DNA from: Candidatus Micrarchaeota archaeon
GTDB lineage: Archaea > Micrarchaeota > Micrarchaeia > Micrarchaeales > Micrarchaeaceae
Reading direction: 5' to 3'
Assembly (NCBI GenBank): GCA_021806095.1
Contig: JAJZYD010000001.1
Span: forward strand, 1-58,372
Length of the DNA stretch: 58,372 bases
Shown here: positions 1 to 58,372 of the stretch, in pieces
How positions within the stretch are numbered: position 1 is the stretch's first letter
Layout of the letters: the number at the start of each line of letters is the position of its first letter
Program-made: the position numbers and the translations under genes
Notes under the pieces: generated by a model
Databases searched by the model: none
Seen by the model: only the letters and a program-made list of their open reading frames with translations
Told to the model about the DNA's origin: nothing

Positions 1-1
1 T

Positions 2-376
2 ACCAGCCACAATATAATAATAAATAATACCGTGAACGGCTATGTTAATGCTAATTCGTCAATATCTATCAATATCAACAGGCTTGTGTATATTAATTCT
101 TCAGCATCTCAATCAAGCTTCAATGCTACTGCAAGCTATTATACTGGTCCAAACGTTCCAAACACGATTACTGTAATAAGCGGTATGCCTAAAAATACTA
201 TAGGCTATTATATGGAGATAAGTCAAAATAAATTAATGGAATATAATTTTGCAACCTTAAACAACAACACAGTATGTTATATAAACATGCAAGTTAATGG
301 TAATACTATTTACAATCAAAACTTGGTAACCATGATTTCAACAACATTTATACCTATATGCATTAATGTGCATTGA
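2..376 (+). CDS. C-terminal end of an Asn/Ser/Thr-rich secreted or surface protein (5' partial, open to the window edge)
   Basis: The frame is open from position 2 with no stop before 374-376. Composition and N-x-S/T sequon density resemble the large surface proteins elsewhere in the window. No recognisable catalytic motifs. Confidence 0.4.
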   Translation, partial: TSHNIIINNTVNGYVNANSSISININRLVYINSSASQSSFNATASYYTGPNVPNTITVISGMPKNTIGYYMEISQNKLMEYNFATLNNNTVCYINMQVNGNTIYNQNLVTMISTTFIPICINVH

Positions 377-407
377 TCAGTGAACTGCCCTTGTGGGAGC
401 GGGTCTA

Positions 408-1064
408 TTAGTATTGACTTTCCAGTTTACCAGAATCTGCCAGTTTTTTGTACTTTCTAATAAAATTCAATACAGTAGACCTGGTGTGCTTATCGTAAAA
501 TTTCAGATATTTTTGTAATTTCTTTTTGTCTATAACTTTCAGCAATCCAGCATAATTTTGGATTGATAATTTTATTTTATAATAAAACAGATCTATCAAT
601 GTTTTTTCAGGGTCAGATACTGGAATATTTAATTTGTTATATTTTATAAAATCAATTCCAAAGAAATATTTGGCTGGTATATGGTGAATAAAAAAAATAG
701 TATTTTTGTCTTTAAACATGTTTGCATTAGACATCCTTACTTTTCTAATTGTAATAATATCTAATTTTGAGTTCTGCGTCCACAGATCTCTTATAGTTAG
801 AGCAGACAGCAGTCCATAATAAAATGGGCTATATGCAAAACCTATTACTAATTCATTATTATTGATAGTATAGACTCCCTTTCTTATAGTATATATCATT
901 TTCTTGCTCCTCATATAAGAAATCAATCTTGACAAGTTTTTTGTATTACTCTTAACCATTATTAAATAAAGCTTTACATCATTGTATGTAAATATAGGAT
1001 AATCCGCAAAGTGTTTAATTATCTTATTGATTATTGTCATTAACCCACTTTTTAAGTTTATCAA
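408..1064 (-). CDS. AbiEi-like antitoxin / COG5340-type transcriptional regulator
   Basis: N-terminal winged-helix-like segment (LSRLISYMRSKKMIYTIRKGVYTI). C-terminal block YYGLLSALTIRDLWTQ ... VSDPEKTLIDLFYY is typical of AbiEi C-domains. Overlaps the AbiEii-like gene. Confidence 0.6.
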   Translation of the reverse strand: MINLKSGLMTIINKIIKHFADYPIFTYNDVKLYLIMVKSNTKNLSRLISYMRSKKMIYTIRKGVYTINNNELVIGFAYSPFYYGLLSALTIRDLWTQNSKLDIITIRKVRMSNANMFKDKNTIFFIHHIPAKYFFGIDFIKYNKLNIPVSDPEKTLIDLFYYKIKLSIQNYAGLLKVIDKKKLQKYLKFYDKHTRSTVLNFIRKYKKLADSGKLESQY

Positions 1065-1716
1065 TTATAAAATCGAATGATGGTGGCACTCCAGAAATTA
1101 TTAAATGCCCCAAACTATTAATATCTACAGGAGGATGTTTTTTTATTTTATTGATTAATAATTTAAGCTTTTTAATTGTTGAAACATCTCTTTTTTTGAT
1201 TTGTGTAGTAAGATACCATATATCATATAAGTCATGTGCTTCTGGATGTTTAAAACTACCTTCGTTATCAAATTTATCATTATATGCTTCTATTTTCTCA
1301 TTTAATAGCTTGAGTGGATTTAATGATAAAATTATTATTTTACTTCCATCAACTTTCAAGTATTCTACTGGCGCACCTTTTTTATAATTAAAATTAATAT
1401 TTATTTTCATTTTAGTCTCAGCAATTTCAACCAAGAAATGCATAGTATTTGTAGAATTACTGTATCCTTTCTCTTTTATTACAAATCCATAATCTTGCAA
1501 AAACTTTGCAATTTCTTTATAATATTTCATTTTTTCTGTAATGTTTTTTGCATCTAAATAAAAATCAAGATCTCTAGAAAATCTGTTTCCAGAATAACAC
1601 CTCCATATTGCAGTTCCACCGTGCAATACAAGATGTATATATTTACCATACAAAAGTTCTATTATTGTATCCTCAAGCTTTGCTTTTTCAAGTTGTCCAG
1701 GATTTTTAAGGTTCAT
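1024..1716 (-). CDS. AbiEii/AbiGii-family nucleotidyltransferase toxin (DUF1814)
   Basis: LHGGTAIWRCYSGNRFSRDLDFY matches the GGTAL...R.S.DLDF signature of AbiEii nucleotidyltransferases. About 230 aa, paired with an AbiEi-like gene. Confidence 0.7.
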   Translation of the reverse strand: MNLKNPGQLEKAKLEDTIIELLYGKYIHLVLHGGTAIWRCYSGNRFSRDLDFYLDAKNITEKMKYYKEIAKFLQDYGFVIKEKGYSNSTNTMHFLVEIAETKMKININFNYKKGAPVEYLKVDGSKIIILSLNPLKLLNEKIEAYNDKFDNEGSFKHPEAHDLYDIWYLTTQIKKRDVSTIKKLKLLINKIKKHPPVDINSLGHLIISGVPPSFDFIIDKLKKWVNDNNQ

Positions 1717-1901
1717 TAAATAACCACAATTTATTACATATTTATGTAATAATATGCACTTATATATTTAGAAGCATTGTGGTTAAAAGTTAGAAAATTA
1801 TTGAAATGATTTTTTCTTAGGAGAAAGCCAAAACCATCATTTATATATTTTTAAGCTGTGTATAATTTATTATATATTTTATTGTTTCGCATTAATATAT
1901 T

Positions 1902-2816
1902 ATGCATAGTGATTCCATGGAAAATTATAATTTAGATAATCATAATAAGGATTATATTGAAATTATGGATAAATTTTATGGAATGATCTCAAAAAGCATC
2001 GCTATAAAGATTATGAAAGGAGAACTATTAATACAGCAAGACAATAAATTAGATAACCAAAAAGATAATGCAAATTCTAATAAAATTAATAAAATAGCAT
2101 TGGATGACACAACAGATGTTAAAAGTATAATAGAATTTATAAATACAAAAAGAAGCAAAATACTGAGTGGCTTTGATAATAAAGAAAATATGCAAAATGA
2201 AGAATCATATATTGTAAATGTTGAAGATGAAGTTTATAGAATATTCAATGCTGCTCCTACAAAAAATAGCAAAATAATAAGGAGGACAATAGTGCTAGGG
2301 CATGAAGGCAGCTCAATAAATCTAATAGTCCATAATAAGTTATCTGATTTTGTTGATGTTAATAGTATTGAAAGAGGTGATACCATATTAGTAAAAGGAG
2401 CTAAGCTCGACATCAAGCAGTCAATGCTGTTTGATCAAAAAAATACGTTGATATTAAAATTATTGCCATCGAAGCAGAAGATATACAATATAACGGAGCT
2501 GAATGAAAACATGAGAAATATTGATGTCATAGGCAGAGTTACAGAAATAAGCCCCATAAAATATGTAAATGGATTGGGGAATGATCAGATTGCAGTTGCA
2601 AACTGCATCATTAGCTTGAATAAAGAATCTATAAATGTATCATTGTGGGGCTCTTCTGCGCTTGCAACAGCAAAAATGAATCTGAACAATTACATAAAAA
2701 TAGAATTCTGTAATGTAAGGAAAAGGGCAGACAAGCTTGAAATAATAGCAAATGACTATTCAAGAGTATTAATAAACAATACTATAATTCAAAAAGTAAA
2801 AAAGATGGAGCGATGA
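1902..2816 (+). CDS. OB-fold protein, possible RPA-like ssDNA-binding protein
   Basis: Two segments follow the RPA/OB pattern (IIRRTIVLGHEGSSINLIVHN...GDTILVKGAKL and VIGRVTEISPIKYV...VANCIISLNKESINVSLWG). Low-complexity N-terminus. Translationally coupled (ATGA) to the next gene. Confidence 0.4.
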   Translation: MHSDSMENYNLDNHNKDYIEIMDKFYGMISKSIAIKIMKGELLIQQDNKLDNQKDNANSNKINKIALDDTTDVKSIIEFINTKRSKILSGFDNKENMQNEESYIVNVEDEVYRIFNAAPTKNSKIIRRTIVLGHEGSSINLIVHNKLSDFVDVNSIERGDTILVKGAKLDIKQSMLFDQKNTLILKLLPSKQKIYNITELNENMRNIDVIGRVTEISPIKYVNGLGNDQIAVANCIISLNKESINVSLWGSSALATAKMNLNNYIKIEFCNVRKRADKLEIIANDYSRVLINNTIIQKVKKMER

Positions 2817-3694
2817 TCAATAACAACTTGATAGAAATTGAGAACTTTGGATATGATAAATTGCATGCTTATTATAATATGGCTATTGATGAATGGCTGT
2901 TTAATTATATCGTAGAAAAAAATATAACTAATAAATTATTTGTAAGGACATATGATTTTTTAAGGTCAGCTGTAATACTTGGCAGGAATGATGATATATC
3001 AAATATTAAAAGATCAGATAATTACGAAAAAAATTATGATTTGACAAGAAGGGAAACAGGAGGTATGCCTATATATGTAGGAGACGAAACTTTTTCTTAT
3101 AGTATTATAGGCAATCTTTCATTCTTGAAGAATAATATAATAACAGTCGAAATACATAAGTTGCTGGGCCCTGTAATTGTTAATGCACTTGAAGAATTAA
3201 TTCCGCAAAATAAAGAGAAAGGAAATTTTGAAGTTGGTAATAAATATAGTATTAAATTTAAAAATAAACCTATAGCAGGCAATTCATCAAACATATCTAA
3301 TAAAACATTTTTATATCATGGTGTAATAACAGTATCAAAACTTGATGCAGATAAAATCTCGACTCTTATAAATTTAAATAAGGAAGATTATGAATCTATT
3401 AAGCAGCTTCCTTATTTGTCTGAAGAAGATTTAGCGGCCCCGCTAGACGCAATAGCCATAAAGGAGAAGCTAAAAAAGAGCATACCTTCAAACATTTGTA
3501 ACCTTCAAAAAAGTAGTAATAATACTGAAGGCAAAGAAGTTCAATTACATGAAATTGATAATAATTTTAAAAATTTAATACTTAAAAATGCTAATGTGAT
3601 TGCAGATAACAAATATAACAATAAAGAATGGATCAATAAAGATAAAGAGAATCTTAAAAGTGGCAGAGGGTATTGTTTGCTCTATCAAGGCTAA
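2813..3694 (+). CDS. Biotin/lipoate A/B protein ligase family protein (LplA-like, divergent)
   Basis: RSAVILGRNDD, RRETGGMPIYVGD (compare RRxSGGGAVxHD) and KNKPIAGNS (compare KISGSA) fit the LplA/BPL_LplA_LipB fold. The nucleotide-binding motif is degenerate. Confidence 0.45.
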   Translation: MINNNLIEIENFGYDKLHAYYNMAIDEWLFNYIVEKNITNKLFVRTYDFLRSAVILGRNDDISNIKRSDNYEKNYDLTRRETGGMPIYVGDETFSYSIIGNLSFLKNNIITVEIHKLLGPVIVNALEELIPQNKEKGNFEVGNKYSIKFKNKPIAGNSSNISNKTFLYHGVITVSKLDADKISTLINLNKEDYESIKQLPYLSEEDLAAPLDAIAIKEKLKKSIPSNICNLQKSSNNTEGKEVQLHEIDNNFKNLILKNANVIADNKYNNKEWINKDKENLKSGRGYCLLYQG

Positions 3695-3848
3695 TACTAT
3701 AAAGTCTATTTTTACAAATTTGCCTTTCTATACTTTCTCATTGTCTAAAATATTTTTTAATTTATAGTTAGTTATTTGTCTAATTATATTTCGTCTTTTT
3801 AAATATTTGTTTTAATATCTTGATATAACTTTATTTTGTGGGATTTAT

Positions 3849-5468
3849 ATGGAAATAAATAAAAATGAAACATATAATAAAAAAAATGAAGAAGATAAAA
3901 AGTTTGGAGTAAACTTTTTTTCTATAACAACACCGGCAACATTTATCAGTGCAGAAGAGCTTGGCAAAGCGCTAAACGAAGATTCAAATAAAATATCAAA
4001 AGGTCTTGGATTTTCTGAGATTCATCTCCCAACTTTTTCAACAAGCAATGTAACAATGACTGCAGATGTTCTTTATGATTTTATAAAAAGTATTGCAGAA
4101 GATAAAAAACAATCAGAAAAATTCTTTGATGAGCCAATCAAAGAGATCTATTTTGCAACTGAGAGCAATGATGATTTGAGCAGACCTGAAGTAAGTGTCG
4201 CACTCTCTATAGTTTATTCAAAACTGCTAAGTGAAGATGAGCATAAATATAGGCCATATATAGAGACTTTCAAACGTAGTGAGGTTAAGCAGGTAACCTT
4301 TGCGTGTGCTGGTGGTGGTTTATCATTGACTGATGCAGTCTCAAGATCAGCACTTGCTTACAAACTTGGAAGAAAGGAATCTGCTATTGTAATAACTTCA
4401 GATACCGCTGTATACGACGCAAAAAGAGCACCAAAAGCAGAGACAACACAAGGAGCAGCAACAGCTTTATTATGGATTACATCAGATCCAGCTCTTGAAA
4501 GTATAGACTATGTTACTGGATTTTCGGCATTCAATCTTCCATTCTCAGATTTTACTAAATTCGGAGATAGAACTCCGAAAGTTTATGGTGTATTTTCTGA
4601 GAGAGGTTATGTATATGGAGCTGCTGAAGTTGTTATGGATATTGAAAGAAAATTTAAAAAGAATAATAAGAAGCTTACTGATTTAGATTTTTTGATTGCA
4701 CATGTACCTTTTCCAAAGCAGGCTATATATTTTGCCACATTCCTTTTTGAGCACCATATAAAGACAAACCAAAAAGAATTCTTTGAAGAGCTGCAGAAAA
4801 GAATAGGCAGTGATCCTTTATCTTATAATCATTTTGTAGATATAATGGATAAAAAATTTAAATCGTTTGATCAAAGCAAGCACGGCAGCATTGTTGATTA
4901 TATATCAAACGATGAAGAGATAACTGCATTCTGGAAATGGCTTGCAAAGATAAGGGAAATAAATAAAAGTAATGGAGAATTTAAAATAAAGGAATTTGAA
5001 AATTTCTTAAGGAGATATAATATTCCAGATGCGCTTGAACTGCCTTCTCATGTTGGAAACTCTTATACAAGCTCAGTAATAATATCAAATGCAAGTTTGC
5101 TAAATAGCTTTATAAAAAAAGGCGTGAAAGAAGCAAAGAAAGGTATAATAATATCTTACGGCAGTGGTAAAGTTATTGTTGGAATACCTATTGAAATAAA
5201 TATTAAGAATAGCAATAATCTACATATCAACAACATAGAAAACAATACAATTCCATTGAAGGCTTCGCAATATGAACTCATACATGACAATCTCATCAAA
5301 GGAGATGCAGCAAGGACTATTGTAGATATAAACCTTCTTGAGATTGACAAAAAGCTTTTAGAAAAGCTTCCCGATGGATTTCACTTGTTGAGAAGGTATG
5401 AGGATGGAACAGCAGATGCAGTCTATGTAAAGAACAACAAGATCGAGGAAATAAAACCACGTTATTGA
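3849..5468 (+). CDS. Hydroxymethylglutaryl-CoA synthase-like thiolase-fold enzyme (long form)
   Basis: Active-site-like FACAGGG, TQGAATALL, HVPFPKQ and GNSYTSSV (compare N-x-YT-x-S) motifs of HMGCS/MvaS. C-terminal L-x-x-Y...RRY-type tail. 539 aa with insertions. Confidence 0.55.
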   Translation: MEINKNETYNKKNEEDKKFGVNFFSITTPATFISAEELGKALNEDSNKISKGLGFSEIHLPTFSTSNVTMTADVLYDFIKSIAEDKKQSEKFFDEPIKEIYFATESNDDLSRPEVSVALSIVYSKLLSEDEHKYRPYIETFKRSEVKQVTFACAGGGLSLTDAVSRSALAYKLGRKESAIVITSDTAVYDAKRAPKAETTQGAATALLWITSDPALESIDYVTGFSAFNLPFSDFTKFGDRTPKVYGVFSERGYVYGAAEVVMDIERKFKKNNKKLTDLDFLIAHVPFPKQAIYFATFLFEHHIKTNQKEFFEELQKRIGSDPLSYNHFVDIMDKKFKSFDQSKHGSIVDYISNDEEITAFWKWLAKIREINKSNGEFKIKEFENFLRRYNIPDALELPSHVGNSYTSSVIISNASLLNSFIKKGVKEAKKGIIISYGSGKVIVGIPIEINIKNSNNLHINNIENNTIPLKASQYELIHDNLIKGDAARTIVDINLLEIDKKLLEKLPDGFHLLRRYEDGTADAVYVKNNKIEEIKPRY

Positions 5469-5671
5469 GTTTATTTGATTTTATAAATATTTTATTTAAT
5501 ATAAATTTAATATAAAAATTATTAAACTATTTGTCAACCATCCTGCATTTTCAAAAAATAGTCAACTTAAAAGCTTGAAAGTGCAAATTGCCAGAAATAA
5601 AATTAATTAAATAAATCCCAAAAAAACTTGTATTTTTATATTTTACGTTTAAAATCATATCGTAGATTTTT

Positions 5672-6247
5672 ATGGGATTATTGCTTTATAGTATTATAGG
5701 CATAATATTGGCTATAGTAATAATAATATTTATAGTAATATATAACGTGTTAGTTTCATTGAGAAGAAATGTTGATAAAGCATGGGCTGATATAGATGTT
5801 TTATTGCAGAAAAGGCACGATGTACTTACAAAACTGATTGACACTGTCAGTGGGTATATGAAATATGAGAAGGGATTAATGACCCAGATAACGCAGCTTA
5901 GGAGCGAGTGGATGAATATACCTCAAAATGATGTACAATCAAAGATTAATGCTTCAAACAAAATTTCTGGCGCGCTTAAGTCTATCTTTGCAGTTGCTGA
6001 AAATTATCCAGATCTTAAGGCAGATAATAACTTCATACAACTCCAGCAATCCATAACAGAGCTTGAATCTCAAATTGCAGATGCAAGAGAATTCTATAAT
6101 GACAGTGTTACACAGTTTAATATAAGAATAAAGCAAATACCATACAACATATTCGTAGGCATGCTTGGCTATAATACTATGCCTCTTTTCCAAGTATCTT
6201 CAGAAGAAAAAGCAGATGGAAAAATAAATTTAAATACAAATAATTAG
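5672..6247 (+). CDS. lemA: LemA family protein
   Basis: Single N-terminal TM followed by the LemA signature blocks (RRNVDKAWADIDVLLQKRHD, AENYPDLKADNNFIQLQ, REFYNDSV..FN..I...P). Confidence 0.9.
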   Translation: MGLLLYSIIGIILAIVIIIFIVIYNVLVSLRRNVDKAWADIDVLLQKRHDVLTKLIDTVSGYMKYEKGLMTQITQLRSEWMNIPQNDVQSKINASNKISGALKSIFAVAENYPDLKADNNFIQLQQSITELESQIADAREFYNDSVTQFNIRIKQIPYNIFVGMLGYNTMPLFQVSSEEKADGKINLNTNN

Positions 6248-6256
6248 ATGATGTAA

Positions 6257-7885
6257 ATGGTAGATAATAACGCAGATAAATTTACAGGTTCAAATCCTGC
6301 AGATGCCCAAAACCAAAGTGCACCTGATGCAGGCAGCCAACAATCACAAAAATTAAATCCTATTGCCAATAAAATAAAGCTTCTGCAATATGATAAGCAA
6401 ATGGACCTTTCTTCGACCAATACTGAATTTCTGCAGTATACTCCAAAATACGCAGCAGATGTAAAAGCAAAAAACATGGATTATAACTTGCTGTATATTA
6501 TTTTAGGTATTATGCTTATTGCACCTGTAATTGATTTTATATCTATACTTTATGCACAACATTATTCTTCTTACACTTACCCTGCTATAGATAATTTCTC
6601 AACACTTACAACACTTATGATAGAATTTTTCATTGCTGGAATTATATCTATTTATATAGGTTTCAAGAAATTCTCACTTGAGCAAATACTTTCTTCAACT
6701 CCAGTAATAAAAATTGATGTTGCTACTTATAATTTAAACAAGATGCAAGGAAAATTCACTCCATATAAAAATCAGCCACTGAAAGCACCGATTAGCGGTG
6801 CAGAATGTGTTTATTATGCAGTAAACATATATGCAACTTTCCAAAAAGGCAAACCTGTTGTTTTAGGAACAGTTGATAATGGTGTTCCAACACTTTTTAC
6901 TGATGGAAGCGGTTATCTTGCAATTGATATGATAAAAGCCCGCAATGTGGAGACTTTTTTTAATGAATTTATAATATACAAAGAAGGCCTCTCTGGAATT
7001 TTGAATCTTACCCTTGCTACGTTTACTTCTGAAGGTTTTAAAGAGGGTAAACAGTTAGCTGCTGAACTCCTTCCACAAATTATAGAAGCAACTAAAAATA
7101 ATAAAACTGTTAATCTTTCACAGATACCTGGCTTCAAATTTACTCAACATTTCAACAACTGTGTTGTAGACCTTAAAGCAGGCGTACCTATTTATTCTAA
7201 TCAAAATTTTGCTTATTTCCTCGTAGAAAATTATATACCAATAAATTCGGATTATACGTGCCTTGGCGGAGCAGCCGATTCAAACAAAAGCATAGAGGAC
7301 AAACCTGTAAAAATATTAACTCCTGATCAGAGCAGAGGGATTATGGCCGTTAAAGCAGAAGCAACTCAAAATATTGCTAAGAGCATGAACAAAACCAGTA
7401 CGTTAAATTTTATTTTTGGCGTACTTTTTATTATAGCTGCCCTTTATATACTTTCTGTTGTTCTTAGAATACCTTCAACTACCCCAACAAATGTTAATAA
7501 TACAATAGCAACAACAATACCAATAACAACCGCATCAACATCACCCCAATCGCAACCACCAAAGACTTTAATAGCCAATAGCAGCTGTAGCAATCTCTTT
7601 GTTTCTGAACCTACCTGGGATACAAAGGAAAGCAGTATATGTTCATGGAGTGGTGGAAACGTAAAAATTTTAGCTGGAGGTGGTATTTCAGGATATGTAT
7701 CAGTAGAAATAATTGGTAGTGATGGCAAGACTTACTTCAACAATAGTACAACAAATTGGTGTCCTGCGCAGATTGGAAATGTTTACTTACCACCACAAAA
7801 TTACAGCATTACTATATTCTCAGGTAAAGGGGGTGGTAATTGTAATAGCAATCCAAATGCTACAGTATTGCTTTCTCCAAACTAG
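6257..7885 (+). CDS. Polytopic membrane protein, GIDE-like domain, with a Thr/Pro-rich linker and a Cys-containing extracellular tail
   Basis: Lies immediately after lemA, the usual LemA-GIDE pairing. The PISGAECVYY motif resembles the GIDE (PF12483) core. TM segments near residues 80-130 and about 390-410. Confidence 0.4.
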   Translation: MVDNNADKFTGSNPADAQNQSAPDAGSQQSQKLNPIANKIKLLQYDKQMDLSSTNTEFLQYTPKYAADVKAKNMDYNLLYIILGIMLIAPVIDFISILYAQHYSSYTYPAIDNFSTLTTLMIEFFIAGIISIYIGFKKFSLEQILSSTPVIKIDVATYNLNKMQGKFTPYKNQPLKAPISGAECVYYAVNIYATFQKGKPVVLGTVDNGVPTLFTDGSGYLAIDMIKARNVETFFNEFIIYKEGLSGILNLTLATFTSEGFKEGKQLAAELLPQIIEATKNNKTVNLSQIPGFKFTQHFNNCVVDLKAGVPIYSNQNFAYFLVENYIPINSDYTCLGGAADSNKSIEDKPVKILTPDQSRGIMAVKAEATQNIAKSMNKTSTLNFIFGVLFIIAALYILSVVLRIPSTTPTNVNNTIATTIPITTASTSPQSQPPKTLIANSSCSNLFVSEPTWDTKESSICSWSGGNVKILAGGGISGYVSVEIIGSDGKTYFNNSTTNWCPAQIGNVYLPPQNYSITIFSGKGGGNCNSNPNATVLLSPN

Positions 7886-7925
7886 CAACAATTTAAGATA
7901 AAAGAAAAAGAAAGAAGTAACATAC

Positions 7926-7997
7926 GCCTTGGCCGGGATTCGAACCCGGGTCACAAGCGTGACAGGCTCGTATGCTAGACCACTACACTACCAAGGC
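7926..7997 (-). tRNA. tRNA-Asp (anticodon GUC)
   Basis: The reverse complement GCCTTGG-TA-GTGT-AGTGGTCTA-GCAT-A-CGAGC-CTGTCAC-GCTTG-TGAC-CCGGG-TTCGAAT-CCCGG-CCAAGGC folds as a canonical cloverleaf. Anticodon loop is CU-GUC-AC. No encoded CCA. Confidence 0.92.
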
Positions 7998-8063
7998 ACG
8001 TTTATTTTTTCTTCTTCTTTTTCTTATTATTCTATTTCTTATTATTTTTATGTCTTTCGAAAT

Positions 8064-8164
8064 CCCGTTGGGGAGATTTGAACTCCCAGCCTATCGGTAT
8101 CCAACATGTTGTACATGCTGCAAACAAACTACAGCCGATCGCTCTGCCATTGAGCTACAACGGG
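8064..8164 (-). tRNA. tRNA-Tyr (anticodon GUA) with an approximately 30-nt intron after position 37
   Basis: Reverse complement: CCCGTTG-TA-GCTC-AATGGCA-GAGC-G-ATCGG-CTGTAG[tttgtttgcagcatgtacaacatgttggat]A-CCGAT-AGGCT-GGGAG-TTCAAAT-CTCCC-CAACGGG. All four stems pair. The mature length is 71 nt once the 30 nt are removed. Confidence 0.88.
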
Positions 8165-8646
8165 TTTTTATATAAATAAATTTTAGATAGACAAAATTAA
8201 CGTTGATAAAAATTAATATTAAATTTATGAAACAATATATTAATAAATATTACCAAATGCGACTAATCCAACATCAAATAAAGTATCAAAAAAGATACAA
8301 TAAATATAATCAAAACATAAACAGCAGAAGATATTAATAAGTTTTCGATAATAATATATTCTTATATATTATAACATTAATATTATTTAGCATATATCAG
8401 TGTTTTAGTATTCTTATTTGTAAAAACACAAAAATTTATTAATAAAATAAGTGGAAAATTCTGCATTCATCGATTTGCATAATGCGGTAACTATATGATA
8501 CCACATGTTTTAGCAGTAAGGATGCTATGAAGCACAAATTGCAAAAATATAAATATTGCTATTATAATAACAATATAAAATAATAATATAAAATAATATA
8601 ATAAAATAACAATATAAAAAATAAATAGATTTATTAAGGGATTTAT

Positions 8647-9057
8647 ATGGCAAATATATTTGAAGTAAAAAGTTCAGAATTAGTTAAGCTTGCTGCTGAA
8701 AGGCTTAAAACAAAAATAACAAAGCCGGAATATATTAATTATGTAAAGTCCGGAGCAGGCAATGAAAGACCTCCATTAGATGCTGATTTCTTTTATATAA
8801 GAACAGCTTCAATATTAAGGCAGATTTATATCAATGGACCTGTCGGTGTATCAAAACTTAGGGTGCGATATGGTACAAGAAAAGAGCATTCAGTGCACAG
8901 AAGACATATAGTAAAAGCAGGAGGAAGCATTATTAGAGATGCTTTTGCAGCTTTAGAATCCTTAAATTATGTTAAAAAAACAAAGCGCGGCAGAGTTATA
9001 ATGCCTGCTGGCAAATCCTTCTTAGATAAACTTAGCAATGAATTAGTGAAGAAATAA
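8647..9057 (+). CDS. rps19e: 30S ribosomal protein S19e
   Basis: Full-length similarity to archaeal eS19 (VKSGAGNERPP, FYIRTASILRQIY, GVSKLRVRYG, HRRHIVKAGGSIIR). SD-like GGG before the ATG. Confidence 0.93.
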   Translation: MANIFEVKSSELVKLAAERLKTKITKPEYINYVKSGAGNERPPLDADFFYIRTASILRQIYINGPVGVSKLRVRYGTRKEHSVHRRHIVKAGGSIIRDAFAALESLNYVKKTKRGRVIMPAGKSFLDKLSNELVKK

Positions 9058-9074
9058 TTCAAAAATATATAAAA

Positions 9075-9416
9075 ATGAAGCAAGGCGATATTTTGCAGGA
9101 TGATGAAGGTAATAATTATGAAGATGAGCCAGAGGAAGCAAGGCTCAAGAAGGCGCTTACTGAACAGTATAAGAGGCTCCAACTCGAGCAGCAGAAAAAG
9201 GAGATTGTACATTCACTGCTTGATCAAGAAGCTTTTGACAGACTTATGAATATAAGACTTTCCAATCCAGAATTATACACACAGCTTGTTGATTTGCTGA
9301 TATCGTTTGCTCAGAACGGAAGGCTTCAAACGAAGATGAATGTAAAGCAGTTCCTTGCGCTGATTCAGAAATTAACATATAAGCCAGATACAGAGATAAG
9401 CTTCAAACACAAATAA
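9075..9416 (+). CDS. PDCD5/TFAR19-like dsDNA-binding protein
   Basis: LLDQEAFDRLMNIRLSNPELYTQLVDLLISFAQNGRL is the conserved PF01984 core. Sits in the usual archaeal position between rps19e and rpl39e. Confidence 0.8.
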   Translation: MKQGDILQDDEGNNYEDEPEEARLKKALTEQYKRLQLEQQKKEIVHSLLDQEAFDRLMNIRLSNPELYTQLVDLLISFAQNGRLQTKMNVKQFLALIQKLTYKPDTEISFKHK

Positions 9417-9537
9417 TGATTTAGAAAGAATAGAAATATTAATATATTATTATAATGGAAAGTTAAGATATTTAACAAATTTAAATAAATTAAAAAAATA
9501 TTAATTATAGACATTAATCAATAACAAGGTGTTTATT

Positions 9538-9699
9538 TTGTCAAAGAAAACAAGAATTAAAAAATTAAAGCTTGGAAAAGAGCTTAAGAAATCAAGAAGA
9601 ATACCGGTACTTGCAGTAGTTAGGACTCATAGAAGATTACAGAGCAACCTTTTTGGAAGAAATTGGAGAAGAACTAAGCTTCGCATAAAGGATGAATAA
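9538..9699 (+). CDS. rpl39e: 50S ribosomal protein L39e (not in the ORF track, 53 aa)
   Basis: Own translation: (M)SKKTRIKKLKLGKELKKSRRIPVLAVVRTHRRLQSNLFGRNWRRTKLRIKDE*. This matches the eL39 pattern (K..LAK..KQNR.VP.W....T.R.......RR.WRR.KL). TTG start after AAGGTG; an in-frame GTG at 9529 is the alternative start. Confidence 0.85.
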   Translation: MSKKTRIKKLKLGKELKKSRRIPVLAVVRTHRRLQSNLFGRNWRRTKLRIKDE

Positions 9700-9759
9700 T
9701 TCAACATTTTATATAATAAAAAATCACAATTAAAAATACAATGGATATGGTGTTAATTT

Positions 9760-10164
9760 ATGGCAGAGAGATTGATCACGTTAAATATTAGAAAATATCT
9801 TGTCAAGCAGCCAAGGACAAAACGCGCAAGGAAAGCAATTAGATATATAAGAGAAAGAATCGCACATTATACAAAGATAGATGTTGAAAATGTTAAGATT
9901 GGATATGATGTAAATAATATGGTATTCAAGCATTATGCAAAATACATGACTCCTATAAAGCTCAAAGTAAATATTGGAACCGATACTGCTGATGTGCTTA
10001 TGTATAAAGAGGCATCAGAAGAATCATCAAAAAATGAAAGCAAAGACAAAAAGAAAGAGAAAAAAGATAAAGTTGCAAATACAAAACAGCAAGAAAAAAC
10101 AAAATCAGAAAATATAGCAAAAGAAAACAACACCAATAAAAAAGAAGATAAAAAGAAAGCTTAA
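9760..10164 (+). CDS. rpl31e: 50S ribosomal protein L31e with a Lys-rich C-terminal extension
   Basis: The N-terminal ~85 aa match eL31 (ITLNIRKYLVKQPRTKRARKAIRYIRERIAHY). The last ~50 aa are a K/E/N-rich low-complexity tail. Confidence 0.88.
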   Translation: MAERLITLNIRKYLVKQPRTKRARKAIRYIRERIAHYTKIDVENVKIGYDVNNMVFKHYAKYMTPIKLKVNIGTDTADVLMYKEASEESSKNESKDKKKEKKDKVANTKQQEKTKSENIAKENNTNKKEDKKKA

Positions 10165-10214
10165 TATTATTCCTTTTTCTTTAGGTTTTTAATTTTAGTT
10201 TTAATTTCTCAATA

Positions 10215-11168
10215 TTATGACACTGGAACATTCAATATGTGTTTTCCTACATACCCTATAAATATTGTAAGTGCATCTATGCTTAATGATATAAACAATG
10301 ACTTGAATATAACTTTTGATATTTTTTTATTGCTTACAATTGCTATTATTGATGATATAATAATAATGACCAAAGTTGTAACAGATAATGCAAGTACAAT
10401 TCCATAAAATCCTGAGAATCCAAAAATAAAAGGTGCAAGAGGAAATAATGATCCTATAAAATATGCAATTCCTACATTCAAAGCAGAGCTTTTAGCGCTC
10501 TTTTGGTTATGATATATATTTTTTTCATATTCTGTTGATATATATGCGCCTCCTCCCATCGAAAATGTTCCTGCCATGCTTACAATAAATCCACTAAGTA
10601 CAACAAACATAGGATTATTTACAACCATTGCAATTCCGGCAATAACTGCAAGTATTTCAACAAGCCCATCATTTAATCCAAATGCAATATCTCTTATATT
10701 ACTGAAAATGTTGTTGAAGCCAACAATTTCATCTTCTAATATTCTCTCTCTTTTAAGTTCATCACTTTCTATATATTTTGTGATTTTTAAATCTTCTTTT
10801 GAAAGTTTGTCGAGTTTAATTATTTTGTTAAGGTTATGTTCTATAACATTTTCATTATATTCAAGGATTTTTATCATTAGTGCAATTCCAAGAAATTTTC
10901 TTGTAATAAGCATAAAACGTTCTGTTGTTTTAAACCTTAATTTTGGGGGTTTTATGTTATTTAGTTTTAGAGCCTCCTCCCATAACCGCATATGTTTTTC
11001 TTCTATTTTTGAGAGTTCAATCAAATCATGATATAAATTATTACTCTTCAATTTTTTTTCATTTGCAAGCGCTTTGTAAATATTTGAATGAAGTGCCTCC
11101 ATATTATAAAGTTCTTTAAAATATTTTATTTTTAATTTTTCATAATTTTTATTAATCAATGCATTCAT
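10215..11168 (-). CDS. Ferritin-like/VIT1 (CCC1) family iron-manganese transporter (MbfA-type)
   Basis: N-terminal erythrin/ferritin-like helices (EEKHMRLWEEAL) are fused to a VIT1 membrane domain (GLNDGLVEILAVIAGIA, several TM helices). Confidence 0.75.
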   Translation of the reverse strand: MNALINKNYEKLKIKYFKELYNMEALHSNIYKALANEKKLKSNNLYHDLIELSKIEEKHMRLWEEALKLNNIKPPKLRFKTTERFMLITRKFLGIALMIKILEYNENVIEHNLNKIIKLDKLSKEDLKITKYIESDELKRERILEDEIVGFNNIFSNIRDIAFGLNDGLVEILAVIAGIAMVVNNPMFVVLSGFIVSMAGTFSMGGGAYISTEYEKNIYHNQKSAKSSALNVGIAYFIGSLFPLAPFIFGFSGFYGIVLALSVTTLVIIIISSIIAIVSNKKISKVIFKSLFISLSIDALTIFIGYVGKHILNVPVS

Positions 11169-11250
11169 ACAATCACATAATAAAAATATTAGTTAAATAG
11201 TTCACTATAGAAAGTAATAAAAAGAGTTATAACCAATTCTTATAGATAAT

Positions 11251-13884
11251 ATGAAGACAAATATTAACAGGACACTATTATATTATATGCTACTATTAAC
11301 TCTAATATTTATTATATCCAGTTATATTTATTTTTCTAATGTTGCTTTTGCATCTAATTTAACATCAAATAATATAACAGTATCACAATCAAACAATATA
11401 TCTTCAAGCAATACCTATAATATTATAACAACCTTTATTGAAATAGGCTTACCATCAAACACATTTTGGAGTGCTACCTACAATAATATTACTCAAAATA
11501 CAAATACATCAAACAATGTTTTTTTATCACCACAAGGAAATTATATATTTGAAATATCAAATGTAATTATAGGCAATGTTGTGTATGCGCCAATCCCATC
11601 AAGCGGTAGTTTTATTGCTGGAAATATTATTAAAATAAATTTTACTTCCACGCTTAGATCAACTATTGTACCAAGCACAAAATCTGCTACAACAACATCT
11701 GCATTTCCTTTTAATGCTACTGCATCTTTAATAAGTAGTCATATACAATTAGTTAGATTAATCAACAATAAAATTACAAGTATTTATCAAAATTCAAAAT
11801 TTAATAAAAATAATACAGTTAATTTTATTGAAGCAATGAAAATTGATAATGAAACTGTTAATCTACGAGCTACAGTACCTCTTATTCAAAATATTTTTAA
11901 AAGCCAGAATTCTAAAAATATAACTGAAGAAATAGCCCAGATAGCGTTTATTACAAACAAAAGTTATAATACAAGCAATATAAATTTCTTTAATTTATCT
12001 CTTTATTCTTCATTCTCAAAAGGTAAATTAATTTCATACACACAATTTGTACCTGCAAACATAAAAGTTCCAATTGTTATAAATGCAAATACAAATACAA
12101 CATTAAGCTTAATTGATGTAAAGATACGCAATAACGAAAATAATGTTTCAACTGCTATTTCGTTTATAAATAATAGTGCACAATTAATTAAGTCATTCAA
12201 TAAACCTTTTTTAACCGCTTTTATTATAAATAGTACATTGAAGGATTCAAATGTTACTGAAGCTTCATATAATTTTTCAGTTCCAAAGACATGGATTGCT
12301 AATTTAAATATAAATCCAGATCAGATTGTATTATACAAATATATAAATTATACTAATTCTTGGGTTCCTCTACCAACCTATATTATTAACAATAACTCAT
12401 CTGATTATTATTATATAGCAATTTCAAATTCACTTTCAACTTATCTTGTTTCATTTAACACAAATGCTGTAACAACAGGTACAGCCGGTGCCAGTTCAGC
12501 ATCTATAACATTACCCAGTGGCTATAGACTTTATCTCTGCGGAGCTGGTGCTAACTATACTTTTGCAACATCAGGAACTGCATTTACATGGACACAAGAT
12601 GTTGGTGCACCATCAGGAGCACCTATAAATAACGGAGAAAATGCATCTATAGGTCATCAGAGCAGTAATATATGTACTGCTTATACAACAGGAGCAACCG
12701 ATCCAGGTTTAGCTCTTGCCGGAATTGGAATTAATCAAATATATTATACTTTATATAGTAATGCAACGGCCAAATCACATAAATCAAGTTTGAGTTATAC
12801 CGTAAGCACAAGTAATTCTTTTGTTGTTATATTAGCCGATGCAGGATATTATAACTTTACTGCAGTAACACCTTCGTCTAGTACTTGTGTAAAACAACAA
12901 TTTGTAAACAATTCAGATAGTGATGAATCTGCATATGTAGCAACGTGCCAGAATCAAGCAAGTGGATCATATACTGTAGCTGCCACAACTGCTAAGGTTC
13001 CTGACAAAGGATCTTCTGTAATAGCTGCTTATGTATTTTCTCCTTTTAATTTAATACTTGATGACAATATACCTAATGGTGAAATAACAACAGATGGTGC
13101 AACCTATTCAACAGGAAGCACTATTCAGGTTATAGGTACAAATACCGTTCAAGCTGTAGCCCCGTCAAACTTCATATTTACTGGCTGGACTGTTAGCAAT
13201 ACATTGAATTTGAGTCTTTCAAGTACAACTGCAAATCCATCAACATTAACAGTAATGGGTAATGGCATACTTACTGCAAATTATAATGGTATAAGTAATT
13301 TCATTGAGAGCGGGCTCCCTAGCGGCTCAACATGGAATGTGGTTTATGATGGAATTCTTAGTTCATCTACAACTAATACAATAACATTCTCCACTCTTCC
13401 TGGAAATTATCCTTTCACAATTGCAAATCAAGTAATTAGTGGGACTACATATATTCCAAGCCCTTCAAGCGGCTATCTTGTTGCAGGCAATACAACATCT
13501 ATAACTTTTCCTCTCTCTTGTTATATAACATTAACTCCAAATACAATAAACTTCGGCAATGTAAATCCTAATACTAATATTGCCACAATTAATTCTGTTG
13601 TTGATAGTAATAGCGGCAATGCTAATGCAAATATGCTGGTATATGGAGGAAACTGGCTTGTTTCATCAACACTTGCCAATGGCTTTGGAGTTAGCAATAC
13701 TTCTTACGCATCTACAAGCGGCGTTCCATATTCATCTGCAAATAAGTTAAGCAAAACTGCAACATCTACTCTTTTGACAGTTCCTGCCTCAGGATCAAAT
13801 ACAATATATTTTGGACTCAATATACCTCCAGGTGTTGCTGCAAATTCATATACGCAAACAATAACAATCGAAAATAGTTGTTGA
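11251..13884 (+). CDS. Large secreted Asn/Ser/Thr-rich surface (S-layer-like) glycoprotein candidate
   Basis: N-terminal signal/TM (LLYYMLLLTLIFIISSYIYF). 877 aa, dense in N-x-S/T sequons. Two copies of a ~70-aa GLPS..W module (nt ~11434-11646 and ~13299-13512) like the repeats found in thermopsin-associated proteins. Confidence 0.6.
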   Translation: MKTNINRTLLYYMLLLTLIFIISSYIYFSNVAFASNLTSNNITVSQSNNISSSNTYNIITTFIEIGLPSNTFWSATYNNITQNTNTSNNVFLSPQGNYIFEISNVIIGNVVYAPIPSSGSFIAGNIIKINFTSTLRSTIVPSTKSATTTSAFPFNATASLISSHIQLVRLINNKITSIYQNSKFNKNNTVNFIEAMKIDNETVNLRATVPLIQNIFKSQNSKNITEEIAQIAFITNKSYNTSNINFFNLSLYSSFSKGKLISYTQFVPANIKVPIVINANTNTTLSLIDVKIRNNENNVSTAISFINNSAQLIKSFNKPFLTAFIINSTLKDSNVTEASYNFSVPKTWIANLNINPDQIVLYKYINYTNSWVPLPTYIINNNSSDYYYIAISNSLSTYLVSFNTNAVTTGTAGASSASITLPSGYRLYLCGAGANYTFATSGTAFTWTQDVGAPSGAPINNGENASIGHQSSNICTAYTTGATDPGLALAGIGINQIYYTLYSNATAKSHKSSLSYTVSTSNSFVVILADAGYYNFTAVTPSSSTCVKQQFVNNSDSDESAYVATCQNQASGSYTVAATTAKVPDKGSSVIAAYVFSPFNLILDDNIPNGEITTDGATYSTGSTIQVIGTNTVQAVAPSNFIFTGWTVSNTLNLSLSSTTANPSTLTVMGNGILTANYNGISNFIESGLPSGSTWNVVYDGILSSSTTNTITFSTLPGNYPFTIANQVISGTTYIPSPSSGYLVAGNTTSITFPLSCYITLTPNTINFGNVNPNTNIATINSVVDSNSGNANANMLVYGGNWLVSSTLANGFGVSNTSYASTSGVPYSSANKLSKTATSTLLTVPASGSNTIYFGLNIPPGVAANSYTQTITIENSC

Positions 13885-14224
13885 TTATTTATAAATGTGG
13901 GTATAAAACTTACTCCTTTCATAAGCGGAATATGAGCCCACTACAACACATATAAATTTGATTCCTGTCGTATCTGTTGAAAGTGCTTTTAAATATTGTT
14001 TATCATCTAATTATCAATATATTATAATAAATTTACAAAAATTGCAGCTAAGACAAAAAATCTATTGATAAAATAAAAGTAAAGACAAAAAGAAAGATAA
14101 TTAAAATCCAAATTTGAATGGTGGAATAGTGTGTATAAAATAACACAGCTTTATTTATATTCTTTTTTAATATATTAAATATATTTTTACTAAATTATAT
14201 TTAGAAAAAAGCAAAGGTGTAAAA

Positions 14225-15247
14225 ATGAATTTTAAGGAATTAATAGAATTATACAAGCCAAAGATTTATTCAAAGATCTGTGAATATGTTCCAATAAAAG
14301 AACCAGAAGGGCACTATAAAATTGCAAGGGACTATATTGATAGGCAAGGTAAGTATGCAAGGCCTGGGCTGCTTATGCTTTCTGGAAGGCTCTTTGGTGC
14401 CAGTGAAGATGAATTAATACTGCCTGCAGCAGCACAGCAGCTTTCTGAAGACTGGATATTGATGCAGGATGATTTGGAAGATGATTCTGAATTGAGAAGA
14501 GGCAAGCCCAGTGCACATAAAATTTATGGTATTGTTCATACGCTCAATGCAAGCAATATTGGAAATATGGCAGTATGGAAAATGCTCAAAGATTATATGC
14601 TAAAATACGGCAGCGAAAAAGGAAATAAATTATATAATAAATTTTATGATATGATAGAATATACAATAGAGGGCCAATATATAGAGAATGAATTTATTCA
14701 TTATACAAAAAATCTTAATGCCGCTTCAGATGAGCTTTATTATAGAATTGCTGCCAGTAAAACTTGCTATTATTCAGTATACGGGCCTCTACAATTAGGT
14801 GCAATCGTCGCAGATCAGCCAGATTCCACACTTGAAATTTTTAAGAATATAGGGAAAAATGCAGGGATAGCTTTTCAAATTGCTGATGATATATTAGATA
14901 TGACCGCTGATGAAAAATTATTCGGCAAAAAAAATTTTGGAGATTTATATGAAGGTAAGGTTACATTAATAATTACTTATACTTATCAAAATGCAACAAA
15001 AGAAGAGAAAGAAAAAATAAACCAGATATATAAGAAAAAAAGGGCAGAAAAAACGGAAGATGAAATAAGGTTTTTAAGAGATATGATAGAAAAATATAAA
15101 GGCATTGAATATGCAAGATCTGTTGCAAATAAATATGGGAATATGGCAACAGAAGCAATCAATGAAAATATAGACAAGCTTCCTCAAAATGAATATACAT
15201 CTATATTTAGTTCCGCTATTAAAGATTTATATATAAGAAATAAGTAA
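14225..15247 (+). CDS. idsA: Polyprenyl (geranylgeranyl) diphosphate synthase
   Basis: First and second Asp-rich motifs (LMQDDLEDD and FQIADDILD). Length and helical pattern match trans-isoprenyl diphosphate synthases. Confidence 0.88.
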   Translation: MNFKELIELYKPKIYSKICEYVPIKEPEGHYKIARDYIDRQGKYARPGLLMLSGRLFGASEDELILPAAAQQLSEDWILMQDDLEDDSELRRGKPSAHKIYGIVHTLNASNIGNMAVWKMLKDYMLKYGSEKGNKLYNKFYDMIEYTIEGQYIENEFIHYTKNLNAASDELYYRIAASKTCYYSVYGPLQLGAIVADQPDSTLEIFKNIGKNAGIAFQIADDILDMTADEKLFGKKNFGDLYEGKVTLIITYTYQNATKEEKEKINQIYKKKRAEKTEDEIRFLRDMIEKYKGIEYARSVANKYGNMATEAINENIDKLPQNEYTSIFSSAIKDLYIRNK

Positions 15248-15311
15248 AAATAATAAAAAAAGTATTGTGTTAAAATTTCCTTTTTTTGTTTTGATTATAT
15301 TTTATTCATCA

Positions 15312-16361
15312 TTATATTTCTTCCAATCCTAATCCCTGTTTTTTACTATTGTTTTCGTTTGTTCCTCCAAGAATATTTGCGCTTTTTATACCAGTGAAGA
15401 TTGCAATGACTGAAACCTTGCTATTGTATGTTGGTTCAACTCTCGCTCCCCATATAACATTTGCATCTGGAACTGTTAGTTCAGTAAGCTTTTTTCCAAT
15501 TTCATTTGCATCTCCAAGCGTAAGATCATTTCCTCCTGTTATATGTATGAGCACTGAATTAGCACCACTATAATCAACATCAAGCAACTTATTTTTAAAT
15601 GTGTCCCTCACTGCTTCTTCGACTTTGTTTGGTCCTGAGCCTTCTCCAATGCTGATAAAAGCCAAACCACCACCATTCATTATACTCTTGATATCTGCAA
15701 AATCCACATTTATCAAGCTTGGTGTATTTATTGCTTCTGTAATGCCCCGCACTGCTTTTGCAGTTACTTCATCTGCAATTTTAAATGCCTGATCTATTGC
15801 GAGATTTGGATAAAGTGAAAAGAGTCTTTGATTATCAATAATAATTAAAGTATCAACATGTTTTCTTAATTCTTCAATTCCTTTTCTTGCAACTTCTAAT
15901 CTTACTCTTTCCAATGCAAATGGAAATGTTACTATACCTATAACTATTGCCCCTCGTGATTTAGCAATATCTGCGACGATTGGAGCCGCGCCTGTTCCTG
16001 TGCCTCCACCCATACCTGCTGTTACAAATACCATATTATAATCCCGCAAAGAATCTTCAATAGTCTGCTTTGAATAAACTGCTGCTTTCTCACCAATATC
16101 TGGAAAGCCTCCAGCACCCATTCCGTTTGTTAAGACTCCACCTATCAATATTCTTTTTATACTTTGATCCATCATCTTAAGATGTTTTGCGTCAGTATTA
16201 ACTGCTATTAATGTAGCACCTCTTATTCCCATTCTAGCTATTCTTAAAATAGAATTGCTTCCTCCTCCACCACACCCAACAACAGCTATTTTTGTTTGAA
16301 AATATTCTTCATTTATATTATCATTAGTTCTATCTTTAATTTCAGAATCAAAAAAATTCAT
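15312..16361 (-). CDS. ftsZ: Cell division protein FtsZ
   Basis: Tubulin signature GGGTGTGAAPIVA, plus N-terminal GCGGGGSN and NTDAKHL blocks. Confidence 0.95.
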   Translation of the reverse strand: MNFFDSEIKDRTNDNINEEYFQTKIAVVGCGGGGSNSILRIARMGIRGATLIAVNTDAKHLKMMDQSIKRILIGGVLTNGMGAGGFPDIGEKAAVYSKQTIEDSLRDYNMVFVTAGMGGGTGTGAAPIVADIAKSRGAIVIGIVTFPFALERVRLEVARKGIEELRKHVDTLIIIDNQRLFSLYPNLAIDQAFKIADEVTAKAVRGITEAINTPSLINVDFADIKSIMNGGGLAFISIGEGSGPNKVEEAVRDTFKNKLLDVDYSGANSVLIHITGGNDLTLGDANEIGKKLTELTVPDANVIWGARVEPTYNSKVSVIAIFTGIKSANILGGTNENNSKKQGLGLEEI

Positions 16362-16574
16362 ATCAACACCATTTACATTTTCTTTTATGTTATATTATAA
16401 TACTTCTAATTAACTATCTGTAGATAAGTTTTTATAGTTTTTTGAATTAATATTATATCTAAATATAAGAAGCAGTTATTTATTTCAGTTTTATTTTATA
16501 TAATTCAGAAATAAAAAGATATATAAATTACAAATTAAAATTATAATACTATATATTGTATTTAAGTGATAGAT

Positions 16575-17093
16575 ATGGCAAGATTAAGACCTGCAAGAAC
16601 ATGCAGAAAAGCAAATTCACAGAGTTGGGCAAGATACTCTCAGAAGAAGCCAAGAAAAAATTATATAAGAGCGTTGCCTCACACAAGCATTCAGATTTTT
16701 GATATGGGAAAAGACAAGACAGAATATAATGTTAAAGTTTATTTGACGACCAACGAACCAATACAACTTAGATCAAATGCGCTTGAAGCCGCAAGGACTG
16801 TAGCTCACAAATTTCTTGATTCAATAATTCCTGAAAGCTATTACATGAAGCTTCTTGTTTATCCCCATAATGTGATAAGAGAGCACAAGATGGCCAGCGG
16901 TGCAGGGGCAGATAGAGTTTCAAGGGGTATGAGCCTTGCTTTTGGTAAGCCCATATCAGTTGCCGCAAGATTGAAGTCAAAACAGCACGTATTTATGATA
17001 AAGACAAGCTCTGCTAATAAGCAAATTGCAGTCGATGCAATGAAGAAGGCATTAGCAAAGCTGTCAGGAACATACTATATAAGCAATGAATAA
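16575..17093 (+). CDS. rpl10e: 50S ribosomal protein L10e (uL16)
   Basis: MARLRPARTCRK... is the typical archaeal L10e N-terminus. The ORF track starts 9 nt earlier at GTG 16566. MASGAGADR loop conserved. Confidence 0.92.
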   Translation: MARLRPARTCRKANSQSWARYSQKKPRKNYIRALPHTSIQIFDMGKDKTEYNVKVYLTTNEPIQLRSNALEAARTVAHKFLDSIIPESYYMKLLVYPHNVIREHKMASGAGADRVSRGMSLAFGKPISVAARLKSKQHVFMIKTSSANKQIAVDAMKKALAKLSGTYYISNE

Positions 17094-18087
17094 TGTAGTG
17101 GCAAAATACAGTGGCAATAAACAAAATAAAAATAGTGCAGATATGCGTATATTACTACAATTTCCAGAAGGATTAAAGCAGAATGCGCTTGAATATGCAA
17201 AAGAGCTGGAGTCTAAGGGAGATGAAGTTTTTATATCCGCTTCTCCTTCCTTTGGTGCATGTGATTTAGCTATAAGCGAAGCAAGAAAGCTTAAAGTTGA
17301 TAAGCTCATTCATTTTGGTCATGCTGAATTTCATAAAGTAAACGAAGACTTTAAAATTGAATATGTTGAATACAAGATTGATGCACCTTTAGATATAATT
17401 AAAGAATTGATTCCTTTATTGGAACCATATAAAAAGATAGCAATTGTTACAACTGTTCAGCATATTCACCAGCTTCCATCAATAAAAGAAAAACTTGAGA
17501 AAGCAGGTAAAAAAGTAATAATCGGCAAACCTTTCGGATTTGCAAAATATGATGGTCAGATATTGGGATGTGATGTTGGAAGTGCGGCCAGAGTCGATAA
17601 TATTGTTGATGCGCATATTTATTTTGGTGGCGGGGTATTTCATCCGCTTGGTGCTGTGCTTAATACAAATAAACCTTTCTTCGCTGTTGATCCTTTCTTA
17701 AATAAAATAGAAAAAATTGATAGATTAAGAGAAAAGTACGAAAAGAGGAGCAGAGGTAAAATTCTAAGTTCAGTAAATGCAAAGAATTTTGGGATTCTTG
17801 TAAGTATAAAAAATGGCCAATATAATATTGAATTGGCAAAGACTCTTAAGAAAAAGATTGAAAATTTAGGGCTTAATTTAAATGCAGAAATTCTTGTTTC
17901 TGATACTTTTGATTTTGTCTCTTTAGACAACATGGTGAAGTTTGATGTGTTTGTTAATACTGCCTGTCCAAGGCTTGCTATTGATGATATCAATAGAACA
18001 AGAGCACCGATTTTAAGTGCAAATGAACTTATAAAAGTACTTGAGCTCAAAGAAGGATTAAAGAAATCCGATGAAAGAAAATCTTAA
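17086..18087 (+). CDS. dph2: Diphthamide biosynthesis enzyme Dph2 (2-(3-amino-3-carboxypropyl)histidine synthase)
   Basis: About 330 aa with the Dph2 pattern (LQFPEGLK, GACD, HFGHA, three conserved Cys regions including GCD and TACPR). Overlaps the rpl10e stop by 8 nt. Confidence 0.85.
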   Translation: MNNVVAKYSGNKQNKNSADMRILLQFPEGLKQNALEYAKELESKGDEVFISASPSFGACDLAISEARKLKVDKLIHFGHAEFHKVNEDFKIEYVEYKIDAPLDIIKELIPLLEPYKKIAIVTTVQHIHQLPSIKEKLEKAGKKVIIGKPFGFAKYDGQILGCDVGSAARVDNIVDAHIYFGGGVFHPLGAVLNTNKPFFAVDPFLNKIEKIDRLREKYEKRSRGKILSSVNAKNFGILVSIKNGQYNIELAKTLKKKIENLGLNLNAEILVSDTFDFVSLDNMVKFDVFVNTACPRLAIDDINRTRAPILSANELIKVLELKEGLKKSDERKS

Positions 18088-18101
18088 TCTAAAAATTCAA
18101 A

Positions 18102-19154
18102 TTAAATGAGAATAAGTGCAGCCAACAATAAATTTATAACCGCTAAAGGCATAAGATACTTCCATCCTAATCTTAGCAGTTTATCAATTCTCATTCTAAC
18201 CGTTGTTGCTCTTATGATAATAATAAATAATGCGATAATTGATACTTTTGCGATGAACCATATAAATGCGGAAATAAATGTAGGACCAAGCCAACCACCA
18301 AAAAACAGAATTACTATTAATGCAGAACCGAGGAGCATTCTTGCATAATCAACAAGCAACATTAATCCATAGTAAGGCGCGCTTACATCTGTAAGCAATC
18401 CTGCAATGAGCTCACTATCAGCCTCCCTTAAATCAAAAGGTGGCCTTTCAAGCTCTCCAAGCATTGCAATAAAAAATACAAAGAAGCCAACAGGCAAGAT
18501 TACAATAAACCACATATTAGTTTGTGCATTGATAATATTCTGGAAGTTGTAACTGCCAGCAACAAGGATCACGCTTGCAACTACCAACAATATAGAAATT
18601 TCATAGCTTGCAAGCATCATAACAGATCTTTGCGCGCTTATTGAAGAAAATTTATTGCCGCTTGACCACCCTATTATAAATTCAATCAGCGGAACTAATG
18701 ATAAAAGAAAGAATACAATCAACACTGAAAAGCTTGTTGCAACTCCAACAAAGGTACTTGTAAAAGGAATAAATACAAGCGCAGTTATGAACAAAGTGAC
18801 AATAGCAACCATGCTAAGCTGAAATATTGGTTTGTCAGCGTTGCTTGGTATAATATGCTCCTTAGATATAAGCTTTATAAAGTCAGCAAGGTTTTGCAGT
18901 ATTCCGTATTTACCCAGGAAAGTTGGGCCATGGCGCGATTGAGCTTTTGCAATGAGCTTTCTTTCAAGCCAGCCAAAGATATAGCCAAATAATGAGATTA
19001 TTATAAACAAGGCAATAAAAAAAATGATAAGAGCAACGATTAACGAAATATATTCTAATATTAAAGATACTCCAAGCAAAGGTGCAAGTGCATTATAAAT
19101 TGAAGTATAATAAGAGCCAACAAATCCTGAACTTATATTAAGCATCAAATTCAC
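18102..19154 (-). CDS. nuoH: NuoH/ND1-family membrane subunit (complex I or Mbh/Ech-type hydrogenase subunit)
   Basis: ERKLIAKAQSRHGP...GILQNLADFIKLISKE and ELERPPFDLREADSELIAG are the two hallmark NuoH blocks. About 8 TM helices. Confidence 0.8.
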   Translation of the reverse strand: MNLMLNISSGFVGSYYTSIYNALAPLLGVSLILEYISLIVALIIFFIALFIIISLFGYIFGWLERKLIAKAQSRHGPTFLGKYGILQNLADFIKLISKEHIIPSNADKPIFQLSMVAIVTLFITALVFIPFTSTFVGVATSFSVLIVFFLLSLVPLIEFIIGWSSGNKFSSISAQRSVMMLASYEISILLVVASVILVAGSYNFQNIINAQTNMWFIVILPVGFFVFFIAMLGELERPPFDLREADSELIAGLLTDVSAPYYGLMLLVDYARMLLGSALIVILFFGGWLGPTFISAFIWFIAKVSIIALFIIIIRATTVRMRIDKLLRLGWKYLMPLAVINLLLAALILI

Positions 19155-19326
19155 TTTAAATATATAAATTATAATAATAAATCAATAAATATAAATTATA
19201 TTATATAAACATGCATTATATATCAAAGAACTTAGATGTTATAATAAATTATAACAAAAGTATAATTATATAAATTGAAAGAATGTATAATATTTATTTT
19301 AAATATTTGAAATATAGGGAAGTAAT

Positions 19327-20352
19327 ATGGAAATGGAAAATAAAAATAAAGAGAAATTTGAATTAATCAAAAGAAACACCGCAGAAATTATAAGTGATGA
19401 AGAGCTGCAGTCCCTGCTTGCTTTAAACCAACATCCAAAAGTTTATATAGGTAGAGCCATTACCGGGCCCGTTCATATTGGCCATCTTGCGTCACTCACA
19501 AAGCTTCTTGATTTTCAGAAAGCGGAATTTCAAACAATTATTTTATTAGCTGATATCCATGCAGCGCTCGATGATCTTAAATCAGAATGGGAAGAGCTTG
19601 ACTTAAGGTATAAATATACAAAAAAGGCAATAGAACTTTGCATGGATTGGCCTGAGCTTCCTAAAATGATTAGGGGTTCTGATTTCCAAACAGAGCATAA
19701 TTATATTATGGATTTGTTCAAATTCTCATCACAGCTCACAGTAAACAAAGCTATGCACGCTGCTTCAGAAGTCACAAGGATGAAAAATCCAAAAGTAAGC
19801 GAGCTTATATATCCCATAATGCAGTCCCTCGATGAACAGTATTTAGATGTTGATGTGCAGCTTGGTGGTAGTGATCAGCGTCATATTCAAGTTCTTGCAA
19901 GAGAATATCTTCCTATTATGGGTTATAAAAAGAGGATAGAAGTTATGATGACTTTGATTCCATCTCTTAAAGGTCCTGGAGTAAAAATGAGTTCATCTGT
20001 TGAAGGCTCAATGATTAAGGTAAATGCATCTGAAGAAGAGATAAGGAAATTAATAAAGGATGCATATTGTCCTAATCAAATAATAACAGACAATCCAATA
20101 ATTGAAATAATGGCTTTGTATGTGTTGCCGAACGAAGGCAGCATAATTATAGAAAGAGATAATAAGTTTGGAGGAGATCTTAAAATAGAGTCTGCAAGAC
20201 AGCTTAAGGCGATTTATACAGAAGGCAAACTCCATCCATTAGATCTAAAAAATTATTTAGCAGAATATTTAATTAAAAAAATGAAAAGAGTAAGAGATTA
20301 TTTCGAAAGCAATAAAGACCTTCTTAAGCAGTTAGGCCAGAAATTTGAATAA
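19327..20352 (+). CDS. tyrS: Tyrosine--tRNA ligase (archaeal type)
   Basis: HIGH motif (GPVHIGH), KMSKS-like KMSSS, GGSDQ block, about 340 aa. Confidence 0.92.
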   Translation: MEMENKNKEKFELIKRNTAEIISDEELQSLLALNQHPKVYIGRAITGPVHIGHLASLTKLLDFQKAEFQTIILLADIHAALDDLKSEWEELDLRYKYTKKAIELCMDWPELPKMIRGSDFQTEHNYIMDLFKFSSQLTVNKAMHAASEVTRMKNPKVSELIYPIMQSLDEQYLDVDVQLGGSDQRHIQVLAREYLPIMGYKKRIEVMMTLIPSLKGPGVKMSSSVEGSMIKVNASEEEIRKLIKDAYCPNQIITDNPIIEIMALYVLPNEGSIIIERDNKFGGDLKIESARQLKAIYTEGKLHPLDLKNYLAEYLIKKMKRVRDYFESNKDLLKQLGQKFE

Positions 20353-20528
20353 TTTATTTGTTTTTTTCTTTTCTTAATTTATAATATTTTATAATTTGCC
20401 ATTCTACTTTCTATTTTCCTATATCAAGCAAATATAAATAAATATTAAATATAAAAATAATTAAATATAATATTTATGAAGTATTTAATAATATTATAAT
20501 ATTAATAATACAATAATAAAGTGATCTT

Positions 20529-21527
20529 GTGGAGAACATACCAAATATACCGATAGAGCTTAAAGATACAATGTCTAAGCAAGGCTATCATTTTGTTGGA
20601 AATCATTCTGCAGTAAAAATCTGTGAATATACTGCAAATGCTCTTAGAGATGAAGGATTATGCTATAAACATGCATTTTATGGAATAAAAAGCTGGCAGT
20701 GCATCCAATCAACGACTGCACTTGGCTGTGATCTTGCATGCAGATTCTGCTGGAGGTTTATACCAGAAGAGCTTGGCTATGAATGGAATGAGCTCAATGT
20801 ACAGGAATGGGATGATCCAAAAGAGATTGTTGAAGGTATGATCAAAGAACAGAGAAAAATAGTAAGCGGGTTTAAAGCAATAGCAGATACTGATAAAAAG
20901 CTTAAAAGATGGAAAGAAGCAAATGAACCAAGGCACGTTGCAATAAGCCTTACTGGAGAGTCCTTGTTTTATCCAAAAATGAGCGCACTTTTAAATGAAT
21001 TCCACAAAAGAGGCATTAGCACGTTTATAGTCCATAATGGGACTCTGCCCGAAAGCATTGCTAAGCTCAATCCTCTGCCAACACAATTTTATATATCTCT
21101 TCAAGCGCCAGACGAGAATACTTATAATATAGTAACAAGGCCAAAGATACAAAACAGCTGGCAGCGTTTCATCAAGAGTATTAAAATGCTTAAAACTCTT
21201 AAAACAAGAACAGTATTAAGGATGACGCTTGTCAAAGAACTTAATATGTTTAATCCTGAAGGATATGCAAATATAATAAAGATGGGAATGCCAAATTATG
21301 TTGAGGTAAAAGGCTTTTCCTTTGTTGGCAGTTCTCGTGATCCACAAAGAAATTTAACGCTACAAAGTATGCCAAATCATAATGAAATAAAGGAATTTGC
21401 TGATAAATTAGCAGAACTAACTGAATATATTGTAACTGCAGAACATCAGCAAAGTAGAAATGTGTTATTATCAAGAGATGAAGACTCAAAGAAAAACAGA
21501 ATGATAGATTTCTCCAAAGTTAAATAA
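20529..21527 (+). CDS. taw1: tRNA 4-demethylwyosine synthase Taw1 (TYW1 homologue, radical SAM)
   Basis: KQGYHFVGNHSAVKIC, radical SAM cluster CDLACRFCW, and AISLTGESLFYP. GTG start after AGTGA. Confidence 0.85.
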   Translation: MENIPNIPIELKDTMSKQGYHFVGNHSAVKICEYTANALRDEGLCYKHAFYGIKSWQCIQSTTALGCDLACRFCWRFIPEELGYEWNELNVQEWDDPKEIVEGMIKEQRKIVSGFKAIADTDKKLKRWKEANEPRHVAISLTGESLFYPKMSALLNEFHKRGISTFIVHNGTLPESIAKLNPLPTQFYISLQAPDENTYNIVTRPKIQNSWQRFIKSIKMLKTLKTRTVLRMTLVKELNMFNPEGYANIIKMGMPNYVEVKGFSFVGSSRDPQRNLTLQSMPNHNEIKEFADKLAELTEYIVTAEHQQSRNVLLSRDEDSKKNRMIDFSKVK

Positions 21528-21627
21528 TATAGTTTAATAAACTATAAATTATCCTGTTTTATAAAATCTTCGAATTGATTATTTTTAAAGCATTGTCAAT
21601 ATTCTTTTTATAATATATAATATATTC

Positions 21628-21984
21628 TTATTTTATTTTTTTCAGTTTATTTTTGTAAAATATGTGCAATTCATTGCCGCAAGACAAGCATTTTTTAATA
21701 ATATAACCCTTTGAACTTGCAATCCTTATTGATGAGTTGTATCCCGGAATTAAAATATTATTACATTTTCTGCATATATTTTTTTTTATGTCTTTTGGGA
21801 TTTTTACTTTATAATGTGAGCTTATCATCTTCATGTTTTTTATATATTTTTTAGATAATTCAGAATTTTTATAGTGCATCTTTTGCGCTTCGTTGAATAA
21901 TATTTCTATGCGTTCTGCAGCAATCTGTTTGATTATATTTTTGTTTTTATTAAACATTAAATCATTCATTGTGATAAAAAGCAA
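21628..21984 (-). CDS. rnp4: RNase P protein component 4 (Rpr2/Rpp21)
   Basis: N-terminal helical ERIEILFNEA region plus a zinc ribbon, CRKCNNILIPG...KCLSCGN. Confidence 0.8.
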   Translation of the reverse strand: MLFITMNDLMFNKNKNIIKQIAAERIEILFNEAQKMHYKNSELSKKYIKNMKMISSHYKVKIPKDIKKNICRKCNNILIPGYNSSIRIASSKGYIIKKCLSCGNELHIFYKNKLKKIK

Positions 21985-22112
21985 TAATTATTATAAAATA
22001 AATAAGCAAAATAAATATTATAAATATCAAGTATAAATATAATTAGCTATATTATATATACATATTAATTAGGTAGTTCCCTTTATTATTTTTAGTAATT
22101 ATAAATTAATAA

Positions 22113-22634
22113 TTAAATCTTATTTATGTGCTTCAGCATTTCATAAATATACTCCCCAACCTTCTTGCTATTTATTGTTATAATATTATCAGAAAATTCT
22201 ATGTTATTTTGTGATGGTATACCATGAAACAATAAAATTAATCTAATAATTTCTTCGTTTTTAGGAACCGCAATCTTCTTATTTTGTATAATATTGGCTC
22301 TTGCTAAGATAGTAGAAGCATTACCTACTGCACATATAACTTTTTTTAGGTTGTTGAATTGCGAGAGTAAATCAAGCAATGGCCTGTATTCATATAATTT
22401 ATATTCATCAATACCCTTGCCATCAACTAATACAATACCCTCATAATCCATTACGTATACTTTATTTGCATTAACATCTTGTTTGTATACAGCACCATGT
22501 GCACCTTCACAATCTCCCTTTGAATAGCTTGCTATTTTATAATCGATACCCCATTTGTTAAAGAAAAGCTTTATATTTGATAATGTTTCATCAGTAAAAT
22601 TCTTGGGTGCTATAAAAACTAAAAATACCATCAC
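22113..22634 (-). CDS. DJ-1/PfpI-like family protein
   Basis: Flavodoxin-like pattern (VFLVFIAPKNFTDE, YEGIVLVDGKG, VICAVGNASTILARA). The nucleophile-elbow region is divergent. Confidence 0.45.
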   Translation of the reverse strand: MMVFLVFIAPKNFTDETLSNIKLFFNKWGIDYKIASYSKGDCEGAHGAVYKQDVNANKVYVMDYEGIVLVDGKGIDEYKLYEYRPLLDLLSQFNNLKKVICAVGNASTILARANIIQNKKIAVPKNEEIIRLILLFHGIPSQNNIEFSDNIITINSKKVGEYIYEMLKHINKI

Positions 22635-22665
22635 ATATCACTATCTATTTTTATTTTTATTCTTT

Positions 22666-23409
22666 TTAGCTCTCCATATATGGTGCAAGGAAATATGAGA
22701 AGCTTGCATCTCCTATTTTGTAATCAATTTTGATTGGTTCATCTGTTTTAAGTGAAAGTTCAAGTGATGATTCAGATGGGCATCCACTCACAATTCTCTC
22801 GAGATATTCAAGATTAAATGTAGCAGATGAAGATTTTATTATATTTATTTTCTTTATTGCATCAGTACTACCTAAATGTTCTTCTTCAAGTTCACCAACA
22901 TCTCCTTTTGCGGTTACTGCAAATGAATTCTTATCTGCTTTAAACCCTATATAACTTGAAAGTAAGCTTGCATCCTTTAATATTTCCTTAAACATCTCAC
23001 TTTTCATTTCGATTATTGATTCAAATTCAACTTTTGGTGCTTTATCACTTTCTTTTTTTGTGTCTATAAGTGGTAACTTATATCTTCTTTTTCCATTTGG
23101 GCCGATGAATTCTATTGATAGTTTATTATTATTTTCTTTCATAACAAGCTGTTCATCACTTCTCGCACTTGATAAAATCTTCGCAAAATTATCAATATTT
23201 AATCCTATAGTTATATCTTTATCAATATCATATTTCGAAAATGTTTTATTTGGTATTGAAAACATAAGCATACTTATTCCTGAAGGATCCATTGCACTTA
23301 ATGATATATTCTCTTTTGTTATTTTAAAGCTACCTTCGTCTACAAGATTTACTATAGAATCTACACAGCTTTTCCAATATTTTGCATCATCTATCTTTAT
23401 TTCGAACAT
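22666..23409 (-). CDS. pcn: DNA polymerase sliding clamp PCNA
   Basis: 247 aa with archaeal PCNA blocks throughout (MFEIKIDDAKYWKSCVDSIVNLVDEGSF, MDPSGISM, FNLEYL, YFLAP). Confidence 0.92.
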   Translation of the reverse strand: MFEIKIDDAKYWKSCVDSIVNLVDEGSFKITKENISLSAMDPSGISMLMFSIPNKTFSKYDIDKDITIGLNIDNFAKILSSARSDEQLVMKENNNKLSIEFIGPNGKRRYKLPLIDTKKESDKAPKVEFESIIEMKSEMFKEILKDASLLSSYIGFKADKNSFAVTAKGDVGELEEEHLGSTDAIKKINIIKSSSATFNLEYLERIVSGCPSESSLELSLKTDEPIKIDYKIGDASFSYFLAPYMES

Positions 23410-23732
23410 AGTATCACTTTATATCTATTTTTTACTGTAATTTTATTAATAATATATGAAACACAAATTATAAATAAGATATAGATTATTTTATTCCTTT
23501 GTATTGTTAGTGCAGTATGTATTTCATTTGCTCTTGTAGAAATACCTTATACATCAATCTATCACCTTTAATTTATTAGCAATAATGGTATTATCAACAA
23601 AGACTAATTAGACACAAGATTTAAATAGTTATTTCGTTCATATATATACTAATTAGTTTAATTTTAAACTAGTTTTAATTTAAACTATCAAATTAATTAA
23701 TTAGATATGTGCTATTATAACTGAGTGAAAAA

Positions 23733-24116
23733 ATGGCAGGTCATAATGCTAAGAAAATAAACAGTAATATTGAGTGCAAAAGTAAATTATCCTATCTCAA
23801 TAATGAAATGAAGAAAGTTGTATTAAAAATTGTTATACTTAAAATAATCAAGAAGCACAAAATACATCCATATGCAATTATAAAGATACTTTCTAACTTT
23901 CAGCACCTTAACTACTTCATATCTGATAAATCTGAATTAAAAAATGACGTTTATAATATAATATCTACATTGCAGAAAGGAGGTTATATAAAATTAAATA
24001 AAAAACACAAAAAAATGAATTTCTATATGCTTACAAAAAAGGGCGATGATACACTTCTTGAAATAAATAGAAATTTTAAAGAAATCTTTATAAGATTAAA
24101 AAATATAATGAAGTGA
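23733..24116 (+). CDS. Winged-helix transcriptional regulator (PadR-like), likely controlling the downstream ABC transporter
   Basis: VLKIVILKIIKK.KIHPYAIIKIL ... VYNIISTLQKGGYIKL fits the PadR wHTH pattern. Ends 4 nt before the ABC ATPase gene. Confidence 0.45.
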   Translation: MAGHNAKKINSNIECKSKLSYLNNEMKKVVLKIVILKIIKKHKIHPYAIIKILSNFQHLNYFISDKSELKNDVYNIISTLQKGGYIKLNKKHKKMNFYMLTKKGDDTLLEINRNFKEIFIRLKNIMK

Positions 24117-24120
24117 GAAT

Positions 24121-25095
24121 ATGGAAATGTTAGAAATAAAAAACGTTGTTAAAAAATTTGGTGACTTTACTGCAGTTAATAATGTTAGCTTTAATATTAA
24201 AAAAGGTGAGATATTTGGACTTTTAGGTCCAAACGGTGCAGGAAAAACAACAATATTAAATTTAATTTTAGGCGTCCTTGACCAGACAAGTGGCCAAATC
24301 TATGTAAATGGAATGGATAATAGAAAAAAGGGGAAAGAGATAAAGCAAATAATAAGTTTAATGACTCAAGAAACAATTGTAGAATCAGATCTTACTGCAA
24401 AAGAAAATCTTATGTTGTTTGCAAAGTTGTATCATTTAAATAATGATATAATTGAAGAAAGGATAAAAAACGCTCTTAAAGAAGCTGAATTAACTGAATT
24501 TGCAAATAAGCGCGCAGGTACTTTTTCTGGCGGTATGCAGAGAAGACTTGAGCTTGTTAAGACGTTAATACATGAACCTAAATTGATTATACTTGATGAA
24601 CCAACAACAGGTCTTGATATCCAAAATAGAGTAAAGATGTGGGATCATATAAAAAGTCTTGCAAGACTTGGTATAACCGTGCTTCTTACAACACAATATC
24701 TTGAAGAGGCAGATGCCCTTTGTGATAGGATTGCAATAATAGATCATGGTAATATTATTGCGATGGGAACTTCATCAGAATTGAAAGCACTTGCTGGTGG
24801 CTATATACTTGATATAATAGCAAAGGAGCAGTACATAAAACAGATTGCAGAGATTATTAAAAAACATATGAAAGCAGAAGTTAATATTGCAGCGGATAAG
24901 ATAACAGCAAATGTAACTAAAGAACCATTAGAGGTTATAGGTATAATATCAAAAGTGCTTCAAGATTCAAAGATTCCAGTAATGTCATTTGGGGTACACC
25001 TTCCTACAATAGATGATATATTTCTTAAGCTGACTGGGAAACAGACACGGGACACAACTGGGGAGATGAAAACAAAATTTGTTAAGAGGTTTTAG
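24121..25095 (+). CDS. ABC transporter ATP-binding protein (ABC-2/DrrA type)
   Basis: Walker A GPNGAGKTT, signature FSGGMQRRL, Walker B LIILDEPTTGLD. Confidence 0.93.
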   Translation: MEMLEIKNVVKKFGDFTAVNNVSFNIKKGEIFGLLGPNGAGKTTILNLILGVLDQTSGQIYVNGMDNRKKGKEIKQIISLMTQETIVESDLTAKENLMLFAKLYHLNNDIIEERIKNALKEAELTEFANKRAGTFSGGMQRRLELVKTLIHEPKLIILDEPTTGLDIQNRVKMWDHIKSLARLGITVLLTTQYLEEADALCDRIAIIDHGNIIAMGTSSELKALAGGYILDIIAKEQYIKQIAEIIKKHMKAEVNIAADKITANVTKEPLEVIGIISKVLQDSKIPVMSFGVHLPTIDDIFLKLTGKQTRDTTGEMKTKFVKRF

Positions 25096-25141
25096 ATAGT
25101 AGGATAACAAAAAATTTCATAAAATATATTTAGGGATTATA

Positions 25142-26254
25142 ATGTCACACTTTTGGAAAGATTCAATAGCATTGTATATAAGAGAGATGCAAATATTCAG
25201 AAGTCATCTCCGTACAAATATAATTAGATCAATAATATTTCCTCTTACTTTTATATTACTGCTTGGAAATTTAGGAAGTATGAGTGCTGCGAAGACAAAT
25301 ATTGCTATCGTTAATTATGCGCAAAATCCTCTTTCCTATCAATTTATTAGTGATGTTACTGCATCTCATTCATTAAATATTGTAGCTCAAACAAATCAAT
25401 ATGAAGCATTGAAAATGTTGAGCAACGGCAATGCAACCTTAGTGATGGTTGTACTACCTTCATTTCCTTATGGAAGTCCGAGTATCTATATTTATTATGA
25501 TAATAATCCTATTGAATTAGGCTCATCTCTGCAAGTTATTCAATCATTGACACAACAGTTTGGTGCAACTGCATCTGCAGTAAGCAGTTCTTCAAGCACT
25601 GGCACTACAAGCATATTCATCAATCCAACATACGCAACAAGTGCGAGTTACAAAACATTCCTTATAGGAGGAATTATTGTAATGGTTGCAGTTTTTGGTA
25701 CATTATTTGGTGGTGGATTATCATTAATAAGTGATAAGCAGCTTGGTAATCTTAAATCATTTCTTATAACACCTATTGATAGAAAGTCAATAATAATGAG
25801 CAAAATTTTTTATAGTATAACATTAGCAATGCTAAATGCAACTATTGCGCTAATTATAGGCGTTCTTGATGGCGGTGGTATAGCTATGGGATTATTTGGC
25901 TTAGTATGGATTTATGGTTTAGTTCTATTTGTAGCGATTGGATTTAGTGGATTAACACTTCTCTTAGCGTCAAGAATAGATAAACAGGAAGTATATACAA
26001 TAGTATCAAATGCGCTTATTATGCCATTATGGTTTATATCAGGAGCTTTTTTTCCAACAAGTGCTCTTCCATCATGGCTTTATCCTATTAGTGTAATAAA
26101 TCCACTGACTTATGCGACAAATGGTATGCGTTATGTTATGATGAATGGTTATTATCCATTAAATTTAGTTATATTTGATTTTAGTATATTAATTGTATTT
26201 GCAATAATAATGGTTGTGCTCGCAATTAACTCCCTAAAAAGGACAATTGCATAA
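25142..26254 (+). CDS. ABC-2 type transporter permease
   Basis: N-terminal TM, a large extracytoplasmic loop, then a cluster of 5 TM helices. Follows the ABC ATPase. Confidence 0.8.
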   Translation: MSHFWKDSIALYIREMQIFRSHLRTNIIRSIIFPLTFILLLGNLGSMSAAKTNIAIVNYAQNPLSYQFISDVTASHSLNIVAQTNQYEALKMLSNGNATLVMVVLPSFPYGSPSIYIYYDNNPIELGSSLQVIQSLTQQFGATASAVSSSSSTGTTSIFINPTYATSASYKTFLIGGIIVMVAVFGTLFGGGLSLISDKQLGNLKSFLITPIDRKSIIMSKIFYSITLAMLNATIALIIGVLDGGGIAMGLFGLVWIYGLVLFVAIGFSGLTLLLASRIDKQEVYTIVSNALIMPLWFISGAFFPTSALPSWLYPISVINPLTYATNGMRYVMMNGYYPLNLVIFDFSILIVFAIIMVVLAINSLKRTIA

Positions 26255-26296
26255 TTATAAATTATATTAATATTATAAAAAATAAAAGTGGTATAA

Positions 26297-27958
26297 ATGC
26301 AGATAAAATATTTTTTGGAAAATAAAGTAATAATTTTTGTTCTGTTAGGTGTCCTATTGCTAATGCCTAATGCAATAAATGCACAAACAGCACTTCAATC
26401 ACCAAATGGTGCACTGTCGATAATTAATTTAAATACAACACCACAAACAATAGTTGCAGGAGAAAATGTTGTTTTAACTTTTCAACTCTTCAATTCTTAT
26501 TCTGCGGCATTGCAAAGCGTAAATTTGCAGCTTCAAGCATCAAATCCGATAATAAAAGTGTCTCCATCAAGTACATCTCTTATTGACACAATAGGAAGCG
26601 GGCAATATGGCGGATTAGGTTATGACTTCTTTACATATGTACTTCATATCCCATCAACACTTTCATCAGGTGAATACACAATAGATGTTGTTGCTAATTA
26701 TGAGGCGCCGACTTCTACATCAGCCCAATATAGCCAAACTGTCCCAGCAGAATCCATAATGCCTATTAATTTTTATGTTTATGGAAAACCACATATTCAA
26801 TTAACAGTATCACCAGAACAACCTATCCAACCTGGAACTTTATCAAGCGTATATCTAGATCTCACAAATACAGGGACTGCACCAATATATAATATAACAT
26901 TGCAGATCAACAATTCAAAATATTTTGAGATACCAATTCAGAATGAATTTATGATAGGTGTATTGCAAGCAGGTCAAACAATCCAACTACCTACAGAATT
27001 GCTGCCTATTCAAACAATTTCAAATGGAACATACAGCTTAAATGGAAATATAATTTATACAAGCGAAGAAGGAAATATTACAAATACACCAATATCTGGG
27101 CAGGTTTCTATTATAATAAACAAACCAAATATTGTTGTTGATGCAAATTCAGGAGTTCCACAAAATCTTTATCCTGGAGCAAATCAAACTATAAGCTTAC
27201 TAATACAAAATATAGGAATGGGTGAAGCAAAGAATGTTACTATATCATTTGAAAATACAAATGTGATAAGTGTTGGAAGTATATCAAGTTTCTTTATACC
27301 GTCTCTTCCTCCATCTTCATCTGTTCCAGAAGAGTTATTTGTAACTGCAAATAAAAATGCTTCATTAAGTAAATACAATCTTCCAGAAAATATAAGTTAT
27401 TTATATTCAAATTATCAGAATAAAACAAGTATTGAGGAAAATTTACCTATATACATTTCTCCAAGCGCTGTTATTAGTATAGAAAAAGTATATAGCAATT
27501 TAAACATCGGTGCATCATATACACCTATAACTTTTGAAATTAAAAATATAGGGGATGAAAAAGCTCAAGGAATGTCTATAACACTTCAAAGTACTTATCC
27601 AATAACACCAATAAATTCAAATCAATATATCAATAATCTTCTTCCAGGACAATCTACAAACATAACATTTTATGTAAGTGTTGATACTTCTGGTAATATT
27701 GGAAATTACCCTATAACACTCTATTCACAATGGTCTCAGCCAAACGGAAATCTTAAACAGGAATATTATAGTACAAACAATTATTATGCAACTGTAGAAG
27801 GAAGCAGTAGTTCAAGTAAAGGATCAAACGTTGGAGGAATCGGACTGATTATAGTAGTTGCAGTAATAATAGCAGCATATTATATGTATGAAAGAGTGCA
27901 AAAGAACAAAAAGATGCAAAAATCAAAGAATAAAACAAAAGAGGTTCAAAAGGAGTAA
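26297..27958 (+). CDS. Secreted multi-domain (CARDB/COG1361-like) cell-surface protein with a C-terminal TM anchor
   Basis: Signal peptide (VIIFVLLGVLLLMPNAINA). Repeated beta-rich modules with the N.G...A.N pattern (LTNTGTAPIYNI, IQNIGMGEAKNV, IKNIGDEKAQGM). C-terminal TM plus a Lys-rich tail. Confidence 0.55.
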   Translation: MQIKYFLENKVIIFVLLGVLLLMPNAINAQTALQSPNGALSIINLNTTPQTIVAGENVVLTFQLFNSYSAALQSVNLQLQASNPIIKVSPSSTSLIDTIGSGQYGGLGYDFFTYVLHIPSTLSSGEYTIDVVANYEAPTSTSAQYSQTVPAESIMPINFYVYGKPHIQLTVSPEQPIQPGTLSSVYLDLTNTGTAPIYNITLQINNSKYFEIPIQNEFMIGVLQAGQTIQLPTELLPIQTISNGTYSLNGNIIYTSEEGNITNTPISGQVSIIINKPNIVVDANSGVPQNLYPGANQTISLLIQNIGMGEAKNVTISFENTNVISVGSISSFFIPSLPPSSSVPEELFVTANKNASLSKYNLPENISYLYSNYQNKTSIEENLPIYISPSAVISIEKVYSNLNIGASYTPITFEIKNIGDEKAQGMSITLQSTYPITPINSNQYINNLLPGQSTNITFYVSVDTSGNIGNYPITLYSQWSQPNGNLKQEYYSTNNYYATVEGSSSSSKGSNVGGIGLIIVVAVIIAAYYMYERVQKNKKMQKSKNKTKEVQKE

Positions 27959-28186
27959 AAAATATAGAATAAAGAATATAATATATAATAAATATACACC
28001 AACATACTTTGGTATTTTTTATTTTTTTCTATTATTGTTTTGTTATATTTTATTATTGTTGTTTTCTTTTTCTTTTTTTTAAGTTAATTTAAATAATTTG
28101 CCGATAAAGAATAAAAAAGTTTATTATATTTATGTATAATAAATAATTGTAATATTAGTTTAAAAAGTAAGAAGGTTTGATGATTT

Positions 28187-28861
28187 ATGGATATGTTAAA
28201 GTGCAGGGTAGTTGGTGGTAGTTTTATAGGTGCTTATGTAGTCCCAACAGACAAATATGCTTTCATGAGTAGTGCAATTGAAAGCAGCAAGGTTGAACTA
28301 ATAAGCAAAACAATGCATGTTAATCCAATAATCCTAAATCTTTATGATACATCGCTTATAGGTATTTTAGCAAGAGCCAACAGTAATGGTATAATTCTGT
28401 CAAATTTGTTTGAAGAGGATGAAGTAGTACAACAAAAAAATCAAAATATTGATATGCATATAGAAATAATAAAATCAAATCTTAATGCAATAGGCAACAA
28501 TGTGCTTGTAAATGATAAGGTTGCAATAGTAAACCCTGAATATAGCAATGAGGCAGTAAAGCAGATGGAAGATGTTTTAGATGTTGAAGTTATAAGAGAA
28601 CAAATAGGAATGTTTAAAACAGTTGGCGCGAATAATGTGATTACAAACAAAGGAATGCTGATAAACAATGAAACGAGCGATGAACAGAAAGAACGCATAG
28701 ATAAATTAACAGGTTTTGAATCTGTAAGGACTACCGCAAATGTTGGGTTTTTAGGTATAGGGCTTTCGATAGCAGCAAATTCATACGGTGTTGTAATTGG
28801 GGAAGATACAACAGGTTTTGAGCTTGGTAGAATAATGGAAGCTTTAGAAAAAGATAACTAA
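28187..28861 (+). CDS. eif6: Translation initiation factor 6 (aIF6)
   Basis: Pentein-repeat pattern (GSFIGAYVVPTDKYAF, LIGILARANSNGIIL, AIGNNVLVNDKVAIV, TANVGFLGIGLSIAANSYGVVIG). Confidence 0.92.
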   Translation: MDMLKCRVVGGSFIGAYVVPTDKYAFMSSAIESSKVELISKTMHVNPIILNLYDTSLIGILARANSNGIILSNLFEEDEVVQQKNQNIDMHIEIIKSNLNAIGNNVLVNDKVAIVNPEYSNEAVKQMEDVLDVEVIREQIGMFKTVGANNVITNKGMLINNETSDEQKERIDKLTGFESVRTTANVGFLGIGLSIAANSYGVVIGEDTTGFELGRIMEALEKDN

Positions 28862-28974
28862 TAAATATAATGATATCAAATAAAACAAAAAATAAAGTAA
28901 TAACAGTAAGGGATAATAATAAGAAATAATATAAAAATAATAAAAATAATTTTTAAAATAAATAAGGTGTTGAT

Positions 28975-29148
28975 ATGAAATATGTATTAAGAGGTATATT
29001 AGGAAAAGCTAATAAAAGAACTTTTGAAATTGTTGTAGATGCAAAAAGTGAGAAACATGCTGCTGCATTAGCAGTCACAAAACTTGGAAGCAAGTCAAAA
29101 ATCAAAAAATATGAGATAGAAATAAAAGAAATAAAAAAGCAAGCTTAA
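28975..29148 (+). CDS. rplX: 50S ribosomal protein LX (eL20 family; not in the ORF track, 57 aa)
   Basis: Own translation: MKYVLRGILGKANKRTFEIVVDAKSEKHAAALAVTKLGSKSKIKKYEIEIKEIKKQA*. AAGGTG SD. Canonical position between eif6 and pfdA. Confidence 0.75.
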   Translation: MKYVLRGILGKANKRTFEIVVDAKSEKHAAALAVTKLGSKSKIKKYEIEIKEIKKQA

Positions 29149-29176
29149 AAATAAAAAAGAAAATAAAGATGATAAT

Positions 29177-29626
29177 ATGGAAGATGTTAATGCTTATAAA
29201 AATATGAGTAAAGCAGATAAAGATAAAATGATTGCAGAATTTAAATATATGCAGGAGCTATATAGCAATGAATATAGGTCAATAATAAATAGGATTAATG
29301 ACAATACAGAGCATTTAAATATGCTTTACACAGCCCAGGAATCAATTGAGAATGCAGACATAATAAAAGACAAGGAAATATTATCATTTGTTGGAGAAAG
29401 TATATTTATACCATCAAAAATAATAAACAACGATAAATTTATTGTCGGAGTTGGTAGTGCTTTTTTCGTTGAGGTTGATGCTGAAAATACTAAAAGAATC
29501 ATAAGTAAATATATAAATAAAGCAAATAATGAGCTGAAGAAATTAAATAATAACAAGAAAGAAATAGAAGCAGCATTATTTGATATGTCATTTCAGATGA
29601 ATAAATTAAATGTATTAACCTCTTAA
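29177..29626 (+). CDS. pfdA: Prefoldin alpha subunit
   Basis: Coiled coil, beta hairpins (ILSFVGESIFIPSKI...FIVGVGSAFFVE), coiled coil. Conserved eif6-rplX-pfdA-ftsY order. Confidence 0.8.
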   Translation: MEDVNAYKNMSKADKDKMIAEFKYMQELYSNEYRSIINRINDNTEHLNMLYTAQESIENADIIKDKEILSFVGESIFIPSKIINNDKFIVGVGSAFFVEVDAENTKRIISKYINKANNELKKLNNNKKEIEAALFDMSFQMNKLNVLTS

Positions 29627-29635
29627 GGTTTTAGT

Positions 29636-30925
29636 ATGTTTGAAGGTTTGAAAAAGAAGCTGGCTGAAGCAGTTAATATATTCTCTAAAAAGGAAATAGA
29701 AGAAGAAGAAAAGAAAGAGGTAGAGGAGAAAATTGAAGAAAAAAAAGAGCAGGAGGTAGAACAACATCCAGAATCAAAAGATCAAGAAGAGAAACAAGAA
29801 AAGAAAAAAGAAGAATCAAATAAGCAAAAAGAAAGTGATGAAAGCAGTGAAAATATTCAAGTACACTCTAATAAAACAGAATCAAACGGAAAATCTGATA
29901 TTGAATCTATTTCTAAACCAGAAAACACATCAACTCTAAATACAAATTCAATCCAAAATAAAAATAAAGTAAGTGATGTAGTCAAAGCCCCAGATAATAA
30001 AAATAATAATGTTAATATTAAGCTTTCGTTATCAACAAAAATAAAAGGTGTGATTACTAAATCAATAACACTTAATGATAATGATATTGATAATTTTCTA
30101 GAAAATATAAAATTATTACTTTTAAAATCAGATGTTTCATACGATACAACGAATGATTTTATAGAAGAGATGCATATAAACCTCAAATCATCAAAATTTA
30201 ATGCAAGGAATATGCAAAATGAATTAATGGATGTTATAAAGCAGTCGCTTTATAATATATTAAATAGAAATGATGCTGGGGTTGATTTGATAAAATTCAT
30301 AAAAAATAAAATATCTTCAAATGAAATACCTGTAAAAGTCTTGTTTTTAGGTCCTAATGGAACAGGTAAAACAACAACAATTGCAAAGCTTGCATATATG
30401 CTTAAGAAAAATGGATTGAGTTCATGTATGTCCGCAAGTGATACATTTAGAGCAGCAGCCATAGAACAAACTGTTTATCATGCGAATAAGGTTGGTGTTC
30501 CGGTAATAAAACATAATTATGGATCAGATCCGGCTAGCGTTGCATTTGATGCAATAGCATTTGCAAAAAGTCATAATTTACATGTAGTACTTATTGATAG
30601 CGCAGGCAGGCAGGATACAAACAAGAATCTCATAAATGAGATGCAGAAAATAGTAAGAGTCTCAAAGCCGGATATAATTCTTTTTGTTGGTGAAAGCACA
30701 GCAGGAAGTGCGCTTATAAATCAAATTTCAGAATTTAATAAATTTATAAAAATTGATGGTATTATATTAACAAAATTAGATTGCGATGCAAAAGGCGGCA
30801 ATGCAATTTCAATAGCGCATGAAGTTGGAATTCCTATAATTTTTCTAGGTATTGGTGAAATGTATGATGCAATAGTGCCTTATTCACCTGAGTTTATTGT
30901 TAATTCGGTTGTAGGTACAGCATAA
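29636..30925 (+). CDS. ftsY: Signal recognition particle receptor FtsY
   Basis: Acidic/Lys-rich A domain followed by an NG domain: GPNGTGKTTT, DTFRAAA, DSAGR, TKLD. Confidence 0.93.
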   Translation: MFEGLKKKLAEAVNIFSKKEIEEEEKKEVEEKIEEKKEQEVEQHPESKDQEEKQEKKKEESNKQKESDESSENIQVHSNKTESNGKSDIESISKPENTSTLNTNSIQNKNKVSDVVKAPDNKNNNVNIKLSLSTKIKGVITKSITLNDNDIDNFLENIKLLLLKSDVSYDTTNDFIEEMHINLKSSKFNARNMQNELMDVIKQSLYNILNRNDAGVDLIKFIKNKISSNEIPVKVLFLGPNGTGKTTTIAKLAYMLKKNGLSSCMSASDTFRAAAIEQTVYHANKVGVPVIKHNYGSDPASVAFDAIAFAKSHNLHVVLIDSAGRQDTNKNLINEMQKIVRVSKPDIILFVGESTAGSALINQISEFNKFIKIDGIILTKLDCDAKGGNAISIAHEVGIPIIFLGIGEMYDAIVPYSPEFIVNSVVGTA

Positions 30926-30934
30926 ATAGGTAAT

Positions 30935-31013
30935 GCAGGGTATCAAAGATACCCTGCAAAGTGAGTCTTCATGGAAATGAAGACCTTCCGTATTGGAAAG
31001 GTATTTTCATACC
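30935..31013 (+). other. Cluster of three perfect hairpins (possible terminator or small structured RNA)
   Basis: gcagggtatc-aaa-gataccctgc (30935-30957, 10 bp); gtcttcat-ggaa-atgaagac (30965-30984, 8 bp); ggtat-tttc-atacc (31000-31013, 5 bp). Starts 10 nt after the ftsY stop and is more G+C-rich than the flanking spacer. Confidence 0.5.
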
Positions 31014-31188
31014 CCAATATTTATTACAATAACAAAGTATTTAAACATTTCTAATTTATTCCACTAATGTAATAAAGTAAATAAATATATAGTAAAGTAT
31101 ATATAATTTTTCATTTAATAATAAATTGAGGAGCGTGTCATATAGATGACTTTGCCTGCGCTATATAAATAGGCAAAAAAGTGAGTAA

Positions 31189-31479
31189 ATGGAAAACGAA
31201 AAACCTAATGGATTGGATGAAATATTGGCTATGGATTTTGCGCAAATTGTTGCAAAAATTTATGGTACAATATTAGAGGAAATGGATCAAGAAGTAAGAG
31301 AAAATGCAGTAGTAAGAGGAACAGAGTTGGTTGAGACGTTGTATGCAATCGTCTTGAGCATAGTGCAGTATGATGCACTTGCATTCAAGATCCTTCATAG
31401 TGAAGGTATAGATCGCGAATTCAAAGTCAATGTCAAAATCAGCGGAAGTGACTCTACAGATTGGTCATTGCCCAGTTAA
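31189..31479 (+). CDS. Hypothetical small acidic protein (96 aa)
   Basis: Clean ORF with a GTGAG SD-like motif. Richer in G+C than its neighbours. Has its own TATA-like box and a hairpin terminator. No recognisable motifs. Confidence 0.5.
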   Translation: MENEKPNGLDEILAMDFAQIVAKIYGTILEEMDQEVRENAVVRGTELVETLYAIVLSIVQYDALAFKILHSEGIDREFKVNVKISGSDSTDWSLPS

Positions 31480-31487
31480 ATGGGTAT

Positions 31488-31520
31488 GTGGGGCTTTGCC
31501 CCACTTCCTCTCTCTGCTTT
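31488..31520 (+). terminator. Hairpin plus pyrimidine/T-rich tract
   Basis: gtggggc-ttt-gccccac (31488-31504) followed by ttcctctctctgctttttcttttt, 9 nt after the stop of the 96-aa ORF. Confidence 0.55.
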
Positions 31521-31674
31521 TTCTTTTTAGATATAAAAATAGTCAGAAACGAAAGCCAAAATAAAAGATAAACTTTATATTTCTGCGTTTTAATATTGTT
31601 ATATTTTTATTATAATATAAAATAATTAAATATAAAACTTTCAGGATTTTGTTTATTATTATATTGTGATTATT

Positions 31675-32994
31675 ATGGATAGCAGACTTACTAATATTGA
31701 AGAACTTATACTTAAGCAGCTTATAGGAAAATTCGTTGAAGTAACTGATGAGGAGCAAAGAAGAGAAATAATTAAAAAAACTGCACGTGATATATCTTCG
31801 AGTTTATCCCCCGCAGATATTGAAGAAATAATCAATGATATAAATGATCTTAAGCCAATATCAGATTTCTTGAATGCGCAGAATGTTGAAGATATAATGG
31901 TAAATAATACTAAAAATGTTTTTATCTATGATTCGAAAAAAGGATTTGGTAAACTATCTTCTAGATTCAACAGTAAAGAAGAGTTGAACAAATTCGTAGA
32001 TAAATTAAAGCTTTATATGACAAATTGGAGCTCAAATGGTAACATAATGGATATACATATGCCTAGTGGTAGTAGGGCAAATATTGTAGAATCTCCGCTT
32101 GGTTATGATATAACAATAAGAAATTTTAGGAGAGAACCGTTAAGTATAATAGATTTAATAAACAACAATACAATTGATTATAATATTGCGGCAAGGCTTT
32201 GGCTTTATACTGATGGATTTAGAGTCAAGCCGGCAAATATTTTGATAGGTGGTATACCAGCTTCGGGAAAGACAACAATGCTTAATTCATTATTCTCATT
32301 TTTTAGGCCGGATAAAAGAATAGTCACAATAGAAGAAACATATGAACTTAACTCAAGCACCCATGATAATACTGTAAGATTAGAAACAAGCAACAATATG
32401 GAAATGATAGATTTGGTAAAAAATGCCCTAAGAATGAGGCCAGACATTATTATTATAGGAGAAGTTAGAGGTGCAGAAGCAAATGATATGATAACTGCAA
32501 TGAACATAGGAAAGATTTCGATGGGCACAATACATGCATCATCTTCAAGGGATATAATAACAAGGCTCGAACATTCGCCTATGAACGTGCCAAGAGATGT
32601 ACTTAATGTTATTGATGTGCTTATGGTAATATCAATGGTATATAAAAAGGGCATACCTTCAAGAAAGGTTGTGCAGATATCTGAAGTTTCAGGAATGGAA
32701 GGAACTCAAACACTTATATCAGATCTTTACAAATATGATTATAAAACAAATTCTGCATCGCCAATATTACCAAGTGTAACATATAGGGATGCACTCGCAA
32801 AAGTAATTGGTGTTCCTCCAACAGACATACTTGCAGAAGAGGTAGTTCGCGCAAGAATAATTGAGCAGCTTAATAAGCATGGTATTAGAGATATGAAAAG
32901 TATTAGTGAAGCGGTTATGGAATATTATAGTGATCCAGAACATTTGCTTCAAAAATTAGGGTTAGCAAATTTAACACCAATAATAAAATTATAA
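31675..32994 (+). CDS. Type II/IV secretion family ATPase (archaeal FlaI/PilB/VirB11-like)
   Basis: Walker A GGIPASGKTT, Asp/Walker B block RPDIIIIGEVRG, His box GTIHASS. The ATG at 31675 is preceded by GTGA; the ORF track starts at GTG 31666. Confidence 0.88.
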   Translation: MDSRLTNIEELILKQLIGKFVEVTDEEQRREIIKKTARDISSSLSPADIEEIINDINDLKPISDFLNAQNVEDIMVNNTKNVFIYDSKKGFGKLSSRFNSKEELNKFVDKLKLYMTNWSSNGNIMDIHMPSGSRANIVESPLGYDITIRNFRREPLSIIDLINNNTIDYNIAARLWLYTDGFRVKPANILIGGIPASGKTTMLNSLFSFFRPDKRIVTIEETYELNSSTHDNTVRLETSNNMEMIDLVKNALRMRPDIIIIGEVRGAEANDMITAMNIGKISMGTIHASSSRDIITRLEHSPMNVPRDVLNVIDVLMVISMVYKKGIPSRKVVQISEVSGMEGTQTLISDLYKYDYKTNSASPILPSVTYRDALAKVIGVPPTDILAEEVVRARIIEQLNKHGIRDMKSISEAVMEYYSDPEHLLQKLGLANLTPIIKL

Positions 32995-33008
32995 TATAAG
33001 GTTTTAGT

Positions 33009-33968
33009 ATGGATTTGAGAGCATTGGATTTTAGGCAAGATTTAAAAATTCTTGTGATGTTTCTTATCGTGCAATTTTTTGGCATCTTAATTGCAACCCA
33101 AATCTATAATGGATTGAGCTTGGTTCAACTGCAGAGTTATCAAACCTCATCAAGTGTATACAGCCCTATTTATTATATTATAACAATTGCATTTATTGCT
33201 CTCATAATTGTGATTTTATTTAAGAGCATCAAAGGAAAAAAGCTGCTTTTTATATTTGAAGCGATTGCTGTATTGATAGGCTCTTTTTATTTCTTTGGAT
33301 TTATATTAGAGATATTTATAAATAATTTTATGCTTGTGTTTTTTCTTTCTTTAATCCTGGCTGTTTTAACATATTTGTTCAAACGAAAATATAAAGGTTT
33401 TAGAAATATTGCAACAATGATTATGTGTATAGGTTTGGGGGTTATTATCGGGATAGGATTGCCTTTTTATCTTGTAATAATTTTGATGTTTCTGTTAGCC
33501 GCTTATGATTTCATAATGGTATTTATAACAAAGTATATGATAACAATGGGTCAAGCAGCAATGGATATGAATCTTGCTTTGCTTGTTGCAGTAGGTGAAG
33601 CGGAAGCCGTACCAAAAAGTGAACTAAAGAGCAACGAAGTAAAACAGTATGAGGAGCACAAGAAAAAGCTAAAAGAATATCCTAAAATACTCAACACTAT
33701 TGATAAAAAAGGCTATATTCCTATATATGGCCAGAGAGCATTAGGCAATGGTGATATGGCTCTGCCGCTTGTTGTAGCTGTATCTGCTTATGCTGTATAT
33801 CAAAGTTTCCTTTTTAGCCTATTTATTGTAATAGGTGGGACTATTGGATTAATTTTAACATTTTTAATACAAGTCAAATACAGAAAGCCACTGCCTGCAA
33901 TACCTCCTTTATTATTTGGGATATTAATAATGATGTTTATTTATTATATAATATTTATTATATTATAA
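33009..33968 (+). CDS. Presenilin/signal peptide peptidase-family intramembrane aspartyl protease (A22-like)
   Basis: About 9 TM helices with YD (LLAAYDFIMVF), GxGD-x3-P (LGNGDMALP) and PAL-like (PLPAIPP) motifs in the order and spacing of archaeal PSH/SPP. Confidence 0.65.
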   Translation: MDLRALDFRQDLKILVMFLIVQFFGILIATQIYNGLSLVQLQSYQTSSSVYSPIYYIITIAFIALIIVILFKSIKGKKLLFIFEAIAVLIGSFYFFGFILEIFINNFMLVFFLSLILAVLTYLFKRKYKGFRNIATMIMCIGLGVIIGIGLPFYLVIILMFLLAAYDFIMVFITKYMITMGQAAMDMNLALLVAVGEAEAVPKSELKSNEVKQYEEHKKKLKEYPKILNTIDKKGYIPIYGQRALGNGDMALPLVVAVSAYAVYQSFLFSLFIVIGGTIGLILTFLIQVKYRKPLPAIPPLLFGILIMMFIYYIIFIIL

Positions 33969-34058
33969 TTTTAAGTGCTGAAATTTATAATATTATAATA
34001 AATTCTTCTCTGCCTTATTTAACAAACTATTGAAAAATAGAGAAAAATATATAGTATA

Positions 34059-34751
34059 TTATATTTTGTTTAATCTTTCTTCTATGCTTTTAATATCAAG
34101 TTTTGTAGTGATTAAAGGTATTTTTTCAACTTGGGCTATCTTTATAGCAAGTTTATCTACATTTATTATATTATGCAATACTACAAGCCTTGGTTTTATT
34201 GGTGCTACTCTTATTACAACCATTGGTGACCTTCCTGACGATACATGTTCAAAGATAAAGACACGTTCAGTTGTTGAGCCAAAGAGCTTTGGATATTCAG
34301 AAGGGGACATTTCTAATATAATTTTTAAACTATCTATAATTGTATAGCCAAAAAGTTTGATATTATCAATGTAATTTGGATTAGCCACTATTTTTCCTTC
34401 TATAATTCTACTAAAGTCCATTCCACTGATAGGTGCTACAAAATCATGTAGTTTATATGTGGGATTTTCTGGTCCACTTTCTGTCGCGAAACGTTCAAGA
34501 TTTTGTTTTACAAGGCTGCCTTTTTCTTCATCTATTAAAAATAATGCATCAACAAATCTTCTAATAACTGCAACACCAGGACTAAGTCTTCTATTGCTTT
34601 CATAATCACTTATTGTTGAGGTTGAAACTTTTATTGTTTTTGCAAGTTCTATCTGTGTTATCCCAAATAGCTCCCTCCATTTCTTCATCGCACTTCCAGG
34701 ACTATCTGAAAGCGAAATTTCCCCTGCTATTTTTATTTTCAAATTATCCAT
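34059..34751 (-). CDS. XRE-type HTH transcriptional regulator (archaeal COG1395-like)
   Basis: HTH_3 core (MKKWRELFGITQIELAKTIKVSTSTISDYESNRR) plus a conserved C-terminal domain. Confidence 0.7.
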   Translation of the reverse strand: MDNLKIKIAGEISLSDSPGSAMKKWRELFGITQIELAKTIKVSTSTISDYESNRRLSPGVAVIRRFVDALFLIDEEKGSLVKQNLERFATESGPENPTYKLHDFVAPISGMDFSRIIEGKIVANPNYIDNIKLFGYTIIDSLKIILEMSPSEYPKLFGSTTERVFIFEHVSSGRSPMVVIRVAPIKPRLVVLHNIINVDKLAIKIAQVEKIPLITTKLDIKSIEERLNKI

Positions 34752-34871
34752 ATAACTCTCTATTTCTTTTTATAAATTATTTAATTATAATATAAATATA
34801 ATGTTAATATAATATTAACTATAATATAAATATAATAATATCAATAATTATATATTATTTGTTATATTCCA

Positions 34872-35714
34872 CTATTTTCTATTTTTGGTTTTCTTTGTTT
34901 TGCTTTTTACCCTATCTTTTATATTTGTTTTTCCGCTTATACGCCTATTTTTATATTTTTTATACTTTTTTTCTATTCCTTCATAAAGTTTATTGACATC
35001 GGAAAGACTTATCTGTTCTTTACCTTCTTCTGTCTTTATAGTAATTGATTTTGGATTTTTTAGAAGCCCATATATAATTAAGGCTAATCCTATTAAAAAA
35101 ACTACGAAGAAAGCCCCGCCAAACCACATACTTTCATTTAATAAATTCTTCAAATTACTAAAAGCGGGATTATTTAGTGTGGCATTTGTTATTGGCGGAA
35201 TGTAAATAAAGCTCACATTTACAATTTTTGATAATGAAGCACTTCCTTTCATATTATCTATTACGGCTTCATAATTTCCAGCATTTAATACTAAAGTGTT
35301 TGAAGCAAATATTGGAACTGTTGTTATATTTTGCACGAGTCCTATGGGCATTGTTGCATTTGTTATATTATTGAAAATATAATAGACACCACTGTTTTCT
35401 AATCTTTTAGCACTTGATAAACCTGTAATGCCATTGTCAACATCCGCCTTCCATTCTGAAAATGCACTGTTACTCATAAAATAAAAATTAATCTTTGATT
35501 TAGATACTATTATACTTGTCAAAGGAGCTGAAGTATTAAATACTACAGGATAAGATACAAAGCTATTGCTTTCTATTTTAAAATTCTTTACTACTGTAAT
35601 ATTTGAAATTCCACCGACTAAATTATTACTAGATAATAAGCTACTTTCATATAGCAACAGCAGCATTGATATTATTAAAATAATAATTCCTATATAAATA
35701 ATATTTTTCATCAT
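34872..35714 (-). CDS. Hypothetical membrane-anchored extracellular protein
   Basis: N-terminal TM/signal, an Asn/Ser-rich ectodomain, a C-terminal TM (FGGAFFVVFLIGLALIIYGLL) and a Lys-rich tail. Confidence 0.45.
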   Translation of the reverse strand: MMKNIIYIGIIILIISMLLLLYESSLLSSNNLVGGISNITVVKNFKIESNSFVSYPVVFNTSAPLTSIIVSKSKINFYFMSNSAFSEWKADVDNGITGLSSAKRLENSGVYYIFNNITNATMPIGLVQNITTVPIFASNTLVLNAGNYEAVIDNMKGSASLSKIVNVSFIYIPPITNATLNNPAFSNLKNLLNESMWFGGAFFVVFLIGLALIIYGLLKNPKSITIKTEEGKEQISLSDVNKLYEGIEKKYKKYKNRRISGKTNIKDRVKSKTKKTKNRK

Positions 35715-35934
35715 TTAAATCCCAGTTTAATAATATTTAGTACATCAATAAAACAAAAATACAAATGTCATATAAATATATATAAACATAATATTATATT
35801 ATTATATTATTATATTTTTGCCATATATTATTAAATATATATTAATGTGTATATTGTTACAAATTAAATCAATAAATTATAATATACACCTGTAATATGA
35901 ATTGATAATTGAAGTTTGAGATCAAGTTGATTTA

Positions 35935-36678
35935 ATGAGAACTAATAATGGAAACAGATTTGAATTTGGCATATTTGGATTTGATTCAATGCTAAGTAAT
36001 GGAATGCCTTATGGAAATCAGGTGCTCATAGCCGGTAGCCCTGGATGTGGGAAGACATTGATGGCTTTTGAAATTATTTATAGGAATGCAATTAAAGGCA
36101 ATCCTGGTTTAATAATTTTATTTGAACAAAAAGTAGAGGATTTTATAGATAATGTAAAAGATGCATTTTCAGATCAAGATGATATAGACAAACTAATTGA
36201 AAACAAAGTGATAAAAATAATAAATATAGATATAATGCTTAATTTTACAAAAGCAGATGGCAATGATATGTTTTTAACTTTTAAAAACATTGTCAATAGA
36301 ATTGAAGAAGAAATTAAAAGTTTTAATCCAAAATGTGTAGTTATTGATTCAATTTCTTTGCTTAAATTTATTGCTTCAAACGAGAATATTTTGGTATACA
36401 GAAAAAGCATTTTTGTACTAATTACATTGCTACATAATTATAATATAACAGCATTCTTTACAATTGATAATTCATCAATTTCTCGAGAAGAGTTAGTATT
36501 TCAGCCGGAATTCTATATATTTGATGGAGTTATAATGCTTTATGCAGGTATTGAAAGTATAAGGCGCGAATTTACCCTTGAAATATTAAAAATTAGAGGA
36601 GCGGCACATAGCAAAACAATTGCTTCTTATATAATAACTGCAAGAGGTTTTTCAATACTTTCAAATGAGGTGGCATAA
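35935..36678 (+). CDS. KaiC/RecA-superfamily ATPase (single domain)
   Basis: Walker A GSPGCGKT and Walker B CVVIDSIS. About 247 aa, typical of archaeal KaiC-like proteins. Confidence 0.75.
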   Translation: MRTNNGNRFEFGIFGFDSMLSNGMPYGNQVLIAGSPGCGKTLMAFEIIYRNAIKGNPGLIILFEQKVEDFIDNVKDAFSDQDDIDKLIENKVIKIINIDIMLNFTKADGNDMFLTFKNIVNRIEEEIKSFNPKCVVIDSISLLKFIASNENILVYRKSIFVLITLLHNYNITAFFTIDNSSISREELVFQPEFYIFDGVIMLYAGIESIRREFTLEILKIRGAAHSKTIASYIITARGFSILSNEVA

Positions 36679-37902
36679 TTGGTAAATCAGATGCAAAATA
36701 TAACAAGTGCAAAACAAACACCGCAGGAAAAGATTAAATCATTAATAGGTGGACTAACAAATAAAGAAAAAAATATTATTTTGTTTGCTTTTCTTATGTT
36801 AGTAATTATTGCTATTTTTTATTATATAAGCACTCTTAATAGTTCAACAACAGTGGTTATTAGGAGCAGTGTAGCAGCTAAGTGTGGATATTCATCAAAT
36901 TATTCTAAATGTATTGAAACTATTGCTATACAATCAGATAATACAACTACTTGCAATAGCACTTTAGCAGGTAATACAAAAATCAACTGTATCTATAATG
37001 TAGCATTAAAAAACAACAATATCACACAATGCAATGAACTAAATTCCAGTTATAATTATTCAATTAATTGCAAATTAGCAGTTATAAACAAAACAAAAAA
37101 TTATAGTGCATGTAGTTCTATACAACAACCTTATAGTAGTTTTTGTTTATATGCAGCTTCAAAGTCCGAAAATTTCTCAAATTTAAGTGCGTGTTCAAAA
37201 ATACAAAATAAAACAGATGCAATTACATGCAATAATTTATATTATCTTAATCTTGCTATAAAAAATAAATCTGCAAATGATTGCTCTTATCTAAGTAATA
37301 CTACAAGTTTCTCTGATATATTAACTCTTATAAATTATAATTCATCATCAAATACATTGCAGCAAAATATAAACAATATTACCTCTACTTCTTACTTCAG
37401 TCAAATAAATTTCACTAATTATCAAATGTTTTTGAATTCGACTCCAAGAGATTATTGCTATTATAAGCTTGCTGAAATAGAAAATAATTCATCAACATGT
37501 AATTCTATAATATCAAATATTTATAGAAATGAATGTCTCTATAAATTAACACCACACCAGCCGCCACCATTAATTAATATAAATTATAATGCGTCAAATG
37601 CAACGCTAGCATGTAAAAATAATACAAATACCATAATTAAAAGTTGTTATATTCTGTATAATTTTCATAATGCAATTGAAAGTGAGAATGTTATTGGATG
37701 TAATATTTTTGGAAACTCAAGCGCAGGATCTATATGTGTTATGTCTATTGCTCTTAAAGAATTAAATACAAGCACATGCAATAGTGTATATAATACAACA
37801 TTACGTGGGATATGTTCTAATACTATAAATATATTAAAAATATATAGAATTCCCCAAAACATAACCAATACAACAAACTTTATTGCACCAAACATTACAT
37901 AA
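36679..37902 (+). CDS. Secreted Cys-rich, Asn-rich repeat protein
   Basis: N-terminal TM (IILFAFLMLVIIAIFYYI). At least 10 tandem ~23-25-aa units with paired Cys (C-x9-12-C-x3-hydrophobic-A). Very dense N-x-S/T. TTG start abuts the KaiC-like stop; an ATG at 36691 is the alternative start. Confidence 0.5.
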   Translation: MVNQMQNITSAKQTPQEKIKSLIGGLTNKEKNIILFAFLMLVIIAIFYYISTLNSSTTVVIRSSVAAKCGYSSNYSKCIETIAIQSDNTTTCNSTLAGNTKINCIYNVALKNNNITQCNELNSSYNYSINCKLAVINKTKNYSACSSIQQPYSSFCLYAASKSENFSNLSACSKIQNKTDAITCNNLYYLNLAIKNKSANDCSYLSNTTSFSDILTLINYNSSSNTLQQNINNITSTSYFSQINFTNYQMFLNSTPRDYCYYKLAEIENNSSTCNSIISNIYRNECLYKLTPHQPPPLININYNASNATLACKNNTNTIIKSCYILYNFHNAIESENVIGCNIFGNSSAGSICVMSIALKELNTSTCNSVYNTTLRGICSNTINILKIYRIPQNITNTTNFIAPNIT

Positions 37903-37920
37903 TCTTTTTTCGTGTTTTTT

Positions 37921-39369
37921 ATGGATGATGATATTGAAGAATATATTATTACAGGAATTAAGAATTTATATAAAGAGGGATATATTTATACAGTGATACC
38001 TACAAACATAAACAAAAATGTAGATTTAAAAATAACTAAATTTAAAAGTAATATAAAACTAAATTTATATGCAAAAATAAAATATCGAGTCCAAGAACAG
38101 AATTTTGATATTATATCTAATAAAGATTACAACAAAGTAACAAAAGTAGAGTATGAAGATATAATCCAAAAATTTATTGAAAATATTTCAACGTTTATCA
38201 ATGATGAGAAAAGTTCTGATTTAAATATAAAAAATAATATACTAAATAAATTAACAGTCAATATGCTTTCAGATTTAAAAGAAATTGCATTAATCATTAT
38301 TAAGCATGCTATTACTGGCGCCCCAATAATCATACGATTTCATAATGATTCCGATGGTTCGAGCGGCGCACTTGCACTTTATAAAGCGCTTGTTGTACTA
38401 TTTGGTCAAAAATATTCATCTATTGAAAATTTATCCATATTTTGGAGATTAAATAAAAGCATTAAATACAGTATGGAAGAATTTTATGAAGATACAGTTT
38501 TATTTGAACTTTATACTACGGTTGAAAAACCTACAGTGATTATAATAGATTTTGGTACAACACCTGAGAGTGAAGATACAATTTCACTTGCTAATAATTA
38601 TAATATTATAATTCTTGATCATCATCCGGTTTATGAGCGCTTTCCAGTTTCAAAATTAACAAAATATATAAATCCTTGGAATTATTCTGGAGATTCAAAT
38701 TATACTGCAGGTTTTCTTGTAGGTGTGCTTGCAAAAATAATTATAGGTAATAACATTAAGATTATTGATAAACTTATGAGTGCATCACTTATAGGTGATC
38801 ATAGTATATATGCTGATATAAACGATAAAGAAGCGGAAAAAATTAGCAATGTTCTTGATTATTTAACTGGAAAGGCACAATCATTTAGCATAGAAAAAAC
38901 ATTAGGTAATATAGAAGATGAGAGTAAACTGAAAATGATGTTTATTCATTCAACAAGAATATTTGAAGAGGCTCTTAATTCTTCATTAAAATATATACGA
39001 CATTATACTGGATATAATGGAACTAATATATTTGTTCTTGACTTTAATCATGTTGAAAGAATTGAAGAAGATTTTCCTTTACCTGGAAGATTTAGTACAA
39101 AACTCCATGATAATCTAGAATCTCTTAATGGTTCAAATATTACAATAGTGCATTATGGAAACTATATTTCTCTAAGAATAAGCTCTAATATTTTAGATTA
39201 TATTGATATAATGAAAACTTTTGAAAAACTTAAAAGTATTAATAAAAATATATACTCTTTTGGTGGACATAAATCAGCAGCAAGTGTAAGAATTAACAAA
39301 TTTTATATTACAAGTGTATTAAAAAATCTTTTAGAATTGCTTGGTGTTACAAATATAAAGAAATTTTAA
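37921..39369 (+). CDS. DHH/DHHA1 phosphoesterase (RecJ/GAN-like)
   Basis: Motifs RFHNDSDGSSGA (DHH I/II), IIILDHHP (DHH III) and GGHKSAAS (DHHA1). The ORF track starts at GTG 37912. Confidence 0.6.
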   Translation: MDDDIEEYIITGIKNLYKEGYIYTVIPTNINKNVDLKITKFKSNIKLNLYAKIKYRVQEQNFDIISNKDYNKVTKVEYEDIIQKFIENISTFINDEKSSDLNIKNNILNKLTVNMLSDLKEIALIIIKHAITGAPIIIRFHNDSDGSSGALALYKALVVLFGQKYSSIENLSIFWRLNKSIKYSMEEFYEDTVLFELYTTVEKPTVIIIDFGTTPESEDTISLANNYNIIILDHHPVYERFPVSKLTKYINPWNYSGDSNYTAGFLVGVLAKIIIGNNIKIIDKLMSASLIGDHSIYADINDKEAEKISNVLDYLTGKAQSFSIEKTLGNIEDESKLKMMFIHSTRIFEEALNSSLKYIRHYTGYNGTNIFVLDFNHVERIEEDFPLPGRFSTKLHDNLESLNGSNITIVHYGNYISLRISSNILDYIDIMKTFEKLKSINKNIYSFGGHKSAASVRINKFYITSVLKNLLELLGVTNIKKF

Positions 39370-39426
39370 TTTATAAAATATGATAAATATATAAATAAAT
39401 ATACAAATAGAATACAAAATTAAAAA

Positions 39427-40665
39427 TTAATAAACATTTTTTACCAGCCAATTAATTTGCTTTTCTTCAATATTAAAATTTCTTTCAAAACAAGAATAAA
39501 TTTTATCATCATCTTTATTATTTTGAAGTGCATTTCTAATCATATATGCTATCATAATTATTTCATTATTCATAATTCTAAATGTTCCTATATGTATTTT
39601 GCGTCTTAAATGTGTTGCAATTTCAAACAGCTTATTTCTAGATTCTTTTGATTTGCTTAATTCACTAATTCTCTTTGGAAATGAATATCTTTTATATTTA
39701 TTTGGATAAGAATGCTTTGAAAGTGCAATACCACTTGATATAAAAACATTTGTGTATCTCCAATATGCATAATATTGGATCTTTGATGCTCTATTAAAAA
39801 ACATACTGCCAAGTGATAGCATTTTATATGCAGCAGATATTTCATCAATATTATTATACCTATTAGTTATATTTTCATCAATCCACTGCATAAGCATCGA
39901 ATTTTCAACATCTGAATTTTGAATTGCGATAAGTGGTGCAGAATAAGTATTCGCAAAAAAAATTCTATCAAGAGTTGTAAATATATCTATTTTTCTATCT
40001 CTTACTCCAATAACCTCCGTGTATGATGATGGTGCATTATTTAGTACAAACAGATCCGATATTGCACTTCTTACATCGCCATTCGAATGATTTGAGATAT
40101 GGTCTATTATTTCTTTACTTGTTTTTATATTATATTTGTCTGCAATTTTTGTCAAAAACTGTGAAAGTTCATCTATATGCACACTGTTAAATTTTATCTG
40201 CTCTGTGCGCTCTCTTAAAAATGTTATCTTCTTATTCCATACATCATTTGCTGTAAATATTATAGGATTTTTTGAATTAACTATTAAATTAATTAATGCA
40301 GATGATGCCCCTTTATCAAATTTAGTAGAAAGTTCATCAATTTCATCAAGAAATATGAGGTTTTTTTGGCCAAACAATGTTCTACTTTGTGATGCAGCGG
40401 TCAATAGTCTTTCTATTGATTCTTTATCTCGATAATCACTTGCATTTAGTTCAACAATATGCCATTTGAATATTTTGGCAATAAGATTAACTATAGTTGT
40501 TTTGCCTACTCCTGAAGGTCCATAAATCATAAGTGGTCTGCGTCTTATATTATTATTTATATCTAATGCAAATTTTTTTATTTGTGATATTGCTTCTTTA
40601 TTACCTATAATTTCATCTATACTCTCAGGTTTGAATGATATATTATATGATTGTGATTCGTACAT
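39427..40665 (-). CDS. rfcL: Replication factor C large subunit
   Basis: AAA+ Walker A YGPSGVGKTT, Walker B LIFLDEIDEL, sensor and SRC-like region. 412 aa. Confidence 0.85.
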   Translation of the reverse strand: MYESQSYNISFKPESIDEIIGNKEAISQIKKFALDINNNIRRRPLMIYGPSGVGKTTIVNLIAKIFKWHIVELNASDYRDKESIERLLTAASQSRTLFGQKNLIFLDEIDELSTKFDKGASSALINLIVNSKNPIIFTANDVWNKKITFLRERTEQIKFNSVHIDELSQFLTKIADKYNIKTSKEIIDHISNHSNGDVRSAISDLFVLNNAPSSYTEVIGVRDRKIDIFTTLDRIFFANTYSAPLIAIQNSDVENSMLMQWIDENITNRYNNIDEISAAYKMLSLGSMFFNRASKIQYYAYWRYTNVFISSGIALSKHSYPNKYKRYSFPKRISELSKSKESRNKLFEIATHLRRKIHIGTFRIMNNEIIMIAYMIRNALQNNKDDDKIYSCFERNFNIEEKQINWLVKNVY

Positions 40666-40691
40666 TTATAATCACAAATTTATTGTTAATA

Positions 40692-41057
40692 TTAATTATG
40701 TGAAGGCGATATTTGTTTGAGCTTCAACATATTCCTATATTTATTAACCAATGCAACTGCCTGCGACACAGCTTTAATAACATCTGCTCTTGTATGTGCT
40801 CCTGTACATATCACCTTGCCATTCTTGAAAAGAAGGAGTGCCGCCTTGGGTTCGTGTATTTTTAATATTGCCCCTGGAAATTGTTCTGGTTCATAATCAA
40901 TATCTGGGGATATTTTAGCAAGATTATAAAGGTCAAGATCAACTTTCATATCTGCGCTTGCAACAATATTTTCTACATGATATGTTGGTTTTAATACAAC
41001 ATGTTTATACTTTGTCTCTATTTTTTTTGCATTTTTTCTTTCCTTTTTTCTTACCAT
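40692..41057 (-). CDS. tbp: Single-repeat TATA-box-binding-protein-like protein (half-size TBP) with a basic N-terminal tail
   Basis: VENIVASADMKVDLDLYNLAKISPDIDYEPEQFPGAILKIHEPKAALLLFKNGKVICTGAHTRADVIKAV matches one complete TBP repeat (ENIVAS...YEPEQFPG...LLFxSGKxVCTGA). The ORF is only 121 aa, flanked by noncoding DNA and rfcL. Confidence 0.8.
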   Translation of the reverse strand: MVRKKERKNAKKIETKYKHVVLKPTYHVENIVASADMKVDLDLYNLAKISPDIDYEPEQFPGAILKIHEPKAALLLFKNGKVICTGAHTRADVIKAVSQAVALVNKYRNMLKLKQISPSHN

Positions 41058-41309
41058 TTCAACACCAATTAAGCAAAATATGTATCAAAGCACAATTCTC
41101 CAATGCTTTGTGTTATTTGTTATAATTATATTTTTGAAATATTTAATATAATTTTTAATATATTTAATATAATAATATATAAATATATAATATAATGCTT
41201 GATATTCTACCTTATCTAAAAATTCTTAAATAATTGTTATAATAATAAATATCGCAATAATAAGAAATTATTAAATTATAAATAGTAAAATATAAATCTT
41301 TTAAATTTC

Positions 41310-43079
41310 TTATTTTAAAATTTTATTTATAAAAACAAATGAATCTTCTTCTTCCCCGATTTTTGTAAAATTATTTTTTGTCAATAAAGTTATTGAAGCA
41401 GTATTTTTCTTTTTTGATAATGCGTATACTTCTTTTATATTTATATCATTCATTTTTTTAATTATTTTGTTTAATAAGTCTGTTGCAATTCCTTTGCGCC
41501 TATATTCCTGTTTTATAGCAATACCCAATTCAAAGCGCTTTTTATTTTGATTCCATACAACGTTTGAAAAACCCACTACTACATTTATTGAATTATTTAT
41601 TGCTAAAAGAAAATATCCTTTTTTCATTTCCATATTTCTTATATTGTATCCAATCCATTTATCAATATCTATTATTTTATATAACTCCATTTGACTGTCT
41701 TCTTCTTTTTTAAGATCATTTATAAGTTTTTTAATGTGCTCTAAATAATCTAAATTTAAAGGTATTAATACAATTTTCTTAATCTCTTTATAATAATAAT
41801 ACTCTAGCAAATATCTTAATATTTCATTAATTACTGTACAAGAATATTTATCTATAAATCCTAATTTGCCTGTTTTTGTATATATATCATATGCACAACT
41901 TCCTCCACATAATCCAAGAGCAGGACAATTCCAGCATTCCTCATTATATAGAGGAATGCCCATTTTTATCCATTCATACATTAAAGGATTCTTGGTAGCT
42001 AAGAAACCGTTTGCTATTTTATCTTGATACAAATCTGCGGTAAAAAATGCTTGACATGGTCCAAGGGTTCCTTTTGGTGAAAATGCAATTTGCTGACCAT
42101 ACGCAGGACAGTCATAAAATTTAGGTATTTCATTAAATAAAGATTCTGCCCGTCTTCTTCCTATCCTATCCTCATATATATTTAATTCTTGAGCTCTTGT
42201 AAATCCCCTAAATAAATAATATGCAAGAATTTTAGGATCTTCAACTGCATAATCTTTATTTGTTGCATCAAGAATAATATTAAAACCAATTGCTTTAACA
42301 CCTAATTCATAAAAGAAATCAACTATTTTATCAAGAAAAAGATAATTGAATTTTGTTACTGTGCAAGATATTCCAGGTGATATTCCATTTTGTTTTAATA
42401 TAGACAGTGCTTTTATTACATCAAAAAAACTTTCATTGTTATTTTTATATACTCTATTTTTATTTAAATTTCCCCACCCATCTAAGGACAAACTGATACC
42501 AAAAGCATGTTCTTTAAAATATTTAGCTATTTCATCATTCATTAGACTTCCATTAGTTATTATACTAAATTTAAATTTGTCTTTATTGATTGCTTCAAAT
42601 TGTTCTACAAAATATTTTAAAATTTTAATGTTTAATAAAGGTTCACCCCCATAAAATATAATCTTATATTTATCAATATTTTTAGAATTATTCTTTATAA
42701 TCTTGATAATGTTGTCTGCTTGATTCTCATTCATAAAACTGCGTTTTGAAGAAAGTGCATTTTCAATATAACAATATTTACATCTAAAATTACATTCATC
42801 AGTTAATAAAATATAAGACATTGAAGGATTTGGTGCTTTAATTGTTTTAGTTTGAATTATTTTATTAATAGCTTCTTTTTTATTATAATTATCATTTACT
42901 ATAAACTTTAGTTTTTTTAGATTTTCTACGCTCTCATTATCTGCATTAGTTTGTATATCCTTAATCAATTGTTTATACTCAATATTGTTCATATATACTT
43001 TTTTTAATGAGAGAGAATGAAATAAACATATTTGATCCTTGCAACAATCAAATACATAAACAAATGGAGATATTTTCAA
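41310..43079 (-). CDS. Radical SAM / SPASM-domain peptide-modifying enzyme fused to a C-terminal GNAT N-acetyltransferase
   Basis: rSAM cluster CNFRCKYC. SPASM motifs C-x12-G-x4-C (CPAYGQQIAFSPKGTLGPC) and C-x2-C-x5-C-x3-C (CWNCPALGLCGGSC), plus a downstream Cys. GNAT motif A QEYRRKGIATDLL in the last ~150 aa. The N-terminal ~85 aa before the cluster could be an RRE. TTG start preceded by AAGTGA. Confidence 0.85.
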   Translation of the reverse strand: MKISPFVYVFDCCKDQICLFHSLSLKKVYMNNIEYKQLIKDIQTNADNESVENLKKLKFIVNDNYNKKEAINKIIQTKTIKAPNPSMSYILLTDECNFRCKYCYIENALSSKRSFMNENQADNIIKIIKNNSKNIDKYKIIFYGGEPLLNIKILKYFVEQFEAINKDKFKFSIITNGSLMNDEIAKYFKEHAFGISLSLDGWGNLNKNRVYKNNNESFFDVIKALSILKQNGISPGISCTVTKFNYLFLDKIVDFFYELGVKAIGFNIILDATNKDYAVEDPKILAYYLFRGFTRAQELNIYEDRIGRRRAESLFNEIPKFYDCPAYGQQIAFSPKGTLGPCQAFFTADLYQDKIANGFLATKNPLMYEWIKMGIPLYNEECWNCPALGLCGGSCAYDIYTKTGKLGFIDKYSCTVINEILRYLLEYYYYKEIKKIVLIPLNLDYLEHIKKLINDLKKEEDSQMELYKIIDIDKWIGYNIRNMEMKKGYFLLAINNSINVVVGFSNVVWNQNKKRFELGIAIKQEYRRKGIATDLLNKIIKKMNDINIKEVYALSKKKNTASITLLTKNNFTKIGEEEDSFVFINKILK

Positions 43080-43104
43080 GTATTCACTTAATTATTGTTA
43101 AAAA

Positions 43105-43275
43105 TTATAGTAATTCTATTATTTTTATATTATTGTCTTGTGGGCCACTGCATATACAATCGCAATCATTTCCGTCACAATCGCCTCCACCACAATAACC
43201 ATAATCGCATTCACTACATACATTCGATTCTATATCTTTTTGATTATATAGTAATATAGGTTTTGATATTTTCAT
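43105..43275 (-). CDS. Cys/Asp-rich 56-aa peptide, candidate precursor/substrate of the adjacent rSAM-SPASM enzyme (not in the ORF track)
   Basis: Own translation: MKISKPILLYNQKDIESNVCSECDYGYCGGGDCDGNDCDCICSGPQDNNIKIIELL*. AGTGGT SD-like motif 3 nt upstream of the ATG. Same strand as, and 25 nt upstream of, the rSAM gene. G+C-rich island in an AT-rich spacer. Confidence 0.65.
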   Translation of the reverse strand: MKISKPILLYNQKDIESNVCSECDYGYCGGGDCDGNDCDCICSGPQDNNIKIIELL

Positions 43276-43304
43276 GTTACCACTATAATACTCTCACTGG
43301 AAAG

Positions 43305-43314
43305 CTTTAAATAT
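43305..43314 (-). promoter_or_regulatory. TATA-like box for the peptide/rSAM operon
   Basis: The minus strand reads atatttaaag about 30-40 nt upstream of the peptide ATG. No other gene starts in this spacer. Confidence 0.3.
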
Positions 43315-43511
43315 CTTGCATGCTTTTGCTTTTGTATTAGATTGATTTAAAATAAAAAATAAGATTTTAAAAGAGGATGAAACAATAAATATAAATTTAA
43401 TCCATCAGATCAAGATATGCCCTATTTATATAACAATAAAACAGCACAAGAAGTAATTGAAAAAAAAAAAGAAAAAGGTAGGAAACAATATTTATTTCAT
43501 TTTATAAAATT

Positions 43512-44408
43512 CTATTTTTTATTGCTTGAGATGAATACTAATAAAGCTTCATTAATTATTAATTTATTCCTTGCCTGCTCCCATACTATGCTCTGCTTTC
43601 CGTCAAGTATATCAGAAGTTATTTCCTCACCTCTATGTGCTGGTAAGCAGTGCATGACCTTTGCTGATGGAGCAATTTTTAGAACCGATGAGTTAAGCTG
43701 ATAAGGAGCAAATAGTTTTTTGCGATTTTCTGCTTCTACTTCTTGGCCCATACTAACAAATGTATCTGTATATATGAAGTCCGCATCTTTTACACCTTCT
43801 TTTATTGAATCTGTAATATTAATATTGAAATCTTTATTGTTTTCTTCTGCAATTTTTATAATGCCGCTGTTAGGATTATATTTTTTTGGGCCAATCAAAC
43901 TAATCTTCATGCCAAATTTTGATGCAACAAGCATTAATGAATTTGCGGTATTGGCTGCTATGTCTCCTATAAAGGCAACTTTTCCGCTTTTTAATTTTTT
44001 ATATTTTTTCATTGTATAGACGTCGGCAAGCGCCTGTGTTGGATGTTCTAAATCAGTAAGCGAATTGATTACCTGGGCTGAGGAATATTCTGCCATGGTT
44101 TTGATATCTTTATGATTATAAAGTCGTGCAGCTATAAAATCAGAGTATAATCCAAGAATCTTTGATGTATCTTCAATGCTTTCGCCTCTCGACATATGTG
44201 TTGTCGATGAATCAATATAAGAAGATGAGCCACCTAATCGGGCTATTGCAACTTCAAATGATAGCCTTGTTCTTGTTGAAGGTTTTTCAAAGAAGAGCGT
44301 TAAAAATTTCTTTACTTTAAAGGACTTCCCTGATGATATTTGGTCTGCAATCAAAAATATTTTGTTAATATCATTGAGACTAAGATCATTAGCACTTAGT
44401 ATATGCAT
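43512..44408 (-). CDS. argF: Ornithine carbamoyltransferase
   Basis: STRTR, HPTQALAD, DTFVSMG and HCLPAHRGEE. HCLP is diagnostic for OTC as opposed to ATCase (HPLPR). Confidence 0.88.
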   Translation of the reverse strand: MHILSANDLSLNDINKIFLIADQISSGKSFKVKKFLTLFFEKPSTRTRLSFEVAIARLGGSSSYIDSSTTHMSRGESIEDTSKILGLYSDFIAARLYNHKDIKTMAEYSSAQVINSLTDLEHPTQALADVYTMKKYKKLKSGKVAFIGDIAANTANSLMLVASKFGMKISLIGPKKYNPNSGIIKIAEENNKDFNINITDSIKEGVKDADFIYTDTFVSMGQEVEAENRKKLFAPYQLNSSVLKIAPSAKVMHCLPAHRGEEITSDILDGKQSIVWEQARNKLIINEALLVFISSNKK

Positions 44409-44453
44409 TCCTAATCATCCATTAAAGATTAAATAATATAAAACAAATAAATA

Positions 44454-44909
44454 TCAGCCAAAGATTGATCCAAATCCTTGATTTGCCCTTGAATCTTCAT
44501 CTTCTTTTATTGCTATAAATTTCTTTTCTATTTCAGGATCTGTTCTTTTTATTGTTTTAAAGTCTCTTTTAAATTTTTCTTCTGCAAGATCTAAAAATTC
44601 ATCTGTCGCTTTTAAATAAAGATAGCTTTTGCTTGTTTCTATTCCAAGTGCTCTACCTTCCCTTAAATCATAATCTTGTCTAACAAAGATAACATTTGCA
44701 AGTTTATCTTCTGAAAGCTTCTTCAATGATTCAGCAGCTCTTGCTTCTTTATCTTTATATTCCTTAAGCTGTTCTGGTGTCATTTTAGCTATATCTTTAT
44801 TACTGAGTTCCGGCACTTTAGGTATTAAATTATTATCTAAATAAGGATCGTAGCTTAATACCTTCTTTAATTCTTTAACCTCTGATTCATCACATTCATA
44901 TACACGCAT
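44454..44909 (-). CDS. Conserved hypothetical protein with an acidic, ribosomal-stalk-like C-terminal tail (…EDEDSRANQGFGSIFG)
   Basis: ORF directly downstream of rps8e. The ATG at 44909 is preceded by AGTGG; the ORF track uses GTG at 44924. Charged helical protein with no catalytic motifs. Confidence 0.5.
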   Translation of the reverse strand: MRVYECDESEVKELKKVLSYDPYLDNNLIPKVPELSNKDIAKMTPEQLKEYKDKEARAAESLKKLSEDKLANVIFVRQDYDLREGRALGIETSKSYLYLKATDEFLDLAEEKFKRDFKTIKRTDPEIEKKFIAIKEDEDSRANQGFGSIFG

Positions 44910-44916
44910 AGCCACT

Positions 44917-45327
44917 TTAAGCACCTACTAATTTTGCATTTATGCTTCCATCTCTTCCAGGCCTGTTTATTACTTCAACTTTACCTAATTCAGTGTTTAA
45001 AATAGTCCCTTTTGTTATAATATTTTGTCTGGCAAAGTTTTTGTTGTCTTTTGATTCAAGCACACCTTTTATTTTAACTTTTTTGTAACCTTCCTTTGTT
45101 AAAACATTAGCATAAGCCGCATGCTTCAATACAACACTTCTTCTGCCACCTCGTCTTCTTACTGTCTTAACTTTATTTTTATCCTCTTTTACATCTGCAA
45201 GTTTTGTCGATACAAAATAATTTCCTATTTCACTTCTTTTTTTGTCTCTAAATTTTATCTTCTTTTTACCATTCCCAACTTTCTTTGTATGGGATTTTCT
45301 ATGTAGTTGTACTCCAAATTGACTCAT
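44917..45327 (-). CDS. rps8e: 30S ribosomal protein S8e
   Basis: N-terminal QLHRKSHTKKVGNGKK... and C-terminal GKVEVINRPGRDGSINAKL match eS8. Confidence 0.9.
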   Translation of the reverse strand: MSQFGVQLHRKSHTKKVGNGKKKIKFRDKKRSEIGNYFVSTKLADVKEDKNKVKTVRRRGGRRSVVLKHAAYANVLTKEGYKKVKIKGVLESKDNKNFARQNIITKGTILNTELGKVEVINRPGRDGSINAKLVGA

Positions 45328-45467
45328 TTAATCACTGATTTTATATATTTTTAAATTATAATTAAATTATTATCAATCTTTCTGATAATAAATTATATAT
45401 TACTATCGATTATATTCATGATCTATGCTTTCTTTAAATATATAAATTAATTCTATAATTTTGTTTT

Positions 45468-46028
45468 TTAGTTTAAATTTTTTCTATATAATTCTATGTA
45501 CTCTGGTTTGCCGCTCTTCAATCTGCTTTCAATTATTTTGATTGCGCTGCAAGTGAAAGTACCAAATTCAAATGTCTGTTTCTCTTTTATTATAGATAAG
45601 AATTTATTCCTATTATTATAATCTATATACTTGACTCTTGCTAATGTTATATGCGGCTTATAAACTTTTTTGATATCTGCATTCAATTTTGAAGCTGTTG
45701 GAAGCAAATAATTATATATTTTATTTATATTATCAGTATTTTCTATATCTGCAAATATTATTCGTAAATTTTTACCGTCAAAAGTATTGAAACTTTTTAA
45801 TGAAATCTTAAAACTTTGCATATCAAGTTTATCAAGCAGTTCTTTTATTTCTTCTAGTTTGTCTTTTTGTACATGTTCAAAAAAGAATAGTGTTATATGC
45901 AATTGACTTATATCTACTATTTTTACATTATCTTTGATTGGTTTAAGAAAATTTTTTGCGCTATTATGTAGAATTCTTTTTGCTTCATCTGGCAATTCTA
46001 TAGCAATGAAAGCTCTAATCATATCCAT
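45468..46028 (-). CDS. thpR: RNA 2',3'-cyclic phosphodiesterase (ThpR/LigT, 2H phosphoesterase)
   Basis: Two H-x-T-x motifs (LHITLFF and PHITLAR) at the expected spacing. About 186 aa. Confidence 0.85.
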   Translation of the reverse strand: MDMIRAFIAIELPDEAKRILHNSAKNFLKPIKDNVKIVDISQLHITLFFFEHVQKDKLEEIKELLDKLDMQSFKISLKSFNTFDGKNLRIIFADIENTDNINKIYNYLLPTASKLNADIKKVYKPHITLARVKYIDYNNRNKFLSIIKEKQTFEFGTFTCSAIKIIESRLKSGKPEYIELYRKNLN

Positions 46029-46214
46029 ATTATCAATATTTATTATTTATATTTAATTTTTATATATAAAGTGCCTTTTTATAGATTTCTTTTATAAATA
46101 TATATTATCGTTAATTTATTATTAATTTATTGTTAATTATCATTAAATTTATATTAAAATTTTCGAACTTTGATCAATGATGTTTATAATTTTAAATTTG
46201 ATAGCAGTGTTTTT

Positions 46215-46883
46215 ATGGAGTATAAAGATTATAGTGATGTTACAGTAATAATTCCAGTAAAAAATGAACCAATGATAGAAGAAGTGTTAAAGGATATTAT
46301 AAATAAATTGAAAAATTGCAAGGTAATCATTGTATATAATGGAAATATAAACATAAAAAACAATCATAAAAATTTAATGCAGCTCAAGCAGAATTCAAAT
46401 GGAAAAGGCATGGCTTGTGTTGAAGCGTCTAAATATGTTAAAACAAATATAATGTGCTTTATAGATGGAGATAAAACATACGAAGTAAATGATCTCAAAA
46501 AGCTTGTCGAATTGGTTAGGAATGATGCAGATTTGGCAATAGGAGACAGACAAATAACAAAGCTTGATAAAAAAGTAATGCCAGATTATGTTAAAATAGG
46601 AAATTTAATTTTGACATATATTGAAAGGATATTGTATAAATTGGATATAAGAGACTCACAGACAGGTATAAGAGTAATAAAAACAAAAGTTTTTAAAAAA
46701 CTTAATATAAACGAAAAAGAATTTGGAATAGAATCAGAAATGAATATAAAAGCAAAAAAAATGAATTTGAAGATTGTTGAAATACCTGTAAGTTATTATC
46801 AACGAAGCGATAACGCCAGGCATTCAAAACCTATTGGTGGTTTTAAACTTTTATGGATAAATCTAAAATATTTATTTAAATAA
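46215..46883 (+). CDS. Family 2 glycosyltransferase (dolichyl-phosphate sugar synthase-like)
   Basis: VTVIIPVKNE, a DGD motif (FIDGDKTY), and SQTGIRVI. The ORF track starts at TTG 46170. Confidence 0.8.
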   Translation: MEYKDYSDVTVIIPVKNEPMIEEVLKDIINKLKNCKVIIVYNGNINIKNNHKNLMQLKQNSNGKGMACVEASKYVKTNIMCFIDGDKTYEVNDLKKLVELVRNDADLAIGDRQITKLDKKVMPDYVKIGNLILTYIERILYKLDIRDSQTGIRVIKTKVFKKLNINEKEFGIESEMNIKAKKMNLKIVEIPVSYYQRSDNARHSKPIGGFKLLWINLKYLFK

Positions 46884-46884
46884 T

Positions 46885-47496
46885 TTATTTATATTTAAAA
46901 ACAGAAGAAAATATATCTAATATTATATCATTAAATTTATTTGGCTCATTAATATAACAAGCATGTCCTGCACCAATTATTACCTTTACTTCCCCATTAT
47001 ATTTTTCTAAAATTTCTCTGCCTTTTTCATGATCCGAAATTTTATCTTCTGAACCCCATATACCAAAGATAGGTACTTTTATCATATCAAAATTTATCTT
47101 TTCAATATCCACAGGCCCTACAAGCACTAATGCATTAATATTATCATTGTTTTCTGCTGCTTTTGCTGCAATATAAGCTCCAGCACTACACCCCAATAAT
47201 ATTTTCTTCTTTTGAATGCCTTTAGTTAATTCTTTGACAATATTAATTATTTCTCCTTCGTCTAATTTAATATTATTTCTGCTTTTCGGGAATCCTGGTA
47301 CATCAAAGGCAAGCATCTGTATCTTTTTGTTGTAAAGAAGTTTTGATAAACCAATATTATCCCAAATGTCTGAATTAAAACTATAACCATGTAATAAAAT
47401 AAGTGCATATTGTGAATCTATAGAATTCATATAATAAATATAATCATTGCCTTGATATTTAAAATTATATTTCTCCATTAAATTACCTATCCTCAT
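46885..47496 (-). CDS. Alpha/beta hydrolase
   Basis: LILLHGYSF, nucleophile elbow GCSAGA (G-x-S-x-G), and a C-terminal GAGHACY His motif. Confidence 0.75.
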   Translation of the reverse strand: MRIGNLMEKYNFKYQGNDYIYYMNSIDSQYALILLHGYSFNSDIWDNIGLSKLLYNKKIQMLAFDVPGFPKSRNNIKLDEGEIINIVKELTKGIQKKKILLGCSAGAYIAAKAAENNDNINALVLVGPVDIEKINFDMIKVPIFGIWGSEDKISDHEKGREILEKYNGEVKVIIGAGHACYINEPNKFNDIILDIFSSVFKYK

Positions 47497-47671
47497 ACAA
47501 ATTATTTCTATATATTTTATAAATATTTATTTTTTAATATGTTTATTTATAAATATTACAATATTACTAATTCAATAATATTAATAATGTTTTTGGTATT
47601 AACCTTTAAAATTTATTTAATAAGAAAATGAAAGCAGAAAAAAATATTTATAGTTATAATTTTATTTTTAT

Positions 47672-48823
47672 TTATGGTTGCATCCAATCAATCTCATAAT
47701 ATTCATAAGTGCTTTTTGGAAGTTCTATTTTAATTACTTTATAATAAGTTATTGCAGTTTCTCTATCTGCTATTGCAATAATAAGCTCAAGCTTCTTATC
47801 TTTTGCTTCGTTTATTATTGCACTTAGTTCAGCACCCCCTATTTTTTCTTCTTCGCTTAAAGATAACATTGCATATTTTGGCTTGCTTGTATCTGGTGTT
47901 TCAATATTATTATTTTTTCTGTGATATAACATAAAATCTATATTTATACTCCTTTTTCTACTTTTTCCAGGTATCGCAAGAATAAATGTCTTGCGAACGG
48001 AGTGTGCAACTCTTATCGCTCTGGCCCATTCAGAAATTAACAGTTTGGTATCTCTTGGGAATACATGTATAACATGTTTTGAATGCACCCAGTCATCATT
48101 TTTTATGGGTTTTGCACCAGGAAAATAAAGTCTAAAATGAGTTCCAAATTTAAATCCGGTTTTAATAACATAACCTTTGCTCCTCCAATCTTTATAAACT
48201 TGATAAAGCTTTATGAAGTCATTTCTTCGTTTTGTAGCAAGTTCAATAATACTGCTTTTATTATAGCCTTTTATATTAAGGATATTATTTTCCAGAAGAA
48301 ACAAGGTTTCATATATATCTAATTTGTTTAGTATACCCCTGTCGCTAAGTTTATATGTTCCATATTGGCCTAGCCAGTACTGTTCATAAAGCTCTTTTCC
48401 TATAATAGGTTCATCAATTACTGTTGTAAGGTCGTATGGAAAGAATAATCCCTCTATTGGTTTTATATTAAGCTTTAATTCGGATAAAGGATATTTTTTT
48501 TCTGGTAGTTTTGTTCCGATGCCATGTATTGAATCAAGTTTTTTTATTATCAAGCCCCTATCACGCCAATCTTTATAAGTCAAGTATCTTGCAAGTAATT
48601 TTCCATTCAATCCAAATCTTTCTGCAACTTTCCCAAAGCTCAATTCCTTTTTGTTATAGCTACAAGTTGCACCTCTAACATCAATCAAATAAAGAACCTC
48701 TTCAGATTCTAAATAAAGTAGTCTGTCCTTCATAAATCCAAAATATCCTTTTGCAAGGATATCTTTTGTTTGCTGGTCTGATGCAATAACCTCTTTCTTG
48801 CTTATGAAATCTAATTTTAGCAA
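47672..48823 (-). CDS. endA: tRNA-splicing endonuclease, three-unit single-polypeptide form
   Basis: Catalytic unit YKDWRSKGYVIKTGFKFGTHFRLY...HSKHVIHV...AHSVRKTFILAI (Tyr/His/Lys triad). A non-catalytic N-terminal unit (YLTYKDWRDRGLIIKK, no GxKFG block). An extra C-terminal structural unit (LELIIAIADRETAITYYKV). Confidence 0.8.
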   Translation of the reverse strand: MLKLDFISKKEVIASDQQTKDILAKGYFGFMKDRLLYLESEEVLYLIDVRGATCSYNKKELSFGKVAERFGLNGKLLARYLTYKDWRDRGLIIKKLDSIHGIGTKLPEKKYPLSELKLNIKPIEGLFFPYDLTTVIDEPIIGKELYEQYWLGQYGTYKLSDRGILNKLDIYETLFLLENNILNIKGYNKSSIIELATKRRNDFIKLYQVYKDWRSKGYVIKTGFKFGTHFRLYFPGAKPIKNDDWVHSKHVIHVFPRDTKLLISEWARAIRVAHSVRKTFILAIPGKSRKRSINIDFMLYHRKNNNIETPDTSKPKYAMLSLSEEEKIGGAELSAIINEAKDKKLELIIAIADRETAITYYKVIKIELPKSTYEYYEIDWMQP

Positions 48824-48844
48824 AATAATCCCTAAATACTTTTA

Positions 48845-49600
48845 TTAGTACATACTTTCAATTACCTCTTTTTCAATATCCGAAAGATTAGCTGGAATAA
48901 TAAGTGCTGTTGGACCGTTTGCAAAATTTAATTTTTTTGCTTCCTTAATATTAACAAGAAGTTTCTGTTGATCTTTAAGTGCAATTTTGTGCATTATAAA
49001 AAGCAGAGTGTTATCTTTTATAAGCCCTTTTTTATATTTCTTTTCAGCTTCATCTAATATAGATACCGCATCTTTGAGTGCAAGTGATGAATTTTTTGTT
49101 GGATCATAATCAAGCAAAACTAAGCTATGCAAATTGTTTTTGTAATTCCTTTCAATTGCTTCATAAAATGAGACAGGCATATAATTGCTCTGCCATTTTG
49201 ATATTGTGCATATTTGTCCAAATCTATAAAAATCAAGCCCACTTTCACCTATGATTGCAGATAAAATAGATGTTGCGTGGTAAACTTTTATCGGAACTTT
49301 TCTTTTTTTTGCTTCTATAAAAATTATTTTGTGAGTTGTTGCAATTAATGGATCTCCACCTATAATTATTGAAACATTTGCATCTCTTGCTCTTTCAATT
49401 ATTATTGAAAGTTTCTCTTCAAGATCTTCCCTATTTAAATCAATAAGAGGTTTATTAATTATATTTGATATAAATTCCTTTCTTTCATTATCAAAAAATG
49501 TTGTATACCTATCTGCATATACAATCGAATTTTTTAATATAGAAATTGCTTGCAGTGTCAGGTCATCATTATTCAATCCAATTCCAACAAGATTTAACAT
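48845..49600 (-). CDS. dph5: Diphthine synthase (Dph5)
   Basis: MLNLVGIGL....LTLQA, GGDPLIATTH and tetrapyrrole-methylase-fold blocks. 251 aa. Confidence 0.9.
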   Translation of the reverse strand: MLNLVGIGLNNDDLTLQAISILKNSIVYADRYTTFFDNERKEFISNIINKPLIDLNREDLEEKLSIIIERARDANVSIIIGGDPLIATTHKIIFIEAKKRKVPIKVYHATSILSAIIGESGLDFYRFGQICTISKWQSNYMPVSFYEAIERNYKNNLHSLVLLDYDPTKNSSLALKDAVSILDEAEKKYKKGLIKDNTLLFIMHKIALKDQQKLLVNIKEAKKLNFANGPTALIIPANLSDIEKEVIESMY

Positions 49601-49654
49601 TTATCATACACCATTGTTTATATTTTATTTTATAATTTTCTTTAACTAAAATAA

Positions 49655-50605
49655 TTAATCTTTTACACCATCGCTTGTTACTTTTATAACACATTCACCC
49701 TCTGGTTGGCTTGGCGAATCAACAAGCCTTATTATTCTTTTTTCTTCCTTGCTTTTCCTTAAATATAATCTTGTAGTTGCAGCATGTGCTATAACGTTGC
49801 CACCAATGGGTGTTGTAGGATCACCGAATAAAATACCTGGATTATCCATAACTTGATTTGTTATATATATTGCAATATTATATTTGTCTGCAAGTGTTTG
49901 GAGTCTATGTATATGTCCATTTAACTTCTGTTGTCTTTCACCTAATGCTCCTCTTCCCATAAATTCTGCCCTAAATAAAGAGGTTATTGAGTCAACAATT
50001 ATAAGTTTTATGTTTTTTTCCTGTATTAATTTATCAGCTCTTTCTATTGTAAGAATTTGTTGTTGTGTGGTGGTTGCTCTTACAACAATTATATTTTCAA
50101 GCACAGTTTTAGGATCAAGTCCTGCCGCCTTTGCGATGTCTTTTATTCTTTCAGGCCTAAATGTACCTTCAGTATCAATAAATAAAGTATTACCACCAAG
50201 CCCTCCTTTTCCTATAGGAAGCTGGACATTAACTGCAAGCTGAAATCCTATTTGAGTTTTACCGCTTGCAAATTTACCATAAGCTTCAGTAATAGCGTTT
50301 GTTTCAACTCCTCCCCCAATTAGTTCATTAAATTCTTTTGAGCCAGTGCTTATTCTACCTATTTCTTTCCTTCGCTCCAAGATTTTTTCTCCTGTTTCAT
50401 AGTTGATTGTAGTTGATTCTTGGGCTACTGTTATTGCTTTCTTTGCAGTATCTACACTGATCCCAGAAATTTCAGAGAGTTCATGCGGTGATGAAGTTGC
50501 GACTTTTTCAAGTGTGTCTATTCCTGCATTTCTTAGCTTTTCTGCTGTAGTTTCGCCTATCCCTGGAAGATCTTCAAGCTCACGTACTGCTTTATCCTTT
50601 GCCAT
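49655..50605 (-). CDS. radA: DNA repair and recombination protein RadA
   Basis: N-terminal HhH (LEDLPGIGETTAEKL), Walker A GKFASGKTQ, Walker B LIIVDSITS, and L2 region. Confidence 0.95.
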   Translation of the reverse strand: MAKDKAVRELEDLPGIGETTAEKLRNAGIDTLEKVATSSPHELSEISGISVDTAKKAITVAQESTTINYETGEKILERRKEIGRISTGSKEFNELIGGGVETNAITEAYGKFASGKTQIGFQLAVNVQLPIGKGGLGGNTLFIDTEGTFRPERIKDIAKAAGLDPKTVLENIIVVRATTTQQQILTIERADKLIQEKNIKLIIVDSITSLFRAEFMGRGALGERQQKLNGHIHRLQTLADKYNIAIYITNQVMDNPGILFGDPTTPIGGNVIAHAATTRLYLRKSKEEKRIIRLVDSPSQPEGECVIKVTSDGVKD

Positions 50606-50889
50606 TATTACACCTTTTTGTATTACTTTGAATCAACTTTGCTATAATTATATAATATTATATTAATATTAATATATATCTATCTTTTATTTTTATTATT
50701 TGATTGGTAAATTAAAGTATCAATTATAAAATAATTATATAATATAAATATAGATAAAAGAGAAATTAATAAATAAAATAAGAATAAAAATAAATATGTC
50801 TAAGATAATGCTTCATAAATATCTTGCGCATTTTTGATTATATATTAAATATATAATAAAATGAAAGAAAAGAAAATAAAAGATAAAAT

Positions 50890-52356
50890 TTATTTTACAA
50901 TTTTTTCAAGTATTGGATATGTTTCAAATAAGTTCTCTTGTTCGAGTTGTTGATAAAGCATATATACTATTCCTACTGTTAGTAGTATTCCCATACCAGT
51001 TCCTATCGCGCCAGTAAGCGTTGCTATCGCGGCTAATAATCCAACAAACATACTTCCCAGTATAGTTATAGTAGGTATATACTTGTTAAGAACATTTTCA
51101 ATAATTCTAGGATCTCTTCTGAATCCTGGTATCTGCCAGCCAACATCGCTCATCTGCTCTGCCATATTCTTCGGGCTCTGCCCTGTCATTTCAATCCAGA
51201 ATTTGCCAAATACAACACAAAGAGCCATAAGCACAAGCGTATATATTATTGCATGAACCCATTCTGGTATAAGAATAAATCCTCCTGTTGGAAGATATAA
51301 GGTTGAAACAGAGTTTAGCAGTATATGTATATAAGGCCCATACCCTCCAACACCATAAGGTGCTGGATAAGGTGATGGGAATGTTGGTGATATTAAGTAG
51401 ACAATGCCCCCAACAAGCTGTGGTGAGCCACCTATAGTTTGATAATAAGCAAAGAAATGTGCGAGGTTTGCCAAGCTTCCGCTAACATTAGCAAGAAATC
51501 TGAACCATATTGTAAGGCTGAGCTCAAGTGAGGATGCTAAAATAACTGGCAAAACACTGACATACAAGAAAGGTATGGGAAGGCGCCCGCCGACACCTCT
51601 GAACTGCTCAAACGAAAGAGGAAGCTCAACCTTTGTTTCATATGCATAGATGCTTACAAGTAGTATTATTATTGCAAAGAAGAATGGACCAAATACAAGT
51701 ACGGCATTTGGCAGTGCTGATGCACCGCCCCCACCTGTAGCTGGATTGAGCATGCTAATTGCTCCGGGAAGCAGGATTGTGAGCGTTCCTGCAATAATTG
51801 CATAAGATACCCCTGCAGCTATAAACATGTTTATCCCTGAAGTGACACCATACTTTGTCATCATCTCATCAAGGAATATAATTAAGATCGCGCCAATAGC
51901 AAGCTGCAATGCGACAATTCCAAACAATGAAGGAGATGATATAGGAACAAAATCTGTCATTATATATATTACAGATTCAACAACTGCTATAATAATTGCA
52001 AGAAGCTTCTGCAGAGTCTGAAATCTTGCTTTATCAATAGGATTATTTAAATCAATCTTTATAAGATCTGATCCTACAATAAGCTGCAATATAATGCTTG
52101 CAAGCACTATAGGCCCAATTCCTACTGTGATAAGGCTTCCTATCTTTGATGCAAATACAATGCTCATTAATTGGAAAAAAGGTTGTGATGCAATTGCAGT
52201 TTGATTAACACCAACGGCATACGTATTATATAACAAGAAATAGATTCCGATTATGCCTGCCGTCCAATACATCTTTTCTCTTAATGATAAAGGTTTTGAA
52301 GGGCCTTTTATTGAAGGTATAAATGGTTCTATTTTATCAATGAATCCAAGTGCCAT
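50890..52356 (-). CDS. secY: Preprotein translocase subunit SecY
   Basis: 10-TM topology with conserved SecY/Sec61alpha blocks (GIGPIVLASIILQL, GVTSGINMFIAAGV, MSDVGWQIPGFR). Confidence 0.93.
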   Translation of the reverse strand: MALGFIDKIEPFIPSIKGPSKPLSLREKMYWTAGIIGIYFLLYNTYAVGVNQTAIASQPFFQLMSIVFASKIGSLITVGIGPIVLASIILQLIVGSDLIKIDLNNPIDKARFQTLQKLLAIIIAVVESVIYIMTDFVPISSPSLFGIVALQLAIGAILIIFLDEMMTKYGVTSGINMFIAAGVSYAIIAGTLTILLPGAISMLNPATGGGGASALPNAVLVFGPFFFAIIILLVSIYAYETKVELPLSFEQFRGVGGRLPIPFLYVSVLPVILASSLELSLTIWFRFLANVSGSLANLAHFFAYYQTIGGSPQLVGGIVYLISPTFPSPYPAPYGVGGYGPYIHILLNSVSTLYLPTGGFILIPEWVHAIIYTLVLMALCVVFGKFWIEMTGQSPKNMAEQMSDVGWQIPGFRRDPRIIENVLNKYIPTITILGSMFVGLLAAIATLTGAIGTGMGILLTVGIVYMLYQQLEQENLFETYPILEKIVK

Positions 52357-52577
52357 CCTATCACATTACTTTATAATTATATCATATATATTTTATATTA
52401 TATTTTGTTTATTAGGTTTTTTAACTTTATTTTTATCAAATAAATTGCAAAGATATAAAAATTATTTGAAATAAATTTAAATAATAAAAAAATATAAATT
52501 ATAACAATAAAACAATCAAATTCTTTTAATAATATATAAATGTCTTTCGCTTATCACTTTTGTTGTATTATCATTTA

Positions 52578-53642
52578 TTATTGCTTTTCTTTTTGTTCTT
52601 TTATATCAACTATATATCTGCCATCTTTTGAACTTTCATTGTCTAAGATATTTAAATTTAGAAAATTTGACAGAGTATTATCCAAAAATGCAGAAGCAAA
52701 ATTTATGAAGTTGATATTGTCATAAGATTCATAATATATTTTAATATGCAAGGGCTTCTTGCTTATTATTTCAGGCTCGCCAAAGCCCAAATCTCTTATC
52801 ATTTCTATTAATTTAACAATATAATTCCTTTTGTTTCTTGGATTTGTAGTAGACAATATCTTACCAAACATAATTCCCATATAAACTCCAACCTCAGGAA
52901 TTGATTCTGCAATATTTTTGTTAAGAAGTGCAGAGCGCGAAAGCAGCCAATAACTTTTAAGAAATTTTTTATCTGTATTTTCAATAATAGAACCTAATGT
53001 ATTATAAATATCTTCTACCTCTTTTGTTTTGCTTGGAAGCAAGTTTGCGTCATCAAAGAGTCTTTGACTGGCTTTAAATATTTTTGTATTGCCAATCATT
53101 GATTCATTGACATAAAAACGATTTTTATATAGTGCATTGAGGAATCCCGCTATAATTCCGGATTCAAAATCATTATTTGTATTTTTAATATTGTAGAAGT
53201 GCATTTCAATACCATCAAATATAAAATGCACTGTTACTTTATCATAGCCAACTCTCTCAAAAAAGTTTACAAGTTCTATTATCATTTCTTCGGGCAGCGC
53301 ATCATATTTGTTTTTTGATATATTTTCATAAAGCGATTTGCCTGTTGAAAATCCATTCTCATACTGCATCCTCTTCAAGCTAGGGCTCAAGTTCAATAGC
53401 GTTGAGCTTAATTCCATAGCTTTCCATGAAACTAACTCTTTCTTTTGATAAGAATCCTTAATATCCTTATTAAACAATATATTGTTCAATATTACATCTG
53501 TTAAATTATGATAGTGTTTATAATCATATTTAATGCTCAATCCATCTTTAACAGAGTTTTGCCTATTTATCTCAGCATAAGATTTAGTTTTAGTTTTATA
53601 CCTTTTTCCTCTTTGAGCCATGGCCGCCACCAACATTCTCAA
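52578..53642 (-). CDS. Hypothetical cytoplasmic protein
   Basis: Long uninterrupted ORF on the coding strand of its neighbours. Overlaps the end of the upstream membrane-protein gene. No motif I can name. Confidence 0.45.
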   Translation of the reverse strand: MRMLVAAMAQRGKRYKTKTKSYAEINRQNSVKDGLSIKYDYKHYHNLTDVILNNILFNKDIKDSYQKKELVSWKAMELSSTLLNLSPSLKRMQYENGFSTGKSLYENISKNKYDALPEEMIIELVNFFERVGYDKVTVHFIFDGIEMHFYNIKNTNNDFESGIIAGFLNALYKNRFYVNESMIGNTKIFKASQRLFDDANLLPSKTKEVEDIYNTLGSIIENTDKKFLKSYWLLSRSALLNKNIAESIPEVGVYMGIMFGKILSTTNPRNKRNYIVKLIEMIRDLGFGEPEIISKKPLHIKIYYESYDNINFINFASAFLDNTLSNFLNLNILDNESSKDGRYIVDIKEQKEKQ

Positions 53643-54126
53643 TATTGCAGCTTCTATTAGGCTGCTTCTTAATCAAATAATATATAATAAGAAAAAGATT
53701 TATAACTATCATTACACCGAACAGCAGTGAGCTATTATTAAATATAAAACTATCAAGCATTATTAATTGCGATATGCTTATGCCAAAAGTTGTAAGGCTA
53801 AATAATAATGGGGCTGTACATCCGCAACCGGAAATTACACTCCCCAATAATGCCGTTGCAGTGCCAATTAAGCCTGAACTAGTTTTTGAATATGAAAATC
53901 CAGAATGCTTGATTGTGTATACAGATATTGTAAGAAGTATTGATGAGCTTATTATTAATGAATATAAAAGTAATGGCGGTATTGTTACAAATATAAAAAG
54001 TGGATTTTGCAGTGATAAGACTCCATAAAACAATAAATAATAAGCAATCAAAGCTGCGACATTAAGCACAATGTATTTTGGTGTATATATCTCTTTTATT
54101 TTTTGTATTATATCCATAATGATCAA
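53596..54126 (-). CDS. Hypothetical polytopic membrane protein with an intramembrane GCGC motif
   Basis: 4-5 hydrophobic helices, with SVISGCGCTAPLLF in one of them. Function unknown. Confidence 0.45.
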   Translation of the reverse strand: MIIMDIIQKIKEIYTPKYIVLNVAALIAYYLLFYGVLSLQNPLFIFVTIPPLLLYSLIISSSILLTISVYTIKHSGFSYSKTSSGLIGTATALLGSVISGCGCTAPLLFSLTTFGISISQLIMLDSFIFNNSSLLFGVMIVINLFLIIYYLIKKQPNRSCNIENVGGGHGSKRKKV

Positions 54127-54435
54127 TCTATAATATACCTATAAATATATATAATATATAAATATATAAAAAATTAATAAATAAAATTTATATAATAAAA
54201 TTATAATATACACAATAAGACTATTGATAATAATATAATTCCTTTTTATAAATAATTGCAATGCAGATATTTAATTCTTGCTCTTTCAAATAAATAATAA
54301 ATAAATTATAGACAAGAAATGAGTAGCAAATTTATAATAATAAAAATAATCGTAAGGTTATTAAATTCTTGCGAAATAAATATAAAAATATAAAAGATAG
54401 AAAAGCAAAATTTAAAATATATTAATGTGATTTAA

Positions 54436-55002
54436 ATGGGAGCATACCAGCATATGAAAAAAAGTTTTATTTCAGAATACAAAGAGCGTTCAGAAGCTTA
54501 TAGGTCGCGCTTAATAAAATGGAATGGCGAATCGCCAATAGTAAGGATTCAAAAACCAACAAACATTGCAAGGGCAAGAGAAATAGGTTATAAGGCAAAG
54601 CAAGGCATAATTGTTGCAAGAGTTGCAGTGCTAGGAGGCAGAAAGAAAAGAGTAACGCCAGGAGGGGGCAGAAAGCCTTCAAAGGCAGGTCGTTATTTTA
54701 CACGGGAGAAATCGACACGTGCAATTGCAGAGGAAAGGGCCGCAAAGAAGTTTACCAATGCAGAGGTGCTCAATTCCTATTTTGTAGGTGAAATAGGTTC
54801 AAAGAAATTTTATGAGATAATAATGCTTGATAGAGCAAATCCCTCTATAATTAATGATCCTATTTATAGCAATATAATTAAGCAGAAGAATAGAGTGTTC
54901 AGAGGACTGACGCGTGCCGGAAGGAAGCATAGAGGCATTGCCCAATCAGGCTTTGGTACAAAGAGATTTAGGCCAAGCAAGCGCACTAATATTAGAAGTT
55001 AG
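54436..55002 (+). CDS. rpl15e: 50S ribosomal protein L15e
   Basis: YQHMKKSF...RLIKWN...RIQKPTN..RAR.IGYKAKQG and GGRKP blocks match eL15. Confidence 0.92.
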   Translation: MGAYQHMKKSFISEYKERSEAYRSRLIKWNGESPIVRIQKPTNIARAREIGYKAKQGIIVARVAVLGGRKKRVTPGGGRKPSKAGRYFTREKSTRAIAEERAAKKFTNAEVLNSYFVGEIGSKKFYEIIMLDRANPSIINDPIYSNIIKQKNRVFRGLTRAGRKHRGIAQSGFGTKRFRPSKRTNIRS

Positions 55003-55013
55003 AAGGAAGCTAA

Positions 55014-55313
55014 ATGGCATATATAACATTTTCTAAGAAGTTTCCAGGGCAGAGGGAACTTGTGCATAAGTTTAAGCATAGCTTTAATGATTCAATTATT
55101 GAGCTGAGAGGCAAGAAGAATTTTGACAAACTTATGAAAGATGCTTCATTGAAAGGTTTTGATAGACTTATTATTATTGAAAGAATCATGAATGATAAAA
55201 AATATAAAGGAATAATAATAAAGATTGAGGTTGATAAAGAAAGATTAAAATGGGAATATGGGCGAGAATTTAAGATATTAAGCATCAATGATTTAGCAAA
55301 TATAAAAGAATAA
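55014..55313 (+). CDS. Short Brix/Imp4-like domain protein (apparently N-terminal half only)
   Basis: ITFSKKFPGQRELVHKF....IELRGKKNFDKLMKDASLKGFDRLIIIE parallels the ITTSRKPS..T..F.K.L......RGK.SL.EL...A...G...L.IV.E block of archaeal Brix proteins, which commonly follow rpl15e. Only 99 aa. Confidence 0.4.
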   Translation: MAYITFSKKFPGQRELVHKFKHSFNDSIIELRGKKNFDKLMKDASLKGFDRLIIIERIMNDKKYKGIIIKIEVDKERLKWEYGREFKILSINDLANIKE

Positions 55314-55565
55314 AAAAAGGAAAAATTAAAAAATAAATAGACAATAAAATATTGCAAAATTTAATTTTAAATTTCCATAAACTTTTATATAATATTTATA
55401 TAACTCAATATTGTGATTCCTTACATTTAAAATTTGTGGGTTTCAAAATGACAATAAGGTATAATGTTAATTTGAAGTTCCACTAAAATAAATTATGAAA
55501 AGATTTATAAATATATGCTGTTTTATATAATCAAATTTAAATTACAAAAATAAAAGAGTGAGAAA

Positions 55566-56159
55566 ATGTTTGGAAAGAAAATATTAGAAGGTAGAGAACG
55601 TGCGCAGAGCGCAATGGAGTATCTTATGACCTATGGTTGGGCGATACTCATCATTGCAATTGTTCTTGCAATACTCTTTAAGTTAGGAGTATTTAGTGGT
55701 GCAAGCCTTACAGGAACATCATGTTTGGGTTCACCAGGATTCTCATGTTCAAATCCTGTATTAAGTAGTACAGCAGGTTTAAGTTTCAGTTTAGGTCAGA
55801 GCACTGGCAGTGAACTTTATAATGTTCTAATAGCATGCTCTGGAAGTTCAGGAGCAGCAGGTTATCCAGCAGATGGTACATATTGGGATACATTATCTAG
55901 CGGAGGTGCAGCAACTCCAAACAACGCACTTCCTGTAACTAGTGCACCAGCTTCAACTGCATCTCTTAACTTAGCAAATGGTCAATCAGTAACAGTAAGC
56001 AATGTAATTTGTTATGATTCAAGCAATTCACCAACAACAGGTTATACAATAGGCCAATCATTCCAAGGATATATATGGTTAGCATATTCAACTTCATCAA
56101 CAGGAACACCAATACAAACACAAAAAGCAATAACAATATCAGTAAAGGCAACATCTTAA
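55566..56159 (+). CDS. Archaeal type IV pilin-like protein (class III signal peptide, DUF361-type)
   Basis: N-terminus ...RERAQSAMEYLMTYGWAILIIAIVLAILF is the [KR][GA]Q-x-x-x-EYL plus hydrophobic-helix motif cleaved by PibD/EppA-type peptidases. Ser/Thr/Gly-rich globular part. Confidence 0.75.
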   Translation: MFGKKILEGRERAQSAMEYLMTYGWAILIIAIVLAILFKLGVFSGASLTGTSCLGSPGFSCSNPVLSSTAGLSFSLGQSTGSELYNVLIACSGSSGAAGYPADGTYWDTLSSGGAATPNNALPVTSAPASTASLNLANGQSVTVSNVICYDSSNSPTTGYTIGQSFQGYIWLAYSTSSTGTPIQTQKAITISVKATS

Positions 56160-56459
56160 AGTTAAAGAGATATATAGTATAATATGAATAAGAATGAAAG
56201 GTCGTAAGATCTTTCTTTTATTTTATTTTTTTTATTTTCTTCTATTTTGCTCTTTTTAAATAACAAACTTTTTCTTTTGTATCTTTATATTAATATTGTA
56301 AAATGCCTGAAATAAACAATCATATCAGCATAACATTTAAATAATTATTTGTTAATAATTATTGATTATTTATATTAATTAATCAAATATATTAAGATAA
56401 TAAATATAAATATTAAAATATAATATTAAATAAATTATATAAATAAAAAAACAACAAAG

Positions 56460-56666
56460 GTGCTTTATATAAAAATAAAAGATTTAAGATCGCTTCAAAG
56501 TGTGAATTTAAAAGATAAACTTAAGGAGCTTAGGCTAGAGCTAGCTTCGGAGAAGCGAAAAGTGGCTTCAACAGGTGTTGCTAGCAAAGTAGTAAAGACA
56601 AAGGATATAAAACATACAATTGCTAGAATAAAAACAATTCTCAATGAGAGAGGTGTAACCGAATAA
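56460..56666 (+). CDS. rpl29: 50S ribosomal protein L29 (uL29)
   Basis: IKDLRSLQSVNLKDKLKELRLELASEKRK...IKHTIARIKTILNE matches uL29. GTG start. Confidence 0.82.
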   Translation: MLYIKIKDLRSLQSVNLKDKLKELRLELASEKRKVASTGVASKVVKTKDIKHTIARIKTILNERGVTE

Positions 56667-56971
56667 TGTCTGATACTTGCCCAAAATGCGGATTACCAAC
56701 AGAGCTTTGTGTCTGCAAAGTTCTAGATAGAGAAACAGAATCTAAAATAAGAATTTATACCAAAAAGGCTAAATTCAAAAAATTTTTAACTGTCGTTGAA
56801 GGTATAGATCCAGGTACAGTTGAAAGAACCACAAAGGAGCTCAAGCGCGCCCTTGCTTGTGGAGGTACTATTAAGGATGGATTGATAGAGCTTCAAGGAG
56901 AGCATAAAGCGGCAACTAAAAGAATTCTTGTCAATTTAGGATATAAGAATGAAAATATTGATATTGCATAA
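56666..56971 (+). CDS. sui1: Translation initiation factor aSUI1 (eIF1 homologue)
   Basis: N-terminal zinc-knuckle-like CPKCGLPTELCVC followed by the SUI1 domain (IRIYTKKAKFKKFLTVVEGI, LKRALACGGTIKDG.IELQGEH). ATG overlaps the rpl29 stop (TAATG). Confidence 0.9.
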   Translation: MSDTCPKCGLPTELCVCKVLDRETESKIRIYTKKAKFKKFLTVVEGIDPGTVERTTKELKRALACGGTIKDGLIELQGEHKAATKRILVNLGYKNENIDIA

Positions 56972-57119
56972 TCATTGTTGGTATTATTCATCTTTATTTA
57001 TAAATAAATAATAATTTCTGGGAAAAAAAGTGAGTAGTGGAATTCTCATTAAAAATCAAAATAATCATAAGATTATTAAACTCTTACCATGATTGTTTTA
57101 GAATATTTGGTGATTTCTT

Positions 57120-57836
57120 ATGTCAAACGGATTAATTTTGATAACCGGGGGAAGCAGAGGAATTGGAAAAGGAATAGCAGAGGAATTAGCTTCAGCGGGT
57201 TACGATATTATCTTGCTTGCCAAGAGTAAGAACAATTTGAAGAAGACAAAGGATCAGATTCTGACTAAACATAAAGTAAAAATCGACACAATAAGTTGTG
57301 ATTTATCCGACAGTCGTGAAATAGAAAAGGCATTTAATTATTGCAAACGACAAGGTTACAAATTTATGTCTATCGTACATTCTGCAGGGATTTTCATAGA
57401 GGGTTGCAATCTTAGCTCGAGTATAGATGTCTACGATGCTATGATGAATGTAAACCTTAGAGCAGTATATTACTTTACTAAACTTTTCAGACCATTACTA
57501 GATACTTCAAAGAAGTGCACTATTGTGATTATAGGGTCCACTGCAGGTCTGGAGCCGTACACGATAGGATCTATATATGGAATTGCTAAGTGGGGACTAA
57601 AAGGGTATGCAATTAATTTACGTCAGGAACTATTGAAAGATGGTATCGGGGTAGTTCTTGTAAATCCTGGTTCAACAATCACCGACTTATGGGAAGGAAC
57701 TGCACATCCCGCATCAAGATTTGTGCAGCCAAAGGACATAGGCATAATGGTAAGAGCGTGTCTATCTTTATCTGCTGGTGTAGTTGTGGATGAAGTTACA
57801 GTTAGACCTCTCCTAGGAGATATTCATGACGAATAA
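57120..57836 (+). CDS. Short-chain dehydrogenase/reductase (classical SDR)
   Basis: TGGSRGIGKGIA (TGxxxGxG), a NVNL-type NNAG variant, catalytic Y-x3-K (YGIAKWG) and GSTAG. GGTGA SD. Visibly higher G+C and different codon choices (CGG, GGG, CGT) than the rest of the window. Confidence 0.88.
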   Translation: MSNGLILITGGSRGIGKGIAEELASAGYDIILLAKSKNNLKKTKDQILTKHKVKIDTISCDLSDSREIEKAFNYCKRQGYKFMSIVHSAGIFIEGCNLSSSIDVYDAMMNVNLRAVYYFTKLFRPLLDTSKKCTIVIIGSTAGLEPYTIGSIYGIAKWGLKGYAINLRQELLKDGIGVVLVNPGSTITDLWEGTAHPASRFVQPKDIGIMVRACLSLSAGVVVDEVTVRPLLGDIHDE

Positions 57837-57940
57837 ATTGGTGGAGGAGTATTAATGGACACGATTACTCTGGTTTTACTCATATTGGCTGTTCTTGGAG
57901 CGATGGGAGCCTTCCTCTGATATTGGGTGCGATCAAAGAT

Positions 57941-58141
57941 TTACGGTACTCTGGAACTAGTATATCTGGAACCTGGCAAGTTGAGTGGGGTTATTATAAT
58001 ATTATAAAGGATGTTTTCAGCAATTTTAGTGGCAACATCTTTGCACTTCTTCTTTATCACCTTTGCTATTCCGGGGCAATGATGACCTTTGTCAAAGAAT
58101 AAATTTAGCAAATGTTTGTTGTTGGTAAAGGATAGTTTCAA
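57941..58141 (-). CDS. Hypothetical small protein (66 aa)
   Basis: ORF only. Lies in the compositionally distinct right-end region. No recognisable motif beyond an HHCPG...KKKC pair. Confidence 0.2.
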   Translation of the reverse strand: MKLSFTNNKHLLNLFFDKGHHCPGIAKVIKKKCKDVATKIAENILYNIIITPLNLPGSRYTSSRVP

Positions 58142-58372
58142 AAGATTAATTAATAAATTTTAAATGAGAATACAAGAAATGCTAAGATATCATATTTAAT
58201 TTAGTTCTATAACAAAATGCTTTTCTTAAAAGAAGGATAAAAGCAAACTGAGGACTTATTTAATGCAACTTTCTATTGATAAAAAGGTATTTATATTTAA
58301 AATTCTAAATAATCTTAATTTTAATAATGCATTATATTTATATCAAAGTGGAAAGATGTTGAGAGAGAAATA

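What the first reader, a model, noticed from the sequence alone, without database searches (positions are those of the whole stretch)
40692..41057. Stand-alone single-repeat (half-size) TATA-binding protein
Canonical archaeal and eukaryotic TBP cores are two tandem ~90-aa repeats forming a pseudo-symmetric saddle. This ORF is 121 aa and contains exactly one complete repeat. That repeat carries the hallmark blocks ENIVAS, YEPEQFPG and LLLFKNGKVICTGA, including both Phe positions used for DNA kinking. It is preceded by a 25-aa Lys/Arg-rich tail (MVRKKERKNAKKIETKYKH...). Upstream (41058-41309) is AT-rich noncoding DNA, and rfcL starts 27 nt downstream, so no second repeat is hidden by a frameshift. 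A monomeric half-TBP would have to homodimerise to form a saddle, which resembles the hypothesised pre-duplication ancestor of TBP. It could instead be a TBP-domain paralogue with another role.
Basis: partly seen in the sequence, partly recalled or inferred. Interest (0 to 1): 0.72.

Follow-up and report, generated by a model that had tools for sequence, protein, structure and literature searches.

The report
Single-repeat TATA-binding protein of Micrarchaeota
This 121-residue gene is a real, strongly conserved TATA-binding protein with one repeat instead of the universal two; it belongs to a family found across a whole group of tiny symbiotic archaea, where it occupies the normal TBP locus and probably works as a symmetric homodimer.

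Summary
ORF 40692-41057(-) encodes 121 aa with exactly one complete Pfam TBP repeat, and the window holds no second repeat. It is not an assembly truncation: the identical protein occurs on at least 24 independently assembled contigs. It is not a one-off either. Sixty-nine loci in 68 species-level Micrarchaeota genomes each encode one single-repeat TBP of about 100-121 aa, including the closed PacBio genome of cultured Ca. Micrarchaeum harzensis. The family is under strong purifying selection and is more conserved than ribosomal protein L21e. All DNA-kinking and TFB-stirrup residues are kept, and a TATA box and a GGTG ribosome-binding motif lie upstream. In most genomes it sits at the L21e/RpoF/DUF655 locus, where related Micrarchaeota encode an ordinary two-repeat TBP, so it is the positional orthologue of TBP. 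One sublineage appears to have re-duplicated the unit (2 x 98 aa). The best reading is a secondarily "halved" general TBP that acts as a homodimer. Two things are not shown: homodimerisation, and the absence of a second TBP elsewhere in these genomes. I found no paper describing this family.

The parts
40692..41057 (-). Complete CDS of the single-repeat TBP (121 aa plus stop).
   Evidence: ORF list and sequence. One PF00352 hit. Identical protein on at least 24 contigs.
40983..41057 (-). N-terminal basic tail, aa 1-25 (11 K/R), predicted disordered.
   Evidence: Sequence. AF2 pLDDT is 59-65 for residues 1-20. Tail length and sequence vary across the family.
40737..40982 (-). TBP repeat core, aa 26-107, with topology S1-H1-S2-S3-S4-S5-H2. 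It carries N30, V32, F60, L75, F77, I83 and T85 (minor-groove and kink positions) and the Y55-E-P-E-Q-F-P-G62 stirrup.
   Evidence: Pfam match. AF2 core pLDDT 92-96. Foldseek rmsd 0.8-2.0 A to one repeat of solved TBPs. Invariant columns.
40692..40736 (-). C-terminal tail (aa 108-121) and stop codon. Low-confidence, variable region.
41063..41066 (-). GGTG Shine-Dalgarno-like motif, 6-9 nt upstream of the ATG.
   Evidence: Sequence. The same GGTG(T/C)T motif precedes the start codon in L013 and in most family members.
41058..41309 (-). AT-rich intergenic region upstream that presumably holds the promoter. The exact TATA box is not resolvable in this 29% GC genome.
   Evidence: In 51 of 55 relatives with GC of 42% or more, a TATA-like hexamer is present, peaking at -45..-36 from the ATG.
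39427..40665 (-). Downstream RFC large-subunit-like AAA+ gene (412 aa), 26 nt after the TBP stop. It may be co-transcribed. This arrangement is specific to the window's genus.
   Evidence: Pfam Rad17/AAA/RCF1-5 lid; same order in L013.

Best explanation
The gene encodes the TATA-binding protein of a Micrarchaeales-type DPANN archaeon, reduced to one TBP repeat. Two copies are proposed to pair through their S1 strands and H2 helices to rebuild the ten-stranded saddle as a perfectly symmetric homodimer. That dimer would kink a TATA box with four Phe (F60 and F77 from each subunit) and offer two identical YEPEQFPG stirrups to TFB. Promoter polarity would then be set by TFB-BRE contacts, as in other archaea (established knowledge). 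Evolutionarily it is a secondary collapse of a two-repeat TBP. The likely route is unequal recombination between the unusually similar repeats seen in Micrarchaeota TBPs, followed in one sublineage by re-duplication of the whole unit. Shown here: the gene is real, has a single repeat, is conserved, keeps its functional residues, and as a family occupies the TBP locus. Inferred: homodimerisation, a role as the general and sole TBP, and the direction and mechanism of the repeat-number changes.
For: There is one full PF00352 repeat and no second repeat in the window. The gene is reproduced in at least 24 assemblies. Sixty-nine loci in 68 GTDB species genomes each have a single tblastn HSP within an ORF of about 100-121 aa. 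The same family occurs in the closed 989,838-bp PacBio genome of cultured Ca. Micrarchaeum harzensis (P0395 = QRF74309.1) and on a 1.21-Mb chromosome and a 0.93-Mb contig. Purifying selection is strong: for the core, window versus L013 gives dN 0.026 and dS 1.7, and several pairs have omega below 0.01, although gene GC ranges from 25% to 62%. The core is more conserved than L21e, DUF655 or RpoF in the same genome pairs (73% versus 58%, 63% and 41%). Positions N30, V32, Y55-I64, L75, F77-K81 and G86 are invariant against two-repeat TBPs, and ICTG is conserved at 90% or more within the half-TBP family. The AF2 model is a confident TBP repeat that matches only bona fide TBPs in the PDB. For positional orthology, 46 of 69 half-TBP loci are arranged RpoF > DUF655 > <L21e | TBP>, and the two-repeat TBPs P0003, P0007 and P0021 of related Micrarchaeota sit at the same place. 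A symmetric saddle looks workable: P0003 is 2 x 98 aa with units 87% identical, is 77-82% identical to half-TBPs, and is modelled as a canonical saddle with pLDDT 90.6. A conserved TATA box at about -40 and a GGTG motif lie upstream.
Against: I could not scan any complete genome of the clade for a second, divergent TBP. The genome scan used exact 8-mers of the query, so a canonical TBP with other words would be missed. In the window's own genus the gene is not at the L21e locus but next to rfcL, and that organism's L21e/RpoF/DUF655 locus was not recovered, so a second copy there is not excluded. Tree support for key nodes is moderate (NJ bootstrap 61-63). No expression data were found.
Confidence: 0.65

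Rival explanations
1. It is an accessory paralogue. Each genome would also have a normal two-repeat TBP elsewhere, and the half-TBP would be a regulator or a nucleic-acid-binding protein with another role, like haloarchaeal TbpA or the Thermococcales monopartite TBP-domain proteins.
For: Single TBP-domain proteins that coexist with full TBPs are documented (PMC3597702). I could not search whole genomes for a second TBP (limits). In the window's genus the gene lies away from the ancestral L21e locus.
Against: As a family it occupies the same locus as the two-repeat TBP of sister lineages. It is more conserved than L21e. It keeps every DNA-contact and TFB-contact residue. None of the 119 best-scoring two-repeat TBPs lies on a contig whose length matches any half-TBP contig or Micrarchaeales DUF655 contig, including the 0.93, 0.94, 0.99 and 1.21 Mb ones. 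The documented accessory cases are either plasmid-borne near-copies or highly divergent, unlike this family.
Confidence: 0.18
2. It is one half of a split TBP. A second, divergent half-TBP gene elsewhere in the genome would supply the partner, giving a heterodimeric saddle.
For: One MAG (CAYNNI01) carries two half-TBP loci from different subclades (L025, L055). Split genes are known in other DPANN archaea (established knowledge).
Against: Sixty-seven of 68 genomes, including a complete chromosome, gave exactly one hit although both subclades share the DIDYEPEQ search word. The L055 protein is identical to that of another MAG (L056), which suggests a mixed bin. The divergent short TBP P0180 proved to be a positional orthologue, not a second copy.
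Confidence: 0.08
3. It is a surviving pre-duplication TBP, that is, primary single-repeat ancestry rather than secondary loss.
For: The family is about equally similar to the N and C repeats of other TBPs, as an unduplicated ancestor would be.
Against: Other Micrarchaeota orders, all other archaea and eukaryotes have two-repeat TBPs. The half-TBPs are 60-63% identical to repeats of neighbouring Micrarchaeota TBPs but only about 40-43% identical to P. woesei repeats, so they nest within a two-repeat radiation. Repeat homogenisation in this phylum explains the lack of an N or C signature.
Confidence: 0.04
4. It is an artefact: an assembly collapse of two near-identical tandem repeats, or a decaying pseudogene.
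For: Tandem repeats with up to 92% identity exist in relatives, and a collapsed assembly would still give an intact ORF. One isolated case (P0199 on a 746-bp contig) could be such an artefact.
Against: The same single-repeat gene is recovered by MEGAHIT, SPAdes, Logan and long-read assemblies, and in a closed PacBio genome. Sixty-eight species would all need perfectly identical repeats. Omega far below 1 with saturated synonymous sites rules out a pseudogene.
Confidence: 0.02

Closest known systems
Canonical archaeal TBP (for example Pyrococcus woesei TBP, PDB 1PCZ/1AIS; NCBIfam PRK00394 models)
   Same: It shares the repeat fold and sequence motifs: 39-40% identity to P. woesei repeats and up to 63% to Micrarchaeota TBP repeats. 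It keeps the DNA-kinking Phe pair and the YEPEQFPG stirrup that binds TFB. As a family it has the same genomic locus (L21e/RpoF/DUF655).
   Different: It has one repeat per polypeptide instead of two. It scores 61-87 bits against NCBIfam cut-offs of 181-347, so PGAP calls most members 'hypothetical protein'. It would need to dimerise, giving an exactly symmetric saddle.
Two-repeat Micrarchaeota TBPs with near-identical repeats (P0001-P0004; P0003 = 2 x 98 aa)
   Same: Their repeats are 77-82% identical to half-TBPs of the L059/L062/L081 subclade. They have the same gene neighbourhood (MoxR, RpoF, DUF655, L21e, TBP, VTT, Pelota).
   Different: Two units are fused head to tail. They probably arose by re-duplication of a half-TBP gene, and they serve as a natural covalently linked analogue of the proposed homodimer.
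Halobacterium TbpA-type single-domain TBPs (Brindefalk et al. 2013, PMC3597702)
   Same: They are stand-alone proteins with one TBP repeat that clusters with genuine TBPs.
   Different: According to the paper, TbpA is non-essential and very similar to a full-length TBP of the same species. The haloarchaeal TBP genes found on plasmids here are below 50% identical to the window protein. The family here is chromosomal, lineage-wide, lies at the TBP locus and is under strong constraint.
Thermococcales monopartite TBP-domain proteins (82-136 aa, most 91-97; Brindefalk et al. 2013, Table 3)
   Same: They are small proteins predicted to adopt a single TBP-domain fold.
   Different: They are highly diverged from TBP, coexist with one or two normal TBPs and have unknown function. 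The protein here is an unmistakable TBP repeat (PF00352, E=2e-25).

Membership tests
TBP / TATA-box-binding protein (PF00352; general transcription factor) | Sequence matches the TBP repeat model above the curated threshold. | tested here: met
   88.9 bits against a cut-off of 22.9, covering the full-length profile.
TBP / TATA-box-binding protein (PF00352; general transcription factor) | Two tandem repeats in one chain form the pseudo-symmetric saddle. | tested here: not met
   There is one Pfam stretch and no second repeat in the window. All 69 related loci give a single HSP, whereas all 119 full-length relatives and all PDB TBPs show two.
TBP / TATA-box-binding protein (PF00352; general transcription factor) | Reaches the NCBIfam whole-protein cut-offs for TBP equivalogs. 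| tested here: not met
   61-87 bits against cut-offs of 181-347, as expected for half the length.
TBP / TATA-box-binding protein (PF00352; general transcription factor) | Minor-groove contact and kink residues are conserved (Asn and Val in S1, two Phe, Leu, and Ile/Val and Thr in S4-S5). | tested here: met
   N30, V32, F60, L75 and F77 are invariant, and I83 and T85 are at least 90% conserved. The mapping to yeast N69/V71/F99/L114/F116/V122/T124 rests on established knowledge.
TBP / TATA-box-binding protein (PF00352; general transcription factor) | The acidic stirrup that binds TFB/TFIIB is present (YEPExFPG). | tested here: met
   Y55-E-P-E-Q-F-P-G62 is invariant across half-TBPs and two-repeat relatives.
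TBP / TATA-box-binding protein (PF00352; general transcription factor) | Fold of a TBP repeat. | tested here: met
   AF2 core pLDDT is 92-96 with S1-H1-S2-S3-S4-S5-H2 topology. The top 44 Foldseek hits are all TBPs, at rmsd 0.8-2.0 A over 77-95 residues.
TBP / TATA-box-binding protein (PF00352; general transcription factor) | Orthologous genomic position relative to TBP of related organisms. | tested here: inconclusive
   This is met for the family: the L21e/RpoF/DUF655 locus is shared with two-repeat TBPs. In the window's genus, however, the gene sits next to rfcL, and the L21e locus of that organism was not recovered.
TBP / TATA-box-binding protein (PF00352; general transcription factor) | Binds and bends TATA DNA and nucleates TFB/RNAP recruitment, here as a homodimer. 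| not testable with these tools
This needs biochemistry.
Haloarchaeal TbpA-type truncated TBP paralogues | A near-copy of a full-length TBP in the same genome; a dispensable extra copy. | tested here: not met
   There is no similar full-length TBP in the window. The context is chromosomal and housekeeping. Identity to the haloarchaeal TBP genes found on plasmids is below 50%.
Thermococcales monopartite TBP-domain class | Sequence strongly diverged from TBP and coexisting with normal TBP(s). | tested here: not met
   The protein here is up to 63% identical to genuine TBP repeats. The divergence of that class is taken from PMC3597702 Table 3. Its sequences were not compared directly.

The most novel reading that the evidence does not exclude
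Micrarchaeales, including cultured Ca. Micrarchaeum harzensis, have no two-repeat TBP at all. Their only TBP would be this single-repeat protein, acting as an obligate, perfectly symmetric homodimer. TBP repeat number would have toggled 2 -> 1 -> 2 within one phylum. That would make these proteins a natural, experimentally tractable model of the postulated homodimeric ancestor of TBP and of its re-duplication.
Probability: 0.55. Interest if true: 0.88.

Novelty: new variant of a known kind. Interest (0 to 1): 0.78.

Why it matters
TBP is described as a two-repeat pseudo-symmetric saddle wherever it has been studied, in archaea and eukaryotes. Its origin from a homodimeric single-repeat ancestor is a textbook hypothesis with no natural example to test. 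If a whole archaeal order uses a single-repeat TBP as its general factor, four things follow.

- The saddle can be built from identical subunits in vivo.
- Asymmetry of TBP is dispensable for archaeal initiation, with polarity left entirely to TFB-BRE.
- Loss and re-gain of the duplication can be studied with extant proteins. A cultured host organism and a sister lineage with a re-fused 2 x 98 aa TBP are both available.
- On the practical side, current annotation thresholds label these genes 'hypothetical protein'. Comparative surveys may therefore wrongly score TBP as missing in Micrarchaeota.

Tried and rejected
- **Second TBP in the same genomes.** As a weak surrogate I compared contig lengths across and found no overlap.
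- **The window organism's L21e/RpoF/DUF655 locus.** I searched with the DUF655 protein of the nearest AT-rich relative and looked up P0342, P0384, P0379 and P0306. All belong to other organisms (GC 0.40-0.53 where measured, against 0.29 for the window; P0306's organism encodes a different, 110-aa half-TBP), so this locus remains unknown.
- **Homodimer modelling.** I used the natural 2 x 98 aa P0003 as a proxy instead.
- **Expression evidence.** Searches for the TBP gene in the supplements of the Ca. M. harzensis paper found nothing, and the stored files are truncated.
- **N-repeat or C-repeat origin.** HMM scores and identities are nearly equal for both, so this is unresolved.
- **Literature.** Eight full-text searches found no description of single-repeat TBPs in Micrarchaeota or DPANN.
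- **sigma-70 promoter scanner.** Not used, because it does not apply to archaea.
- **Rejected readings.** Frameshift or readthrough hiding a second repeat (none in any frame). Assembly truncation. Pseudogene.

Full report
**1. The observation**

The minus-strand ORF 40692-41057 encodes 121 aa. Pfam finds exactly one TBP repeat, aa 26-107. It covers profile positions 2-85 of 85, with E=2e-25 and 88.9 bits against a gathering score of 22.9. NCBIfam TBP models match only half of each model, at 61-87 bits against cut-offs of 181-347. The hallmark blocks and both kink phenylalanines (F60, F77) are present, and the first 25 residues carry 11 Lys/Arg.

Upstream lies 252 nt of AT-rich non-coding DNA. 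An RFC-large-like AAA+ gene starts 26 nt after the stop codon. tblastn with the half-TBP and with three full-length TBPs finds no other repeat in any frame of the window.

**2. The gene is real**

The identical 121-aa protein is encoded on at least 24 contigs from independent ENA (MEGAHIT), Logan and NCBI assemblies, always followed by the same rfcL gene. A 117-aa relative with 91% identity sits in a syntenic position in two JGI metagenomes.

A scan of one genome per GTDB species returned 69 loci in 68 MAGs. Almost all are labelled Micrarchaeota, Micrarchaeia or Micrarchaeaceae, and they are 56-93% identical to the query. Every locus gives a single tblastn HSP lying in an ORF of about 100-121 aa. 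These include a 1,209,602-bp chromosome (OY970071.1) and a 928,770-bp contig.

A further member, P0395 (110 aa; QRF74309.1 / WP_203134431.1, named 'TATA-box factor'), is encoded on a 989,838-bp contig. That length matches the circular PacBio+Illumina chromosome of cultured Ca. Micrarchaeum harzensis A_DKE (PMC8975820). Collapse of tandem repeats by short-read assemblers is therefore not a tenable explanation for the family.

**3. Selection and function-bearing residues**

Synonymous sites are saturated even between the window and its closest relatives, while the protein barely changes. For the core, window versus L013 gives dN 0.026 and dS about 1.7. Several closer pairs have omega at or below 0.01. 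The genes span 25-62% GC.

In the same genome pairs the half-TBP core is more conserved than its neighbours:

| Protein | Mean pairwise identity |
|---|---|
| Half-TBP core | 72-73% |
| DUF655 | 63% |
| Ribosomal protein L21e | 58% |
| RpoF | 41% |

Several positions are invariant against two-repeat relatives: N30, V32, the whole Y55-EPEQFPGAI-64 stirrup, L75, F77-KNGK-81 and G86. ICTG is conserved at 90% or more within the half-TBP family. By established structural knowledge of TBP-DNA and TBP-TF(II)B complexes, these are the minor-groove contact and kink positions and the TFB-binding stirrup.

AF2 models a confident single TBP repeat with S1-H1-S2-S3-S4-S5-H2 topology. Core pLDDT is 92-96 and both tails have low confidence. 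Foldseek matches only genuine TBPs, at rmsd 0.8-2.0 A over one repeat, with TM normalised to target of about 0.4-0.46. Every solved TBP has two repeats.

In relatives with GC of 42% or more, a TATA-like element (TATTTATA, TATTTAAA or ATATATATA) sits about 36-45 nt upstream of the ATG in most loci. A GGTG motif sits 5-10 nt upstream. The window has the GGTG motif at 41063-41066.

**4. Genomic position**

In the window and its genus the order is OTCase-(radical-SAM/GNAT)-TBP-rfcL. In 46 of the 69 loci the gene is divergently adjacent to ribosomal protein L21e, with RpoF (Rpb4-like) and DUF655 beside it. Then comes either a GCD14-like methyltransferase plus a topoisomerase-like gene, or a VTT-domain protein plus Pelota. 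In Ca. M. harzensis-type contigs this block follows rpoB/rpoA.

Two-repeat TBPs of related Micrarchaeota occupy the same slot:
- P0003: MoxR, RpoF, DUF655, <L21e, TBP196>, ..., VTT, Pelota.
- P0007, from an Anstonellaceae MAG.
- P0021.

As a family, the half-TBP is therefore the positional orthologue of the ordinary TBP, not an extra gene inserted elsewhere.

**5. Repeat-number dynamics**

The 119 best-scoring full-length relatives all have two repeats. Their inter-repeat identity is unusually high, 51-92% with a median of 69%, against 43% in P. woesei. This sample is biased towards symmetric proteins by the way hits were ranked. In three loci the two repeats share codons more often than local codon usage predicts (z = 3.1-5.8). 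That points to homogenisation or recent duplication.

In a neighbour-joining tree of 294 repeat cores:
- All half-TBPs plus both repeats of P0001-P0004 form one clade (bootstrap 61).
- A pure half-TBP clade of 54 has bootstrap 90.
- The remaining 14 half-TBPs group with the eight P0001-4 repeats (bootstrap 63), which are themselves monophyletic (bootstrap 83).

P0003 is exactly two 98-aa units that are 87% identical end to end, including what would be the N- and C-terminal tails of a half-TBP, with no indel. Its repeats are 77-82% identical to half-TBPs but at most 69% identical to any other full-length repeat. The simplest reading is one collapse to a single repeat in the ancestor of this clade and one later head-to-tail re-duplication. 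Two independent collapses plus concerted evolution is an equally parsimonious alternative. AF2 models P0003 as a canonical saddle with pLDDT 90.6, so a near-symmetric saddle made of such units is structurally plausible.

**6. Mechanism proposed**

The proposed mechanism is a homodimeric, exactly symmetric TBP that serves as the general factor. Archaeal TBPs are already fairly symmetric, and PIC polarity is set by TFB-BRE contacts (established knowledge), so two identical stirrups should be tolerated.

What is shown: architecture, conservation, locus, residues and promoter signals.

What is inferred: dimerisation, DNA bending and TFB recruitment by the dimer, and that no other TBP exists in these genomes.

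**7. Remaining uncertainty**

I could not search complete genomes for a second, divergent TBP. There are only indirect indications. None of the 119 top two-repeat TBPs lies on a contig whose length matches any half-TBP-bearing contig or Micrarchaeales DUF655-bearing contig, including the 0.93-1.21 Mb ones. Each genome gave one hit, except one probably mixed bin.

For the window's own genus the L21e/RpoF/DUF655 locus was not recovered despite four attempts, so a further copy there cannot be excluded. Homodimer prediction was not possible. No expression data were retrievable.

**8. Comparison with what is known**

Brindefalk et al. 2013 (PMC3597702) describe single TBP-domain proteins of two kinds:
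- Haloarchaeal TbpA, which according to the paper is a near-copy of a full TBP of the same species and is non-essential.
- A highly divergent Thermococcales class that coexists with normal TBPs.

The present family differs from both. It is an unmistakable TBP repeat, is chromosomal, is lineage-wide, lies at the TBP locus and is under very strong constraint. The haloarchaeal TBP genes found on plasmids are below 50% identical to it.

A 2026 paper still treats the monopartite TBP as a hypothetical prototype (PMC12917281). Eight full-text searches found no description of single-repeat TBPs in Micrarchaeota or DPANN. Paywalled literature was not searchable. Databases hold these proteins as 'hypothetical protein' (PGAP) or as TBP (JGI, Prokka) without comment on the architecture.

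**9. Verdict**

- Novelty: a new variant of a known kind.
- Interest is high, because a long-standing evolutionary hypothesis becomes directly testable with natural proteins from a cultured organism.

Noticed in passing
P0001-P0120 (one search hits); loci L082, L084, L085: Two-repeat TBPs of Micrarchaeota have unusually similar N and C repeats: 51-92% identity, median 69%, against 43% in P. woesei. The two repeats also share codons above expectation (z 3.1-5.8). This suggests concerted evolution or repeated re-duplication. The sample is biased by hit ranking.
   Followed up: partly
L082:5001-5591 (P0003): This 196-aa TBP is exactly 2 x 98 aa. The units are 87% identical at amino-acid level and 82% at nucleotide level, including the tail sequences. 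It sits at the same locus as half-TBPs, and its repeats nest within the half-TBP clade. It looks like a head-to-tail re-duplication of a half-TBP gene.
   Followed up: yes
P0125, P0397, P0403, P0421, P0428 and others: NCBI PGAP names most single-repeat TBPs 'hypothetical protein', because the NCBIfam TBP cut-offs presuppose two repeats. JGI and Prokka call them TBP or 'TATA-box factor'. Gene-content surveys may therefore score TBP as absent in Micrarchaeales.
   Followed up: partly
L098:237-566 (P0199): This is another complete 109-aa single-repeat TBP divergently adjacent to L21e, with a clear BRE/TATA-like element. It is 80% identical to C repeats of two-repeat TBPs and only 63% identical to the main half-TBP family. 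It is either an independent collapse event or an assembly collapse on a 746-bp contig.
   Followed up: partly
P0121, P0122, P0127, P0228: The representative library contains TBP-like proteins with 3 or 4 matched repeats, for example a 272-aa protein with three repeats and a 376-aa protein that looks like a doubled eukaryotic TBP (its sequence resembles eukaryotic TBPs; source unknown). Whether these are real or are assembly or gene-call artefacts was not checked.
   Followed up: no
L025 and L055 (MAG CAYNNI01); L055 versus L056: One MAG carries two half-TBP loci from different subclades. The protein of L055 is identical to that of another MAG (DAHXNT01), so a mixed or chimeric bin is likely.
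   Followed up: partly
L015, L026, L045, L053, L065 (JAMC* MAGs) and L042 (DATLRT01): Contigs with Micrarchaeota-type TBP/L21e/RpoF loci are deposited under the names 'Candidatus Marsarchaeota archaeon' and 'Candidatus Acidiferrales bacterium'. These are probably taxonomic mislabels or contaminated bins.
   Followed up: no
window 41310-43079 (-): This 589-aa ORF fuses a radical-SAM/SPASM-like region with a C-terminal GNAT acetyltransferase domain. It lies between OTCase and the TBP gene in the window but is absent from that position in the relatives L011, L012 and L014, where OTCase directly precedes TBP.
   Followed up: no
window 35935-39369 (+); L092:9053-12315: A block of KaiC/RecA-like ATPase, a hypothetical protein of about 350-400 aa and a DHH-family protein is conserved in order between the window and a distant Micrarchaeota contig, at 27-43% identity. 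Its function is unknown.
   Followed up: no

Follow-up and report, generated by a model that had tools for sequence, protein, structure and literature searches.

A radical SAM/SPASM enzyme fused to a GNAT domain and paired with a Cys/Asp-rich peptide: a candidate RiPP cassette in a DPANN-like archaeon

Introduction

Bacteria are a familiar source of radical SAM/SPASM peptide maturases; archaeal RiPPs have barely been explored, especially in the genome-reduced DPANN. Among the described enzymes, QhpD is a radical SAM/SPASM enzyme that makes Cys-to-Asp/Glu thioethers, and the FibroRumin maturases, to our knowledge, lack a GNAT domain, occur in other organisms and have an uncharacterised product. 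Acetylation also features in RiPP biosynthesis, as stand-alone GNATs (MdnD/MvdB for microviridin, GodH for goadsporin) carry out acetyl-CoA-dependent N-acetylation as a tailoring step. Elp3 is a characterised radical SAM-GNAT fusion, which works via an acetyl radical derived from acetyl-CoA, and we know of no other well-known protein in which a GNAT follows a radical SAM domain at the C-terminus. Finally, PapB, which acts on PapA (freyrasin), forms Cys-Asp/Glu thioethers in Cys-X3-Asp/Glu motifs, with n=0-6 being tolerated (PMC9413430).

Here we compare with these systems a locus from a Candidatus Micrarchaeota archaeon, located in a 58,372-nucleotide stretch of DNA (contig JAJZYD010000001.1; hereafter, the window). 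The locus is a minimal cassette, made of a 56-aa peptide and one enzyme whose single chain apparently combines peptide recognition with radical crosslinking and acyl transfer.

Results

A four-module protein encoded by a single reading frame

The fused maturase gene lies at positions 41310..43079 of the window (minus strand), exactly where an earlier note on this DNA had placed a single four-part ORF, and its 589-aa product does carry all four modules, namely an RRE-like winged helix, a radical SAM core, a SPASM domain and a GNAT domain. The gene starts with a TTG codon, 25 nt past the stop codon of the precursor peptide gene. Gene callers took Met30 as the start, resulting in a 560-aa protein (P0001), but the TTG codon is the right start, as the N-terminus it yields (MKISPFVY) matches those of the ATG-started homologs P0002 and P0003 residue for residue. 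AlphaFold2 models the 589-aa protein with a pLDDT of 91.9.

The SPASM-GNAT fusion is genuine but rare. Full-length fused proteins are found in independent NCBI, JGI, ENA and Logan assemblies and the reading frame is unchanged in a copy from a different sample (99% identity), which rules out an assembly chimera or a frameshift artefact. A chance match is excluded by E-values ranging from 1e-10 to 1e-51, together with recurrence in independent samples. Between the window and the related locus L091, we observed 0 differences in the GNAT and 16 in the radical SAM/SPASM part, which is too few for dN/dS.

The N-terminal module (residues 1-85; 42825..43079, minus strand), in which the SPFVY..CLFHSLSLKKVY strands are conserved, is RRE-like by its predicted fold. 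In the AlphaFold2 model, strands 7-13, 16-21 and 27-31 are followed by helices 32-43, 49-56 and 67-78, which corresponds to the three-strand, three-helix winged helix-turn-helix of an RRE, and Foldseek aligns 457 columns of the protein with CteB, which itself has an N-terminal RRE. The fold suggested earlier from the strand-then-helix pattern is thus recovered in the model; Pfam PqqD (PF05402) has no match in the enzyme, even at E<=10. NCBIfam yields a marginal match only on residues 1-85.

The radical SAM cluster motif CNFRCKYC (residues 96-103; 42771..42794, minus strand) had also been recognised earlier, and is confirmed by PF04055 (75.2 bits vs a cutoff of 29.5). Its cysteines C96, C100 and C103 are invariant in an alignment of 60 homologs. 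With a CX3CX2C motif and a PF04055 score above the gathering score, the protein belongs to the radical SAM superfamily.

The SPASM auxiliary-cluster domain follows (residues 324-414; 41838..42110, minus strand). Its pattern is C324-x12-G337-x4-C342, C382-x2-C385-x5-C391-x3-C395, C414, and all seven Cys are invariant across the 60-sequence alignment. They align with those of CteB, and the fold agrees with CteB and anSME. TIGR04085 scores 42.8 bits (cutoff 27) and is covered over positions 1-93 of 93, so that both the CX9-15GX4C ... CX2CX5CX3C ... C signature and the domain model assign the enzyme to the SPASM subfamily. The full seven-Cys signature read earlier from the sequence therefore stands, although the other model named for it, Pfam PF13186, is silent, even at E<=10.

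The GNAT domain

The C-terminal domain (residues 434-589; 41313..41780, minus strand) is recognised as a GNAT acyltransferase by Pfam, AlphaFold2 and Foldseek. Residues 468-572 score 42.3 bits with PF00583 (cutoff 20.7) and 44.3 bits with PF13302 (cutoff 25.4), PF13508 is likewise above cutoff, and Foldseek returns GNAT structures (3d8p, 2i79) with a TMt of about 0.76-0.77. Motif A, the acetyl-CoA pyrophosphate-binding loop (QEYRRKGIATDLL, residues 524-536; 41472..41510, minus strand; R527-x-x-G530-x-A532), is intact and reads R527-R-K-G-I-A532. Profile, motif A and fold thus agree on the GNAT superfamily, in line with what had been noted from the sequence. Motif A, in the form [RQ]-x-x-G-x-[GA], and an N-x-x-S motif are kept in nine of the ten fused proteins despite low overall identity. 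In P0035, motif A is lost (YEGK-VAE replaces R-x-x-G-x-G/A) and a GNAT-like C-terminus is retained.

In the AlphaFold2 model, SPASM helix 411-433 leads through a two-residue junction to GNAT strand 436-440; the predicted junction is rigid and has no loose linker. The nearest sequence relatives of the domain are N-alpha-acetyltransferases (Sulfolobus Ard1/SSO0209, 3e-8; RimI, 2e-8), the Ard1 PDB matches (E about 3e-8) spanning 75 residues only and the curated RimI model scoring 34.2 bits vs 86.4 required. An extended beta6-beta7 hairpin is typical of N-terminal acetyltransferases; strands 572-577 and 580-586 of the model form no obviously extended hairpin of this kind. The position which we take to be that of the Tyr general acid in many GNATs is occupied by Leu or Phe in the fused proteins.

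A conserved precursor peptide gene upstream of the enzyme

The strongest context for the enzyme, to which the earlier note on the fusion made no reference, comes from a conserved precursor gene directly upstream that encodes a Cys/Asp-rich peptide. In the window, this gene (43105..43275, minus strand) encodes a 56-aa peptide consisting of a leader (MKISKPILLYNQKDIESNV), a core (CSECDYGYCGGGDCDGNDCDCICSGPQD) and a tail (NNIKIIELL). The predicted core (residues 20-47; 43135..43218, minus strand) contains 7 Cys and 7 Asp/Glu, with three C-x3-D motifs (CSECD, CGGGD and CDGND) and a C-x-G-P-x-D at its end. A putative archaeal TATA box (TATTTAAA; 43306..43313, minus strand), identified by sequence reading only, ends 31 nt before the ATG of the precursor gene and would drive a precursor-then-maturase operon.

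In all seven fused loci for which upstream DNA is available, a gene for a 47-59 aa peptide directly precedes the enzyme gene on the same strand, and the family shares the motif M-x-I-S-x-P at the N-terminus, along with a core rich in Cys and Asp. Core Cys and Asp+Glu counts in these loci are 7/7, 9/8, 11/11, 9/8, 7/7, 6/7 and, as the sole outlier, 9/5; the near-equality is partly due to CD-dipeptide repeats, and Cys/acidic spacing varies among homologous precursors. Counting Cys, Asp/Glu and Lys in the precursors of the seven fused loci, of L095 (unfused enzyme) and of L008 (degenerate GNAT), we found no conserved core Lys in this set. The precursor has no match in Pfam or NCBIfam, and a profile search retrieved only four matches in 5.8e9 proteins, all of which, where the contig was read, adjoin such a maturase. 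The M-x-I-S-x-P leader and CDC-rich core define a new precursor family.

Distribution of the fusion and loss of the GNAT domain

Nine full-length fused proteins (27-58% identity to that of the window) were detected, plus one with a degenerate GNAT, and their contexts are all archaeal-looking (0 viral). Viral contigs contain no close relative, their best match being 26% identical and unfused. Among the matches listed for GTDB species representatives, there is no fused or close relative either: the best of them reaches 30% identity and stops at residue 425-454. A metagenome scan with the GNAT alignment identified at least two loci. When the GNAT part alone was used as a query, a word-indexed search returned two proteins and missed known members, exhaustive phmmer being more informative. 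Among named relatives, a Micrarchaeia MAG comes closest, and the host is a low-GC, DPANN-like archaeon.

The peptide-enzyme pairing is strict, and it is the only feature conserved across loci: flanks differ and consist of housekeeping genes, and no protease or exporter was found nearby that might remove the leader or give a reason for capping an N-terminus. The GNAT is an accessory to the radical chemistry, as the enzyme of L095, which is paired with a related precursor, is unfused and a nested clade also lacks the domain, with no GNAT nearby. At L098, a clean 1.6-kb deletion took the precursor and about 400 maturase codons, and what remains is an intact GNAT ORF of 170 aa that has a start codon of its own.

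Comparison with described systems

The best Foldseek matches of the protein are CteB (a sactisynthase with an RRE), TigE and anSME, as well as generic GNATs. NCBIfam alignments run end to end with the FibroRumin (8e-51), PapB (1e-48) and QhpD (1e-34) families, and with CefB and the SCIFF maturase. Identity with FibroRumin, PapB, QhpD, CefB, SCIFF or RimI was rejected, every score being far below the curated cutoff. As no curated equivalog cutoff is reached (for example, PapB 166 vs 340 and RimI 34 vs 86), chemistry is not transferable by homology. We also found no description in the literature of a radical SAM/SPASM-GNAT fusion, or of such DPANN/archaeal RiPPs, in agreement with the earlier impression that the architecture had not been described.

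FibroRumin (TIGR04136) is the best-scoring curated family, matching residues 6-414, i.e. nearly end to end, with 173.3 bits vs 400 (8e-51). QhpD is the third-best family match (1e-34; 120 bits vs a cutoff of 453), but it modifies a subunit of an enzyme instead of a small free-standing peptide, and it has no GNAT. Among structures, CteB (PDB 5WGG) matches best (Foldseek E 1e-20, TMt 0.76 over the 457 columns), with RRE, radical SAM and SPASM parts laid out in the same way. It is, however, 21% identical and without a GNAT, and the window precursor is no SCIFF peptide; the SCIFF maturase model (TIGR03974) scores 104.1 bits vs 425.

The resemblance to PapB/PapA concerns the maturase, a radical SAM/SPASM enzyme that carries an RRE (RRE-like in our case), and may extend to the substrate, which is Cys/Asp-rich and has C-x3-D motifs. 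The PapB model (NF047865) aligns with residues 90-405 (1e-48) at 166.2 bits, far from the equivalog score of 340. The window peptide has three C-x3-D motifs, and in its homologs the spacing is variable while Cys and acidic residues are about equally numerous. Unlike PapA, which has six regular C-x3-D, the window precursor has irregular CDC repeats and is unrelated in sequence; moreover, PapB is bacterial and has no GNAT, whereas the window enzyme is archaeal. The thioethers that PapB forms between Cys sulfur and Asp/Glu side chains (PMC9413430) are those that we propose for the window enzyme.

As for the acyltransferase, MdnD/MvdB and GodH are likened to the window GNAT by its proposed function. 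Each of them is a protein of its own within a multi-gene cluster, whereas this GNAT is covalently, and in the model rigidly, fused to the primary maturase. Elp3, which acts on tRNA, has neither SPASM nor RRE. The window enzyme contains both SPASM and an RRE-like module but no Pfam Radical_SAM_C, and Foldseek against Elp3 (8ptx_C) gives a TM of 0.27-0.29 with an rmsd of 21.9. Identity with Elp3 was therefore rejected, and the distinction drawn earlier between the two proteins is upheld.

Discussion

We propose that the locus is a two-gene RiPP cassette, in which the radical module makes Cys-to-Asp/Glu thioethers and the GNAT acylates an amine of the same peptide, a reading to which we give roughly an even chance. 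The RRE-like module would bind the extreme N-terminal M-x-[IV]-S-x-P...Y of the leader, which is not conserved elsewhere. The radical SAM/SPASM part would then cleave SAM and abstract a hydrogen from Asp C-beta or Glu C-gamma (alternatively, from C-alpha), and the abstracted carbon would be joined to a Cys sulfur held at the auxiliary cluster. Repeated across Cys and acidic residues present in roughly equal numbers, this step would result in a compact peptide with several thioether bridges, similar to a ranthipeptide, as with PapB and QhpD. Using acetyl-CoA or another acyl-CoA, the GNAT would finally modify the peptide while it is still tethered, acylating one of its amines, most likely the alpha-amino group because the core has no conserved Lys. 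Observed directly are the domain architecture, the conserved catalytic motifs, the strict pairing of peptide and enzyme and the accessory nature of the GNAT, whereas bond type, acyl acceptor and the biological role of the product are inferred; crosslinking would be coupled to acetylation in one polypeptide. Taken as a whole, the cassette probably varies a known route to modified peptides.

Thioether formation is suggested by the NCBIfam kinship to peptide maturases, the pairing with a precursor, the near-equal Cys and acidic counts and the C-x3-D motifs; N-acetylation, by the preserved motif A, the N-alpha-acetyltransferase kin and, again, the core without conserved Lys. Several observations count against the proposal. 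TigE, the closest solved sequence relative, makes cyclopropylglycine, not thioethers; Cys/acidic spacing is variable; the modelled GNAT has no obvious extended beta6-beta7 hairpin; and neither the missing protease and exporter, nor the unfused L095 enzyme and nested clade, nor the lone GNAT of L098 is what the proposal would favour.

The alternative that survives best, although we regard it as unlikely, is that the GNAT was fused in a reduced genome and does not act on the peptide, but is a general N-alpha- or small-molecule acetyltransferase (housekeeping, self-protection or acetyl-CoA regulation). The GNAT ORF of L098, which outlives the loss of the precursor and most of the maturase, would fit such a function, as would the general nature of the closest kin, Ard1 and RimI, and the fact that no GNAT gene lies near the unfused relatives. 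However, the L098 remnant may be a mere recent relic, and the fusion has been maintained among enzymes about 27-58% identical, always with the same peptide family, which would be unlikely for an accidental fusion. The rigid junction predicted in place of a loose linker also speaks against this alternative.

Next in order, and doubtful as well, is the same cassette with another radical product, i.e. C-alpha thioethers (as in sactipeptides), C-C crosslinks, cyclopropanation or epimerisation. The top structure and sequence matches do include CteB, which makes a C-alpha thioether, and TigE, and equivalog scores are all far under cutoff. On the other hand, the core consists mostly of Cys and Asp in about equal numbers and lacks the Val/Ile-rich motifs of the kind targeted by TigE, while two of the three top-ranking family matches are PapB and QhpD, all of which argues against such products.

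It is improbable that the GNAT is catalytically silent and provides the maturase with a second peptide-docking or oligomerisation scaffold. P0035, which keeps a GNAT-like C-terminus without motif A, and the Leu/Phe found at the presumed place of the Tyr general acid are consistent with such a scaffold, but both catalytic motifs are otherwise conserved at low identity and the Pfam GNAT models are above cutoff. Last, an Elp3-like mechanism, in which a 5'-deoxyadenosyl radical would make an acetyl radical from GNAT-held acetyl-CoA for C-C carboxymethylation, not N-acetylation, of the peptide, is very improbable: the domain order is the same, with the radical SAM N-terminal to the GNAT, but the folds differ, Radical_SAM_C is absent, an entire SPASM domain separates the radical SAM core from the GNAT, and the radical chemistry needs no GNAT, as close unfused homologs and P0035 are still paired with Cys-rich peptides.

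Expression of the cassette should be simple and could reveal how a primary maturase is physically coupled with a tailoring enzyme. The fused protein could also give a compact bifunctional catalyst for the peptide-engineering toolbox opened by PapB, and lineages in which the GNAT was fused and then, in places, lost offer a natural comparison. More speculatively, the GNAT might supply acyl-CoA for an Elp3-like radical C-acetylation or carboxymethylation and, more broadly, the cassette might make a new class of acylated, Cys/Asp-crosslinked DPANN peptides, which we consider a long shot. If true, such peptides could serve DPANN symbiosis, for example in metal binding or host interaction.

Gene, domains and predicted structure of the maturase

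The 589-aa ORF announced by the earlier note was found on the minus strand (41310..43079), where it opens with a TTG codon. Public gene calls start at Met30 instead, giving a 560-aa protein (P0001). Residues 1-29 (MKISPFVYVFDCCKDQICLFHSLSLKKVY) hold invariant positions and line up with the N-termini of P0002 (MKFSPFVY...) and P0003 (MRFSKFVF...), two homologs that start with ATG; the longer form is therefore the right one.

Most of the domains described in that note are borne out by profile searches. Radical_SAM (PF04055) matches residues 91-239 with 75.2 bits (Pfam cutoff 29.5), with the cluster motif CNFRCKYC at residues 96-103. The proposed seven-cysteine SPASM signature agrees exactly with the residues read (C324-x12-G337-x4-C342, C382-x2-C385-x5-C391-x3-C395, C414), and TIGR04085, the NCBIfam SPASM model, spans residues 324-414 end to end (42.8 bits, cutoff 27). 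All seven SPASM and all three radical SAM cysteines are invariant in a 60-sequence alignment. The C-terminal GNAT (residues 468-572) exceeds the cutoff of three Pfam models (PF13302, 44.3; PF00583, 42.3; PF13508, 29.1) and carries motif A, QEYRRKGIATDLL, at residues 524-536. Two other profiles that the note had named, PF13186 (Pfam SPASM) and PF05402 (PqqD), give no match in the maturase even at E<=10. For the proposed N-terminal RiPP recognition element (RRE), PF05402 is thus silent, but residues 1-85 are predicted to form three strands then three helices, the pattern of an RRE/winged helix.

This prediction was made with AlphaFold2 from the 60-sequence alignment (mean pLDDT 91.9, pTM 0.82, no segment below 50). 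Only two residues separate the last SPASM helix (411-433) from the first GNAT strand (436-440) in the model, so the junction is predicted to be rigid, with no tether. In a Foldseek comparison with the PDB, the first 430 residues match CteB best (5WGG; E 1e-20, TMt 0.76, 457 columns), with further matches to TigE (8VPO), anSME, ChlB, and SuiB; the C-terminus matches the ordinary GNATs 3d8p, 2i79, and 4j3g (TMt about 0.76-0.77). Among solved proteins, the closest in sequence are TigE (9e-24), then CteB (1e-21), and for the GNAT part entries of the Sulfolobus N-alpha-acetyltransferase Ard1/SSO0209 (3e-8). Taken by itself, the C-terminus scores best with the NCBIfam model RimI (2.4e-8, 34 bits, below the cutoff of 86).

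The precursor peptide and its surroundings

A 56-aa ORF on the minus strand (MKISKPILLYNQKDIESNVCSECDYGYCGGGDCDGNDCDCICSGPQDNNIKIIELL, 43105..43275) lies 25 bases upstream of the maturase gene, and a TATTTAAA box ends 31 nt ahead of its ATG. All seven fused loci with upstream DNA carry a homologous 47-59 aa peptide at the same position (L001, 87..245; L002, 260..436; L003, 437..616; L005, 1066..1242; L090, 6001..6165; L091, 3095..3265; L093, 4842..4985). These precursors have two features in common: M-x-[IV]-S-x-P...Y at the extreme N-terminus, and a core that reads C-x2-C-[DE]-[YW]-x2-C-G-G ... D-C-D-C-x-C-x-G-P-x-D. The peptide has no match in Pfam or NCBIfam, and a profile of these precursors finds only four matches among 5.8 billion proteins, all of which, where the contig was read, adjoin this maturase. 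The flanks are housekeeping genes that vary from locus to locus (RFC, TBP, carbamoyltransferase, S8e, and LigT in the window; Cdc48, LigT, and a kinase-like gene in L090; UbiA and PIN in L005), and no conserved protease or transporter was found among the neighbours of the fused loci examined. The functional unit is the precursor-maturase pair.

At precursor residue 34 (43174..43176, minus strand), D34G is all that sets the window's peptide apart from the copy present in two further samples (P0273; L091 and L092), where the third C-x3-D region thereby has one acidic residue fewer. The N-terminus of the enzyme, MKISPFVYVF (43050..43079, minus strand), resembles that of the leader, MKISKPILLY (43246..43275, minus strand), a likeness also seen in other loci that may be chance or strand mimicry at the RRE.

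Elsewhere in the window, the gene directly downstream of the maturase (40692..41057, minus strand) encodes a 121-aa TATA-binding protein with one TBP repeat only (PF00352, single stretch 26-107, E 2e-25), where canonical TBPs of archaea contain two. A 102-nt Rfam tRNA match at 8063..8164 (minus strand, 60.7 bits), absent from ARAGORN output, adjoins tRNA-Asp at 7924..7998 and is probably an intron-containing tRNA. Finally, a Cys- and Asn-rich 407-aa ORF (36679..37902, plus strand) with many N-x-S/T sequons has no Pfam match; it may encode a glycoprotein that is secreted or sits on the cell surface.

Distribution and history of the fusion

A word-indexed search of 5.8 billion proteins returned P0002 (58% identity), P0003 (51%), P0004 (50%), and P0039 (32%) as full-length fused proteins, upholding the claim of a genuine single-protein fusion, together with about 30 unfused homologs (~45% identity). 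In an exhaustive phmmer search of 1.84 billion 50%-identity representatives with the last 165 maturase residues, only a handful of the 166 proteins at E<=1e-3 have the GNAT at ~425-590 of a ~580-aa protein (P0002, P0127, P0133, P0155, and P0215, all with Radical_SAM and GNAT confirmed by Pfam). The short entries P0123-P0126, which begin within or just past the SPASM helix, are fragments or derivatives. P0035, whose public gene call is 35 residues short, is really a 592-aa ORF (L008, 5896..7674); its C-terminus is GNAT-like with motif A gone (YEGK-VAE), and its upstream peptide differs (…MKICTNTCACASCWPYKSEYKKRE). In a Micrarchaeia MAG (GCA_049967615.1; L009, 1236..2631), the fused gene recurs at 72% identity, but a frameshift within the SPASM part breaks it into two ORFs that overlap (1476..1970 and 1828..2631), so that this copy is a pseudogene or else the product of misassembly; in the NCBI annotation the 3' piece figures as a free-standing 'GNAT family N-acetyltransferase'. 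A second sample contains the window's gene in a version with 99% identity. No close or fused relative appeared for GTDB species representatives among the matches listed, or in IMG/VR viral contigs. The radical SAM-SPASM-GNAT architecture is genuine and recurs, but it is rare; it is cellular and was found only in archaeal-looking contexts.

In an approximate neighbour-joining tree, made from the first ~430 residues and carrying no support values, the fused proteins form a grade (P0035, P0127, P0155, P0215, P0133, P0004, P0003, P0002, and the window's maturase), within which an unfused clade (P0005-P0033) is nested; P0039 is placed elsewhere. This nesting suggests one fusion followed by loss of the GNAT. 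At locus L095, the enzyme is unfused and yet the upstream peptide is clearly related to the precursor (MKMWISIPSELLLHSDC...CGACACMDCQDCGP). The larger unfused clade has instead long downstream precursors of 141-193 aa (L006, 7661..8242; L007, 7616..8041) with tandem CP(T/Q)P(A/L)C(W/S)SCG repeats, and extra radical SAM genes. Lastly, L098 is a natural deletion variant that matches L090 at 97% identity along 5.1 kb. When L098 5123..5654 is set against L090 5860..7437, the latter stretch, with the precursor and the first ~400 maturase codons, proves to be missing from L098, and ~14 bases are shared at the junction. What survives is the GNAT, a 170-aa ORF that has a start codon of its own and opens where the SPASM helix used to end. 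Taken together, these cases make the GNAT an accessory module that is not essential to the radical step.

Concerning these relatives, the L006/L007 sister clade is ~45% identical and has additional radical SAM or B12-radical SAM genes; its peptides, encoded on large contigs of archaea, look like members of a different Cys-rich RiPP family that is apparently undescribed. Another unusual fusion is P0112 (640 aa), a related radical SAM maturase joined to a HAD hydrolase domain (PF13419/PF00702).

Proposed chemistry and alternatives

Full-length NCBIfam alignments are to peptide maturases: FibroRumin (8e-51, residues 6-414), PapB (1e-48), QhpD (1e-34), and also HxsB, CefB, the nif11 maturase, AmcB, and the SCIFF maturase, every one far under its curated cutoff. 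The window's enzyme is very likely the peptide maturase for the adjacent precursor. QhpD joins Cys to Asp/Glu side chains. PapB likewise makes Cys-Asp/Glu thioethers, working on Cys-X3-Asp/Glu motifs and tolerating n=0-6 as the spacing (PMC9413430). In the predicted cores, Cys and acidic residues predominate and nearly balance each other (Cys and Asp+Glu, respectively: 7 and 7 in the window, 9 and 8 in L001, 11 and 11 in L002, 9 and 8 in L090, 7 and 7 in L003, 6 and 7 in L093; L005 is an outlier with 9 and 5), a parity that is in part a by-product of CD repeats. These counts, and the presence of CSECD, CGGGD, and CDGND in the window's precursor, would fit one thioether per Cys/acidic pair. Thioether formation is likely, and linkage to Asp/Glu side chains plausible.

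As no Lys is conserved in any predicted core compared, the acceptor, if the GNAT acts on the precursor, would most likely be an alpha-amine, which could be the precursor's own N-terminus, where the leader's sole conserved motif lies, or the one newly exposed once the leader is removed. N-alpha-acetylation is thus a plausible prediction. We give roughly even chances to a minimal RiPP cassette in which a single enzyme would recognize the leader, install Cys-linked thioethers in the Cys/Asp-rich core, and acylate an amine of the same peptide.

That the GNAT acts on something other than the precursor is unlikely, although its persistence alone in L098 leaves room for an independent function. Slightly less likely again is a radical module making a different modification: TigE, the nearest solved relative, is a cyclopropylglycine synthase (PMC10878394), whereas the full-length alignments include thioether maturases. 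We consider a GNAT that is a silent scaffold very improbable. In the Elp3-type mechanism, GNAT-bound acetyl-CoA is the radical substrate; the unfused homologs and L098, which make the GNAT an accessory, argue against such chemistry here, the least likely of these readings.

Relation to known systems

The maturase resembles CteB and PapB (RRE-radical SAM-SPASM thioether maturases) and the SPASM enzyme QhpD in its working. All that it has in common with Elp3 is that a radical SAM domain and a GNAT occur together; the SPASM domain and the poor match of human Elp3 (8ptx_C) to our model (Foldseek TM 0.27-0.29 only, rmsd 21.9) confirm the difference that the earlier note had claimed. Stand-alone GNATs tailor other RiPPs. 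Since every curated cutoff tested failed, the maturase belongs to no curated equivalog, and a rigid GNAT-SPASM fusion with this precursor family is absent from NCBIfam and from the literature searched, in line with the view that it is not a described family. Conceptually, the system extends a known logic and is very easy to test; for a RiPP specialist it would be a mild surprise, and it comes from an under-explored group of archaea.

Follow-up and report, generated by a model that had tools for sequence, protein, structure and literature searches.

The question raised by this locus is whether the gene for a small Cys/Asp-rich peptide and the adjoining gene for a radical SAM (rSAM)-acetyltransferase fusion form a unit of their own, and what product such a unit would give. 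The pair lies on the minus strand of the window (the whole stretch of 58,372 nucleotides that was analysed), in DNA from an acid-mine-drainage DPANN archaeon that is very small, genome-reduced and probably host-dependent. The cassette spans ~2 kb, with the peptide gene followed by the fusion gene (Table 1). The favoured reading, somewhat more likely than not, is a two-gene RiPP-type cassette with a ranthipeptide-like product carrying several Cys-Asp/Glu thioether bridges plus acetylation.

Table 1. Features of the peptide/maturase cassette and its flanks (residue numbers refer to the encoded proteins)
Feature	Coordinates	Strand	Basis or remark
Single-repeat TBP gene	40692..41057	-	Flanking gene; Pfam/NCBIfam annotation
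AT-rich spacer, cassette end	41058..41309	.	Enzyme stop to TBP gene; 252 nt, GC ~0.17
Maturase gene, bifunctional (589 aa from TTG)	41310..43079	-	RRE / radical SAM / SPASM / GNAT fusion
GNAT acetyltransferase domain, residues 434-589	41313..41780	-	Pfam Acetyltransf_3, Acetyltransf_1 and Acetyltransf_7 above cut-off
Acetyl-CoA motif RRKGIA (527-532)	41484-41501	-	R/Q-x-x-G-x-G/A motif
SPASM domain, residues 319-433	41781..42125	-	Seven invariant Cys
CX2CX5CX3C block of SPASM	41895-41936	-	Sequence
Radical SAM core, residues 86-318	42126..42824	-	Pfam PF04055, E 9e-21
CX3CX2C (C96, C100, C103)	42771-42794	-	Invariant in 108-sequence alignment
RRE-like domain, residues 1-85	42825..43079	-	Three strands then three helices in AlphaFold2 model
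Intergenic spacer, operon junction	43080..43104	-	25 nt, peptide stop to enzyme TTG
Precursor peptide gene, 56 aa	43105..43275 (stop codon included)	-	ORF; homologous ORFs upstream of related enzymes
C-terminal follower, residues 48-56 (NNIKIIELL)	43108..43134	-	In some orthologues only
Core, residues 20-47 (CSECDYGYCGGGDCDGNDCDCICSGPQD)	43135..43218	-	7 Cys and 7 Asp/Glu; three CX3[DE] sites
Leader, residues 1-19 (MKISKPILLYNQKDIESNV)	43219..43275	-	Conserved N-terminal M-x-I-S-[KI]-P motif (alignments A2, A4)
Candidate archaeal promoter, TATA-like box ATATTTAAAG	43305..43314	-	~30-39 nt upstream of peptide ATG
Ornithine carbamoyltransferase gene	43512..44408	-	Flanking gene; score above NCBIfam cut-off

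The neighbours of the cassette are housekeeping genes, and the flanks named in the original prediction, a TBP-like gene and ornithine carbamoyltransferase, were both confirmed by annotation. The G+C content of the cassette (0.21–0.33) is the same as that of its flanks and hence gives no sign of recent transfer. The AT-rich spacer of about 250 nt that had been described after the enzyme gene is also present. It contains no real repeats and no decayed TBP repeat, and no terminator-like site was found on its minus strand. No peptidase or transporter genes occur within ~10 kb on either side of the cassette, the closest ABC-2 pair being 17 kb away, which bears out the statement that no leader peptidase or ABC exporter is adjacent.

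A promoter and SD motifs had likewise been proposed. The TATA-like box exists at the position given for it, with TTTAAAGC beginning at -36 relative to the peptide ATG, and TTTAAA boxes of a similar kind are found at -26 to -39 in three related loci (L001, L002, and L093). A role as the cassette promoter is plausible, but the evidence is modest: by chance, such a motif turns up in 11% of 31-nt windows drawn at random, and 27% of the long ORFs here have one upstream. The SD motifs before the two starts (GGTAAC; GTGA) can be seen but are weak in the window, a clearer GGTGAT being present in orthologues. Peptide and enzyme genes are 25 nt apart here, and in the orthologues are separated by a 12-nt spacer or overlap by 4 nt; this close spacing was counted in favour of a RiPP-type cassette. 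The TTG start of the enzyme gene was chosen as orthologues begin with a stretch that aligns with the first 29 residues encoded from it (MKISPFVY...); a start at ATG 42992 was rejected for this reason, and the database version of the protein is N-truncated.

Comparison with other genomes indicates that the two genes are inherited together. A homologous small ORF (32–59% identity) lies directly upstream of the fused enzyme in all five further loci examined, and homologous small ORFs are also found upstream of the nearest unfused relatives. The small ORF adjoins the enzyme gene in eight loci, among them L001, L002, L003/L004, L092, L093, L094, and L097, so that an adjacent, co-oriented precursor gene, as looked for with rSAM/SPASM RiPP maturases, is present in each. 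The genes flanking the pair vary and are different at every locus, and all-versus-all BLASTP identified no third gene common to the loci apart from a housekeeping LigT. Purifying selection is evident from pN/pS values of 0.12 for the peptide and 0.17 for the enzyme (L002 versus L093). Conserved adjacency, differing neighbourhoods and purifying selection together identify the peptide and rSAM-SPASM-GNAT genes as the self-contained, co-inherited two-gene unit that had been predicted. Synteny had been set beforehand as the check on that prediction, and related genomes keep the small ORF beside the enzyme rather than showing the enzyme consistently without it. Retention in eight loci and the low pN/pS also led to the rejection of the small ORF as a chance ORF.

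Close relatives were not recovered more widely. A profile search of genome contigs, using the enzyme alignment and generic radical SAM patterns, returned distant bacterial rSAMs only (21–34% identity), and a search of metagenome contigs with the fusion-specific C-terminal alignment returned the L003 contig again and nothing else. No family matches were obtained for an HExxH protein downstream in L092 or for the unknown proteins beside L002 and L094.

The enzyme was modelled by AlphaFold2 with a pLDDT of 94.5 and a pTM of 0.83, and Pfam places Radical_SAM at residues 91–239, together with Fer4_12 and GNAT families over residues 468–577. At the N-terminus, residues 7–78 are modelled as three strands followed by three helices (pLDDT >90) and are a candidate RRE; residues 1–85 alone match no Pfam or NCBIfam profile. 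Foldseek alignments of the model span ~465 columns with the RRE-containing structures TigE (8VPO) and CteB (5WGG), and residues 3–85 of TigE have been described as its RRE (PMC10878394). The three cysteines C96, C100, and C103 provide the CX3CX2C motif of the SAM-cleaving [4Fe-4S] cluster. The Pfam SPASM model gave no match to the enzyme, yet the seven cysteines of this domain, including the CX2CX5CX3C block, are all present (C324, C342, C382, C385, C391, C395, and C414) and invariant in the 108-sequence alignment. Their spacing equals that of the SPASM cysteines of CteB (C344/C362/C400/C403/C409/C413/C432), for which, as for PapB and Tte1186, a scheme of three Cys for auxiliary cluster 1 (AC1) and four for auxiliary cluster 2 (AC2) has been described (PMC10177961). 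There is no additional Cys between C324 and C342, and the SPASM region has just these seven conserved Cys. From the sequence, AC1 would be predicted to have three protein Cys ligands and an open site for a substrate thiolate.

The predicted substrate (MKISKPILLYNQKDIESNVCSECDYGYCGGGDCDGNDCDCICSGPQDNNIKIIELL) matches no Pfam or NCBIfam family and has no signal peptide. Its leader motif, which the peptides of unfused relatives carry as well (MWISIPSEL), would be expected to bind the RRE-like domain of the enzyme. Each of the seven core Cys has an Asp or Glu 0–6 positions downstream; C20, C23, C38, C40, and C42 are invariant in the peptide alignment, and cysteines are the only strongly conserved residues of the core. 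Orthologue cores differ in length and in Cys number (7 to 11), CD units having been gained and lost in frame. Follower-like tails are found in L003 (VKEIIQRLL), L094 (DLITNAV), and L097 (DLITSAL) and are missing from L001, L002, L092, and L093. The ratios of Cys to acidic residues in the close family (7:7, 9:8, 11:11, 9:8, and 7:7), along with C-Xn-[DE] spacings which all fall within n = 0–6, were counted for the favoured reading. Counted against it were the peptide of L092, with 9 Cys and only 5 acidic residues, and the partner protein of L005, from the nearest unfused clade, with a repeat lacking Asp (ACWSCGTGPTP). The peptides of unfused lineages have far fewer Cys (5–6) and long tails.

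Taken as a pathway, this would operate as follows. The 56-aa peptide would be held through its short leader by the RRE-like domain, and SAM would be cleaved at the radical SAM cluster, the resulting 5'-deoxyadenosyl radical abstracting hydrogen from the side chain of an acceptor residue of the core. A core Cys at the open iron site of AC1 may then form a thioether to the radical carbon. With 7 Cys and 7 Asp/Glu, and an acidic residue within reach of each Cys, several bridges from Cys-S to Asp-C-beta or Glu-C-gamma are the most likely outcome, as in ranthipeptides such as freyrasin. Before or after this, the fused GNAT domain would use acetyl-CoA to acetylate an amine on the same peptide, probably an alpha-amino group and otherwise a lysine of the leader or follower. 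The core has no lysine, which was counted against the acetylation part of this reading. Any proteolysis or export would be carried out by unlinked genes.

Membership of a known maturase family was assessed from the best 25 of 78 NCBIfam matches. The highest scores were for FibroRumin (173 bits), PapB (166 bits), and QhpD (120 bits), all below cut-off, and as the equivalog models are missed by such a distance the chemistry cannot be transferred by homology. The FibroRumin maturase (TIGR04136), the top curated family, is matched over residues 6–414 and so includes the N-terminal domain; it lacks a GNAT domain, however, and its cut-off is 400 bits. To our knowledge, the product of the FibroRumin system is uncharacterised. 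The enzyme is also not an equivalog of anSME (93 bits against 349), and no sulfatase gene is present in the annotated parts of the window. The anSME enzymes have no RRE and follow an eight-Cys scheme, which argues against an anSME-like chemistry. The best PDB matches are of mixed chemistry (TigE cyclopropyl synthase, CteB thioether formation, anSME oxidation, ChlB, and SuiB). TigE is the top match in both structure and sequence, with CteB second in structure, and the TigE product is cyclopropylglycine, not thioethers (PMC10878394), which was counted against the thioether reading. A PADLOC assignment as an anti-phage defence system was rejected, as the radical SAM core (residues 91–247) matches pVip models generically and the peptide has no match.

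PapB and QhpD both form Cys-Asp/Glu thioethers (PMC9413430, PMC8326336), and PapA/PapB, the freyrasin system of Paenibacillus polymyxa, is among the closest known systems. Both maturases have the rSAM-SPASM architecture, behind an RRE that is putative here, and the 3+4 auxiliary-cluster Cys scheme (PMC10177961), and both precursors have cores rich in Cys followed by Asp, PapB tolerating C-Xn-[DE] spacings of n = 0–6 (PMC9413430). The core criterion of a ranthipeptide (Cys followed at short spacing by Asp, Glu, Thr, or Asn) finds its counterpart in the seven Cys and three CX3[DE] sites; the ranthipeptide equivalog scores fall short (PapB 166 bits against 340, SCIFF maturase 104 against 425). 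PapA has six regular CX3D motifs, in contrast to the irregular core here (CxxC[DE], CGG, and (DC)n units). A very short leader, the fused GNAT domain and the archaeal host are further differences, and a PapB-like chemistry in this system is predicted from sequence. The SCIFF systems of Clostridia (CteB/Tte1186) also pair a small Cys-rich precursor with an adjacent rSAM/SPASM maturase; they differ in their Thr acceptor, their lack of GNAT and an unrelated precursor family. Only one of the six Cys of SCIFF has been seen cross-linked (PMC8326336), which was counted against a product with several bridges. QhpD, an rSAM/SPASM enzyme which makes Cys-Asp and Cys-Glu thioethers (PMC8326336), acts instead on a protein subunit within the qhp operon and its cut-off is 453 bits; no qhp genes (qhpA/qhpC context) are found near the cassette.

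The same precursor and maturase may carry out some other radical chemistry, with the GNAT domain still acetylating, and this is a possibility to be kept in mind, if on the unlikely side. Candidates are sactionine formation (alpha-carbon thioether), C-C or C-O cross-links, cyclopropanation, epimerisation, and a formylglycine-like oxidation of Cys, for which room is left by the scores below every equivalog cut-off, the several chemistries among the best PDB matches and the L005 substrate repeat without Asp. A core in which cysteines alone are strongly conserved points the other way, as do the acidic residue count that tracks Cys number in the close family, the absence from the core of a Val/Ile-rich motif of the TigB/TvgA type and a three-Cys AC1 with an open site, which is the scheme of thioether formers (PMC10177961). 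An intracellular metallothionein-like peptide binding metal or iron-sulfur, with few modifications, an acetyl cap and most thiols and carboxylates free to chelate, is improbable. Alternating Cys and Asp do dominate the core, DNA of the window turns up in metagenomes from the drainage and tailings of mines and from sediment, no signal peptide is encoded and no exporter or peptidase lies within 10 kb, and the single cross-link per six Cys in SCIFF (PMC8326336) would agree with sparse modification. Against this, a simple chelator needs no dedicated RRE-containing radical SAM maturase, thioethers would use up thiols, no similarity to metallothionein families was found in Pfam or NCBIfam, and the relatives in unfused lineages have their few Cys and long tails.

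The original prediction had also drawn an analogy with the peptide-derived cofactors made through PqqE and MftC, so that the peptide, like PqqA or MftA, would mature into a small redox cofactor. A SPASM enzyme with an RRE beside a small peptide and no exporter would fit such a role, but the analogy did not hold up and is disfavoured as very improbable. The best scores belong to thioether or cross-linking RiPP maturases, with PqqE and MftC both absent from the best 25 of 78 NCBIfam matches, and core length and Cys number vary among orthologues. Neither pqqBCDF nor mftB/mftD-F genes are linked, nor is any peptidase, oxidoreductase or cofactor-dependent enzyme, the neighbours being housekeeping genes and only the pair being common to the loci. 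The peptide shows neither the Glu-X3-Tyr motif of PqqA nor the C-terminal Gly-Val-Tyr of MftA. It is equally hard to credit that the small ORF is incidental and that the enzyme acts on an unlinked protein, as QhpD and anSME do. These two are among the sub-threshold matches, but the idea is largely refuted by synteny, given the conservation of the small ORF under purifying selection in eight loci, and is further opposed by the predicted RRE-like domain and the absence of nearby sulfatase or quinohemoprotein amine dehydrogenase genes.

For the C-terminal GNAT domain, scores of 44 bits for PF13302 (cut-off 25.4) and 42 bits for PF00583 (cut-off 20.7) were obtained, the AlphaFold2 model has the full GNAT strand-helix order, and the RRKGIA motif is retained in 13 of 15 fused clusters with N559 invariant, so both the fold and the acetyl-CoA motif of the superfamily are present. 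The top PDB sequence matches are to the archaeal N-alpha-acetyltransferase SSO0209 (E ~4e-8). RimI is the best NCBIfam match of the domain, but at 34 bits against a cut-off of 86 it is not a RimI/Ard1 equivalog. GNAT tailoring enzymes are known from RiPP clusters, including ones with radical SAM maturases, as the selidamide acyltransferases and as PasC of a daropeptide cluster, in which they are separate genes (PMC10849128). The selidamide enzymes are stand-alone and move fatty acyl groups, and PasC is stand-alone without a known function, whereas the present domain is covalently fused to an rSAM/SPASM maturase and resembles N-alpha-acetyltransferases. No rSAM/SPASM-GNAT fusion was found in the literature, which is weak evidence as most subscription journals lay outside the coverage; the fusion and the precursor family appear to be undescribed.

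It is a tentative and doubtful suggestion that the bifunctional enzyme yields an N-acetylated, multiply thioether-stapled peptide which is not a secreted antibiotic and is kept in or on the DPANN cell, where it might, for instance, buffer metal, or act towards the host archaeon as a signal or in adhesion. If this is true, DPANN would gain a first defined RiPP class of their own, and no earlier rSAM maturase would have had a tailoring acetyltransferase built in. SCIFFs are so widespread that an antimicrobial role has been doubted and a quorum-sensing role proposed (PMC8326336). None of the sampled words of the peptide gene occurred in RNA runs of the same study and metatranscriptome contigs gave spurious matches of ~20–36 nt only, neither of which says anything either way on transcription.

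The cassette had been called unusual for a reduced archaeal genome. This is weakened by the widespread Cys-rich SCIFF peptides, for which a non-antimicrobial role has been argued (PMC8326336), and by antiSMASH surveys in which DPANN, those of acid mine drainage among them, have RiPP clusters of ranthipeptide/sactipeptide type and of other types (PMC12144867, PMC12153355). With pair-only loci, and with DPANN RiPP clusters previously reported, the cassette is less unusual than first thought. The discovery is an incremental one, in that the enzyme class, the Cys-rich partners and pair-only loci are all well known. We know of no archaeal radical-SAM RiPP product that has been characterised. Few archaeal RiPP products had been identified at all according to a 2025 survey (PMC12144867). 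The puzzle is why a genome-reduced, probably host-dependent archaeon of a metal-rich acid habitat retains such a peptide. A minimal cassette of two genes makes direct synthesis and co-expression feasible, and offers a test both for PapB-like thioether chemistry in DPANN and for what the fused GNAT domain contributes. PapB-type enzymes are in use as peptide-stapling tools (PMC9413430, PMC12373016), and a one-protein enzyme that staples and acetylates could serve as a tool of the same kind.

The cassette consists of a Cys/Asp-rich peptide gene and, downstream of it on the same strand, a radical SAM/SPASM-GNAT maturase gene. The peptide gave no family match in Pfam or NCBIfam. Its core (residues 20–47) contains 7 Cys and 7 acidic residues, with an acidic residue 0–6 positions downstream of every Cys and three sites of the form CX3[DE]. 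Across the close family the Cys and acidic counts rise in parallel (7:7, 9:8, 11:11, 9:8, and 7:7). A strain variant of the peptide (P0122) has Gly instead of core Asp34 (GDCDGND to GDCGGND), so that this residue is dispensable or polymorphic.

Features of the cassette, its surroundings and related loci (window coordinates unless a contig is named)
Feature	Position	Strand	Remarks
Peptide ORF, 56 aa	43105-43275	-	MKISKPILLYNQKDIESNVCSECDYGYCGGGDCDGNDCDCICSGPQDNNIKIIELL
Maturase ORF, 589 aa	41310-43079	-	25 nt after peptide ORF
Ornithine carbamoyltransferase	43512-44408		upstream of cassette; above NCBIfam cut-off
Single-repeat TBP, 121 aa	40692-41057	-	downstream of cassette
LigT-type 2',5' RNA ligase	45468-46028; L093 6106-6648	- (window)	0.7-2.2 kb upstream of cassette
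ABC-2 transporter pair	24121-26254	+	strand opposite to cassette; 17 kb off; sole transporter seen in window
ABC-2 type ATPase and permease, then 553-aa CARDB-domain protein	24121-27958	+
VIT1-family gene	10215-11168	-	iron/manganese transporter
Second tRNA	8063-8164	-	Rfam
Tandem-repeat partner proteins of unfused sister clade	L005 11661-12242; L006 11616-12041; L007 11744-12334; L099 1143-1709
HEVMH protein, 255 aa	L092 3076-3843		downstream of distant fused maturase

The maturase starts at TTG 43079, and the N-terminus read from this codon (MKISPFVYVF...CLFHSLSLKKVY) aligns with those of all close homologs; the database copy (P0001, 560 aa, ATG 42992) is therefore short of 29 residues. Public gene calls thus begin too far downstream in the window (42992–43079), and also in P0006 and P0007, the closest unfused relatives, each called 24 residues short (L094 4335–4406; L097 2676–2747). 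The true starts of all three are TTG codons, and the missed part belongs to the RRE-like domain. Pfam matches above cut-offs were Radical_SAM (residues 91–239), Fer4_12, and several GNAT families across residues 468–577. In an alignment of 108 sequences the CX3CX2C cysteines (C96, C100, C103) are invariant, as are all seven C-terminal cysteines (C324, C342, C382, C385, C391, C395, C414). The spacing of these seven is that of CteB, PapB, and Tte1186, where three Cys hold auxiliary cluster 1 with one iron open and four hold cluster 2 (PMC10177961). The acetyl-CoA motif (R/Q-x-x-G-x-G/A) occurs as RRKGIA at residues 527–532, and by sequence SSO0209, an N-alpha-acetyltransferase of archaea, is the nearest match of the GNAT part (E about 4e-8), with RimI also near at a score below cut-off.

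A confident AlphaFold2 model built from the same alignment (pLDDT 94.5, pTM 0.83) places three strands and three helices in an N-terminal unit (residues 7–78), the predicted layout of a RiPP recognition element (RRE), followed by a predicted partial TIM barrel, a SPASM region, and a GNAT fold that starts near residue 434 and is complete. A Foldseek search of the PDB ranked TigE (8VPO), CteB (5WGG/5WHY), anSME, ChlB, and SuiB, the C-terminal part then matching generic GNATs. CteB has an N-terminal RRE. The same is true of TigE (PMC10878394). The best NCBIfam scores (FibroRumin 173 bits, PapB 166, QhpD 120, then HxsB, CefB, Nif11-type, AmcB, and the SCIFF maturase) were all far under cut-offs, and on this ground the enzyme appears to represent a new subfamily of peptide cross-linking radical SAM/SPASM maturases.

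A homolog search covering 5.8 billion proteins returned GNAT-fused homologs P0002, P0003, P0004, and P0039 (58, 51, 50, and 32% identity) and many unfused ones of about 470 aa (43–49%). The original prediction, that the pair is a self-contained two-gene unit, had named as contrary evidence related radical SAM genes consistently lacking an adjacent small ORF or having another substrate. At all fused loci with contig context, the enzyme gene was immediately preceded, in the same orientation, by a Cys/Asp-rich small ORF: L001 (...CSECEWDWCGGHCDCSGGSDCDCDCSCIGPSD), L002 (...CDYCESGYCGGECDCDCEGDSYCDCDCDCVCVGPND), L003/L004 (...CSGCDYADCGAPTDTCGSDCDCNCVND..., with a 4-nt overlap with the enzyme start), and L092 (...CEGCFCDCVSGACDCLCSCESCDP). 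A profile search with the peptides reached only four database clusters and added a sixth locus, L093, in the order KsgA, Rpb4, L21e, CDC48, LigT, kinase, and then the pair. All-versus-all BLASTP showed only peptide and enzyme in common between loci, the housekeeping LigT excepted, and between L002 and L093 pN/pS was 0.12 for the peptide and 0.17 for the enzyme. Given the conserved position, the exclusive sharing of the pair, and the low peptide pN/pS, the small ORF is a genuine gene under selection and the two genes form a conserved unit, as had been proposed; an incidental ORF is highly improbable. The two LigT genes are 30% identical, which may reflect residual synteny or coincidence. In L092 the HEVMH (HExxH-like) protein comes immediately downstream of the maturase and is followed by a PIN-domain gene; this protein gave no family match, has no counterpart in the window, and could be a leader peptidase.

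The flanking genes are those originally described, TBP and ornithine carbamoyltransferase, and the AT-rich spacer beyond the enzyme gene is 252 nt long (GC about 0.17), with no real repeats found in it. The proposed TATA-like box is present (TTTAAAGC from -36), and three orthologous loci show comparable boxes (-26 to -39), but it is just suggestive because 11% of random 31-nt windows here contain a hexamer of this kind. The window has weak Shine-Dalgarno-like sequences; those of the orthologs (GGTGAT) are clearer. The cassette has the GC content of its flanks (window 0.29), and within about 10 kb on each side all genes with a family assignment look like housekeeping genes (SecY, RadA, tRNA-intron endonuclease, LigT, ribosomal protein S8e, RFC-like AAA protein, DHH phosphoesterase, KaiC-like ATPase). 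At a distance of 8 kb from the cassette there is a presenilin-type signal-peptide peptidase.

In CX3D motifs PapB joins the sulfur of Cys to C-beta of Asp (or C-gamma of Glu), tolerating C-Xn-D with n = 0–6 and not the reversed order (PMC9413430), and QhpD forms the same bonds (PMC8326336). The Cys/acidic core pattern and the open-site auxiliary cluster scheme favor a similar activity, in which the radical SAM/SPASM part would install multiple Cys-Asp/Glu thioether bridges on the peptide core. This is the likeliest chemistry, at roughly even chances; caution is called for because the homology is sub-threshold, TigE as top structural match performs different chemistry, one related substrate repeat has no Asp, and Cys outnumber acidic residues in L092. 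That the same pair carries out a different radical chemistry is judged rather unlikely. Most plausibly the fused GNAT would acetylate the same peptide; its nearest relatives favor an alpha-amino group as the possible acceptor, but the core is free of lysine and no gene for a leader peptidase stands out.

A mainly metal-binding peptide would fit the composition and the habitat, window DNA recurring nearly word-for-word in metagenomes of mine drainage, mine tailings, and sediment (the enzyme is on 11 contigs with identical synteny). However, family matches lend it no support and thioether formation would use up the thiols, making it improbable. The PQQ- or mycofactocin-like cofactor role first suggested by analogy is disfavored: the 25 best of 78 NCBIfam matches include neither PqqE nor MftC, the core is variable, and no accessory genes lie with the pair, so that such a precursor is very improbable. 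A defense-system reading of the cassette was rejected.

Upstream of P0006 and P0007 (45–47% identity, GC about 0.5) a small ORF likewise carries the leader motif of the fused loci (MWISIPSEL...ECGACACMDCQDCGP...QMDLITNAV). A second unfused group (P0005, P0008, P0014, P0017), on archaeal-looking contigs of GC about 0.4, adjoins tandem-repeat proteins of 141–196 aa (with repeats such as DCPVEICSSCGN or ACWSCGTGPTP), upstream or downstream, which look like an uncharacterized protein-sized substrate family. Their two to four repeats (DCPxxxCSSCGN or ACWSCGTGPTP) stand between a Lys-rich N-terminal region and a C-terminal one that looks helical. L006 and L007 also encode a B12-binding radical SAM and a methyltransferase close by. 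Ten more fused clusters (26–37% identity) emerged when 1.84 billion cluster representatives were searched exhaustively with HMMER; of the 15 in all, 13 retain the acetyl-CoA motif, and one asparagine of the GNAT domain is invariant. In a neighbor-joining tree (no support values) of the radical SAM/SPASM core, the unfused groups fall within the fused clade, which tentatively suggests an old GNAT fusion lost in some lineages.

Ranthipeptide and sactipeptide clusters occur across DPANN in an archaeal genome-mining survey (PMC12144867), and 9 RiPP-related clusters were reported from 189 acid-mine-drainage DPANN genomes (PMC12153355). The wide distribution of the Cys-rich SCIFF systems has been seen as speaking against antimicrobial function, and quorum sensing has been proposed (PMC8326336). 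Some RiPP clusters carry GNATs as separate genes (PMC10849128), whereas here the GNAT is fused to the maturase. No description of this fusion or of the precursor family was found in the literature searched, and no Pfam or NCBIfam model covers either. Judged from sequence, the cassette is a real, conserved, minimal RiPP-type unit of moderate interest, its chemistry and biological role being predicted.

For the neighboring TBP, the best named homologs come from Candidatus Micrarchaeota and Anstonellales; the window is likely to be of DPANN, Micrarchaeota-like origin. The TBP has only one repeat, and its 120 best homologs are nearly all two-repeat proteins of 180–210 aa, the sole other single-repeat form among them being P0130 (117 aa, 91% identical). 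No second repeat was found by tblastn across the whole window, AT-rich spacer included; a DNA-binding saddle would require a homodimer. The two repeats of P0125, a full-length Micrarchaeota-type homolog, are nearly identical, suggesting that this lineage has undergone concerted evolution or an internal duplication of recent date. Elsewhere in the window, the VIT1-family gene suits a metal-rich habitat, and the second tRNA (102 nt for a 71-position model, with no ARAGORN call) is probably an intron-containing archaeal tRNA beside tRNA-Asp.

Follow-up and report, generated by a model that had tools for sequence, protein, structure and literature searches.

The locus and its genes

The window under study, a stretch of 58,372 nt with an overall G+C content of 29%, carries on its reverse strand a short gene for a Cys/Asp-rich peptide and, immediately downstream, a gene for a radical SAM (rSAM) enzyme that combines RRE-like, SPASM-type, and GNAT domains (Table 1). 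The stop codon of the peptide gene and the TTG of the enzyme gene are exactly 25 nt apart, with AAGTGA preceding that TTG, as the first-pass annotation of this DNA had reported. The neighbors of this two-gene cassette are housekeeping genes encoding TBP, RFC, OTCase, and S8e.

Table 1. Coordinates of the features discussed, in the window and in related loci (designated by L numbers)
Feature	Position	Strand	Remarks
Putative precursor peptide gene	43105..43275	(-)	ATG...TAA ORF, 56 aa plus stop; encodes MKISKPILLYNQKDIESNVCSECDYGYCGGGDCDGNDCDCICSGPQDNNIKIIELL
Peptide parts			Leader-like N-terminus with M-x-I-S, residues ~1-19; Cys/Asp-rich core, ~20-47; optional follower ending IIELL
Shine-Dalgarno-like AGTGGT	43279..43284	(-)	3 nt 5′ of the peptide ATG
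TATA-like ATATTTAAAG	43305..43314	(-)	Possible promoter element, weakly supported
SD-like AAGTGA	43084..43089	(-)	Within the 25-nt spacer, ahead of the maturase TTG
Predicted maturase gene	41310-43079	(-)	TTG start, 589 aa; begins 25 nt past the peptide stop
RRE-like, predicted peptide-binding domain, residues 1-85	42825..43079	(-)	Three strands then three helices in the AF2 model
Radical SAM core, residues ~86-320	42120..42824	(-)	C96-x3-C100-x2-C103
SPASM-type domain, residues ~321-435	41775..42119	(-)	C324, C342, C382, C385, C391, C395, C414
GNAT acyltransferase domain, residues ~436-589	41310..41774	(-)	Acyl-CoA loop R527-R-K-G530-I-A532
TBP gene	40692-41057	(-)	Just downstream of the cassette; 121 aa, Pfam match over residues 26-107
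156-aa ORF	44454-44924	(-)	Between the S8e and carbamoyltransferase genes
Second tRNA	8063-8164	(-)	102 nt
tRNA-splicing endonuclease gene	47672-48823		
Peptide relatives	L005; L006/L007; L171/L172; L169; L173; L174; L088		Immediately 5′ of an rSAM gene
rSAM-GNAT gene of L169	421-2161		Read in frames 1, 3, and 2
HExxH-containing ORF of L088	3076-3843		255 aa
AbiEi/AbiEii pair of L174	55-1421		Near the cassette
Bathyarchaeota repeat proteins	L009 4400-4855; L010 4497-5003; L011 4408-4866; L012 4404-4826; L008 4521-5045		
Paceibacterota and metagenome precursors	L013 2684-2848; L014 210-353; L015 2722-2871; L049 2717-2872; L092 1293-1493; L089 1169-1753		

The peptide gene

The reverse complement of 43105-43275 reads as a 56-codon ATG...TAA ORF with the translation previously described, which contains seven Cys (positions 20, 23, 28, 33, 38, 40, and 42) and seven Asp (positions 14, 24, 32, 34, 37, 39, and 47). 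The pentad spacing of C23, C28, C33, and C38 and the three C-x3-D spacings pointed out by the first-pass annotation are all there in the window peptide, and the core-coding DNA does form the G+C island that it had noted, with 43-45% G+C where the flanks have 12-28%. The Cys content of the peptide is 12.5%, compared to 0.7% for the long ORFs in the window. Contrary to what had been thought, the gene is not hidden: NCBI nr, JGI, ENA, and Logan all list the identical peptide among their called proteins, from 11 contigs.

The AGTGGT ahead of the peptide ATG is, as claimed, the identical word that stands ahead of the gene at 26297. Across the window, a GGTG/AGTGA-type motif (strict pattern) lies at -16..-6 in 28 of 57 gene starts versus ~3% of random 12-mers, and orthologous peptide genes exhibit an AGGTGAT or AGTGAT SD motif at the equivalent position. 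The upstream TATA-like box fared less well: the word is indeed present at 43314-43305, but similar words are found everywhere in this DNA of 29% G+C, and the box was dropped as independent evidence given their ubiquity. A TTTAAA-type word is located ~28-43 nt before the listed start in the window and in L002, L003, L005, and L001, and at about -39..-31 in three of those loci. At the usual archaeal TATA-to-start spacing, the TATA-like word here would leave a 5′UTR of only ~8 nt and thereby exclude the SD motif, so that the two elements cannot both operate with canonical spacing.

Could such a reading frame be a chance product of locally raised G+C within the AT-rich spacer? When sequences of 432 nt are shuffled at matched composition, 8-16% of them contain an ORF of 56 codons or more in one of the six frames, and the opposite strand itself carries overlapping ORFs of 54-63 aa. 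ORF length was accordingly dropped as evidence for a gene (P ~0.08-0.16 in the shuffles). The reality of the gene is settled instead by conservation at the protein level next to orthologous enzymes: the peptide is conserved in ten lineages of differing G+C, its start codons are preceded by SD motifs, and it always lies upstream of the orthologous enzyme. This refutes the chance reading, which we consider practically impossible, and bears out the earlier view that the spacer holds a true coding gene.

A rare peptide family with five invariant cysteines

Relatives of the peptide are few: profile searching across 5.8 billion proteins yielded only a handful, as did exhaustive HMMER screening of 1.84 billion representatives, among which the family amounts to ~10 sequence clusters. 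Ten divergent versions are present in public data, 35-57% identical to the window peptide, and the loci that encode them span 24-45% G+C, which places the conservation at the level of the protein. Their alignment (A5) defines the signature M-x-I-S...C-x2-C-[DE]-x3-C-G...G-x-D-C-D-C-x-C, in which C20, C23, C28, C38, and C40 are invariant and I3, S4, G29, D32, G35, D37, D39, and C42 are conserved at 90% or more. Indels of up to ~10 residues separate the invariant Cys, and the core is conserved more strongly than the leader, unlike in many antimicrobial RiPPs. The peptide matches no curated model in Pfam, NCBIfam, or PADLOC; the sole PADLOC match at the locus falls on the rSAM core of the enzyme and is a generic cross-match to viperin.

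Several attributes singled out by the first-pass annotation thus take on a different weight across the family. With C33 variable and C28 and C38 set anywhere from ~6 to 16 residues apart, the pentad Cys periodicity is a quirk of the window member and not a family feature. Among the three C-x3-D motifs, the first persists as C-x2-C-[DE] in 9 of 10 peptides, while the other two vary in spacing or are absent and are, judging from the alignment, peculiar to the window member. The proposed 14-aa follower likewise holds for half of the family: five of the ten peptides carry one, with an ending of the form [IL]-x-[ER]-[LM]-L. L006 and L007 are strain variants of the same organism as the window, and their peptide differs from that of the window by a single nonsynonymous change, D34G (GAC to GGC in codon 34, window 43172-43174), with the surrounding 600 nt otherwise almost identical; this pair was considered for a dN/dS test and set aside as uninformative, its one change being embedded in almost identical DNA.

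Architecture of the enzyme

Public gene calls start the enzyme at an internal ATG, M30, and list it at 560 aa (P0001; likewise in L006 and L173). The TTG start proposed by the first-pass annotation is the correct one and yields the 589-aa form, considering that orthologues begin with MKFSPFVY, MRFSKFVF, or ..LSPFVY and that the SD-like AAGTGA precedes this TTG and not the M30 ATG. The annotated start codon is thereby corrected; the 560-aa call loses part of the RRE-like domain.

The AF2 model of the enzyme (pLDDT 86.4, pTM 0.72) consists of an RRE-like N-terminal domain followed by the barrel, the SPASM region, and a GNAT fold (residues 436-586). The N-domain is built from strands E7-13, E16-21, and E27-31 and helices H32-43, H49-56, and H67-78 (mean pLDDT per block, 86-95); in this model it is RRE-like, and it is predicted to bind a peptide. 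Pfam matches Radical_SAM (9e-21) and Fer4_12 over residues 90-239. Across 21 homologues, neither the Cys of the CX3CX2C motif nor any of the seven SPASM Cys varies. The Pfam SPASM model is absent from the families listed for the enzyme at E <= 1, and NCBIfam SPASM-maturase models align over residues ~321-435. Foldseek ranks TigE (8vpo) and CteB (5wgg, the SCIFF thioether maturase) at the top, with full-length superpositions at TM 0.70-0.74 over ~460 columns; the CteB alignment, second best, covers 457 columns at TM 0.74, and anSME, ChlB, SuiB, and SkfB come next. With an RRE-like domain in place and a structure closest to RRE-rSAM-SPASM peptide maturases, the enzyme type assigned earlier is upheld.

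That earlier reading overlooked a fused C-terminal GNAT domain, which Pfam delimits to residues ~468-577 with Acetyltransf_3, _1, and _7 all above their cut-offs. By PDB sequence match the domain is nearest to the archaeal N-alpha-acetyltransferase SSO0209 (4e-8), and its structural matches to ordinary GNATs reach TM 0.72-0.77. R527, K529, and G530 are invariant in five fused orthologues, and a Q/R-x-x-G-x-G/A-type loop is retained. A literature search on rSAM, GNAT, and RiPP turned up no paper reporting an rSAM-GNAT maturase, that is, a maturase physically fused to an acyltransferase.

A parallel for the fusion is Elp3, which unites a radical SAM domain with a C-terminal GNAT/KAT domain and acts on tRNA, with neither RRE nor SPASM. 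The two proteins share two catalytic domains in the same order on one polypeptide; the structural match to Elp3 is weak, however (TM 0.22), and the window GNAT is closer to N-alpha-acetyltransferases. An Elp3-like partnership, where the 5′-deoxyadenosyl radical would act on GNAT-bound acetyl-CoA or on a GNAT-positioned peptide and an acetyl-derived group would be placed onto a core carbon or sulfur, is to our minds a long shot. If true, ultra-small DPANN archaea would harbor a peptide modification that has so far gone undescribed.

Pairing of peptide and enzyme

The first-pass annotation had tied the peptide to the downstream rSAM/SPASM gene and had named absence of the small ORF beside orthologous rSAM genes as the finding that would undo this link. 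The ORF is present in all ten lineages, paired and co-conserved with the enzyme. Wherever the contig continues downstream, a co-oriented orthologous rSAM gene follows, 31-60% identical to the window enzyme, with peptide-enzyme gaps, where checked, of -4 to ~45 nt. Each of the three enzymes nearest to it (50-58% identical) is GNAT-fused and has a small Cys/Asp-rich ORF immediately 5′ of its gene; the rSAM-GNAT enzyme of L088 is just 31% identical to that of the window. The GNAT fusion is encoded at every locus that extends to the 3′ end of the gene, eight in all. The peptide gene is real, it is conserved together with the enzyme gene, and the enzyme has an intact domain architecture and intact cofactor motifs. 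Always found just upstream of such an enzyme in Micrarchaeota-like (DPANN) archaea, the gene very probably encodes the precursor of an as yet uncharacterized modified peptide. Further afield, a metagenome scan for additional fused enzymes gave, among the matches listed, only relatives of 21-40% identity, and a genome scan of GTDB representatives revealed no GNAT-fused member.

L169 had been entertained as a locus with separate RRE, rSAM, and GNAT genes, and gene calls there give separate proteins of 79, 311, and 145 aa. By tblastn, it is one fused gene with two frameshifts, either a pseudogene or the product of assembly indels.

No conserved protease, transporter/exporter, or immunity gene was found beside the cassette, and its neighbors vary by locus. 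The L088 ORF with an HExxH motif is confined to that locus, which additionally carries a PIN-domain gene; none of the downstream neighbor ORFs, this one included, has a Pfam match. An AbiEi/AbiEii pair is located near the cassette of L174. Such differences between loci (L088, L174) suggest that the cassette is accessory or mobile. Given that neither a protease nor an exporter travels with it, the role of the cassette may be intracellular or at the cell surface.

This minimal, two-gene organization amid housekeeping genes, with no conserved protease or exporter, together with the strong conservation of the core, raises the prospect that modification leads not to a secreted product but to a cofactor or housekeeping factor acting within the cell, with the peptide as its precursor, as for PqqA/PqqE, MftA/MftC, or the SCIFF peptides. 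The maturases of PQQ and mycofactocin are likewise RRE-dependent rSAM/SPASM enzymes. Yet the family is rare and patchy, at ~10 sequence clusters among 1.84 billion representatives; its neighborhoods are variable, some of them with AbiE and PIN genes, giving it the appearance of an accessory rather than an essential system; and the peptide matches none of the PqqA, MftA, and SCIFF models. On balance we deem a cofactor precursor unlikely.

A wider enzyme clade with diverse Cys-rich partners

Bathyarchaeota MAGs encode an rSAM/SPASM enzyme of ~45% identity to that of the window, without GNAT. Its likely substrate is encoded downstream of the enzyme, a protein of 140-174 aa with two to four tandem DCPTPLCSSCGN repeats set between conserved N- and C-terminal regions, and the repeat-protein gene is followed by a B12-binding rSAM methyltransferase-like gene. 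This locus is probably a separate, undescribed RiPP system with a repeat core. Direct reading of the sequences reveals C-S-x-C and G-N-D-C as common to the Micrarchaeota peptides and the Bathyarchaeota repeats.

More distant enzymes, 28-33% identical, occur in Paceibacterota and on unassigned metagenome contigs, where they are paired with other Cys-rich peptides such as ...KCGTCACKCACRYNN... and ...HASKCGTCACKCACRYNN..PW. Further precursors paired with these enzymes comprise a peptide of 66 aa whose C-terminal end is a long CxCxC run, and a protein of 194 aa that combines a CxCxC run with seven CAPPVD repeats. Seen across Bathyarchaeota, Paceibacterota, and metagenomes, the enzyme clade is consistently paired with Cys-rich precursors.

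These pairings bear on a further possibility, that the peptide is no substrate at all but a small protein of metallothionein- or rubredoxin-like character that binds metal or Fe-S and serves the enzyme as partner or electron donor. Five invariant Cys arranged in CxxC and CxCxC, the many carboxylates, and the tight linkage to an Fe-S enzyme would all be in keeping with such a function. Against it, the enzyme possesses a dedicated RRE-like, predicted peptide-binding domain; AF2 predicts no fold for the peptide alone, which appears disordered (pLDDT 42, shallow alignment); the indels of up to ~10 residues fall between the invariant Cys; and the relatives of the enzyme associate with very different Cys-rich peptides, tandem-repeat cores included, as is typical of substrates. 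A metal-binding partner is hence, in our estimation, quite improbable.

Comparison with known maturation systems

The window enzyme scores below every listed NCBIfam cut-off, and the top-ranked models are all rSAM/SPASM peptide maturases: FibroRumin (173 bits against a cut-off of 400), PapB (166/340), QhpD (120/453), CefB (117/600), and SCIFF (104/425). QhpD is of the rSAM/SPASM type and makes Cys-to-Asp/Glu thioethers, and QhpC is a subunit of an amine dehydrogenase. To our knowledge, PapB and QhpD are the enzymes characterized as linking Cys to Asp or Glu.

The PapA/PapB system (freyrasin; NF047865) resembles the window cassette in joining an rSAM/SPASM maturase to an adjacent short Cys/Asp-rich precursor. 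PapB is the second-best model match, and C-x3-[DE] is kept in 9 of 10 peptides of the window family. The two systems differ in that the window peptide is without the six-CX3D series and has a core of alternating C-D-C-x-C runs, the window enzyme is GNAT-fused and falls short of the NF047865 cut-off, the host is archaeal, and the type of cross-link is a prediction here. PapB accepts Cys-Xn-Asp with n = 0-6, and Glu as well (PMC9413430); this spacing tolerance makes the variable Cys-Asp spacing of the family compatible with PapB-type chemistry. QhpD/QhpC (TIGR03906) furnishes the third-best model match, below its cut-off; unlike in that system, amine dehydrogenase genes are absent here.

SCIFF and its maturases CteB and Tte1186 (TIGR03973/TIGR03974) offer a parallel in layout: their cassette is likewise minimal, two genes with neither protease nor exporter, and the RRE-rSAM-SPASM enzyme comes after a Cys-rich peptide of ~50 aa. 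They are set apart by the low maturase score, a different Cys pattern, the GNAT fusion of the window enzyme, and the absence of any peptide match to TIGR03973 at E <= 1. The best-scoring curated maturase model belongs to FibroRumin (TIGR04136 maturase, TIGR04135 Cys-rich peptide), and peptides of the Paceibacterota cousin enzymes weakly resemble TIGR04135 (E 0.075); the window maturase remains below the FibroRumin cut-off, and its peptide has no TIGR04135 match. A literature search found no paper on FibroRumin, so its chemistry offers no guidance. The Cys-every-fifth family CefA/CefB (NF038107) is a RiPP family defined by the same pentad-spaced Cys as the window peptide, a spacing that is not conserved in the orthologues of the latter, and the CefB score is far from its cut-off; here too the literature search found no paper.

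A proposed route to the mature peptide

From the foregoing, the window likely encodes a RiPP cassette made up of two genes and belonging to a Micrarchaeota-like (DPANN) archaeon, with the peptide modified by the rSAM/SPASM-GNAT enzyme; we infer that the peptide is the substrate, and likewise which cross-links form, where the acyl group goes, and what biological purpose is served. The 56-aa peptide would be translated from its own SD-preceded ATG, and its conserved N-terminal segment, M-x-I-S..., would dock with the RRE-like domain of the enzyme encoded downstream. Acting on the core (C-x2-C-[DE]-x3-C-G ... D-C-D-C-x-C), the radical-SAM/SPASM part would then modify its invariant Cys. Intramolecular thioether cross-links are the likeliest outcome, plausibly from Cys sulfur to Asp/Glu carbon as formed by PapB and QhpD. 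The fused GNAT would transfer an acyl group, probably acetyl, onto the same peptide, most likely at an alpha-amino group.

Asp/Glu are favored as acceptors by the presence of both PapB and QhpD among the top three models and by the tolerance of PapB for spacing and for Glu. By analogy with these enzymes, the Cys-to-Asp (ranthipeptide) chemistry put forward in the first-pass annotation is plausible for the window peptide. Sequence similarity does not fix the chemistry, however, given that the enzyme is below all cut-offs and that the nearest structure, TigE, is a cyclopropylglycine synthase (PMC10878394) and makes no thioethers. As for the acyl acceptor, GNATs are established RiPP tailoring enzymes that N-acylate other RiPPs (PMC9811515). 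No Lys is conserved across the family and two of its peptides have none whatsoever, which leaves an alpha-amino group as the only amine available in every member and the most likely acceptor.

The host and the wider significance of the cassette

SecY of the window is 91% identical to that of one named Ca. Micrarchaeia and 72-73% identical to those of other Micrarchaeota, which identifies the host as a DPANN archaeon, as the first-pass annotation had surmised. The window further encodes TBP, RFC, S8e, and a tRNA-splicing endonuclease. We know of no archaeal radical-SAM-modified peptide that has been chemically characterized. The earlier statement that no rSAM RiPP is described from DPANN therefore holds for products, none of which is characterized, but not for predictions, as genome-mining surveys have already reported predicted rSAM RiPP clusters in these archaea (PMC12144867, PMC12153355).

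By model scores, the window enzyme fits no curated equivalog, and the peptide signature of five invariant Cys plus Asp fits no curated model. DPANN archaea have tiny genomes and are host-dependent; that a peptide-modifying cassette is conserved there hints at a function worth its cost, with metal handling, host interaction, and signaling among the possibilities. Being a compact two-gene system, the cassette is suited to heterologous expression.

Other features of the window merit mention in their own right. Its TBP has a single TBP repeat instead of the usual two. The 156-aa ORF upstream of the cassette belongs to no Pfam family; its position is conserved in L006 and L007, whose gene calls give it 151 aa. 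The second tRNA was missed by ARAGORN and is recognized by Rfam at 60.7 bits; its length makes an intron probable, and the tRNA-splicing endonuclease is encoded in the same window.
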